Shown here: piece after piece, positions 1 through 64,000 of the stretch
Position numbering within the stretch: the first letter of the stretch is position 1
Layout: each line of letters opens with the position of its first letter
Origin: Bugula neritina
Taxonomy: Eukaryota; Animalia; Bryozoa
Direction: 5' to 3'
Assembly: GCA_964035545.1 (NCBI GenBank)
Contig: OZ037767.1
Location: 16,486,581-16,550,580, forward strand
DNA length: 64,000 nucleotides
Program-made: the position numbers and the translations under genes
The notes under the pieces: generated by a model
The model's database searches: none
The model's input: only the letters and a program-made list of their open reading frames with translations
What the model was told of the DNA's origin: nothing

Positions 1-321
1 ACTCATTGCTAATATTGGCTACTTTTACATTTAGTTTTGATGCATACATTATTTGGACCTGTAAAATATCAATATAGCTGTTTACTACCATTTACATTAT
101 TTAGTTTAAATTTGAGATAAAATTAATTTGTTGCAAATTTTAATCTTTTCACTAAAATTTTGTATGCTCTATATCACATTTAAACACTATATTATTGATT
201 TGCTATTTTACAGTCTGTCTTACTAATGACAAAAATAAAGTAGTTTGAAAGATTGCATCAAAACTGATCAATTTTTGCATAGTTTTTGCAAATATTCATG
301 TTTTCCAGCTGAAGTATAGAA

Positions 322-8934
<8,613 letters not shown>

Positions 8935-10012
8935 CAGCTCGTTTAAGGAGTTTTCTTCTCTTTACTAACTGGTTGATGTGTCTGCAGTTATGACTCGCTG
9001 TTGTGGCGTGTACACAGGAGGTTACAGGATGTTAGGCAGCAGACGCTGCTGAGTTTTTTCTTGTCAGCTGAACAGCCACTGCGTAGCTTGGAATATAATA
9101 TTACTCTAATAGAAGGCAGATAACTCCCCTTAGATGTCATTACATTACACTTGTTGTGTTGTTAGATCATTATTAGTATTTAGAATATCTAATATTTCAC
9201 TCAACTCTACAGAATCTCATGACACATGTTCTATTTGAATAGTGTATATTCTCCTTAACCTGTGAATCAGCTATTTATTTAGTATATGTTTTCCTTTACC
9301 TGTGAATCAGCTATTTATTTAAGCTCACTAGGCAAATACTCAAGGTTCTTGTGTGTGTTTTTTTACATCAAGTATTTACATTTTGAATTACTTTTATATT
9401 TCGTGCTCTAAGTTGGTTTTAAATGCCGATATATCAACATTGACTTTATTGTTTTAAAATATTTGTATACATTGTAGGATATAGGATCTATAGGGTGATA
9501 TAGAGTGTCGTAATTTTAGGTTATTTGATGTCTACAATGTGTTTTGCAATAAAGTTATAAGCAATTGTAAAATATCTGTATGCCACTCATATGTACTGTC
9601 TCACACTGTTGCCAGATGAAGGTAAATCATATAGTGGGTGAAGGTTTATTTTATTGTTAAATAATTTCTAATTGAACACCAAACTTGAGCAAATAATAAA
9701 CTATGTCTATAATAAAAATTCTATGAATTTGGTGTTTCTTCAAAATTTAAAAGCTAAGAATTTTGAAATTAGGAAGAACAACATAAAAATTGAGTCAAAA
9801 GGTGTTCAAATATTACTTTGTAGAATAAATTAATTTAAAAACTTGTTTGTGAGAAATGTCACACATCAATGTTCCTTTATGTTAAAAGTGCTAATAAAAC
9901 TTGATTATCAAATTGCATATCTTACTGAGTCTTAAACTATAAGCTTCTTTAACTCGAAGCACAGCCAAAAGAAGTGTTAAATTATAGTATTCTACAACTC
10001 AGGCTCCATTTT

Positions 10013-12024
10013 TCACACTTCCGGTGGTTTATAGTCCTTGAACTTTTCAATCAAAGCCTGAACATCATTCTGCAGGTTAATTATTTGAATATTAGAGCTG
10101 TACCTGCGATAGGGTTTGCCGTTTGGGGCTACAATAAACTTTTCAAAGTTAGATGCAACGTCATTTCTGCAGACGGGAGACCAGGTGATATCTACAGCTG
10201 AGTCGACGAAGGTGTGGAGATCGTCGCTGGGCAAAGGAAGACTTTCTCGGAGGAAACGGAAGAGAGGATGAGCATTCTTACCATTGACCTCTACCTATAG
10301 TTTTATTAGAGAAATATTAAAAGATTGAACATTTGAAAAACAGCAACTCATTTAAATAATATTGCATGTGCAGAGCTTAACCAAGAAAAGTGAGTGAACG
10401 CTTCATAAACTGTCATTGGTCAAAAATAACTTCAAAGCTCTCCCATAAATTTAAAGTATTGCTAATTGTATTTCAGACCTCTTTGGAAACATAATCTCTT
10501 ATAACATTGTTAAAACTGCATGTGTCTATATTAATTCAGTGCATAATTTAATGGCAATGTGCAGTGGTCTAAGCAATTAAAGTCTTATATAATAATACCT
10601 ACTAATTTGCAAAAGATAGTGTGCACTTGAACCTATAGTTTAGCCAATTTAGCAATATAAAATTTAAGCTACTCTAAATAAAGGACATAAAATGATTAAT
10701 CACTTAGTTATTAGAATTCATGCATGTGTAATAAGCTTAAATCCCTTCTATAACTGCATACAATATTTCTATATAAAGAAAGAGAGACTATTAGTTCAAA
10801 GAGAGCCAAAACTCATTGTAACTGAGTCTAACCAAACCTATTCAAAGGCTAGCTATTGTTAACTTTTGTTTATGAATAGTAAAGTAGTTATTGATACTAA
10901 ATTCAAGTTATTTATATATAGAAACTATCGCAGCCACAAAGATCAGATACAAAACTCTACTGAAAGAGATGTTGTTTGCTGCCTGATTTAGAACTATTTT
11001 GAGAATAAATTATTTATTAGTAGTTATTCATTAACTACTAACAAATAAAAGCGCAAAGCTATTAATTGCCAAAATGTCTTTAGCATGCCAACAATGTTTT
11101 TGACTTACATTGTTGAATACTTCAAAGGTTGGGTAAAAGTCGTTTCCAGGTTGAATGTGTCGTAAAACTAGCAACAAGTCTTCAGCACTGCAATGATCCT
11201 AAAAGAAATTGAAATACTTTAAATGCATTTTATGAAAAAAATTAATATAAAAATTCTACATTTTAGCAACAATATACGAGGAAATAAAACAAGTATAACC
11301 AAGATTTATGATAGTAGTGCCCAAAAATACATGCAAGATTTTATTGTTAATACTGCTTTGAGTTTTTATTATTAAATTTTGTAAGTCAGCTTTGTCCTAT
11401 GCACTATTTAGACTTGCTAGTGTCATAATAACATTGATGCAGTGATTGAAACATGCAGTACACCCAGACTTTAAAATAGAATTAAAACTAGATCTTGAAA
11501 AATGAATAAAACACGATTTATGAATAAAGTAAATTTTAAAAATTTTGTAGAAATTGAAAGTTACAGCTAATAGTTTTTTTATTTGCATGCATTAGACGTT
11601 TTCCTAATTTAATAAAAAAATAGCTGAATATAGGCTAATAGTCGTTATAATAATTAATGAGCTCTAAAAAAGTTGTAGTTGTGATTCAGTTTGAAATCAG
11701 AAGGATAAACGACATTTTGTTTATTTGAAACATCATTACAATGCTGAACAAAACTAATGTTGTAAATTAACTTACAGAATGATGAAACTGATTGCATGCA
11801 AATCCGAGAACAGCTAGTTGACCGTGGTATTTTTCTTGAAGGTCATTCATTTGTTGGTATACTTTTGAGGATTTTTCCCCAAATGCAGCTATATTTACTA
11901 TTAACAATATTTTTCCCGCATATTTCTCTAATCTAAAACGTCGTCCTTTCACATCTTCCACCAAAATATCTTGAAGTTTTGTTATGGAGACAGGACTTCT
12001 CACCACTACTGCATTTGCCGCCAT
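10013..12024 (-). CDS. Glutathione peroxidase 1/2-like protein lacking catalytic residues (3 exons, 206 aa)
   Basis: Exons 12024-11776, 11198-11109, 10294-10013, all phase 0 GT-AG. GPX signatures GKILLIVNIAA, LAVLGFACNQF, VEVNGKNAHPLFRFLRESLPLPSDD, ITWSPVCRNDVASNFEKFIVAPNGKPYRRYS. No frameshift or internal stop. Confidence 0.9.
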
Positions 12025-12029
12025 TTGTG

Positions 12030-12330
12030 TTCATTAGTAACGACCTTTGCGCGCTGACCTAAACGTTGCAAGACAACTTGCCTGTGTTTCTTAGTTTATC
12101 GCTGATTCTATTGAACTACTGACGACGGCAAAGATATTAAAGGCCGCGAACTAAACGTTGAGCGGATTGCCTGACATTATTGGTTGGTTTTTATTTAATC
12201 GGGAGTAGTTAAAACACCAAAGCGCTTTCATCTCACATGCGAGCAAACACCCGGAAATGACCATTATGTGATTTCAGCAGACGCAGAGCCTTTACACGTG
12301 CTAGAATAAGATTGAGACCCGAAGGTCATT
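12030..12330. promoter_or_regulatory. Putative bidirectional promoter between the GPX-like (-) and EML-like (+) genes
   Basis: CpG-richer patch in AT-rich surroundings, with ATTGG at ~12178 and ETS-like CCGGAAAT at ~12251. Downstream donor/acceptor-bounded non-coding exons on + lead toward the EML-like ATG. Transcription start sites are not directly observable. Confidence 0.45.
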
Positions 12331-15271
12331 CAGCTCTAAAAGTAAATGTTTCCAGCACTCTGCAATAGCTCCATTCAACACCTTAAAACTCATTTCTTTA
12401 TAAGTTCCTAAAGACAAAAACCTAAAAGTATTTTTTAAATATAAAAATGTTCCTCTAAACATTTTAACATTGTGATTGTGCAACGATCAATGCGTGATTC
12501 TATCACGATCACAATGCCATTATCATTATGATAATTATTATTATTATCATTATAATTATTATATAAATCTTTATGATTATAAAATTGGGTCTATTCATAA
12601 TTATTATGGTTCAACTTATTATTGTATAATAAAAATAGTAGTCATTGTTAATACTTAGCATTACCATATTTATATTTTATCAATAACAATAATAACAATA
12701 CCAATAATCTAGGACTAGTTACTTACTATTACTATATATCTCTAAACTAGAACTACTGTAGGTCTAGCTGTAATTTTTGTACCTGAGTGCATGATAGATA
12801 GTCCATATCAAAAGTATGATCATGATTTAAATATTAATAGCAAATGGATTAGCAAATGTACTAAATTTACACTCATACTCACAATAATCTTTATATAGTA
12901 CTAAAACTAAAATTGATATATACAAATAGAGATACATTTGCTATTATAAACTGGCATTAACCGCAGAAAATGAAGTAATTTGATAGCTAAAAATTGGGTG
13001 TAATAATGACTCTTAAAAGTTTTTAGTTGTTGTTCAATAACAGATAGTTCATAGAACTTGGTCTTAGTAACAGGCCAACAGAAAGTGGATATAAAACAAA
13101 TTTTACTACTAGTTTATTGGTAACTGTCACATTATTTATAAATTAATTTACTGAAATTATTCTCAAGTATTTGGGAAATTTAGCACTTAATTTCAGTTTT
13201 TAGCACTGGGCAGACAATTACAGTACAAATTTAAAATTGGCAATAATAGAGTAATTTATAGCAAATATGCAACTGAAAATAAAGTTTTAGTAGCCACACT
13301 TATGATGATCAAGCGTGCAAACCAGGGCAAAATCTCCAGCTAAGTTCAATTCAAGTTAAATGATTTTGTTAATTCATTGCAACTGGCTTATTGAAATTCT
13401 GAATTTTTTTTAGATAGTAATGTTGATTAGTGCAGTTGATCGGTTTCTAATAATTCAAGTATATTTTGTTGTTTTTGTAGTTAGGTAAAGACTTCATGCT
13501 TTGATACAACAGAAAATCTTCAACTCATGTAGTTTTAAGTAGTTCTCTAAATGTGTCAAGGAAACGCTAGTCATCATAATTAAACAATTTGCATTGCAGT
13601 TGGTTTATTTAAAGTGAATTAGAACTTTTTTTCAATTAATTATAACACACTCTCACTAATTAAAGTGATTGGTTCTGCAGTTTATATACGATGTCACTGT
13701 TGCTGCTTATACATAATAGGCTCTAGTTATGTGCCCTGGTCTACTATAATAATATATGTATATGATCAAGTACTAGAAGCTGTAACAATAGCATATATAG
13801 CCATATAGCTAATATCACATATTGTAGCTATAACCATCCTAGAATTTAGGGGATCCCAAGGTGCTAGCTCACTTGAGATTTGACTATCTGGTGAGTAAGA
13901 CATGCACTATAACCTGGCCAACAATACTGAATACTTTATAATTAATGATTACTGCTTTGTTCTTGCAACATGAAAGCAAATTTCCATCAAGTTAATTTTT
14001 TTCTTAAATTACCTTTTTATTTCCAAACGTTTAAATACACTTTTGTGTATATATATAGTGTATTGGTAATAATGTATTATATATAATTTATTTATCAACA
14101 GAGACATTCAAGTGACTGTAGAGAGATGTTTCCTTTTAATGTTTACTCCCTTGGAGACTGCAAAGGATTTTCCTATTGGATCAACCCAGGGGTTGTGTTC
14201 CCTTGGCATGTGCCAACTCCCCACTGCTCTGCCTCACCTCATTGCAGGTAAAGGTTCATTCTGAAGTGCTATTAACTAACATACTTCCATATATTTTGCT
14301 AAAATTTTCCATGAAAACACATTACCATTTGAAAATTTAAGCATTTCTTAGATTCAAATTGGAGGTGCAGTTAAATTCATATATATGAGGAAGTCATACG
14401 AAGCAAAACTAGACATAATATTTGAATTCAACTCTGTTATTCTACCTGGGATATCACTATTAATTGGTACAAGGTTCATTAAAATTTGTGACTTTATTTT
14501 GCTCTAACTTTACTCAAGTTAATGGGCATGTTTAAGCCATTATGCTTCCTGTTTTCTCAATACAAATAGCTTAACATGTTAGTTTTCACTTCCAACAGCT
14601 GGTTATAAATAATGATGATGTTGAAATTGTTAGGATGTATTTGAAATGATTTTAGTTCTTATATAGAAATCTATATGAATTGTGTAAAACAAGTTTTGCT
14701 GAAAAACGTATCATTACTGAGTGTTATAGAGTAATCGATAAATTTACATAAAATATTGAGTTCTATTGAGATCCCTGCTAAACTTGCATTATGATAATAG
14801 AAGGTACTAGAATGTGCTGCCTATGATGGTGCCGTGCCTACTAATAACCATGTAGATGCGATATTGATTGTGTATTGGTCAGCTAGCTAATTACCTGGTC
14901 TTTTATCAGCCAGTAGAGCTACTTTACCAGCACGATGTGACCTTCTGCAGTGAGTGTCTTCACTTTCATTTTACATGCTGTCAAATTTTCTAAACTTGCT
15001 GTCTTCCTTTAGCTTTCTCGACTTAGATTGGTGAGTGAGTTTTGCTTAATATAAAATGCATTTCAGCAAAACTTTCGATTTTATGGCAACTTAACTTTTA
15101 GAATATACTAGTTAGGCCCATGGTTTTTTATTTATTAAGAGAAAATTTCATTTTGTAATTAAATCACTTTATGTTCTAATTGGGTTACTTTATGCTGTAA
15201 TTGGTATAATTTAGACATAATTTTCCCTGAAGTGCTCCAAATTACCTTCCTGGCACGAAAACCTCACCAGG

Positions 15272-18200
15272 ATGACTAGCAGACATGGAAAATGTGACTT
15301 ACGCAGTCAACGGAGTAGAGCAAAGTTCACTGAGAAAGCTTGTTTAACTAAAGATATTCTCTTGTTTGTAAAGGTAAGTCAATATTTTGTAAATTGTGAT
15401 GAAAAGGTTTAAACAGACCAATTATTTCATGTTCAACCAAAAGTAGGCTTATTTATGGCACTTCTTCCATCTAAAGCTTAAAAAAACATATTTATAAGGT
15501 TTAAGTTTTAAAATCTTCATGTGCTTTAGAGATGACAACTCTCATTTTTTTGTTGCTAATGTACTAAAGTGTTGATAATGTACTAACGTGTTGATATTAT
15601 CCTAATTAGTGTTGATTATTTTAAAGTGTTGGTTGTACTAAAGTATTGATTCTACTAAACTCTAAAATGTTGAATTTACTCTAAAGTCTAAACTGTTGAT
15701 AATGTACCAAACTGTTGATAATGTACTAAAGTGTTGATTGTAGGGCAGTGGTTTATATGAGGCAGACATGTCTTGGGGTAAGAATCTAACCTCTAGTTTA
15801 CTGTACGACAAGCTGTGTATATAATATAGAATATAGCCTAGGTTTTTAATATGTAAGGCTGTACCATAACTACGTACTATTCACATACAATGCAGTGACA
15901 AATTTTTAATCCCAACTTTGGTTTTAATCTATTTTTGTTTTGCATTTGTTGAGCAGTGAGCAAAAGTTTTTGACTGAATTAGGAGTTGTCTACTTCATGT
16001 TAAATTAGAACACCTTGCATCTGATATCTATGACAGCTTTCATGGTTTTATAGCTTCATTTCTATTTTTTGTTGTTGTTTGCTGCTGTACTAACTCTATT
16101 GCATGTTGTTGTTTGCTGCTGTACTAACTCTATTGCACGTTGCTGCTGTACTAACGCAGCTGTGGAAGAGACTCCGAGAGACCTGGAGATGGAGTTTGAG
16201 GCGGCCATTATGCCGGTGCTGATGGATTGCAGCAGACAACGCCTCAGGTCACTGCACATGAACTTACTCAGGTACGGCACCAACATTGACGAGAGGATAA
16301 CTTCCAAAGAGTTGACCGCAGCATTGCAGGTGAGTTGGAGGTAGAAGAAGTAGTATTCCTTGTCTGTCTGTGTGGCCGGGTGCAGTGACCTTGACATCTA
16401 TTATGCAGGAGACAAATATAAAGCTGCCCAACCGAGCATTTCAGCTGATAACAGAAATCTACGGCGACAGCAAGGGGATAGATTTTCAGAAGCTGTACAG
16501 GAAGTTGGAGCATGCTCAGAAGAAAACTGGTCGAGATAGTGTTTTGGCTAAGCAACTTGTGGGAGATCGCAATCTCTACAACCAGGTTGGTAGACACTGT
16601 ACAGCTATTCTATTTCTATAACCAGGTTGTTAAACACTGTATAGCTATTCTATTTCTACAACCAGGTTGTTAAACACTGTATAGCTATTCTATTTCTACA
16701 ACCAGGTTGTTAAACACTGTATAGCTATTCTATTTCTACAAACAGGTTGTTAAACACTGTATAGCTATTCTATTTCTATAACCAGGTTACAGCCACCCAA
16801 TGTACTTTATGTTAACTTAACTGCTAATTTCTTACGTGACTGTATTAATATATTCGGCTGTACATACAGAGTTTTAAATTATGTGGTTAGGTAACATAGT
16901 CATATGACCATGGAGTTGTATTGTGTTGCTGAGAGACATAGTCATGTGACTATGGAGTTGTATTGTGTTGCTAGGTAACATAGCCATGTGACTATGGAGT
17001 TGTATTCTGTTGCTAGGTAACATAGTCATGTGACCATGGAGTTGTGTTCTGTTGCTAGATGACAGCAGAAGCCCGAGATCTGGACTTTTTGAAAAGAACT
17101 GAGGAGCAGATGGTGAAATGCCCGCACTACTTTGACCTGGAGCAATACCGAGCAGCATGCTTGGAAGAAGACATTAATAAGACTGGCAAACTGACTATAG
17201 AAAAGGTTGGCTTGACTAGTAGTGAAATAGTCACAGTAACTAGCAGTGAAATAGTCACAGTGACTAGCAGTGAAATAGTCACAGTGACTAGTAGTAAAAT
17301 AGTCACAGTGACTAGCAGTGAAATAGTCACAGTGACTAGTAGTGAAATAGTCACAGTGACTAGCAGTGAAATAGTCACAGTGACTAGCAGTGAAATAGTC
17401 ACAGTGACTAGTAGTAAAATAGTCACAGTGACTAGCAGTGAAATAGTCACAGTGACTAGTAGTGAAATAGTCACAGTGACTAGCAGTGAAATAGTCACAG
17501 TGACTAGTAGGGAAATAATAGATACTGTTATATATAAAGTGAGACAGCTAGTTATAAAGATGATAAGTCAAAAGTAGTTGTAAATCTGTCTAGATGAAGG
17601 AACTTGCTCACCGTCACTCCCTTCCAATATACGGGGCTCTGTTGACTAATCTCCTTAATAGATGTGACGATGAGAAGAACTCCACCGCCAGGTATCTGCT
17701 ATATATCTATGGTACACAGTCTATACATGTGGTACACAGGCTATACATGTGGTACACAGTCTATACCGTATGTCTATGCTGCTGCTATGCTGCTCAGACG
17801 TTGCTGCCGTGTTGTAGTTGGCCAGAGTTCATGAGTTTCCTGAACAAAGCTATAGACAACTACTCTGTTAGCAATCCTGGTAGACCTCGTCTTGGGCTGG
17901 ACAAACCTAAACCTGATGAAGGTTTGTATCTGAACTATATACTGTGACTATACACTGTGACTATGTACTGTGACTATATACTGTGACTATGTACTGTGAC
18001 TATGTACTGTGACTATGTACTGTGACTATGTACTGTGACTATGTACTGTGACTATATACTATGTGACTATATACTGTGACTATATACTGTGACTGTATAC
18101 TGTGAACTGATATTTACAGATGCTAAAGGTATGAAAGAACAAGTGAATAAAGTACGCGTGAAGATTAATGTAGAATCTTCGAGAAGACCTTCTAAAGCTC

Positions 18201-21200
18201 AGGAAATGTTTGCAGACGTAATTACTCAGGCTAAGGGTTTACATCAGGTGAAGGAGGGACAGCAGCATGGCGAGTCCACTTCACTCAGCTCTGGTGAGGC
18301 TAACATCCTGTGTCATGTGATACTAGGATGTGTCATGTGACACTAAGATGTGTCATGTGATACTAGGATGTGTCATGTGATGCTAAGATGTGTCATGTGA
18401 CACTAAGATGTGTCATGTGATACTAGGATGTGTCATGTGATGCTAAGATGTGTCATGTGACACTAAGATGTGTCATGTGATACTAGGATGTGTCATGTGA
18501 TGCTAAGATGTGTCATGTGATACTAAGATGTGTCATGTGATACTAGGATGTGTCACGTGACACTAAGATGTGTCATGCGATACTAAGATGTGTCATGTGA
18601 TACTAGGATGTGTCATGTGATGCTAAGATGTGTCATGTGATGCTAAGATGTGTCATGTGATACTAAGATGTGTCATGTGATACTAAGTTGTGTCATGTGA
18701 TACTAGGATGTGTCTTTACTCATTCTTTGCATGTTGTGTTGCAGCAGGCAAAAATCAGGCTATGCAGCTGTTGGAAAGGGACCCTCATGTGCCCACCCAA
18801 ACTTTCACTGTTCAAGGGCAGAAGATTGAACTGGTCATTCCTTTGAACATGAAGTCGACCAATGAACATGTTGTGGAGCCACCCAATGAGAGATTGAAGC
18901 TGGACTGGGTGTAAGCAGTCTTACCTAATCTTAGATCCTAAACGTCTTTTGTCTCCCGCAGCTTTTACTTGTTATTCTTGAATATACATAGTCTTTGTGA
19001 GAATATATTATTCAATGTAACAAGACAAGACTATTAAGTTTAAAATTATCAAACTTCAACTTGGATGTATCAGTTGACCTCCATTGACCTTGAAAGTGGG
19101 CGTGGCTCTCACACCAGCTGTGGACTCTTCAACCTGTAGGTATGGCTATAATGGCATGAGGAACAACCTCCATATTGTGAAGAGTGGTGAGTTGGTCTAC
19201 TCGACTGGTCACATGGTAATCCTCCGAACTTACTCCCAGCATTCCTGTAAACAGAGACAGTACCGTGAGCATACTGCACCCATCACATGGTCAGTGTAAG
19301 GGAGGTGATCCTATCCCCCCCCCGCATGGCTAACAGTAGCTTGTAGATACTCAGTCTAATTGGCTAGCAGTCAACATAGCAGTTTGTGGCACCAGAAATT
19401 GTCTACTTTTCTGTTGCAAAGTCAACATCTTGTTTATATTTGAATTACAACTTTTGTTATTTCTACATGAGGATGATCATTGAATTATATTATATTTCCT
19501 GTGAAATCGTCAAGGGGCCTCTCTAAATAAAACCGATCTATTATGTGGAATAGTGCTATAAGCAGCTTCGAGCAAATGGTTAAAGGAAGATTTTAGTTTG
19601 AAGTTATGTCCCCAACTCCTAACTAAAGTCATCCCTCACCCCCATCTCGGAGCTGCTTATAGAACAACCCTCGTATTGTGTACTCAGCTGATGAATTCTT
19701 ACAACATATAGAGTATAATGTGTAGTATTATTCTCTACTATTACTTGTCATCAGTTCATAAAGCCTCGGTCTTCTCAGTGTGAGTAGCCTGAGCTCTTAG
19801 TACATGTTTCAGCCTTTCAGTGCATTCAGACGGGATGAGGGTAGCCAGCGCCCAGTCCAACTACATGAAGACCGCGGCTCATATTAGACTGTGGAACAGC
19901 GATAATCTGCACACACTCTCTGTGTTTAAGGATACTAAGGCTACATCTCTCAACTACACTCACCTCACATTCTATCTTCCTGAGGTGAGGAATTAAATCT
20001 CTTATAGATTCAACATCTAGAAAGACTGACCCTTTCAACTCATTCTACTGGACCTACTCATAATTTGTCCCTCTTAGTTACATGAAATGTTTTATTAAAA
20101 ATAAATATAATACCTGTGCTTTTGTTGAGCAACTTCAATGTTTTTTATTGATTCATAATAATTTAAATACATATGCTGGTTTTGTATAATAGATTGACTG
20201 TTTCATATATATTGTATTAAATAGTATTACAGTCAGATATACTAAAACAGTATTAAATTTAGATGATAGAAATCATTAATGTAAGCCAGTTGATTAAGTA
20301 AGGGCCAGTTGAGTTGATGAGTCGACAGGGTCTATTTCAGGCTCAGGCGCATTGACCTTTCTTCTAACCTTTCTCAAACCTTCAAAAGACACAGTTATAG
20401 ATCACTTTGTGATATACAGCTAAAACAAGAGTTTCAAAACTGTGACTGGAGCAATCTAGTATTAAAACATAATGATCCAATAGTAGCATACAGAAATTTC
20501 TTGAACGAAACATCTCATATATTTAACAAATTGGCACCTTTTCAAGAAAAGACTTTCCATTTCAATAGAAAAAAGGCGAATAACTGGATCACGGATCGTT
20601 TAAAAAAAGAAATTCACAAAAAAGACAGGCTTTTTTCACAACACAAAGCTTTTCCATACAGCCCAAAACTTAAGCAAGCCTACATTAAGCAAAGAAACAA
20701 AGTATCAACCTTAATTAAACAAGCCAAGTATAACTACTATGATAAGCTGATTTCTAACCAAGCAGACTCCAGAAAGCTTTGGAATACAATCAACAATGCT
20801 TGTGGAAGAAAATCAACCTCTCCAAGCTTCCCAGTAAAGCTAAAAGTTGACTCAGAAATCATTACCCACCATACAGAAATAGCAAACTATATAAACAATT
20901 ATTTCACTAACATTGGAAAGAACTTAGCCGATAAAATACCAAGTGTTCCTGAGATCCCAGTCAATTCCAAAGATTGTCCTTCATTTTATTTTCAGCTGGT
21001 AGACAAAAACAGAGTTTTAACTGAACTAAAAAATTTGAATGAAAATAAATCAGAAGGCTTAGACTTGATCCCAGCGAGGCTAGTTAAACAAAGTGCAACT
21101 TACCTTTGTCAGCCTCTCACACATATTATAAACTTGATAATTAAATCAGGTGTCATTCCTAATGAACTGAAAGTAGCCAAGATTTTGCCATTTTACAAAA

Positions 21201-24200
21201 ATAAAGGTGACAAACTTTTATGTAGTAATTATCGGCCTATCTCAATACTTCCAGTTTACTCTAAAATACTTGAAAAAATAATTTGCAAGCAATTACATGA
21301 ACATTTAAACCTACACAAAATTTTGTCGGTTTCTCAATTTGGCTTCCAACAGAAGAAGGGTGCGCAAGACGCACTGATTAAGTTTTCAGACCAATCCTTC
21401 AAAGCACTTAATGACTCATCAGTAATATTGGGTATTTTCATTGATTTCTCAAAAGCATTCGATACAATCAACCACAATTTTTTGCTACAGAAACTACAAG
21501 ATTACAATTTTGATTCTCACTCCATAAGTTTAATCCAAAACTACTTGACCAATCGAACACAGCATGTTATAATAGAGAACAGTATATCCAATTCCTTGCA
21601 TATCACCTGTGGAGTTCCCCAGGGCTCTATCTTGGGCCCTGTGCTCTTTCTGCTGTACATAAATGATTTAGCTACCCATTGTCCTTTATTTGATACTATT
21701 CTGTTTGCCGACGACACAAATCTTTTTTGGAAGAGCAAAGATTTAAATGCTGATATTGGAAATATAAACTCCTCACTAAATAAAGTTAATAACTGGTGCA
21801 TTGCAAACAAACTAACTCTAAACTTAACGAAAACAAACTATATCATTGTTAAAAACTACCAAAAGAATTTTGTACTTAACAGTACCATCCATATTGACAA
21901 TATACCTCTCTCACCTAGCTCAGAAATAAAATTTTTAGGTGTAGTTATTGACATTAACTTAAACTGGTGTGCTCATATAAATTCTTTAAGGACTCAGCTC
22001 AACAAAGTAACTGGTATGATATACTTAGCTTCAAAGTTTTTACCATACAAAGCTTTGATTTTATTATATAACAGTCTGATAAACAGCAAACTTACATATT
22101 GCTTAGAAGCCTGGGGAAATGCCCCTAAAACCCATCTGAACAAGTTGCTTTTAATTCAAAAACGCATTATTCGCATTATTTTCCACAAATCACCTACTGA
22201 ACACACGTCACCTCTATTTATCAAAGCAGAAATTCTTCCTATTGATCTCTTGTATATCTACCGCCTATGTCTTCTTGGTCATTCAGCTTATTATACTCCA
22301 TCTCACACCAAACAACCACCAACTTACCTCACCAGACATTCTGAACTTTCCTTACCCTTACCTCTCTCTACCTCCGCAGCAGGTCATCGTCAAGTGTCCT
22401 ACCAGATGTCTAGCAATTGGAATAAACTACCTCTGACTTTAAGACATCATCAAAGCTTTGCCACATTTAAAATATTGTTGAAAAAGCACCTACTAAAATC
22501 TTTAACTTAATCTGAATAAATAGTTCCCACTATTTTTTCAACTGCCACTTGGGCCCCGCTCCTTGAATAGCTATGCTACTGAGCACATGGGCCCCCATCT
22601 TGACTTCGATTGATATTGATATTATATATAAATTGAATTTAGCTCTTTTTGTGTTACTGTTGTATATTTGTATTTTTTTTGTCCTTTTGTTTTTTTTTGA
22701 TGGAAATAAAGAAAACAACAAACAACAACAACAACTATACTCCAGTTTCACACTTACGTAGTATTGTACTTATATATAACTGTAAGTACTGTCAGTGTGT
22801 TTTATATGATACATTCTACTGACTGTTAGAAGCTGTAGCTGAGTTCTACGTTACCTGTGTGTTTCCTGTAGGCAGGTAAACCACGCGTCTCCACACACAC
22901 TAACCTCTTTCTAGTTGGAGAGGAACAAGATAGCTCCGTTAATGTTTCAGTGTGGGATATAGAATCTAAGTCTAAGTTAGCTTGTGAACCAGTTGACACA
23001 AAACAGCTCTGCTCACTGAGCTTCAACCCATCTGTACCCGACATGTTTGTCACTCTAGGTATATCTATGCTCTAAATACTTTATATACTTACTATAGTAT
23101 ATCTACACTATATACATACTATAGTATATCTACTCTATATACTTACTATAGTATATCTACTCTGTATACTTACTATAGTATATCTAATCTATATACTTAC
23201 TATAGTATATCTACTCTATATACTTACTATGCTCTAAATACTCTATATACTTACTATAGTATATCTACTCTATATACTTACTATAGTATATCTACTCTGT
23301 ATACTTACTATAGTATATCTAATCTATATACTTACTATAGTATATCTAATCTATATACTTACTATACTATATCTAATCTATATACTTACTATAGCATATC
23401 TACTCTATAATCTACATACTATACTACAGTATATTATATACTATTATAGTAACATATTTATTAATATTATATACTATAGTAATTTACTTATTACTATAAT
23501 ACGTCATATATACTATAGTAACTTACTTATTACTATATGTCATATATACTATATAATGCAGGTAAAGACCACTTTCAATGGTGGCGAATCGACCAGCAAT
23601 GCAGAACCATGACTCATTACCGAGAACCAAACTTTGGAGTGAGTCGTCTCACCTTGTCACACTTGAGCTGTCATGGAACACAGGCTATGCTGCTGCCAGC
23701 TTTATGTGTTCTAGTTTTCACTATTTTCACTAGTTTAAAGTTTTTGTAAAACTGTTTCACCAGCATTTAAACACTTGGTTGTTGTGCTGCCTTCTGTCAG
23801 CAAAAAGCTGCATGGTGGTGTGTGACGGCAGCGACCAGCATTAGAGGTAAAATAATATGTTGTCACATTCATCTTTCTTTAGATACAGCTGAAGGCGAGG
23901 TTCTACCACTGTCTGGTTCACACACCAGATGGCAGTCTAGTCACTGGGGACTCCAACGGCACCGTCTATGTCTGGCCTCCTTCCATCAACACCATTTCTA
24001 ATCTTATTAAACATGCCCATGAGGTGAGTTTTTCCTTTCAACTGAGATATCTATGTGGACGCCTCCTATTTGTAAATGATACCGTTTTGTGGAACGCATG
24101 CTAGAAGTTCACATTTCTGGCTATCCCTGCACATTTTGATGCCTTGATGCTGCTCTTTTTATGATTTTCTGTGTTAACACTAGCTGATATTTGATCTCTT

Positions 24201-27200
24201 CCAGCAAAGAATGATATTTATTTTCCGCTGCAGGATGCAGTTGTTGCCATGACGATGGTGAACAACACACTCGTTACATTCGGCAGGGAAGGTAAGATGA
24301 AGTTCTGGAAATACGGCTACCATCTGGATCTGCTGCTTGAGTTGACGCTGCCTAGGAATAACTCTGTCGTCAAATCTGTGCTTTTTTGTCGCGAAGGTAA
24401 TTATGCATTGAGCTTTGCACTTTTTAACATTGAAGTCTTTATATTACTGTGACATGAATGTATTGGGCTGCAATTGAGGTCTACATATTCTGGCCTGGAC
24501 ATTGAGGTCTAAGATTCTGAGAGCTTTAATATATATTATATAGTATATGTTATTATTTTTTCAAAAACTTGAGGCCTGAGCAATAGGCCTCGGAATAGCA
24601 AGGTTTATTTGTGTTTACCTGCCACCTAGCTGGTACTTTTGTTAACTTGCTGGTGTACATGGTAGCTATAGTTTCTTTAACTAGTTATGTTGATACTCTG
24701 TGCCTGTTTTCAGATGAGCTCGTCATCGGCACCAAGTCCAACTCTATAATATTATATAATCTGCTCTTCAATATGACTGGCTACCCTCGAGATGCAGTCC
24801 TCTGCCAACCATACTTAGAACAGGTACAGATAACTCCTGTTACATTGGTTTCACAACTCCTAATAACATGCATTAGTTACTCGTATTATATTATGTCCAT
24901 GAGTTTTACTATACACAATATTCCTGTGTAATTGCGTCATAATTTTGCTTACAGCATGCTTATATAACTGTACAACTTTTGCTGTGTTGTACTGACAACT
25001 CCTACTCTACTGCAGCTATGACTCTATTACATTGTTCTGAAAACTCTTACCACACATCGTGTTGACACCCTTACTGTTCTGATAGCCACCTATGTATTAT
25101 TTACAGGGTGTTGGTGGTAGAGTTGTCTGCACTCTGAGCCTACCACAGCCTAACTTCTACAATGTCACTCCTCTTATGGTCGCAGGCACCAACGGCACTT
25201 TCACATTTTATGATACAAAGGCCAAGATTCCCATTGGTAAATTTGCTCTTAAGGTAAAGGCCTACACTTTTTGTGTTATGATCCATATTAATTTATAGCT
25301 CAGTATAGAAACCTTTATTTTTAGTATAATTGATTTAATTGAGTTGTTGAATATCATAGTTAGCCACTTTATGTTGTAGCTTGATCTACCCGTGTGATTT
25401 TGGAAAAGACTTTTCATGTGGTTTCATGACTGCAGAAAGTTACAGAAATCGTTAATTCAACATAATTTCACTTTATGCACATTAAAGAACATTAATACTG
25501 AGATATTAAACCTATTTCATATTACATGTTTAATTTAAACCTATTCAATTAAATATGTATTGATACTTGAGTTCTATCAGGACTGATGATTCATAACAAT
25601 TAACAGAAATACTTGTCACGCTAAAAACACGTCAAATTACTCAGTTGTCTCCTCTTACTACCTCGTCTCATTCTGATTACAGGATATCTCTCTGACCAGC
25701 GTGGCCGTCAACTTGTCTCAGTATCATCAGCTCTGCCTCGGCACACTGCAGGGAAAGTGAGCACTAACATTAGATATTTGACTCTATAAGATCTCACTCA
25801 TGCAGGCTATGTTTATGTGGTATTGTGGCCCTCATTGTAGTAATAAAATAGGTAGGATTGTGATGATATAATAAACAGTATTTTGATTATGCAATAGACA
25901 GGATTTTGATGATCCAATAGGCAGTATTTTTATGATGCAATTGACGATAGACTCGTGCTTATTTCTGTAGATAAATAGACTGAGCGTCTTTATTAAAAAC
26001 ACTTTAGTTCAGTTGTTCTTTTACTGCGTTCATTTGAGTATGGAATTCCCCATATAGTCAACTTGAAATATGTGCTACGAGTATATTTGGTGATAGACGA
26101 CTCAAACACCTTTTGGAAAGTTCTAGACCCCCCTGAGTGTTGAATCTCTCTGATACACCCATCACATACTTTAGAGTTATACACTTGAAGCTAGAGGAGA
26201 ACTTTGAGCCTCAGCTACTGTGTGAAACCTGGGTTAGTAAGGGGGCTATCACTCACCTGTCCTACTCACCAGCTGGTAACATGCTGGCAGCTGCGTCAGG
26301 GTCTCTCCTCTTCATCTTAGTAGAGCATTTCAATGAAGATTTGGAAGAGAAAGTTTGGGTGGCTAGTGAGGGAATACAGGTGTGTAGATGTCATGTGACC
26401 AGTCATGTGATAGCTAGTTAGAGAGTATTAGTGTGTACATGTCATGTGACTAGTCATGTGATAGCTAGTTAGAGAGCAGTAGTGTGTATACGTCATGTGA
26501 CCAGTCATGTGATAGCTAGTTAGAGAGTATTAGTGTGTACATATCATGTGACCAGTCATGTGATAGCTAGTTAGAGAGCAGTAGTGTGTACATGTCATGT
26601 GACCAGTCATGTGATAGCTAGTTAGAGAGTATTAGTGTGTACAAGTCGTGTGATAGCTAGAGGTGGCTTATTACCCAAGTTAATAAACATATGTGCTTCC
26701 AGGTAGTTGACAAGAGCGGGCAGGTGACTTCAGTAGGCTGGTCAGTAGAGACACTAGAGGGCGCTCATTTAGTTCGTGTATACAGCGAGAGTGACTTAGC
26801 AGTAACACTGTGTATGTACTGTGTGTATACTCTGTAGTAACTCTGTAGTAACTGTGTATATACTCTGTAGTAACTCTGTATATACTCTGTAGTAACTGTG
26901 TATATACTCTGTAGTAACTGTGTATATACTCTGTAGTAACTGTGTATATACTCTGTAGTAACTCTGTATACACTGTGTAGTAACTGTGTATATACTCTGT
27001 AGTAACTATGTATACACTGTGTAGTAACTATGTATATACTCTGTAGTAACTATGTATATACTCTGTATATACTCTGTAGTAACTCTGTAGTAGATGTGTG
27101 TATACTCTGTAGTAACTGTGTATATACTGTGTAGTAACTGTGTATATACTCTGTAGTAACTCTGTATATACTCTGTAGTAACTGTGTATATACTCTGTAG

Positions 27201-29834
27201 TAACTGTGTATATACTCTGTAGTAACTGTGTATATACTCTGTAGTAACTCTGTATATACTCTGTAGTAACTGTGTATATACTCTGTAGTAACTCTGTATA
27301 TACTCTGTAGTAACTATGTATATACTATGTAGTAACTGTGTATATACTGTGTAGTAACTATGTATATGCTCTGTAGTAACTATGTATATACTGTGTAGTA
27401 ACTGTGTATATACTCTGTAGTAACTCTGTATATACTCTGTAGTAACTGTGTATATACTCTGTAGTAACTATGTATATACTATGTAGTAACTCTGTATATA
27501 ATCTGTAGTAACTATGTATATACTATGTAGTAACTCTGTATATACTCTGTAGTAACTATGTATATACTCTGTAGTAACTAAGTACACGTATATAACCAAC
27601 AGGGCATCCGGTGAAGCTGATTAAGATCTTTTCCTTGCTGCCGTTCCAGAGCCTCTCTTTCACCGCTGCCTGCCCTCTCTCCTACAGTGTAGCTGGTAAA
27701 CTTATTGAATGTTGTATGTCTTTGAAACTTTTTTAACTTCTTATAACAAAAAATTTATAGGATAAGTACTAGTTTTATAAATTTTATTTTAATATATTTG
27801 TAAACAGTGTAATAATATTATACAGATGAGCGTAACTCAACTTTTTTGAAAGATTAATTAGTAGTTGTGTCCCCTTGACTAGTGTGTAGAAGTAGTCTCC
27901 CCCTGTATAGTTATCAGTAGTTATTGCTTGTTATCTCACAGGTGTGTGGTACAACAAGCAGTGTGTAAAGAATGGTCTACACACCATTGATGTCAACAAG
28001 GAAAATACACTGATAGCTGTTTATGATAGACTGGGCTACATTTACCTCTTCAGATTTCCATGTACATCGGACGCGGTAAATAATACACATATATAGTTAC
28101 TACAGAGTATATACACAGTTACTACAGAGTATATACACAGTTACTACAGAGTATATACACAGTTACTACAGAGTATATACACAGTTACTACAGAGTATAT
28201 ACACAGTTACTACAGAGTATATACACAGTTACTACGGAGTATATACACAGTTACTACAGAGTATATACACAGTTACTACAGAGTGTATACACAGTTACTA
28301 CAGAGTATACACACAGTTACTACAGAGTATATACATAGTTACTACAGAGTATATACAGAGTTACTACAGAGTATATACCAGGGTTGGGGTCAATTACATG
28401 TAAATGTAATTAATTACAATTACAATTACATGAAGATTTGTCAATTACAATTACAATTATAATTACAGTTAAAAGGTAATGTAATTAATTACAATTACAA
28501 TTACATGGTAATGTAATTAATTACAATTACAATTACTTTTGTTTTCACAAGGGATAACTAGAAGTTATACAATGTCACTTCTAGGGTCCAACTACCAGGG
28601 GCAATGTTGACAGTGGTGAACCTCCTTTGTTTCCAATAGTGACACTATAGGATCAATCCATGCCAAATCAACAAATTTTAAGGGGTCCCACGCCTTTGCT
28701 TCTCAGATTTTGCTTATATTTACACATGTCCGGTGTACTATTCGTGAATATTTCTGACATGACACAAAAACTTTTTGAGAAATGACTAGATTTGCGGACA
28801 AAGGTTAGGAAAACTTTTGAGGAAAATTTGTGATTTCTACTTTCAGACCAACTTATAAATGTCTTATCTCAACCAATTTTTTAGACTGAGCTTTAAAAAT
28901 TGATGTGGGAGATATTTAAAAAAATTTCAAAATTTACAAAAATTTGCTCATATTCAATGGTTTAGCATATATGCACACAAACTGTTCTGTAGTATGTGTT
29001 GCTACTAGTGCAAGCTGATAAGTATTATCAAATCGCACAACAAATTTTAAGACTTAGTCTAGAAAAATGGTTGAGATATAGACATTTATAAATTGCTCTG
29101 AAAGTAGAAATCAGCAATTTTCCTTAAAGTTTTTCCTAACCTTTGTCCGCAAATGCAGTCATTTCTCAAAAAGTTCTCTGTCAGGCCAAACATATTTAAG
29201 AAAAGTGCTCAGGACATATGTAGGCCTATTTTGTGTAAATATGAACAAACTCTGAGACACAACAGCACCGGCCATGTGGTGAGTTAGCATGGAATGACCC
29301 TATACTATATTGACTTAATCTGAACTTGTTATTTAACAGTAGATATGGTAGAAAAAGAATGATTTTTTCAAGATTTAAAAGTTTGAAGTAATTGACATGT
29401 AATTATAAAGTAATTGTAAAATTCAATTACATTAGCAATGTAATTAATTACAATTACAATTACAATTACATTTTTATACATCAATTACAAATTACATTCA
29501 ATTACTTGAAAAAATGTAATTAATTACAACCAATTACAATTACAAATTACAATTACCCCAGCCCTGGTATATACATAGTTATACAGAGTGTATACATAGT
29601 TATACAGAGTGTATACACAGTTACTACAGAGTATATACAGAGTTACTATAGAGTATATACACAGTTACTACAGAGTATATACACAGTTACTACAGAGTAT
29701 ACATATAATATTTGCAGTCCTTCTGCCACTCATACAAAAGCCACATCAACCCCAAAAGCTTACTGTTCATGAACAAGATGTTATTGAGTTGTGGAGCAGA
29801 TGACAATAGTATCATCCAATGGGAGATTGTGTAA
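15272..29834 (+). CDS. Echinoderm microtubule-associated protein-like (HELP + WD40 TAPE domain) with an N-terminal EF-hand-like region (multi-exon)
   Basis: About 23 frame-consistent exons, e.g. 15272-15373, 15744-15777, 16160-16329, 16409-16585, 17059-17205, 17594-17691, 17818-17921, 18120-18294, 18748-18910, 19140-19289, 19813-19984, 22872-23058, 23562-23638, 23883-24023, 24234-24396, 24714-24848, 25107-25253, 25683-25757, 26176-26379, 26703-26790, 27603-27695, 27942-28075, 29718-29834. HELP motif PPNERLKLDWVYGY; WD-type segments LVTGDSNGTVYVW and HLSYSPAGNMLAAAS; EML-like C-terminus LFRFPC...DDNSIIQWEIV*. Start codon is tentative. Confidence 0.82.
16575..16790 (+). repeat. 40-bp repeat made of exon end plus 5' splice donor (CTACAACCAG|GTTGTTAAACACTGTATAGCTATTCTATTT)
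   Basis: CAG|GTT recurs at 16585, 16625, 16665, 16705, 16745 and 16785. Confidence 0.92.
16880..17058 (+). repeat. 42-bp repeat ending at the acceptor (GTAACATAGTCATGTGACCATGGAGTTGTATTGTGTTGCTAG)
   Basis: About 4 copies; the last supplies the acceptor of exon 17059. Internal junctions read CTAG|GTAAC. Confidence 0.88.
17213..17510. repeat. 24-bp minisatellite (GTGACTAGCAGTGAAATAGTCACA)
   Basis: About 12 copies starting just after the donor at 17206. Confidence 0.93.
17935..18105. repeat. 13-bp minisatellite (TATGTACTGTGAC)
   Basis: Fills the intron 17922-18119. Confidence 0.88.
18308..18712. repeat. 20-bp minisatellite (TGTGTCATGTGATACTAGGA)
   Basis: About 20 copies filling the intron 18295-18747. 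Confidence 0.94.
20418..22735 (+). mobile_element. 5'-truncated non-LTR retrotransposon (L2/CR1-group-like LINE) in an intron of the EML-like gene
   Basis: Uninterrupted ORF2 fragment, then a ~225-nt 3' UTR with AATAAA and a (CAA)n tail ending at ~22735. Possible 5-bp TSD TATAC at 20413-20417 and 22736-22740. Endonuclease domain and ORF1 are absent. Confidence 0.9.
20501..22510 (+). CDS. LINE ORF2 reverse transcriptase domain (N-terminally truncated)
   Basis: NYRPISILP, QFGFQ, FIDFSKAFDTINH, GVPQGSILGPVLFLLYINDL, LFADDT, KFLGV. The frame stays open upstream to ~20417 (QEFQNCDWS). Confidence 0.9.
   Translation: MNETSHIFNKLAPFQEKTFHFNRKKANNWITDRLKKEIHKKDRLFSQHKAFPYSPKLKQAYIKQRNKVSTLIKQAKYNYYDKLISNQADSRKLWNTINNACGRKSTSPSFPVKLKVDSEIITHHTEIANYINNYFTNIGKNLADKIPSVPEIPVNSKDCPSFYFQLVDKNRVLTELKNLNENKSEGLDLIPARLVKQSATYLCQPLTHIINLIIKSGVIPNELKVAKILPFYKNKGDKLLCSNYRPISILPVYSKILEKIICKQLHEHLNLHKILSVSQFGFQQKKGAQDALIKFSDQSFKALNDSSVILGIFIDFSKAFDTINHNFLLQKLQDYNFDSHSISLIQNYLTNRTQHVIIENSISNSLHITCGVPQGSILGPVLFLLYINDLATHCPLFDTILFADDTNLFWKSKDLNADIGNINSSLNKVNNWCIANKLTLNLTKTNYIIVKNYQKNFVLNSTIHIDNIPLSPSSEIKFLGVVIDINLNWCAHINSLRTQLNKVTGMIYLASKFLPYKALILLYNSLINSKLTYCLEAWGNAPKTHLNKLLLIQKRIIRIIFHKSPTEHTSPLFIKAEILPIDLLYIYRLCLLGHSAYYTPSHTKQPPTYLTRHSELSLPLPLSTSAAGHRQVSYQMSSNWNKLPLTLRHHQSFATFKILLKKHLLKSLT
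23075..23430. repeat. 27-bp minisatellite (TATATACTTACTATAGTATATCTACTC)
   Basis: Tandem copies follow the donor at 23059. Confidence 0.88.
26380..26660 (+). repeat. 51-bp minisatellite beginning at the donor (GTGTGTACATGTCATGTGACCAGTCATGTGATAGCTAGTTAGAGAGTATTA)
   Basis: About 5 copies; the first unit begins at the GT donor at 26380. Confidence 0.9.
26805..27580 (+). repeat. 22-bp minisatellite (TATACTCTGTAGTAACTGTGTA)
   Basis: About 35 copies filling the intron 26791-27602. Confidence 0.95.
28379..29566. mobile_element. Non-autonomous hAT-type DNA transposon
   Basis: Termini CAGGGTTGGGGTCAATT... / ...AATTACCCCAGCCCTG; perfect 8-bp TSD GTATATAC at 28371-28378 and 29567-29574; subterminal AATTAC/GTAATT repeats. 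Confidence 0.9.
28650..29300. mobile_element. Foldback MITE nested inside the hAT element
   Basis: TIRs GGATCAATCCATGCCAAATCA / TGAGTTAGCATGGAATGACCC flanked by TATA on both sides; internal long imperfect inverted arms at ~28770-28900 and ~29040-29175. Confidence 0.8.
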
Positions 29835-31201
29835 CAACACATTACCCAATAGTCAGCCCCCAGATGTCTCACCATCTGTGTAAGTAATATAAATGATACA
29901 CTTGCTGCCCAAAGCTTTTTAAACTAATTTTCTGTGTTTCATGAGCATTTGATCATGTGTGAGAGTATATATGATTTACATTACATAATTGATATAATAT
30001 TATTAAAACTATCTCTTGGCTTTTTTAGCCAAGTTCTGCTTTAGCCAGGCTATTGTTAATTTATTTAGCAACAGATGCTGAGTCAGAACTGATGCACCAC
30101 TTTGTGGAAATATACAGTTACCAATGCACAGTGTCATGAGCTACCAGCAGAGTCTTAAATAGCCCTAGCAGATTAAAATATATTCAGTCGCACGCCAAAT
30201 CCTCATTAGGAATTAGAAACCTGGGCTAAGCTGTAATCTGCATCTAATAGGAGTGACCCTGATAGTCTGAACTCATCTGTTCACCAACTTCTACATTTTA
30301 AACTCAACCCACAAAATGCAAACTTTAGATCAGTAATATATATCATTATTATGGTTTATTGTTGTTTGTGATGTTTGTTGTTCAGTATATTGTTGGGTTG
30401 GGAGATTGCAAGAAGAAATGAGATGGAGGCACCGGATTATGTTTAACAGCAACACTTGTATTTCGAATAGAAATACTTGATAATTGAGATAAAGATTGCG
30501 GACTAGATTCAATAAATCAAAAACAAACAACATAATTAAAAAATAACATCTGGACAGCCATGAATCAGGAGTGATTATAGAATACTATGTGGCTGAAATG
30601 TGTACATGTAGCAAACAAGGTTTGTATTCTACAGATTGAGGTATAGTCTGTTAGGGTGAAGCTAGTTAATGTCTGAGACAAGTTAGTATTCATGCAATAA
30701 CACTGATGCTCTAGGTCATTGGTGCAACACCAAAAATCAGATGATAAATAATTAGATAGTTCTGGGAAGGCAACTCCAAAAATACTTTACGGATATTAGA
30801 AAGAGCCTGAGAAGTTGGGCTCTAGGGCATAGGAATATCTATATACATAAATAGTCATAAAATGCTGTTAATATTATAGCTTATAAAACTCATTCTGATT
30901 TTAGATTATAAAATTATACTATACAAATGTATGTGATTTAAGTAACTTGCAGGCAGTTACACAGAATAACCCATTCATAATAACAAACTTAAACTATTAG
31001 AAAATAATTAGAGTTCACAGCCGATAGCCTACTGTTTGTTGTGGCAAGCCAGCAAGACATGGCTCTAAACACAGTGGAGTCTTACATCATAATAACTTAA
31101 TGATACCCTCCAGGTGCGAGATTTATGTACAGTTTTGTGACTAGCAGCAGCCTGAGCATACGGAGAGAGAGAGTTGTCTTCTATTTTCCTACTACCTTGA
31201 C

Positions 31202-34200
31202 CTAGATGTGTATCAGCGCATGGCTATCTCCGTTTATAATTTTTTCCGTTTTCCCGCCAAACCTGACTCTGAATCTCTTGCCACCCCAAGAGACCTCTCT
31301 CATCAGCACCACGTTTGGCCAGATATATAATATCATCAGCTCTCGCACTATCCACGCCTTGATATGACTGAATACAGAGTATGCAGGCCTTCCGTTCTAC
31401 AGTAAAAGATGTAGTCATTACACCAACAGTTAACAAGTAGTATATAGTCATTACACCAACAGTTAACAAGTAGTATATAGTCATTACACCAACAGTTAAC
31501 AAATATTATATAGTCATTACACTTGCAGTTAACACGTTTGAACTTGTTCTAGCAGTACAATGAGTTCCAGATTTACCTCGATGACGGCTGACAGGATATA
31601 GTCCATAATGCACCAGCTAACCATATGAACAGGTATGAATATGTAAAAAGGAATGCTGAATAAATACTGAGCAGCCAGACTGGCCAAGGGTCCGAGGCAG
31701 ATGTGCTCTGTGAGAGGCTCAAATAATATAAGTAATGGCATGGCTGCAAACCGGAGGTACATCCACCTGTAGAAGAGAGAAAGGTGACAACTCCCGATAG
31801 TATAACAGAGATAAGTGAGTAAATGTGCTGAAAGGATGAGATCAAGCATATAGTAGTCGTAGGAGTTATCTCAACTTCCATACTTTGATTTCAAATAGAG
31901 GACAGCTTCCCTTACCTCATCATTCTTGCCTTGAAGCTGGTGAGAGTAGATAGACCAGGATTCTGTCCTGTAGGCTGAGAACTTAGCACCACTCGCCAAC
32001 CTCTGTAACATAAGTAAGGAACCAAACATTACAACAGCTGGACATGCAGCAAAACCATCATCACAGAAAAACTAGCAAGTTGCATTCATATAGTATTGAC
32101 AGTTGCAGAAATATTTTGGATGCAATTTGAATACAGCTTTAGAGTTGTATTTCCAAGCAAATTTAGTTTATTGTACATTATGCTGGTATAGATGAGGGCA
32201 GTTATCAGCAGGCTTCCTAAATTCGGAATTAATTGAAGGCAAATTTACTCAAATTTATTATCTCTGAATAGTTCAACAACACATAAATGCAACTAGACAG
32301 CCCGTTTAAAGCTAAGCTAATTATAGCATCAGTAACTAGAAACTAACAGAGCTTGAACAACTATTTGCCATCATATTAGAAACCCAACAATATGGTTACG
32401 AATAGTTACAACAAAAAGCCTATCACAATGCTACTAACATACAGATGTAGAGATTGCGGTAAAATCCAATGAAACATAATTTAAAGAAAGCTGAATGAAG
32501 TAAAATCTGGTGCCCTTGAAGGATATACCAACAGTCTGGTAGCCATGGAAACGAGAGAACACAACTACTGTTATTCGATGCTATCGTAGAGTCATTAGTG
32601 CAAATTCATCAACACTGCAGAAGTCAGAACATGATAAGCTGAACGTTAGAGGAGAGGGGGGGGGGGTTTAATGTAGGCAGCCTAGCTCACACTCACAGAC
32701 TGTATTCTCTAAGTCCAGATATTGGTCTAACAATTTGATGTCTTACAAATAAATTATTGAATTAGAGATTAGCTTGAGATTTGGCACTTGTGTATCTCAC
32801 AACTACTGGAGTAAAACCTTAATGGCAATCTATTACATAACAGATGACTATTCAACAGATGATGACTTGTTGACATGAAGACTGGAAAGACACTGATAGA
32901 AAACCCAGTCACAGCTTCAAGTCAGCACTTAGTAGTTCACAGCTGGCTGAGTTTTCCCAGAGAAACAAAAACTGAAACTCTGCAAAAACTATTTAGAGTT
33001 GAAATTCCAGGCAGCATTATCTCCTAAGCGGGTGGGGGCTGACTGAAGGTCAAAGAGCAATAATATGAATACATGCAGATCTGCATTTCAAAGTTCAAGC
33101 TAGGTTTATATTAGTAAATAATATAGTTAGCTGCGTGTTATAGCAAATGTAAAGGTATGAGTTTAGAACCATGTGAAATGTTTTGTAGATCTTCACTTCA
33201 AACTCACTGATCTACGATAAGACAGGGAAAAGTGGGTAAAACTATCGAAAGAATTGTCTTCTCTTTAAGAATATAAAGTACAGTTAGTCCTGGTACATCT
33301 TTATATTCACCTAACAAGTCTATACTGAGTACACTAGTATTACTTGTCTATACTGAGTACACTAGCTAAGTCTTACTTGTCTATACTGAGTACACTAGTC
33401 TTACTTGTCTATACTGAGTACACAAGTCTTACTTGTCTATACTGAGTACACAAGTCTTACTTGTCTATACTGAGTACACAAGTCTTACTTGTTGATGATG
33501 AGCTGGGAGAGGAAGAAATCCTCCCCCAGGTAGCTGGACAGGACCCTCATCCCACCCTCCTCGTCGAGGATCTTCTTCCGGAACAAACAGGACATGCTCG
33601 TCATGCAGTTTATTCCGCAGGCGTTAGCTGACAGGTAGACCCTGGCGTGTGCTCCGGCAAACCATACCTGTAGTTTGTGTAGAGTCAGTTACCTAGCCTC
33701 AGCTTATAACTAGTAAGTAGCAGAAGTTGGTTAGGAAAGGAAAGATAACTCTGACACTACTGACCTTCTCCACAACCCTGGAGAACCTGAGATCCCCGTC
33801 CATCATACGGGGGAGTTGGTGGACCAGCCCGACCTTGTCTGTCAGGTGTTGTACCATGTCCATCAGCGTGTCTTCATTCACTGCAGTGCAAATAGATACA
33901 CTGTACTTACTATATGCACTACACTTACTATTCACACTACACTTACTATAAATACTGTACTTACTATATACTCTGTACATATACTCACTATATACTTACT
34001 ATACAGACACGCAGACAGCCAGGGGAGGAGAGAAGGGGAATAAGGGGGGGGTACTTACTGCGTATTCCAGCGTCTGAGATGAGGAAGAGAGGGTATTGGG
34101 CGGACTCGTAAGCGTTGAGCATATTGTTTACCTTCGGATTCACACCAGCCTCCTTGGCACCTGAAGTAGAGGCAAACAAGCTGGTACATGTGGTGACCAG

Positions 34201-37200
34201 AAGGTCATGTCACATAGCACAGACAGCAGTGTACAGTAGTGACCTTTGAACTGATAGAACTAGTAGTGACTAACAGATATCAGGTGAGGGAAGGGTAAAG
34301 TCTACAGTTTCTCTCTATGCAGATAATCGCTATGGCAACCATTATTCTATACAAACACACTCTAACACACCATGGTGATTAACTGTTGACAAGGGAGTAA
34401 TATAGTGGGGATAACTTTGCATATATGATATGTAGAGTAAGGTGATACGATATATAGAGTAAGGTGATATGATATATAGAGTAAGGTGATATGATATATA
34501 GAGTAAGGTGATATGATATATAGAGTAAGGTGACACGATATATAGAGTAAGGTGATATGATATATAGAGTAAGGTGATATGATATATAGAGTAAGGTGAT
34601 ATGATAAAGAGATGAAATAGATTTAGTTTGTTCAAATAGAAGTGCTATGCCCCTAGAGAAAAGTAGCTAATTTGGTGATCAACTTTCAGTTTAATATTTA
34701 ATGAGGTGGTGAATAGTTGCATTAATAGAGCTATGAGTTCTTTTCGCACTGACTGAGCCATTTCAGCTAGAGAGGGGTGTGACACAGGGAATAGAAAGGG
34801 GGCAGGGAGAGAGAGTTAGAGAGAGGGGGGACAGAGAGAGAGAGCTAGAGAGGGGGGACAGAGAGAGAGAGCTAGAGAGAGGGGGGCAGGGAGAGAGAGT
34901 TAGAGAGAGGGGGCAGGGAGAGAGCTAGAGAGAGGGGGCAGGGAGAGAGTTAGAGAAGGAGGGGGGCAGGGAGAGAGCTAGAGAGGGGGCAGAGAGAGAG
35001 TTAGAGAGAGGGGGCAGGGAGAGAGTTAGAGAGAGGGGGCAGGGAGAGAGCTAGAGAGAGGGGGCAGGGAGAGAGTTAGAGAGAGGGGGCAGGGAGAGAG
35101 CTAGAGAGAGGGGGGCAGGGAGAGAGAGTTAGAGAGAGGGGGCAGGGAGAGAGCTAGAGAGAGGGGGCAGGGAGAGAGTTAGAGAAGGAGGGGGGCAGGG
35201 AGAGAGTTAGAGAAGGAGGGGGGCAGGGAGAGAGTTAGAGAGAGGGGGCAGGGAGAAAGCTAGAGAGGGGGCAGAGAGAGCTAGAGAGAGAGGGGGGGGG
35301 CAGGGAGAGCTAATAGGGAAAGCTATAAATCAAATGCCACCACTTCTGTGAAGATCATCAAAAGATTCAAATGCAGATAAAAATAGTTCATGCCAATCAC
35401 TCAATCCATCATGTCACAGTTGGTGAGTTATATGAGGGAATGCCATAGTTTCGTGATGTGGGAATACATGCTAATCTGTGCCAAAAGTGTATACACTTTA
35501 CTCTGTAGTGAACCAGTTGGAAACTGGTTAAATATACTTCTAAACTGCAGGAGCTCTACACAGTTGGCTGGGGCTAGCCCTGATGTATAGTTGCATTGGG
35601 AGTGCAGGAGTGGATGTAAGTTATAAGAGCCAGGGGTTTACAGGGGTGGAGTCAGCAGTACGTAAACAGGGAGAAGTTACAGTGAACAGCTTTTCAAGTA
35701 AGCTCAAAGGAATAGAACAGCGTGTTTGAGTCATAAATTATTCAAATTACCTTCAGTCGCAACATGGTTACCATCTACAAACACACTTGACATTATACAG
35801 TGATATGATGTACCTGTGTATACTTTAGCATCCACATCCGGGTATTTAGCTATCAGACCGTTCACAACGTTTATCAGCTCGTGGGCGGCTTCGTCTTGTA
35901 TACAGAATATTATTTCATACTGCAAGAGATTGTAATTATATAGTTACAATGCTAAGTAGATAGGATGAGAAGTATAGAGTATATATGTTGGTGAATACTT
36001 GATAATAATAGCATATGACATTAATTACACAGTTCAATGATTATATGATGTTGGTTATAGTAATAGTTACATCAAGTACTCTAACATAACTGGCCTACAT
36101 CTACAAGTAATTAAAGTAAGAGAAATTATGTAGCTAATAGCTGTATACTCAGTTATTAGCTACACATCTTCCAGCTAATAGCTGTATAGTACAACCCAGC
36201 AGATGTGGGCAAACAGCCCTTAGCATTCAGCACTGAGCAGGTCATGTCGTTGCCATGGAAACTATATCAACAACTACGTGTTACACCCATCAGCAGGGTC
36301 ACTAACCTCAGAGAGGGTTGGGTAATAATGTAAATAATATGCCAAGAATGTGTTGTGAGAGTTCGTCCTCTGCAGTGTTGTGCCCAAACATGAGGGTAGT
36401 CTTCACAGTACAGTATACTAGTAGTTGTACAGTATACTAGTAGTTGTATAGTATACTAGTAGTTGTACAGTATACTAGTAGTTGTACAGTATACTAGTAG
36501 TTGTACAGTATACTAGTAGTTGTATAGTATACTAGTAATTGTACAGTATACTAGTAGTTGTACAGTATACTAGTGTACAGTATACTAGTAGTAGTATAGT
36601 ATACTAGTGTACAGTATACTAGTAGTTGTACAGTATATTAGTAGTTGTACAGTATACTAGTAGTTGTATAGTATACTAGTAGTAGTATAGTATACTAGTG
36701 TACAGTATACTAGTAGTTGTACAGTATACTAGTAGTTGTACAGTATACTAGCAGTTGTACAGTATACTAGTAGTTGTACAGTATACTAGTAGTTGTACAG
36801 TATACTAGTGTACAGTATACTAGTAGTAGTATAGTATACTAGTGTACAGTATACTAGTAGTTGTACAGTATATTAGTAGTTGTACAGTATACTAGTAGTT
36901 GTATAGTATACTAGTAGTAGTATAGTATACTAGTGTACAGTATACTAGTAGTTGTACAGTATACTAGTAGTTGTACAGTATACTAGTAGTTGTACAGTAT
37001 ACTAGTAGTTGTACAGTATACTAGTAGTTGTATAGTATACTAGTAGTTGTACAGTATACTAGTAGTTGTATAGTATACTAGTAGTTGTATAGTATACTAG
37101 TAGTTGTATAGTATACTAGTAATTGTACAGTATACTAGTAGTTGTACAGTATACTAGTGTACAGTATACTAGTAGTAGTATAGTATACTAGTAGTTGTAT

Positions 37201-39825
37201 AGTATACTAGTAGTTGTATAGTATACTAGTAGTTGTATAGTATACTGGTAGTTAGGCAGCTGGTATGCTGTCACAAGATGCCCATAACGTATAATTCAAA
37301 GAACTATTAATAATTCACAGATTCACAGAAGTTCGCCATCTGCAAACTCTCTATTCATACTCCAGTGTCACTCAGTGAGTGGCTTTTGTTGTTGTTTAGA
37401 GATTGTGTGATCACCTAACAAGGCGTAGACATGCAGCTGAGGTGATTACGTAACCTCTCATGTCTACAACTACAGCATGTCGTGGGAAACAGGGAGACAA
37501 ACAACAGCCTGGGGTCTTACAAACACTTCTCCCCTCATGAAAGTTTTATTGAAATTTAGTGCAATGCATGCATCCTGCCCTGGTCCAGAGGTTGGAGCGT
37601 TTGCCTAGTAGTCATGGGTTCGAGCCCTGACAAAGGCCATTGGTGATGTTGGGAAGAGCATCCAGTCATAATTGCTCTTGAATAAGTCATTAGCCGATTT
37701 AACAAAAAACCCCTTTTTATCAGAGGTTTTCTCACAGGGATGGCTACTACAAACTTGTGTGAGTTTTATTAACTGTATGCATCCTAGGATACTGGGGGTA
37801 GTCCTAGCATGCTGGGGGTAGTCCTAGCATGCTGGGGGTAGTCCTAGGATAGTTGGGTAGTATGTTAGGAGACTGGGGGCAGTATGCTAGGATACTGGGG
37901 GTAGTATGCTAGGATACTGGGGGCAGTATGTTAGCGTACTGATGACATACAAACGCTCACCGTGGGGTAATTGAGGGTAAAGAAGGAGGCAAGGTTGTCC
38001 ACCAGGTTTGGATCTGATAGATCACTGAGTGGCTTGGCAATGGTAACCCCAGGCAAGATGACGCATTTCTCCTCATCCTCTCTCTGGACTGCCTTGTGCA
38101 GATGCATCTTTCTGCAGAAGACAAAAGTTACGTCAGCATAGAGAAATCACGTGATACATTGTGAGTAATCAACACGTGTGACCTAGTACGTTAGGTCACC
38201 ACGTGGTCAACTGAGGAAGCTGGAGTGATTTGAAACTCAATGTAAACTCATTGTCCAGCAAGAATAAGGTGTCACGCAACTTAGAATGGCGATAGCTGCC
38301 ACTAGATAATGCAGGTATATATAGCTTGTAGTAGAATGGGGATTACACTTAGCTGAAAGGGTATGAGATTGCTTAGCAGATTAAGTTTTCACATGAGCAG
38401 ATAATATTGTTAGATATAAATGAACATTCCAGGGAGGTATTGTATTGTGTCTTGAATCCGGACAGAGAGGGAATTAGTAACAAAAAACACTGTTGCAATA
38501 AATAAGCTTGCAAACAAAAACTATCCTAATCTAGGGACAAATAATGATGATTCACCATTCCTAAGATAGTAGTCTACCCACAGCTGATAGAATGTCAACA
38601 ATTTGGTAAAATAGGAGCCAGTAGTAAGGGTTGGGGAGGGGACATACCAGTGGTATACAGCACACAGCTGGTTGTAACATTATTATGATGATAACACATA
38701 GACTAATTAATTCGGACAGCTAAGTGAGATTCTAGCTCAGGAACTGAAAGCCAACAGAGATTGGCATAGAGTAACTTGGCCCACAGGCTATACTCAAGCA
38801 GGGAAGGTCTCTATGAACTACTTAGCTTAAGGTAGTTTTGCCCCTCTCTCCTTATCTGTTATATTTAAGAGAGCAAATGAAAACATTGCATTATCATCAG
38901 TTGCCACATCTCGAACTCATATCTACCACCAGCAAAGTTTCACGTAGTTTAGGTTTCTATTTGGAGTTAGTAAGGTACGTTTCAAGAACGGCCCCACCCT
39001 GCTTGACTGATAAAAATTAACGAATAAAAGGTCAATACAAACTACAGAGCAACTTAATGGTACTAGTCAGGTAATGTGTACAACAGCCAACATGTGCTGC
39101 ATTCAGCCGATTGTCAGTTATTCAAAGGAGTAGAAAAATTAGAAAAAATGAACACCAGTTTAGAGAAGTGTTTAAACCAGTTACTACTTAACGCTATTAA
39201 AGACTTCAGTACTATACCCACCAGTAATACTATCAGTCTACCACCAGTAGTATAACCACCAGTAATACTACCACCAGTACTATACCCACCAGTAATACTA
39301 CCACCAGTAGTATAACCAGCAGTAATGCACAGCTTATTGACAACCGGTGAGAAGGATTTCCATAGATGTAATACTGAAAACTTTGACTGAATTAAGAATT
39401 AGCTGCAAGCTTTGTTTCTGTTTTTATACATGTAGCAACATTGCATTAGCTGCTGAAAATCCTACCCAACACTTGCAGGGGGAGAGGGAGGGGCCCAACA
39501 CGCCTGTTACTTTAAACTCAACTATTCAGCTAGAAGCTAAAGTCATGAAACACATGAAGATATAAGAGTTGTTTGATGACAAGCAGGAACTTCAGCTGCC
39601 AATCTAACTGGTCTAGTTAACACGAACCAGAAGTTCTGCTTAAACATAACATTCTACCCTGATTCTATAACTGTTTATCAACATTGACGCTACTAGAACA
39701 TAAACCTACCCATATATGAGAGATATGAGGTAGAAGCCTAGTATCGTAAGCCATACAAGTAGGCATATCCAGGACATAAGAGAGCACCAGTCTATGGAGT
39801 AGAATGAGTAACTGAAACCAGCCAT
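31202..39825 (-). CDS. UGCG: Ceramide glucosyltransferase (glucosylceramide synthase, GT21), 9 coding exons
   Basis: Exons at about 39825-39710, 38111-37961, 35919-35813, 34160-34059, 33880-33765, 33667-33489, 32003-31915, 31766-31577, 31396-31202. N-terminal TM segment; LPGVTIAKPL, DPNLVDNL, YEIIFCIQD, GVNPKVNNM, ISDAGI, VGLVHQLP, YLGEDFF, RMMRW, EPLTE, AWIVRE. Non-coding upstream exons are likely near 40320 and 41145. Confidence 0.93.
33315..33492 (-). repeat. 28-bp repeat duplicating a UGCG exon end and donor (ACAA|GTAAGACTTGTGTACTCAGTATAG)
   Basis: About 5-6 copies; on the minus strand each carries ACAA|GTAA as at the true donor (33489/33488). Confidence 0.88.
34425..34605. repeat. 22-bp minisatellite (GATATATAGAGTAAGGTGATAT)
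   Basis: About 8 copies. Confidence 0.9.
34790..35310. repeat. Purine-rich GA/G-run minisatellite (GAGAGAGGGGGCAGGGAGAGAGTTA)
   Basis: About 20 degenerate copies, almost entirely purine on the + strand. Confidence 0.9.
36405..37250. repeat. 19-bp quasi-palindromic minisatellite (TACAGTATACTAGTAGTTG)
   Basis: About 45 copies with higher-order variants. Confidence 0.95.
37575..37770 (+). mobile_element. tRNA-derived SINE, copy 2
   Basis: TGGTCCAGAGG (A-box-like) ... GGTTCGAGCC (B-box), followed by the shared core GGCCATTGGTGATGTTGGGAAGAGCATCCAGTCATAATTGCTC. Confidence 0.8.
37785..37935. repeat. 20-bp G-run minisatellite (GGATACTGGGGGTAGTCCTA variants)
   Basis: About 7 copies adjacent to the UGCG donor at 37960. 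Confidence 0.8.
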
Positions 39826-41299
39826 GTAGCTCCGGGAGGAGGGCCTCCGCCACACACTACTTGAGATAGCTTTGGCACTACCGGCCCAGTTGGGTCAGCT
39901 AGTCTTGAGTGTAGAGATTTGCTATAGCATCCACCTGAACAGTACGAGTTTCATTTAAGAGATCATTGGTTTATTATCCAATAAAGAAACTTTTAATGTC
40001 TTAAATATTAAAGTTCTGTTATTTGGTTATACTTCGTGCTTTAAATTAATATATTTCCTAAGAAAATGCAATGGGAGTGAAACAAATGTAAGATTTAGAT
40101 ACTCAATAAGTAATATTGAATATAAACCATTAGTAGCTGTATAACAATTAACACAATTAAATTGCAACAAATCTAATAGATAGAACTGATTAAATATTGT
40201 AACCTTTAGTAATGTTGGCAATTACTGAATCAAAATTATCTAAATGTTGCTAAAACACAGCACTTAATAGTAATAGTTATCATAATATTGGTGATGTTAA
40301 GAGTCTTAGCCATACTCACTCATCATGATGGTCATACTATTTTCACTTAAGGTTGATAGTGGCAATAGCCAATACCACTATATATCATTATCATTCAAAT
40401 ATGATAAGACATAAGTATTAGTACGAGGAATAACATTATAAAGTTAAACTAAATGAGTAAATCTACCTAAAGTTAATGTTTCGGATGATAATAAATTGAT
40501 ATTGATTTAACTATTAATTTATTTATGTTAAAAATAAAATTCACATTCAACAAAAAATTTAAAAAAATATAACAAAATAAAATAACAACAATGACAATCA
40601 TAATAAATATCATCAGTTAATGAATTATATTTATTGAATATAAATAATTATTATCTAAAATAAAAATATGAAAAAATAAACATAAGCACAAAAAATATAT
40701 GAATAAAATACAATATTAATATGAATATAACATTAATACCAATATATAACAAAATTAAAAACTCTAAATCTACTCTAAGCTAAGAGTTAGAGTCAAACGT
40801 TAAACTTAACTAAATTAGAAAATTAAAATATAATAGGCAGAACTAAAAGTTAACCTCAAAGTAAAAGTTAAACTCAAAGCTAAAGTAATTTATAATTTTT
40901 AATTGCATAAATTTGGGCCATCAAGTTTAACTGTAAAGTGTAAAGTTTTAGCTTAAGGTAAAGGTGAAAATAAATTTAAAAACTTTAAAAAAATGCAATC
41001 AGTGAATCACAATTATTATTAATATTAATTTTATAATTTATTATTATTAAAATTATATTTATTAATATCAAATTCAATATGAATATGATTTGATTATGAT
41101 AATCACGACGACTGACTCTAAGTGAAACTGAATGAGTAATTACCTGCATTAGCTTTAAAATTCTAAACAGCAAAAAATAACTGAGGTTGCTTAAGTCGCA
41201 GCTCAACCTTTTTTCTAACAGTCGATTTATCACATGATGATTGCTCTTACTGTGTAGCCTGTAATATACAATGGGTAGAGAATATTTGGCACATGGTTG

Positions 41300-41720
41300 T
41301 ATTATTCATCGTAAGCGTTTCCGGGTTTAAGGTCAAAGTTTAAAAGCAAACCGTCCACTCATGTTTGGGCTACGATAATCGATTAGCCTGTTTTTCGTTT
41401 AGCAAGTTGGAGAGACGAGTATTACGTTCTCAAAGTTTTGTTAAATTAGGAAATTCGTCTACTTGCGCATCGTATGAGGAGATGATAAATTTGAGCAAAG
41501 TCAAGTGTAAACAACTCTTACAATATTTGGCATCATGTTTAAAAAATAAATCTTGATGTCTTTTAGAAATACTTTATTTTGTATTAAATTTTGAATTAGA
41601 AAAATTACAATAATTTTGAAGCTTTCTGTGATATTTTGCTGAGTTGATCTAATAAAAACAATGGCGGCGAGAAACTGCGGTAATTCGCGGCACTCTTCGC
41701 CATAATGCAGTTCTTTTTCA
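41300..41720. promoter_or_regulatory. Putative head-to-head promoter of UGCG (-) and INO80 (+)
   Basis: CpG-containing patch with YY1-like AATGGCGG (~41661) and CGCCAT (~41698) and ETS-like TTCCGG (~41319). Strong donors face outward (CAG|GTAAGT at 41880 on +, CAG|GTAATT at ~41143 on -). Confidence 0.5.
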
Positions 41721-44087
41721 TCGCGGTTCTTTGGTTAATCACATTGACTGGTAGCACTTGCTCTGCCGGCCATTACCATAACATTTTAGAAACTACTATA
41801 ACTTGCCTAAACATTGTACGGATGCTCAATTGGTACTCTTGCCAGATAGTTCTGCATGTAGATTTCAATTTTTATGACAGGTAAGTGTATTTTATTGGGA
41901 TTTCCCCTATTTTAATTGTAGAAACGAAACGACAGTTTTAGGAATTTCTGTGCGCATTGTAAAGTGCATTGCTCTGTGTCTGCGTTATGTATTTATTCGT
42001 TTTGCTAATAATTGATAGATTTTAAATCTATTGCTAAAAAGGCAAAGAAGTCAATTGTCTCTGAGAAAAGACTTACTTTCACTTTGAAAAGTTGAACGTT
42101 AGGTTATACTTACACTAAATCTAATAGTAATACTTATACTTATACTAATACTCACCATTAGAGTATTACTAATAACTATAAGTAATAGTGATACTTATAC
42201 TCATAGTTATACTTATAGTTATATTTATAGTTATACTTATACTTATACTTATAGTTATGCTTATAAAACTAGTAGTAGTACTACTGCTACTAGTACTAGT
42301 AGTACTACTACTAGTAGTACTACTACTAATCCTGGAAGTAGATCAAGATAAAGATGGTGATACTGACTGATACTGATAGTGATAGTCAACCACTAATTCA
42401 GTAATTGTCAATGATTGTCAATGGCATAACTATACTAGTAGTAGGTATTATAATAGTTATATTTATAGTTATAGTAATAGTACTATTAGGTCTACTACTC
42501 AGTAGTAACATTAGTAGCAACAGTAATACTAATACTAATAGTCTAATAATAATAGTGGTATTATAGTTATACTTATATTTAATCTTATACTTATAGCTAT
42601 ACTCCTATAGTTATAGGTACACTTATACTAATACAAATAGTAATACTAGTCATAGTAGTAAGTGTAGCTGCACTTCTAACTGTTATACCAATAGTATTAG
42701 TCTTAATAAGTTAAACTTGAAGTTAAAGTAAGTAATATTAAGTCAATAATTGTAATTGTGATTATTTGCAGTAATACTAATAATACTACTAATCTAATAC
42801 TAATAGCAATATGTATATTTTTTTACTAATCTAATAGTTATACTCCTACTATTACTATCAGTATTACTATAGTGCGATTATAGTTATAGTTATGCCCAAG
42901 ATCGGTATTGGTTTAAGTATTCGTACAACTGATGGTTTTACTGTACGAGTATTTATACTGTTAAGTTGAACTGTAAGATAAAATAAGTTATAGTAGTTAT
43001 AGTTATACTGTAAGTATTATAATTGTGTAAATATTATAGAATATGTAAATGTTCTTAAAGCCATAATCATCATCATTTGATTAAGTTAGGATAATGGAAT
43101 TAATTCAATGCATATAAATTATTGGTAGTAGTGATACTTATACAGTTATACTAATAGTAATACTATCACTAATGTTAATAATACTAATAGCATTATTTAT
43201 AACTAAACTGAGTAAGTTAATTTGTTAAAGTAATACTGTAGATGTGCAGACTGTAAATGGTAGATTATGTAGCTTACTAAAATATTTATTGCTCAGTCTT
43301 ATAGACATAATACAATAATGAATGTGATAATGATTATGCTAGTTTTAATGACTCAATATGAATATAATTTACTCAAGTCATGAAATACTATGAAATCACA
43401 TTGATATTGTGTCATCAGAGGTGAAAAACAAATAATTATCGTTTGTATTTAATTTGTTTTAAGGTTTTATGTTTTGGTTGCCTTTAACCTCGTATAAAAT
43501 GTAAGTTGCTGTTTTGGCATGACTGAAGGGTAACTCAATCTTTAATAAACTTAACTTACAACTGCGAATTACTTAGCAATTTGTTGTGTATTTATTTATA
43601 TCAACTGAGCATTAGTGTACGTCTTTATGATGCAGCTAAATAGTTTTACTAGTATTATAAGTTTCTCTAATGAAAACCACTCATGGATTTAAAATTCAGG
43701 TTTTCACTTTTTTAGGTATGTTAGTTTTTAAACTCATGAAGCGTACTACTACTACTACTCGTTTCCTGTTTATTATAACTATCGCTATGGTTACTTACTC
43801 CTTATTATAGCTGTATATCTCGTACTAATTAGTAACAATTAAATTTTTAAATTTAACAATGACAAAATGACAATTACCCTGATCTGAACATAGAATAGTC
43901 ACAGCTGTGTTTGAAGTGGGCATTGTGACTATGACTTTGTCATCTAACAGGTAAAGTTAATAGAAACCAAGTGTATTAGCATTTCTATTAACTATATCAT
44001 ATAGTGGATGTGGTATTAGCAGAAATAGTTACTTTAGTTTAAGTATTTGCTAAGTTAGTAGTTCACTGTATAATGTCTCGAAATATA

Positions 44088-44285
44088 ACAGCCGTGGTCT
44101 AGGGGTTAGAGCATTTGCCTAGTAATCACGAAGTCGGACAAAGGCCATTGGTGATGTTAGGAAGAGCGTCCAGTCATAATTGCTCCTGTGCTTCATCTAA
44201 ATAAATCCTTAGCCTAATTTAACAAAAGCCCTTTCCATCCGGAGTTTTCTAACAGGGATGGTGACTGTAAACTTGTGTGAGTTTA
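44088..44285 (+). mobile_element. tRNA-derived SINE, copy 3 (B-box region deleted)
   Basis: Homologous to copies 1 and 2; ends ~30 bp upstream of the first coding exon of INO80. Confidence 0.78.
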
Positions 44286-44318
44286 TGTAATTGACGAGTT
44301 GTTTTGGTTTATTCCAAG

Positions 44319-47300
44319 ATGGAGGATCTCTCCTCAGAGGAACTGTGCGCTCAAGTCATGAATGAACACAGCTACTCCACCCTCCAATACCGCCCCCTGC
44401 ACGTACAGAGGGCGGAGAAAAGCCTCAACTTGGATGGACTCATCAAAGCCACCGAACTAGTCGTCAAAAATAATGAGCTCTCCGAAGATGAGTTTCAGTA
44501 AGTAGAAGTATTCAGAATTTAATTAGAGTACTATTGCGCTGTGCACTCTTTGCTGTGTCTAGTACGGAGTTATATCTCTTTACTCTTTGCTGTAAAACAT
44601 TACGTTATTCTTCAGGTCAGTTGAAGATGCAGAGTTTGTTAAAAAATTCAAACCGACGAAAATACAAGGTAAAAGGGAGCGTGGCCGTCCCAGCCATGAC
44701 ATACATTTAGACCACTCAGGTACTGAAGCTATGTCTACTCTCCTTTCTCTCTATGTTTTTTGCCGGCTCTTCTATAGTTGAGTCGCACATCAGTTATGGA
44801 AACATTTGACTAGGTATATGTGTATAGATACTGCTGACTGTCGTCTAGTGTTGTTTCTATGGTGCCTAAGGCTATTGTCATGTAAATTTGTTGATAAATG
44901 GAGAATAATTATGTGTTATAGTTCATGTTTTATGGAGAGTTTCCTTGATGATGCCCTCCATTTTGGTTTTCATAAATAAGGGTTTTATAAAAGAACATCA
45001 AGTAGTAGTTTTACCAGAAAGTTAACTGTTATTGCTACCATATATCCTCTATGTTATATCATAGACTGAGTTCTTATAGTGGTGTCATTACTGTCACGGT
45101 GTGTCTGCTTACAGAGAGAAGGCTCATGAGACAATCACTCTATGTCACGGACAATCTCAAGTATAAGAAGAAATTTATACGAGTGAGTGCGACCATTACA
45201 ACTTAGCGTTAGGCCTACTAATTACTTGAATTATGGTGTATCACTGATCACTGTATGTCATGTCTATGTCATGCTGTATTATGACATGTTACTGATGTAT
45301 TACTAGTATATTGATAACGTATAATGAATATGTCACGCTGTATTATGACGTGTGTTCAATGTAGGATCTGCTCCTCAGTGACTCTGAGTCGTCTGAGGGA
45401 GAGGAAACTGAGCCGCTGATATCCGAGTGCAGATTTAAACTCATTCTCAGCCACCACCAGCAGCTGAGGAAATACCGGGCAGCGTTTTCTACCATGTCCC
45501 CCGCTATAGTATGTATATATCCACCACTTGTACTACATGTCCCCCTCTATAGTATGTATATATCCACCACTTCTACTACCGTGTCCCCCTCAATAGTATG
45601 TATATATCCACCACTTGTACTAGATGTCTCCTGCTATATCCACCATTACATAATCCCGCCTCTAATTTTAATGCAACCATTCTGTTAGAAACCGGAGTTT
45701 AAAGATTACACATACGGAGTGTTGGGACAGTGTCCGTTCCCTCAGCCAATCACAGATGCCGATACAATTAATCTGCTTATGAAAAAGAAGAATGCCTCGT
45801 CGTCTGCAAGTGGATCAAATCGCAGTTCGTCGGCTGGAGCCAAACATAAGTCTCTCACAGATGGCACGTCTGCTACTGAAAATGAGACGGTAAGTTGTCT
45901 TCTCTCTCTCACACACTCGCACGCGCGCACGCACCATCTCCTAAGTCATTACTTATTCTCCCTGCTGTTATACATTCTCCTCACATGTTTACGTTCTAAA
46001 GATCTCGCTGCCATGCTATGCTGAGCCAACATCCAGGTACTTATCCTGTCACTGTTTGTAGTCTGAGGCTAATGATCCGGCGTCCAGTGAGCACCAGAAC
46101 ACTCCCACCTCGGCCTCAGGTCCTACCAGCAGTTCACTCACCAAGAGCGGGAAGGTGAAGAAGGTGCCGACTGCAGAGATACTTTTAGCTCGCAGAAAGA
46201 AACTCTGGCACTCCATAGTTAAGAAGGATATCTCTAAGGCAGCTAAGGCCAGGGTGACCTCCAGGAAGGAGATGCTTGGTAACGCTAGGAAGGTACTTGG
46301 GCACCTGAGTGACTTAATGCAGAACTTGATATAATGCACTTGAATGACTTAATATTGAGTACTTGCCTGTAGTATGACAAGTAAGTAGGCTAAAATGTGA
46401 TATCTAGGTATTACTTACGTGATATACACAGCTCTGTGTGACTTGCAGTGTGCCGTGGCAATACAGAAGCAGAAGAGGAAGGAAGCTGTGAGTTCCCAGA
46501 AGGCCATGGTCAGCATACAGAGTCGCATGAAGAGAATCTGCCGTGAGGTCGTCACCTACTGGAAGAGGTTTGAGAAGGTTGAGAAGCAGCAAATGAAGAA
46601 AGTCCAAAAAGAGGCTCAGGAGCAGCGGAAGCAAGACCTGAACATGCTGGAGGTCAGTCGGAGGTCATAGTTGGCCAGGAGAGTTTTCCCTCTGAAGGTG
46701 TAGCTGCCCGAGTGTTTCATACTGCTCTGTCTTGCTGTAGGCTAAGAGACAGGCGAGGAAACTCAACTTTCTTATCACGCAGACGGAGCTCTACGCTCAT
46801 TTCATGGCCAACAAAATTAAAGGAGGTTCAGATGCTAAGAAATCAGTAATTCTTAGCAGACTGGAAGACGATGATGGCTTGAAACTGCATAATGATTCAC
46901 TGGATGATTATGGTAAGTAACTAGATAGTATAGTAAGTAACTAGATGGTATAGTAACTAGGTGGTACAGTAAGTAACTAGATGGTACAGCAAGTAACTAG
47001 ATGGTACAGTAAGTGACTAGATGGTATAGTAAGTAACTAGATGGTATAGTAAGTAACTAGATGGTACAGTAAGTAACTAGATGGTAGAGTAAGTAACTAG
47101 ATGGTACAGTAAGTAACTAGATGGTACAGTAAGTAACTAGATGGTAGAGTAAGTAACTAGATGGTACAGTAAGTACCTAGATGGTACAGTAAGTAACTAG
47201 ATGGTATAGGAAGTAACTAGATGGTATAGTAAGTAACTAGATGGTACAGTAAGTAACTAGATGGTACAGTAAGTAACTAGATGGTATAGTAAGTAACTAG

Positions 47301-50300
47301 ATGGTACAGTAAGTAACTAGATAGTATAGTAAGTAACTAGATAGTATAGTAAGTAACTAGATCGTATAGTAAGTAACTAGATGGTACAGTAAGTAACTAG
47401 ATGGTATAGTAAGTAACTAGATGGTACAGTAAGTAACTAGATGGTACAGTAAGTAACTAGATGGTATAGTAAGTAACTAGATGGTATAGTAAGTAACTAA
47501 GTGGTACAGTAAGTAACTAGATGGTATAGTAAGTAACTAGATGGTATAGTAAGTAACTAGATGGTACAGTAAGTAACTAGATGGTACAGTAAGTAACTAG
47601 ATAGTATAGTAAGTAACTAGATAGTATAGTAAGTAACTAGATGGTACAGTAAGTAACTAGATGGTACAGTAAGTAACTAGATGGTACAGTAAGTAACTAG
47701 ATAGTACAGTAAGTAACTAGATAGTATAGTAAGTAACTAGATCGTATAGTAAGTAACTAGATGGTACAGTAAGTAACTAGATGGTACAGTAAGTAACTAG
47801 ATGGTATAGTAAGTAACTAGGTGGTATAGTAAGTAACTAGATGGTACAGTAAGTAACTAGATGGTATAGTAAGTAACTAGATGGTACAGTAAGTAACTAG
47901 ATGGTACAGTAAGTAACTAGATGGTATAGTAAGTAACTAGATGGTATAGTAAGTAACTAGATGGTACAGTAAGTAACTAGATGGTACAGTAAGTAACTAG
48001 ATGGTATAGTAAGTAACTAGATGGTACAGTAAGTAACTAGATAGTATAGTAAGTAACTAGATAGTATAGTAAGTAACTAGATCGTACAGTAAGTAACTAA
48101 TGTTTCAGACGCTGACGAAGTGAAATCTCAGGTGCTGCTGAATGCGGAAGATGCATATGCCAGGCAAACAGCCAAGGTAATGAATCTCTCGTTACTTCCT
48201 GTTAGTTAGCCGGTAACCAATACGAAGAAGTAACTCATAGTATACTAAGTAGATGGTAGGTAATAATTGTTGTATTACAGTGTTGGTGTTATACAGGCCT
48301 TAAGAGAAAAGGTTATCTAAAGCCAGCGGATAAAAAGCTAATGCTTTATGTACATACTGCCTGACACTCTCTCTCTACGACTCAACCTAGTAACACGTTC
48401 TATGCCCAATAAAGCTTATTCACTTAATACTACATGGTGGCAGCTATGGGATACGAACCCACGCCTCCGAAGGAACGGGTGTAGTAACTCTATACCAAGT
48501 TGGTAGCAGGTAATAATAACAAGATATAATAACTCGTACACTAAGTTGAAGCACTAGAGGAAGAACTCTTGACCTTTCAGACTAAACAATTTGATGGTCG
48601 AGTGTCGAGCAAGTCGTCTGCTGTCGTCCCCGTTGCCGTGGATACGGAGAAACAAGCTGACTATCCACAGCCCAGTATATTTGTTGGTAAACTCAAGACC
48701 TACCAGATCAAGGTGAGCCCACCTGCCTACACTGTTAACTCATTCTACTTTCAGTGTGTGTATGTAAGACATCAGATTGTGCAGTTGTCTCACCTTGTAC
48801 TTCTCTACTGTCCCCTCAGGGTATGAATTGGCTGGCGGATCTCTATAGCCAGGGAATCAACGGCATTCTCGCCGACGAGATGGGACTCGGTAAGACTGTC
48901 CAGTCCATAGCCTTCCTCGCCCACTTAGCGGAGGTCCACGGCATTTGGGGACCATTCCTTGTGGTGGCTCCAGCCTCTACCCTTCACAACTGGCAGCAGG
49001 AGTCTGCTAGATTTCTGCCTAAGATGAGAGTTGTCCCCTACTGGGGTACCACTCAGGAGAGAAAGGTGGGCGTGGCTGCTGCTATGAAGTATTGCTTAGT
49101 GTATTACATCATTATATTACTGTATTACACCATTATAAAACTGTATTATATTACTGTATTATTACTCTGGCAGATACTGAGGAAGTTCTGGGACCAGAAA
49201 CACCTGCACACGGAGCAAGCCTCCTTCCACATTGTCATAACCAGCTACCAGCTTATCATACAGGACTGTAAATACTTCTCCAAGATTCACTGGCACTACA
49301 TGGTGTTGGATGAGGCTCAGGCGTTGAAGAGTAGCTCCAGGTACACCTCTCTCCCCCTTTCTCCTCTCCGCCTCCCCCTTCTTTCTCTCCCTCTCTCTCT
49401 CCTCCCCTCTCCCCCCTCTCTCCTCTCCTCATCTCCTCTCCCCCCCCTCTCTCCTCCTCTCCCTCTCTCTCTCTCCTTCTCTCTCCCCCTCTCCCTTCCC
49501 CCTCCCCCTCTCTGTACAACTTCTATCCACCTTCTTATTCTATGTGTAGTTATACACTCTCCCTACTCTATTATATTCTACATCTACTCTATTGTATTCT
49601 ACTACATCTAATCTATTATATTCTACATCTACACTAATATGTTTTACTCAGTTTTCAATACAAGTTAGCCAACTATTTCCCTTCACACTGTTTTAGTACG
49701 AGATGGAAAACTCTACTCAGCTTCAACTGTAGGAATCGTCTTCTCCTCACAGGGACTCCAATACAGAACAGCATGGCTGAGGTTAGCATCTACTTACAGT
49801 GTCTATACAGTATCTATATACAGTATCTAGTATCTATACAGTATCTAGTATCTATACAGTATCTAGTATCTATATACAGTATCTAGTATCTATACAGTAT
49901 CTAGTATCTATACAGTATCAAGTATCTATATACAGTATCTAGTATCTATACAGTATCTAGTATCTATACAGTATCAAGTATCTATACAGTATCTAGTATC
50001 TATATACAGTATCTAGTATCTACACAGTATCTAGTATCTATACTCTGTATCTAGTATATATATACAGTATCTAGTATATATATACAGTATCTAGTATCTA
50101 TATACAGTATCTAGTATCTACACAGTATCTAGTATCTATACTCTGTATCTAGTATCTATATACTGTATCTAGTATCTATATACAGTATCTAGTATCTATA
50201 TACAGTATCTAGTATCTATATACAGTATCTAGAATACACAGTATCTAGTATCTATACTCTGTATCTAGTATCTATATACTGTATCTAGTATCTATATACA

Positions 50301-53300
50301 GTATCTAGTATCTATATACAGTATCTAGTATCTATATACAGTATCTAGTATCTATATACAGTATCTAGTATCTATATACAGTATCTAGTATCTATATACA
50401 GTATCTAGAATACACAGTATCTAGTATCTATACTCTGTATCTAGCTGATATAATATGATATTCTGTCTCACAGCTCTGGGCTCTCCTTCACTTCATAATG
50501 CCGACTCTGTTTGACTCCCACGAAGAGTTCAATGAGTGGTTCTCCAAGGACATCGAAAGTCACGCTGAGAATAAGAGTACCATTGACCAGAGTACGTGTA
50601 ATATATTCTGTAATATGTGTAATATATGCTGTAATATGTGTAACATATACTGTAATATATGCTGTAATATGTGTAATATACACTGTAATATGTGTAATAT
50701 ATACTGTAATATGTGTAATATATGCTGTAATATATACTGTAATATGTATAATATATGCTGTAATATGTGTAATATATACACCTGCAGGTCACCTCTCCAG
50801 GCTCCACATGATACTCAAACCATTCATGTTGCGGAGAATTAAGAAGGACGTAGAGAACGACTTGACGGATAAGGTGAGACAACTCTATATTTATATCTGG
50901 TGGCTTCAAGTTGAGGGCTTCATTTCACTTGGCTGTACTGCCAGTTGTAAATGCTTTTATCCCGTTCCCCATTCTCAATAATAAAACCATTGGTATTAAT
51001 ACAAATGCATTTTGCTGCTTGCATACAGTTTTTAAGCAGCAATCCACTTTGCCTGTCACATCCTTTAGCCTGTGACTCCCCTGTGTGTTCTAGATTGAGG
51101 TGCTGGTCTACTGCCCCCTGACTATCAGACAGAGGTATCTCTATGATGCTATAAAGCGGAAGATAAGAATAGAAGATCTGCTGGCTGGAGTGACTCAGTC
51201 CTCTGCTGCCGCTGCCTCTAATACCACCAGCAGTCTTATGAATCTAGTCATGCAGTTCAGGAAGGTTAGTTCTATACTGCATCTATTCTCTCTCTCTTGT
51301 TGGTGTCTGATCTATCTATACTCTATCTATGAATAGATTATATATTATATAGTATAATGAGCTTGTAGTTGTATGTTGATGTCTATGCAGGTGTGTAACC
51401 ACCCAGAGTTGTTTGAGAGACGGGACGTCAAGTCCCCAGCCCTCGTGTCCATAGACTCCTACGTGGTACCCAAGCTACTGTATAGAGAGGGCATTCTCAC
51501 CACCTCCCTCTCCTCTCCCCGCCATCTTCTCTACAGACAACTCTATCTGCACAATCCTCAATACATCCACCAGAGGTCTCTGCACTCCGATAACGGTTAG
51601 TATGTTTCCTCTATATCCCAGCTCTCCTCTAGTATCCCACCTCTCCTCTATATCCCACCTCTCCTCTATATCCCACCTCTCCTCTAGTATCCCACCTCTC
51701 CTCCAGTATCCCACCTCTCCTCTATATCCCACCTCTCCTCTAGTATCCCACCTCTCCTCTAGTATCCCACCTCTCCTCTATATCCCACCTCTCCTCTAGT
51801 ATCCCACCTCTCCTCTATATCCCACCTCTCCTCTAGTATCCCACCTCTCCTCTATATCCCACCTCTCCTCTAGTATCCCACCTCCCCTCTAGTATCCCAA
51901 CTCTCCTCTAGTATCCCATCTCTCATCTAGTATCCCACCTCTCCTCTAGTATCCCACCTCCCCTCTAGTATCCCAACTCTCCTCTAGTATCCCACCTCTC
52001 ATCTAGTATCCCACCTCTCCTCTAGTATCCCACCTCTCCTGTGTATCCCAGTAGTATCTGTCTATACGCATAGTTCAATATTTTTTCTGCACCGTCTATT
52101 GAAATAAAGAAGTTATAAAGTTCTTTTGATTGACTCATATTCGATAGTTTTTCTATTAACTTCTTATGTAACTAGGCGTAAACATGTAGGAATGTGTGTC
52201 TACTGTATCTTTACTATTCGTATTGCCTGTACTAGTATCTAATCTTGGGGGTATTTATTCCCTTTAGTTGAGGGCGAGAACCTCTTCTCATGGCTGCGAG
52301 TGGCTAATGTCTCTAGCGGAGAACTGCACAGGATGATGACTATTGGTCTATTTTCCATTCTATCACGGGTATTCTCTACACTAAAGGAGAGGAGACAACT
52401 TCATCATTGTAAAACCTGGCACAAGCCATCCTCTCAATCTGCGTACGTATCTTGTTACTATAGAAACAGAGGAGTGGAGGTCATGTGACGCAATTTGATC
52501 TGCTGTTACTGTATTGGGAGTTGTGTTATTATCACAGGTACATTAGCAGGCGACTCCTCCTAGTGGATGATGAGCTGTCAGCTGATCACACACGTGCAAG
52601 CACCAGCCCCGCCCTGTCTAGTCTTATATTTACTAATTATCAGTCGCATGGCTCCGCCCACCTCTCTCATTCTCTCTACAACATGAAGGAAACTTCCGGT
52701 ATGTTTGCTGTTTAGTAATTGTCTTCACCTGCAGGTTTACTGAGTATACAGTTAGTTATATAACATCTGTATGTTAGTATAATAGGCTTGTAAGTATACA
52801 GTTATATAACATCCGTATGTTAGTATATGCCTGTAAGTATAGTTATATAACATATTTCAGTGATTTGTGTTTGCAGCTCACAAGAAAATACGTCTCAGAA
52901 ATTGTCCCCAGCCAGCAGCAGAGCCTCCCGTTATTCTATCTCCAGTCAAAAAGAGGCAGCACAAGGTATTCTAAGCTCTAAATTAATGCTGGAATTTATA
53001 TCTAAGTAAATGATAAATTCATGTTTCCATCAGTTAAACCAGACCATAGCCAGTCTGATTCTGTGCTGAAGCTAGAAACCGGTGCTGTGAATCTTGTGGT
53101 GACTTAGTGTTACAGTCAGTCTTACAGTACACACTAGACCACACCCCCTTCTCAGTTTCCTGTCTCTGAGTCGTAAGAGTTATAGCCTCAGATCTACTAG
53201 TTAATCTACTTCTGTTCTGTTGGTAGTCTCTGAAAACTAAGTCTCCACCTTCGTCCAATCACAATAAAGACAAGTCAGCAACCAGCCAATCAGGAGTCAA

Positions 53301-53519
53301 TACGACTGGATCCAATCATCTGAAACATTTGGGTGAATCGGAACTTCACCGAGTCTTATCTTGTCAGTTAACTGACTTGCCTCAGTTCCTCAGTCACATG
53401 ATACCAAAGGTGAGTTACTACTACTACTACTAGTACTGCTAGTAGTAGTAGTAGCAGTACTAGTAGTAGAGTAGTAGTAGTAGTACTAGTACTACTACTA
53501 CTACTACTACTACTACTAT

Positions 53520-53559
<40 letters not shown>

Positions 53560-53750
53560 GCTAGTACTACTACTACTGCTAGTACTACTACTGCTACTAC
53601 TACTACTGCTACTAATACTACTACTAGTACTACTACTACTACTACTGCTACTAATACTACTACTAGTACTACTACTACTGCTGCTACTACTGCTACTACT
53701 ACTAGTACTACTACTACTACTACTAGTACTACTACTACTACTAGTACTAG

Positions 53751-53791
<41 letters not shown>

Positions 53792-56700
53792 TTAGCTCAT
53801 GTCATACTATTGTATCTGCAGGCGGTGTGCCCTAGTCTACACTCGTACTGCTCCGACATATCTGCTCAGTATGATCACCAACGGTTCCTTCTTTGTGCGT
53901 CACTCGAAGCCCGGGACTTGCTGAGATACGGGGCAGAGCCATACGACCCCCACTCTCTGTACACAAACAAGACACCTGGTGGTCTACAGGCTATTCTCCC
54001 TCCTTTTGGTTTCTCCAACATTTACATTCCAGGTGAGAACTTAGCTTCTAATTTTTCTCGCCTATTCCCGCTTTGTCCTGTTCAGGTAGCGGAAAACTTG
54101 GCTTCTTCTAATATTAGATGTTTTGTAGACCATCAGTCTAATATTAGATGTTTTGTAGACAATCAGTCTAATATTAGATGTTTGTAGACAAACAGTATCT
54201 AATATTAGATGTTTTGTAGACAAGCAGTCTCTAATATTAGATGTTTTGTAGACAAGCAGTCTCTAATATTAGATGTTTTGTAGACAAGCAGTCTCTAATA
54301 TTAGATGTTTTGTAGACAAGCAGTCTCTAATATTAGATGTTTTGTAGACAAACAGTATCTAATATTAGATATTTTGTAGACAGACAGTTTCTAATATTAG
54401 ATGTTTTGTAGACAAGCAGTCTCTAATATTAGATGTTTTGTAGACAAGCAGTCGCTGATAGTTGATGCCGGTAAGATGCACGTGCTGGACGAGCTGCTGA
54501 CCAAGCTGAAGAAGGAGGGTCACCGAGTGCTTATCTACTCGACCATGACGAAGGTGATAGACCTGCTAGAGGAGTTCATGTGGTACAGGAAACACCAATA
54601 CATCCGACTCGACGGCTCCAGCAAGATCTCCGACAGGCGGGATATGGTCTCAGACTTCCAGAGCAAGACAGACATCTTTGTCTTCCTCCTCAGTACGAGA
54701 GCGGGCGGTCTCGGCATCAACTTAACTGCTGCCGATACGGTGAGTGAACTGTGATGGATGTGTACTGCTGCTTTAGTAGTAGTAATATCTGTGTGGTGTA
54801 TGTTCTTTCTCTCTTAGGTGTTTATTTTGTTAAATATTAGCTACAATATTGTTATATATTGTGTTGATTATATCTCTCTCATGTGTTGGTAATCTCTCCC
54901 ACGTGTTGATAATCTCTCTACATGTTGATTATCTCTCTCGTATGTTGAAGGTGATATTCTACGATAGTGACTGGAACCCCACAGTGGATGCCCAGGCCAT
55001 GGACAGAGCTCACCGTCTGGGTCAGACTAAGCAGGTGACTGTGTACAGACTGATATGTAAAGGGACGATAGAGGAGAGAATACTGGAGAGAGCTCGGGAG
55101 AAGAGTGAGGTGAGTACGACCTTGACATCTAGTGTGCTCTCCTGACTACTTCATGTATTGTATCGTGTATTTATTATAAAATTTAGTTTGAATTGTGTCG
55201 TAAATGTTTCTCATTGTGTGTTAGCTTCAAGTCAAATAACTGCGATATAGGTGTTTACTGTTTTATAGAATATATTTATTAATACAGTTATTGTATTGGA
55301 ATCATTTTCTTTTAATATATATTATAACACGCTGCCAGCTAGTATAACTCGCTGTCAGCTAGTGTAACGCGCTGTCAGCTGGTATAACACTCCGTCAACC
55401 TGTCTTTAGATTCAGAGAATGGTTATCAGTGGACACAACGACTTCAAGCCGGATGTGCTGAAGGCAAAAGAAGTTGTCTCCCTCCTCATTGACGACGACG
55501 CCCTGAAGCAGAAGATAGAGCAGGCTCAGGGCTCCAAACAGGAGCGGGCGGAGAAGAGGAAACTGGCAGCAGCAGCTAAAAAGGTCAGCAGTGAGTGACA
55601 CAAAGTGTTGTGTGTGAAAGAATCAGTTTTGGACTTGCTTGGTATTGGGAGAGTTTGTTAGAGAGCTGAGTGTGGGTGGGTGGTGTCGGCAGCGTACATA
55701 CTTTACACGCTGCCGGTACTGCAGAATCTGTCTTATGACATCAATGACTCGCACTTGGGTGCACTTTTCCTGCAAGTAGAAAGTTGCTACAGAAATATTT
55801 CAAGGTTTAAATTTGAATTGTCGTTTATAAACTCATTTCAAAGTTTGAATTTGAAATGAGATGAATTGTTGCTTATAAACTCTATCAGTTCCATGTTGAC
55901 GATCTTCATCTTTATTTGCAATGAGCTTCCAACTCAAACTTTGTTAACATTATTTTACTTTCAACTACGGCCTTTTGATTTCCTGACACGGTTAATTTTC
56001 TCACCTGAGGTTATTTTCATTCAGCTCAAAGCTCATTGATTTCTTCTCGTTGAGTTGTATATTGAATGTGTTGTGATGTTCCTGGTCTCTGTAGAGATCT
56101 TGGAAATACTGCAGCGGACCTTTCTTCACAGCGGCCATCTTTTGTTTATTCTCCTCTAATCAAAATACTCAGTACTATATCACTATTGCTATATACTGTA
56201 TCACTATGACTATATACTGTATCACTGCATGACTATTGTATCACTATGACTATGTACTATATCACTATTACTATATATACTTGGTGTCTCACCTTTCTGG
56301 CTATCCACTCCTTTGACCATATCCTCTGTGACTGTCACAGTTTTACTAAGAGGGAGGGCACAACCCCTCAAGTGAGTCACTGTAAATGTCTTGTCATCTT
56401 TGTTACAGCTGATCTATATAACATATCAATATATACACTAGAATACACTTACTATACTGTGTTACTGTTTGTTAATTCACTCTTATTACTCTCAGTAGCT
56501 CTCACTACTATCAGTAACTCTCAATAACTCTCACCTCCAGTGGTTTAGTCACAGTGTGCAGGTGTCCCTGTCGTAGCAGGTAACAGAGCGTCAAGGTGGG
56601 AAGGAGAAGAGCAGCGTACTCATGTGCTGCAAGGGAGTGTAAGAGGGGGAGGTTGTAGTAGTTCTGGCCGCACACATAGGCAGCCCAGGTGCACAGTAAC

Positions 56701-58073
56701 CCCCTTCCTCCGTAGAGCCCCACCTGACCCCTCCAGGGGTGTCTGTACACGACTCCACCTACCAGCACACAGTTTCAACGTCAAACAACAGTTTTATGAT
56801 AGTCTGTTATGTCAACCAATATTCTAGTGACGTCATACTTACTGTCAGTGTTATGCTCGCAGCACTCTCTTTCATTCTCCTTCACCTTCCTATCCTCTTC
56901 TTTTACTTCCGCCTGGTCTGCGTAGCCTCTGATTATTAGTCCCGCTGTCGCTCTATTTCCTGTTGCTGCTGGTTGTCTAGTCGCGGCAGCCAATAGTCTG
57001 CCTCTAGTCAGCATGCCCTCAGTCAGTCTGCTCCACATGTTGTCAGTGTGTTTGGATTTCTTAAATTTCTTGTTTTTGCTTTGATTTTCTATTTGGAAGC
57101 CACACGCACTTGCATTGTTGGCTATGATGTAATCATCAGTTAGGGCTTCTTTTGTCTCAGGCTGAAGGACCAAAGGCTAAGAGAATGAAGAAGTCTGAGG
57201 CTCCCCCTGGTGGTAGAAGTGGAAACTCGTCTTCCTGCGCCACGCCGGTTCCTGTGCTGACCAACGGCTCAGTGGAAGGAGAGGCTGACGTGGAGGTGGA
57301 TGTCCTCACAGGGGATGATAACAGGTCTCTCACCAGCTCTCCAGGTAATCCACCTTGTCCTTGACAGCTACTTGTCCTTGACAGCTACTTGTCCTTGACA
57401 GCCACTTGTCCTTGACATCTACTCGTACACTTTTCTTACTGCTAAAATTTGATTTTGATGCTCCCAGCCAATCACAACAGGCAGAGGAATTGGTTGCGGC
57501 TAAACTAAGCCATCAATGTGTTCACATTTTACAGCCATACAGATAGAATAAGTTCAACAACCTCACATTAGCCAATCAAAATCAGGATTGTACTTTTTAT
57601 CACCATACTGTTCTTTTACATTTAATTATGTGCAAAATTAAAGTATGATGACATATCAAACTCTTATTCCAGTGGAGGTCTTCACTGCAGGTGACTATGT
57701 GCAGCTCTGAGTATTGACTATTTGATGTAACATTACAGCTGCCAGCTCTGCACCCTCCACACCATCGATGCGCTGTGGTACTCCCAGCAACACCTCAACC
57801 AACACTTCTAATTCAAAGTCTAGGACTAAGGCTAAGTCAAAAAACAAGTCCTCGGTGAAAGCCAAGACCTCCTTGAAGAAAGCGCTGAGTGCTGCCGAGA
57901 TAGCCGGGACTAACGCTGCCTACGCCGCTGCCGGCATCACCCCAACAGCCAAGGGTGAGCAACTCTTTGTTCCTTCAACTCGGGTATTTCTACAGCATGT
58001 CTTTGCTAATAGAGTGTTGTTGATTAAACATATATTTATTGTAGGTCTAAACTCCAGAGTGGCTGGTAGGTAA
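44319..58073 (+). CDS. INO80: INO80 chromatin-remodelling ATPase (DBINO + split Snf2 helicase), ~28 coding exons
   Basis: DBINO segment [23 protein letters not shown]; [14 protein letters not shown]; LDEAQA; [11 protein letters not shown]; [21 protein letters not shown]; [19 protein letters not shown]; [20 protein letters not shown]; [15 protein letters not shown]; [51 protein letters not shown]. The last exon is ambiguous (stop at 58073, or 58118 via an alternative acceptor). Confidence 0.96.
45493..45625 (+). repeat. 43-44-bp repeat duplicating an INO80 exon end plus donor (CATGTCCCCCGCTATA|GTATGTATATATCCACCAC...)
   Basis: Three copies at 45493, 45536 and 45580; the first contains the true junction 45508/45509. 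Confidence 0.85.
46913..48100 (+). repeat. 20-bp minisatellite (GTAAGTAACTAGATGGTACA) filling a whole INO80 intron
   Basis: About 59 copies; the first unit starts at the donor GT (46913) and the last merges into ACTAATGTTTCAG at the acceptor (48108). Confidence 0.96.
48226..48520 (+). mobile_element. Degenerate TRIM-like miniature LTR element (LTR - tRNA-Leu PBS - PPT - partial LTR)
   Basis: ~210-bp LTR-like segment with AATAAA (48408) ending in TACTACA (48434). It is followed directly by TGG... complementary to the tRNA-Leu 3' end, then purine tract GAAGGAACGGG, then TGTAGTAACTCTATAC... resembling the start of the first LTR. Confidence 0.6.
49795..50445. repeat. 18-20-bp minisatellite (TATCTATATACAGTATCTAG)
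   Basis: About 33 copies filling an INO80 intron. Confidence 0.93.
50595..50780. repeat. Short-unit minisatellite (TGTAATATATGC / TGTAATATG) filling an INO80 intron
   Basis: Spans donor 50591 to acceptor 50787. Confidence 0.88.
51610..52050. repeat. 18-19-bp minisatellite (TATCCCACCTCTCCTCTAG)
   Basis: About 23 copies after the donor at 51596. Confidence 0.92.
53415..53795. repeat. (ACT)n/(AGT)n trinucleotide microsatellite
   Basis: Fills the intron 53410-53821. Confidence 0.93.
54106..54453 (+). repeat. 32-bp repeat = acceptor (TTTTGTAG) + diverged copy of the first 24 nt of the downstream INO80 exon
   Basis: GTAG|AC recurs 11 times from 54125 to 54440; the true exon starts at 54444. Confidence 0.93.
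55733..57038 (-). CDS. Nested antisense gene in an INO80 intron: predicted mitochondrial membrane protein, TMEM70/TMEM186/TMEM223-like (5 exons, 242 aa)
   Basis: Exons 57038-56843, 56758-56535, 56413-56293, 56155-56005, 55769-55733 join in frame (196+224+121+151+37 = 729 nt) with GT-AG sites. Arg/Ala/Leu-rich presequence ending IIRGYA; VVYRHP; two hydrophobic segments; [15 protein letters not shown] segment. If the last intron is not spliced, the ORF stops at 56001. Confidence 0.72.
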
Positions 58074-58768
58074 CATGCCCCTTACTCTAACTCCACAGGT
58101 AAAGCCCTGAGGCTGTGACAAGGACTTAGTTCTATAATGTGCTGAGCTCTACTCCAAGATGGCTTGTCGTCTAAACTTCCACATGCAATTCTCTCATATT
58201 GTTGAACTTCCAATTTTACTTGGAATGTTAGTATCAGTATTTTACTTGTGTCAATGATGCGTCATTGATGTGTCAATGATGCGTTTCATTAGACTGCAGC
58301 TATTCTGTTATGTACAGCTTTTTTATTGTATATATTTTTGTATATATTTGCCATTTTCTGTACAGTTGTTTTGTTTAAATGAACCCTGTGATGTTTTATA
58401 ATAAAACTAGCTCCGTGGTGCGATAACTCCGAGTTATGATTCATAGCAGTATTGTTTAGTATAATACACCACGTTACTAGATAACCAGGTCACTACATCT
58501 ACTGATTAAACTCAACTTTCTGTTAATCTTCATTCTATATGAATTTTTCTAGTTTCCAAGTAAGAAATTTGAAGAATTACTGAAAAATGTCAGCAATTCA
58601 ATTTGTATAAAATATTATTGAGATACAACTTCAGGGGTTATTTTAAATATGTTAACCATCTGCAATTTAGTCTTATATTGTTTTAGTTGAAATATTTAAA
58701 AATTGACAAAAAAAAGGTAAAACAGGTCCAGTGGATAAGCCAACGCTGGCCGTTGACTCCCAGAAATC

Positions 58769-61700
58769 ATGGATAAGAAAGTCCTGGAAAGTGTGCAGAA
58801 GTTGCAATTAGTGAAATGTAGTGAAGGGGCTCTGGAAGAAAGCATGAAGATTGCTTCTGCCATTGAAGACGTAGGCATGGTTTACTTAGAATCCAATGCC
58901 CACCATTTGGCTCTACCTTACTTTAAGCAAGCATTGAAAATGGCCGACAGTTTGCTAGGCTTGCAGGCTCCAACAAGTGAAGTGATGGCTGGCTTACATA
59001 GCAAGATTGGTAAAGTTCTTACAACACAAATGAAGTATCACTTGGCTTTAGAACATTTAAACAAGGCTGCCCATATATACGAAGGGCTAAGAGATCCCAC
59101 CTTGATTTCCATGTGCTCCTTGGCACATACCTACAACTCTCTAGGGGTCCTGAAAAGACAGACGTGTGAGTTTGATTGTTCCCAGAAGTTACATTTTCAA
59201 GCTCTAAAGTTACTGCAGACTCAGAATGATGTTGGAAGGGAGTTGGATAAAGAGCTGGCCTACACTCACACCTGTATTGGGGATCTCTTCTTTGATCAGT
59301 GTCAATTTACTAAAGCTCTACAGGCTTACCAGAGGTCTGCTACTGCATACGTCGTTATGGACGAGCTCTGCGGGGGTCAGGAGTTGGATTGCGTGATAGA
59401 CTTGGCCCTGGTTTATATCAAACGAAGTCAAACGTTTGTTAAGTTGGCCAATTATGAAGACGGAGAGTCCGAAATGCAGCTTGGCATGAATCATGTAAAT
59501 GAATTCTTTGGCGGTGAAATTGTTCATTGGATTTGGCCTCTGTGCTTTATAGTACTTGGCGAAGTTGGCTTCATCCAAAAACATTTGGTTTATTCTCGAC
59601 AGGCTTTTGAACAAGCATTGGACTTACTAGCAGACTACTACGGGCCTGACAACGTGGGATTCCCGCTAATAGGCCGAACGTACATAGGTCTTGCCACAAC
59701 TCTAGCCTACACAAACCGGTTTAGGGACTCAAAAATATACTTTGATTATGCTTTGGAGTCCTATGAGGAGGTCTATGAAAGCCCTTGCCATCCCGAGCTG
59801 GCGCGGGTACATAACTCCATAGGCGAGTGTTACTACAGCCAAGGTGACTTTACTAGGGCTCTGGTTCACCACCATAAAGCACTGACTATGTTTAAAGCTA
59901 GTTTAGGTAAAGAAGTCGACCATAGTCTTGTCTCTGCCACATATAATAGTATCGGTAAACTGTATACAGCCATCGGCGACCATGTCGCTGCCCATGACTT
60001 TCTCTCTCAATCTTATTCAATCAACTCCCGAATATATAAAGACTTGAACAATGAGGCTCTCATAAGTAACTTCCTTAATATTGGAGATGTTTTTCTCAAC
60101 GAAGAAAAGTTCCAGTGTGCGTTGAGCTTTACCAGTAAGGCCGAGGAATCGGCTAATGCGATGACTAGCATGCAGACTGTGCATCCTCTGTTTGTGATTA
60201 TTCACAACCAAATGGGCCACATACTGAAGGGAGAAGGAAAGTACGAAGAAGCTATAAAAAAATACCAAAACACCTGTAAAATTTGTACCAGCATTAATAG
60301 GGTCTTTCCTACCATAGACAAAGCCTTGGCTTGTTTCAACTGTGCCAATACTCGTTATCTTAAGGATGAGTACACAGAAGCAAACCAAAATTACCAGGAA
60401 GGACTGAATATTACAAAAAAAATTTTAGAAGTAGAAAAATACATTCCACCAGAAACTGCATTGTTTCATATAGAGCTTGGTCAGGCCTCCTTTCGGGTAT
60501 TTGATTTTGAGTCTGCTCTCAAAGAATACAGAGAAGCTGATCGCCTTCTAAACTGCGTGGGCCTGAACTTCCATGTGAATAAAGCACTGGTGGCATCTTA
60601 CTCAGGGGATGCTCAGTTTGAGTTGGGAAACATCAGCGATGCACTGGACCTGTACCTCGATGCCTTAGCCATTTATCAGCAGGTCTACCAGGAGTTCCTA
60701 GATAGGAAAGATATAGCAGATGTGTTTCACAATATCGGAGTTTCCTACCTTAAATTAGGCCTCTACAATTCAGCTATAAAATATTTGGGTGAAGCTATAA
60801 AAATGAAGGAAAGATTACCCGAACCGAGTGCTCCAGCCACAGCAAATAGTTACGATGCCATTGGTACAGTGTATCATGAGCTAGATCGACACCATCTGGC
60901 TATGAAGTATTACAAGAAGTCTTTGGAGCTCAGACAGAACCACTACTGTGTAAACCTCGCGCATGCTGATGTAGCCACCAGCTACAAGCTCTTAGCAAAA
61001 TCTTACAGCGCTGTGGGCGATACTGATACAGCGTATCAGTTTCAAGTGAAAGCTTTAGAAATTATCACCCTTCTGCCGGTTCTCAAGAATGGGACCACCG
61101 GGCTACGAACAGGAGAATTCCTCGAGGCGTTTGCTGCTATTCTCACAGAGCATGGTGAATTTTATCAAGCTAAGAATCAGTTACAAAAAGCGCTAAAAGC
61201 CGTGTCGGAATGTCAAAATAAAGTTAAAAGCATGCTGCTGACCCACAGCATGGAGTCTAGCAAGTTGGAGAAAATAATTATTCGAGTTTCGCTGCCATCT
61301 GTTGCTAAGATACATTTTCAAAAAGGACGAGTCAATTACTTGCATGGTATCAGTACTTTCTATGACGGAATTAATATTGGTTCACGTCGTCCCCTCCTGG
61401 AAACAGCTTTGGAGAGCTTTAACGAAGCACTGAGTTTGGTGTCACAAGTTGATGAGCCAGATAACAATTCTCCAGATCTTGCTGCTATTCATTTGCACCT
61501 GGGCCGTGTTTACACCCAGCCAACGATGGCGCCTTTAGATAGTAGGAATCATGCTACAGCCTTGTGTCACCACATAAAAGCAGTTCAAATCTTAGAGTGG
61601 TACTACGAGAGAAATCCAATTCACCGAGACATCGCGATTGCGTACAATGACCTTGGCTACGTCTACATACTTCGAGAAGAGTATGATAAAGCGCTTGATC

Positions 61701-62053
61701 ATTGCAAAGTCGCACTGAATAAATTAGAAGAATTGTACGGCAAAAGAGAGAGTAAATTGGAAGTCGCCCAGGTGTTTGAAAATATTGGCACTATCAATTT
61801 CAACCAAGAAAATTATCAGGATGCATTAGAATATTACACCGTTTCGTACCAAATCAAGACAAAGCTGTATGGGAAGTACGTCAGGTTCAGCGTAGAACTG
61901 GCTAAAATTAATAGACATCTAGCTAAAGTCCACAGAGCTCTGGGGTGCATCAAGGAAAGCACGTATCACGAGCAAATGGCTGACAGAATTTCATTTCCTT
62001 CAGCTGGTCCCATAGAGAAACGGGGCTGCCCATTACTTCGACTACTAAAATGA
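58769..62053 (+). CDS. Tetratricopeptide-repeat protein (NPHP3/TTC28/KLC-type long TPRs), 1094 aa, intronless CDS
   Basis: Single ORF with repeated motifs of the type HPELARVHNSIGECYYSQGDFTRALVHHHKAL, IADVFHNIGVSY, IAIAYNDLGYVY. Probable 5' UTR intron 58560-58686; AATAAA at ~62150. Confidence 0.88.
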   Translation: MDKKVLESVQKLQLVKCSEGALEESMKIASAIEDVGMVYLESNAHHLALPYFKQALKMADSLLGLQAPTSEVMAGLHSKIGKVLTTQMKYHLALEHLNKAAHIYEGLRDPTLISMCSLAHTYNSLGVLKRQTCEFDCSQKLHFQALKLLQTQNDVGRELDKELAYTHTCIGDLFFDQCQFTKALQAYQRSATAYVVMDELCGGQELDCVIDLALVYIKRSQTFVKLANYEDGESEMQLGMNHVNEFFGGEIVHWIWPLCFIVLGEVGFIQKHLVYSRQAFEQALDLLADYYGPDNVGFPLIGRTYIGLATTLAYTNRFRDSKIYFDYALESYEEVYESPCHPELARVHNSIGECYYSQGDFTRALVHHHKALTMFKASLGKEVDHSLVSATYNSIGKLYTAIGDHVAAHDFLSQSYSINSRIYKDLNNEALISNFLNIGDVFLNEEKFQCALSFTSKAEESANAMTSMQTVHPLFVIIHNQMGHILKGEGKYEEAIKKYQNTCKICTSINRVFPTIDKALACFNCANTRYLKDEYTEANQNYQEGLNITKKILEVEKYIPPETALFHIELGQASFRVFDFESALKEYREADRLLNCVGLNFHVNKALVASYSGDAQFELGNISDALDLYLDALAIYQQVYQEFLDRKDIADVFHNIGVSYLKLGLYNSAIKYLGEAIKMKERLPEPSAPATANSYDAIGTVYHELDRHHLAMKYYKKSLELRQNHYCVNLAHADVATSYKLLAKSYSAVGDTDTAYQFQVKALEIITLLPVLKNGTTGLRTGEFLEAFAAILTEHGEFYQAKNQLQKALKAVSECQNKVKSMLLTHSMESSKLEKIIIRVSLPSVAKIHFQKGRVNYLHGISTFYDGINIGSRRPLLETALESFNEALSLVSQVDEPDNNSPDLAAIHLHLGRVYTQPTMAPLDSRNHATALCHHIKAVQILEWYYERNPIHRDIAIAYNDLGYVYILREEYDKALDHCKVALNKLEELYGKRESKLEVAQVFENIGTINFNQENYQDALEYYTVSYQIKTKLYGKYVRFSVELAKINRHLAKVHRALGCIKESTYHEQMADRISFPSAGPIEKRGCPLLRLLK

Positions 62054-63092
62054 GCTATATACGTGTGATAAATACTCAAGGCTTTAACTTTATAATTTTT
62101 GCATTCAAAGCCTTTTTCTGACATATTTTTTAATTTAACCTAATGCACCAATAAACGATGTCAATAGATAAAAAGGCTCCCAGTATAGCTGTGAATGTTT
62201 ATATCTTAAGAAACTTGCTGCATACTACATACAGTTTATGGTTAAATAATTTACCAACAGCAAAATATAGGACAATGTATTTACTAAGAGTAAAAATGCC
62301 TTGCAATGATCTTGATTTTTTCAGTTTTATTCATAAAATAACATCTTAATAAAAATAGTAACATCTGGCAATGATGAATAAATCAAATTAAAATGTAGGC
62401 GGGCAATATACAATAGGAGAGCGTTGTATGTTGCACAACGTCATAGATATTCTACTACAAATAAATAAAATATATTCTATAATATATACTAGAGAAGAAT
62501 GTTTAGTAATTTACCCTTTGAGCAGTCATTTAATGAAATTTGAATAAGAAACGTTGATGCCAGAGCGAAAATTTATAAGTTTAGCACTCCTAGAAAAATA
62601 ATTTAATATGCACTCCAAAACTGTATAGCCTTGTATTTAATAAAACACATCCTAATAGCATAAGAAATATATAAAATAATAGCTCTGAGGTACAACACAA
62701 AATGAGAAAAAGACGGCATGAAACGAGCTCTCTGATTGGTGAGCACAGAAAATGATTAACAATAGTAGTGATAAGATTGCTAAAGCTGGACGGACATAAA
62801 CTGCTTAGCTAATTGTTATAATAATCATTAAAAAAAACATTTTATTTAATTACATCACGTGTTAAGAATACATGTTCTTTACAAACTGGAACTTTGTATA
62901 TAATGTACTTATAAAACATGACAGCAGCTAGACAAGCAGAGCATGTGCTTGCAAGGTGCTTCAGAATACATGGTAACACTGCTAGCGTACTCCACCAATC
63001 ACCATCTGCCTGACAATCATTAGTCTTATCAGAACGAGTGACACAGGATGAGGGGAAATTTTATTGTCATGGTAACACAACTTTTCCACGTG

Positions 63093-64000
63093 TTAGGCGC
63101 CACTCAACTCCCTCACCATCGCAACAAGCTGAGGGTTCGAGTCCGGGGCACTCGAGCAGTACTCAAACAGGGCCGGACCCATCAGGCCGTACAGGTTCTT
63201 GATGTAGTCGGCGACGGCCTCCCGGAGGACGGCGGTGGAGCCAGTGGCAGAGAGAGAGCGTACCAGGTTCCACGCCAGCGGTAGACCGTGCAGAGTTACT
63301 TGCTTCGGCTTTGCAGAATACACTTTCTTAGCCAAATCTACAACCGAATATTGTATGCATAGGAATATCTGCAGAAAATAAAGTAACACGGTAATGGAGG
63401 GTATCTGCAACAGTAGGCATTTACAGCAGGAAGAAACAGCAGGTAAAGTGATATAGACTGAGAGTAACAGCATGTAAAGTGATATAGACTGAGAGTAAAC
63501 TGGTCTACTTACAGGAAACTCTGTCGATGATATCTGGCTTAGTCTTGGCTGTTGCGTTAACAGTGACTTGAACAAACGGATGAAACAACTGCACGTGGTC
63601 TAAAACACAACATTTACACATTCAACAGTGTCAGCTATACGCTGTCAAGAGTGTCAGCTATACGCTGTCAAGAGTGTCAGCTATACGCTGTCAAGAGTGT
63701 CAGCTATACGCTGTCAAGAGTGTCAGCTATACGCTGTCGACAGCACCAATTATACACTGGTCAACAGCATCAACTGTACGCTGTCGAAAAACTAAAGTGG
63801 GCGGAGTCTCTTACCGAGGTTATTGATGAAAGCATCCAATAGGTTAGAAGCTTTCTTGTACATTTCCGCGTTTTTAGATGCGAGTCCAGCGGCCGTGTTT
63901 TGTACGAGGAGAGTGAGTGATGCGAGGCTGATTTCCTGTTTGACGTCAACCAAGATGGATGCCAGAGTGTCCAACGCGTGCAACGCCACCTTCGAGTTGG
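63093..64000 (-). CDS. TOGARAM1: TOG array regulator of axonemal microtubules (Crescerin/FAM179B), last three exons; gene continues beyond the window
   Basis: Exons at about 64000-63815, 63599-63513, 63338-63093 give NSKVALHALDTL...LASKNAEMY...LFHPF...KTKPDIIDRV...VYSAKPK...LYGLMGPALFE, matching the recalled C-terminal TOG domain of TOGARAM1. Confidence 0.8.
63628..63790. repeat. 23-bp minisatellite (AGTGTCAGCTATACGCTGTCAAG)
   Basis: About 5 near-perfect plus 2 diverged copies in a TOGARAM1 intron. Confidence 0.88.

What the first reader, a model, noticed from the sequence alone, without database searches (positions are those of the whole stretch)
10013..12024. Intact GPX1/2-type gene with three catalytic residues replaced (candidate pseudo-peroxidase)
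Established: GPX catalysis uses Sec/Cys, Gln, Trp and Asn (motifs NVASxU/CGxT, CNQFGxQE, WNFEKFL). Seen: here the motifs are NIAAFGEKS (Gly49, codon GGG at 11880-11878, neither TGA nor TGY), CNQFHHSD (Gln to Ser83) and SNFEKFI (Trp to Ser161, TCT at 10153-10151). Only the Asn remains. The ORF, splice sites, the GPX1-like intron position after the FHHS motif, the oligomerisation-loop region (LPLPSDD...ITWSPVCRND) and RRYS are all well preserved. I saw no obvious SECIS in the 3' UTR. Inference: selection retains the fold without peroxidase chemistry. It may be a scaffold, a heterotetramer regulator of active GPX, a glutathione/ligand sensor or a structural protein.
Basis: partly seen in the sequence, partly recalled or inferred. 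Interest (0 to 1): 0.8.

Follow-up and report, generated by a model that had tools for sequence, protein, structure and literature searches.

The report
Conserved dead GPX1-type peroxidase homologue
This is a real, strongly conserved gene for a glutathione-peroxidase-1-like protein that lost its selenocysteine and two other catalytic residues long ago, so an enzyme fold has been kept for some non-peroxidase job.

Summary
A three-exon, 206-codon gene on the minus strand encodes a GPX1-type protein. It has Gly49 at the selenocysteine site, Ser83 at the Gln site and Ser161 at the Trp site; only the Asn is kept.

It is not a pseudogene. Against a sibling lineage about 17% diverged in the introns, the coding sequence shows 25 synonymous and 2 non-synonymous changes (dN/dS 0.019) and no indels.

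Full three-exon orthologues lie in four more distant lineages, and a fifth is known from exon 1 only. Synonymous sites between these lineages are saturated. Gly at the Sec site is invariant, with GGG, GGA and GGT codons. The Gln and Trp sites vary but hold only small residues.

In this genome it is the only tetrameric-type GPX. The other two GPX genes are a Sec GPX4-type and a Cys GPX7/8-type ending in RDEL. A tRNA-Sec gene is present, so selenocysteine was not lost genome-wide.

The most likely reading is an ancient pseudo-peroxidase that works as a non-redox binding protein. That mechanism is inferred, not shown.

The parts
11776..12024 (-). Exon 1 (codons 1-83). It holds the former active-site loop (NIAAFGEKS) and the CNQFHHS motif.
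   Evidence: Pfam GSHPx 1e-14; PDB alignments
11878..11880 (-). Gly49 codon (GGG) at the Sec/Cys position.
   Evidence: Gly in all six lineages, with GGG/GGA/GGT codons in the lineages whose DNA was read.
11776..11778 (-). Ser83 codon (TCT) at the catalytic Gln position; last codon of exon 1.
   Evidence: S/S/A/S/G across lineages.
11199..11775 (-). Intron 1 (GT..AG), at the same position in all orthologues.
   Evidence: JC distance to the sibling lineage 0.18, with 66 gap columns.
11109..11198 (-). Exon 2 (codons 84-113), 90 nt in every lineage. It contains Cys86, which is specific to the window's lineage and its sibling.
10295..11108 (-). Intron 2 (GT..AG).
10013..10294 (-). Exon 3 (codons 114-206) plus the TGA stop. 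About 65% identical to human GPX1 residues 126-207.
10160..10240 (-). GPX1-type oligomerisation-loop region (LPLPSDD ... CRND).
   Evidence: Ungapped alignment to 2f8a, 1gp1 and 2he3; conserved in the orthologues.
10151..10153 (-). Ser161 codon (TCT) at the catalytic Trp position.
   Evidence: S/S/D/N/T across lineages.
10148..10150 (-). Asn162 codon (AAC), the only tetrad residue kept.
   Evidence: Asn in all five lineages seen over exon 3.
10103..10108 (-). Arg176-Arg177 of RRYS, matching the two C-terminal glutathione-binding arginines of GPX1.
   Evidence: Invariant in the orthologues. The role in GSH binding comes from established knowledge of GPX1.
9645..9655 (-). Two overlapping AATAAA hexamers, the likely polyadenylation signal about 360 nt after the stop.
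   Evidence: Read from the sequence; inference only.

Best explanation
This is a functional gene under strong purifying selection. It encodes a GPX1-type (tetrameric-class) thioredoxin-fold protein that cannot carry out selenol- or thiol-based peroxide reduction. The Sec site is Gly, and the Gln and Trp that activate it are replaced by small residues.

The change is old and shared. Six lineages carry Gly at the Sec position. GGA is one step from TGA, so the most likely origin is a single T-to-G change in a Sec-GPX1 ancestor. That change freed the gene from UGA recoding.

What is kept: the oligomerisation loop, the NFEKF and RRYS segment, the core strands and the N-terminus. What is lost or free to vary: the redox residues and three of the five glutathione-contacting basic residues.

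My reading of how it works, which is inferred, is as follows. It forms a non-redox homotetramer whose former active-site depression, now lined only with small residues, serves as a binding pocket. The ligand would be glutathione, a related small molecule, or a partner protein. On this reading it is a pseudo-enzyme retained for binding, not catalysis.

The gene model, the substitutions, the selection, the antiquity and the lack of a catalytic tetrameric partner in this genome are shown. The tetramer, the pocket and the ligand are inferred.
For: - Substitutions at the aligned catalytic positions.
- Selection against the sibling lineage (L006): Sd 25, Nd 2, dS 0.218, dN 0.0041, dN/dS 0.019, P about 4e-15. 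Intron JC distance is 0.17-0.18 with 66-71 gap columns, and the exons have no indels.
- Orthologues with the same three-exon, phase-0 structure in L011, L012, L015 and L016, plus P0151 (exon 1 only).
- Between those lineages pS is 0.71-0.97 (saturated) against pN 0.21-0.31. 76 of 198 columns are invariant.
- The Gly codon shows synonymous turnover: GGG, GGA, GGT.
- The Gln and Trp columns hold only G/A/S/T/D/N. Only 8 of the 67 columns with three or more states are like that.
- The own genome has three GPX loci only. With canonical tetrameric queries this gene is the best and only tetrameric-type match.
- The other two GPX genes keep Sec (the codon after NVASQ is TGA) and Cys.
- tRNA-Sec is present at 79.9 bits with anticodon TCA.
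- Precedents for Sec-family proteins kept after losing classic chemistry: PMC10958145 and PMC4561486.
Against:
- No structure of the full protein was made, so the pocket, the tetramer and the position of Cys86 are untested.
- Glutathione binding is doubtful in this species. Only the two RRYS arginines are kept. The R57 equivalent is Lys, the K91 equivalent is Ser and the R103 equivalent is Gln, although R103 is Arg in the other four lineages.
- The small-residue argument is weak (roughly P 0.01-0.02, and the lineages are not independent).
- One orthologue (L012) carries a 1-nt deletion in exon 3, which could mean decay in that lineage.
Confidence: 0.6

Rival explanations
1. It is a pure protein-protein scaffold or structural protein. 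The GPX1 tetramer is kept as an architectural or adaptor unit, and the former active site has no ligand.
For: The most conserved segments are the oligomerisation loop and the C-terminal NFEKF-to-RRYS stretch, not the active-site loop. Three of the five glutathione-contacting basic residues are not kept in this species. GPX4 is known to moonlight as a structural protein of the sperm mitochondrial capsule (established knowledge).
Against: Gly at the Sec site is invariant despite codon turnover, and the Gln and Trp sites accept only small residues. That suggests the site itself is still constrained.
Confidence: 0.22
2. It still performs redox or other catalysis through different residues. Candidates are Cys86 near the former Gln site in the window's lineage, Cys77 of CNQF, or a Ser- or His-based glutathione-dependent reaction.
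For: Cys86 lies three residues after the Gln position and is kept in both sibling lineages. Ser52 and the RRYS arginines are invariant. Mouse Cys-GPX6 is proposed to have unidentified new properties.
Against: Cys86 is Gly or Val in the four other lineages, and Cys155 is Arg in L016. Cys77 is the standard CNQF cysteine found in catalytic GPXs too. So no alternative nucleophile is conserved across the clade.
Confidence: 0.1
3. It is a non-catalytic subunit that regulates an active tetrameric GPX by forming mixed tetramers.
For: The oligomerisation loop is retained. Many pseudo-enzymes regulate active paralogues (general knowledge).
Against: No other tetrameric-type GPX exon is found in the 216-Mb assembly with the Pfam profile, with exon 3, or with canonical queries. 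The remaining GPXs are of the GPX4 and GPX7/8 types, which lack the loop.
Confidence: 0.05
4. It is a recently inactivated gene drifting as a young pseudogene.
For: Three of the four tetrad residues are gone. No expression data are available.
Against: dN/dS is 0.019 with dS 0.22, the reading frame and splice sites are intact, and there are no indels. The same state is conserved in lineages with saturated synonymous divergence.
Confidence: 0.02

Closest known systems
Mammalian GPX1 (and GPX2), the tetrameric selenocysteine glutathione peroxidases (PDB 2f8a, 1gp1, 2he3)
   Same: Same family and subtype. Exon 3 matches human GPX1 at E 4e-28, about 65% identity, and is collinear through the oligomerisation loop. 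The NFEKF, RRYS and CNQF motifs, the length (206 aa) and the absence of a signal peptide all agree.
   Different: Sec is Gly, Gln is Ser and Trp is Ser, and no SECIS-like element was seen. The equivalents of R57, K91 and R103 are Lys, Ser and Gln. The gene has two introns.
Cys-containing GPX6 of rodents and other mammals (Rees et al. 2024, PMC10958145)
   Same: A tetrameric-class GPX that lost Sec and its classic GPX activity, yet is kept and functional, with a new or residual role proposed.
   Different: GPX6 keeps a redox-capable Cys and the rest of the tetrad, and regains activity when Sec is restored. Here there is no thiol or selenol at all, and two more tetrad residues are gone.
SPS1 (SPS1-Gly, -Thr, -Arg, -Leu), the non-Sec and non-Cys copies of selenophosphate synthetase (Mariotti et al. 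2015, PMC4561486)
   Same: A Sec position converted to a non-redox residue, including Gly in ascidians. The protein is conserved and has a function distinct from the ancestral enzyme.
   Different: It is an unrelated fold and pathway. SPS1 coexists with a catalytic SPS2 paralogue, whereas here no catalytic tetrameric GPX paralogue remains.
Other apparently dead GPX homologues seen here: P0116 (GPX1-like) and P0009 (GPX4-like)
   Same: P0116 has LPLPADD and VTWSP motifs, with the Sec site as Ala, Gln as Glu, Trp as Ser and Asn as Asp. P0009 has Ser at the Sec site and Ala at the Gln site.
   Different: P0116 has a different intron layout and a long Ser-rich N-terminus, and is only 29% identical in exon 1. 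Whether it shares the loss event is unknown. P0009 belongs to the monomeric GPX4 type.

Membership tests
Glutathione peroxidase family (Pfam PF00255 GSHPx) | Significant match to the family profile | tested here: met
   Exon 1 scores 54.4 bits against a cut-off of 27, E 1e-14. There are 38 PDB GPX chains at E <= 1e-3.
Glutathione peroxidase family (Pfam PF00255 GSHPx) | Catalytic tetrad: Sec/Cys, Gln, Trp, Asn | tested here: not met
   The residues are Gly49, Ser83, Ser161 and Asn162, so only Asn is kept. It is a homologue by descent but should not be filed as a peroxidase.
Glutathione peroxidase family (Pfam PF00255 GSHPx) | Hydroperoxide reduction with glutathione or thioredoxin | not testable with these tools
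   This needs a recombinant enzyme assay.
Tetrameric GPX1/2-type subfamily | Oligomerisation loop and C-terminal half collinear with GPX1 | tested here: met
   Ungapped 82-residue alignment to 2f8a, 1gp1 and 2he3, E 4e-28 to 2e-22. The GPX4-type chains match only partly.
Tetrameric GPX1/2-type subfamily | In-frame TGA (Sec) with a SECIS element in the 3' UTR | tested here: not met
   The codon is GGG. A crude local pattern scan of 713 nt after the stop found no SECIS-like candidate, but it was run without a positive control.
Tetrameric GPX1/2-type subfamily | Glutathione-contacting basic residues (bovine numbering R57, K91', R103, R184, R185; from established knowledge) | tested here: inconclusive
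   R184 and R185 are kept in all lineages. R103 is Gln here but Arg in the other four. R57 is Lys here and variable elsewhere. K91 is Ser here and variable elsewhere.
Tetrameric GPX1/2-type subfamily | Homotetramer | not testable with these tools
   This needs SEC-MALS or a structure.
Pseudo-enzyme (catalytically dead homologue kept by selection) | Loss of essential catalytic residues | tested here: met
Pseudo-enzyme (catalytically dead homologue kept by selection) | Purifying selection on the coding sequence, with conservation across species | tested here: met
   dN/dS 0.019, P about 4e-15. Five lineages seen over all three exons, and a sixth over exon 1.
Pseudo-enzyme (catalytically dead homologue kept by selection) | Expression as RNA and protein | not testable with these tools

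The most novel reading that the evidence does not exclude
The GPX1 fold has been repurposed in a whole animal clade, apparently bryozoans, into a non-redox protein that has replaced the catalytic tetrameric GPX altogether. Its enlarged, small-residue-lined former active site would bind a ligand or carry out a new glutathione-related reaction. If so, GPX1 has an old, catalysis-independent function that can be studied here free of peroxidase activity.
Probability: 0.25. Interest if true: 0.75.

Novelty: new variant of a known kind. Interest (0 to 1): 0.6.

Why it matters
GPX surveys usually define members by the Sec/Cys-Gln-Trp-Asn tetrad. One metazoan survey scanned its candidate sequences for that tetrad and classed them as Sec- or Cys-type (PMC9925728), so a clade like this has no place in such schemes.

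This is a tetrameric GPX1-type protein with no redox residue, yet it is under selection as tight as a housekeeping enzyme. It is also the only tetrameric GPX in its genome. That gives a natural separation-of-function case for any non-catalytic role of GPX1.

It is also a second example, after SPS1, of a Sec codon becoming a non-Cys sense codon with the gene retained.

Practically, it warns against counting this gene as antioxidant capacity when such genomes are annotated.

Tried and rejected
- The look-up of sequencing runs was asked for window:9650-10294 and, beside it, window:11776-12110. I did not try again, read laying was therefore impossible, and I did not send the first stretch to any public or Rfam search afterwards. 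It was used only in local scripts and alignments.
- **Word searches.** The search with exon 1 found only P0001, a prokaryote-style call that runs into intron 1. The search with P0002 added only P0151. The search with P0116 found only itself. No full-length spliced protein id was obtained.
- **Joined protein.** All searches, alignments and dN/dS counts were done exon by exon and summed. No structure prediction or fold search was run.
- **Metagenome scan.** The scan with the dead-clade exon-1 alignment (A4) was swamped by ordinary bacterial Cys-GPX genes. The apparent Gly hits were alignment shifts next to a Cys.
- **ESM Atlas.** Exon 1 returned only generic GPX clusters.
- **Rfam.** The scan of the GPX4-type locus found no SECIS within the 6.4 kb held.
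- **Literature.** I found no description of a Gly-type GPX1 clade.
- **Rejected readings.** Pseudogene, assembly error at the Gly codon (it is shared by six lineages), and genome-wide loss of selenocysteine (tRNA-Sec and a TGA-GPX4 gene are present).

Full report
**1. What is there**

The minus strand of 10013-12024 holds a clean three-exon gene:
- exon 1 at 12024-11776 (83 codons);
- exon 2 at 11198-11109 (30 codons);
- exon 3 at 10294-10016 (93 codons), with the stop at 10015-10013.

Both introns are GT..AG and every exon is phase 0. In-frame stops lie just upstream of the ATG, and AATAAA hexamers lie at 9655-9645.

Exon 1 matches Pfam GSHPx at E 1e-14. Exon 3 aligns to human GPX1 (2f8a) at E 4e-28, without a gap through the GPX1/2-specific oligomerisation loop. 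Exon 1 aligns to bovine GPX1 at E 7e-9.

In those alignments the Sec site is Gly49 (GGG, 11880-11878) and the Trp is Ser161 (TCT, 10153-10151). The exon-1 alignment with Gln-bearing relatives places Ser83 (TCT, 11778-11776) at the Gln position. The Asn is kept.

**2. Not a pseudogene**

A word search with exon 1 returned one protein, P0001. It is a prokaryote-style gene call that reads from exon 1 into the intron, on contigs from JGI and Logan assemblies (L006-L010). Those contigs are about 83% identical to the window overall, so they come from a diverged sibling lineage.

The exons are 95-96% identical with no indel. The introns show JC distances of 0.17-0.18 and 66-71 gap columns.

Counting exon by exon and summing gives 25 synonymous and 2 non-synonymous differences. 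That is dS 0.218, dN 0.0041 and dN/dS 0.019, with P about 4e-15 against neutrality. The two replacements are Ile to Val and the C-terminal Val to Leu.

**3. An old clade**

The exhaustive HMMER search with exon 1 gave 370 hits. Only five stand apart from ordinary GPXs: P0001-P0005, with E from 1e-46 to 1e-15. All five are calls that run into the same intron after the F-x-H-S motif.

Their contigs (L011, L012, L015, L016) contain all three exons, with identical phase-0 boundaries and a 90-nt exon 2. A sixth lineage, P0151, was added by a word search and is known from exon 1 only.

Residues at the catalytic positions across the five lineages seen over all three exons:

| Position | Window (= L006) | L011 | L012 | L015 | L016 |
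|---|---|---|---|---|---|
| Sec site | Gly | Gly | Gly | Gly | Gly |
| Gln site | S | S | A | S | G |
| Trp site | S | S | D | N | T |
| Asn site | N | N | N | N | N |

The Gly codons are GGG, GGA, GGA, GGA, GGT and GGG (window, L006, L011, L012, L015, L016). P0151 also has Gly.

Between these lineages pS is 0.71-0.97, which is saturated, while pN is 0.21-0.31. 76 of 198 ungapped columns are invariant.

GGA is one step from TGA. The closest catalytic relative found, P0007/L020, has a TGA at that codon and keeps the Gln. The most economical history is therefore one T-to-G change in a Sec-GPX1 ancestor.

The Gln and Trp columns vary but contain only G/A/S/T/D/N. Only 8 of the 67 columns with three or more states are like that. 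This is weak evidence that the site must stay open rather than being unconstrained.

**4. Genomic setting**

The assembly (216 Mb, 321 contigs) has three GPX loci:
- a GPX4-type gene on C1 in which the codon after NVASQ is TGA, followed by GFT;
- a GPX7/8-type gene with a catalytic Cys and Gln, ending in RDEL;
- this gene.

Searches with exon 3, with a canonical tetrameric GPX (P0023) and with the Sec-type exon 1 (P0007) found no other tetrameric-type exon.

A tRNA-Sec gene is present at 79.9 bits with anticodon TCA. The animal therefore still uses selenocysteine, but its only GPX1-type protein has none.

An earlier scan note calls this a bryozoan genome. I did not verify that, and the organisms behind the orthologous contigs are unnamed.

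**5. What is kept and what is lost**

Kept in all five lineages seen over all three exons:
- the MA-x-x-G-V-x-RSP N-terminus;
- the core strand GK-x-x-L-I-V-N;
- CNQF;
- the PG-N-x-F segment of exon 2;
- LPLPSDD and the loop;
- the Asn (N-F-E-K-F);
- the stretch P-N-G-K-P-Y-R-R-Y-S, which includes the two arginines that contact glutathione in GPX1 (the role is from established knowledge of GPX1). In L012 the Pro codon of that stretch is the site of the 1-nt deletion.

Lost or free to vary:
- the redox residue;
- the Gly-Thr-Thr that follows Sec;
- the equivalents of bovine R57 and K91;
- R103, in this lineage only (Gln here, Arg in the other four).

No alternative cysteine is conserved. Cys155 is Arg in L016, Cys86 occurs only in the window's lineage and its sibling, and Cys77 is the CNQF cysteine common to catalytic GPXs.

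**6. Interpretation**

Shown:
- a selectively maintained, ancient GPX1-type protein without the residues needed for peroxide reduction;
- no catalytic tetrameric GPX partner in this genome.

Inferred:
- it still tetramerises, because the loop is conserved;
- it acts through binding at the remodelled site, to glutathione, a related ligand or a partner protein.

A pure scaffold role is the main rival. Residual chemistry through Cys86 is a minor rival that applies to this lineage only. The heterotetramer-regulator and pseudogene readings are disfavoured (sections 2 and 4).

**7. Relation to the known**

By descent it is a member of the GPX family and of the tetrameric GPX1/2 subtype. It fails the defining catalytic-tetrad test, so it should be described as a GPX1-derived pseudo-peroxidase and not as a peroxidase.

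The closest precedents are:
- Cys-GPX6, which lost classic activity yet is retained (PMC10958145);
- SPS1-Gly, -Thr, -Arg and -Leu, where a Sec site became a non-redox residue with a new function (PMC4561486).

In the library searched I found no description of a conserved Gly-type GPX1 clade. One metazoan survey scanned GPX candidates for the tetrad and classed them as Sec- or Cys-type (PMC9925728).

**8. Limits**

It was used only in local scripts and alignments.
- The joined protein was not searched, folded or used for a tree, so no structural test of the pocket, the tetramer or Cys86 was possible.
- The SECIS scan was a crude local pattern test without a positive control.
- L012 has a 1-nt deletion in exon 3 on its single metagenome contig. 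This is either an assembly error or decay in that lineage.

Noticed in passing
L104:971-1730 (also L105-L107); protein P0116: A GPX1-like gene on compact marine eukaryote contigs has all four tetrad positions replaced: Sec to Ala, Gln to Glu, Trp to Ser, Asn to Asp. It keeps the LPLPADD, VTWSP and GKPVRRY motifs, has a Ser-rich N-terminal extension, and has an intron inside VAS|DFEKF. It may be a second, or a wider, dead-GPX1 lineage.
   Followed up: partly
protein P0009 (203 aa): A GPX4-type protein with an N-terminal hydrophobic segment has NVASSSS at the Sec/Cys site and FAHAEPG at the Gln site, while keeping KWNFTKF. This looks like another catalytically dead GPX, in an unknown organism.
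   Followed up: no
L012:11095-11105: A 1-nt deletion breaks exon 3 of the orthologue on this single JGI metagenome contig (reads ...GTC GCT TGA ACG...). It is either an assembly error or decay of the gene in that lineage.
   Followed up: partly
L015:1369-1384: The contig ends in an Illumina adapter sequence (AGATCGGAAGAGCGTCGT), so the orthologue's exon 3 is cut by an untrimmed adapter and not by biology.
   Followed up: no
L020:254-500; protein P0007: The database protein shows Trp at the Sec site because the gene caller read TGA as Trp. The DNA has TGA (NVASL-TGA-DTTVRDY), so this is a genuine Sec GPX1-type exon and the closest catalytic relative of the dead clade found here.
   Followed up: yes
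L001:1720-1890 (own genome C1, intron of the Sec GPX4-type gene): About six tandem copies of a roughly 27-nt unit (ctactagttg.atagtgaatagttata) sit inside the intron after the CNQFGSQ exon.
   Followed up: no
window 20501-22510 (+): A 669-aa ORF with a reverse-transcriptase domain (RVT_1, E 1.5e-36); a retroelement copy.
   Followed up: no
window 58769-62053 (+): An uninterrupted 1094-aa ORF packed with TPR repeats (TPR_12 at E 2e-67, with a weaker hit to the nephrocystin-3 TPR domain that falls below its curated cut-off). This is unusually long for a single exon in this intron-rich genome.
   Followed up: no
window 48754-49611 (+) and 6440-7243 (+): Exon-sized ORFs with an SNF2-related helicase domain (E 9e-40) and with ankyrin repeats; these are neighbouring genes that I did not examine.
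   Followed up: no
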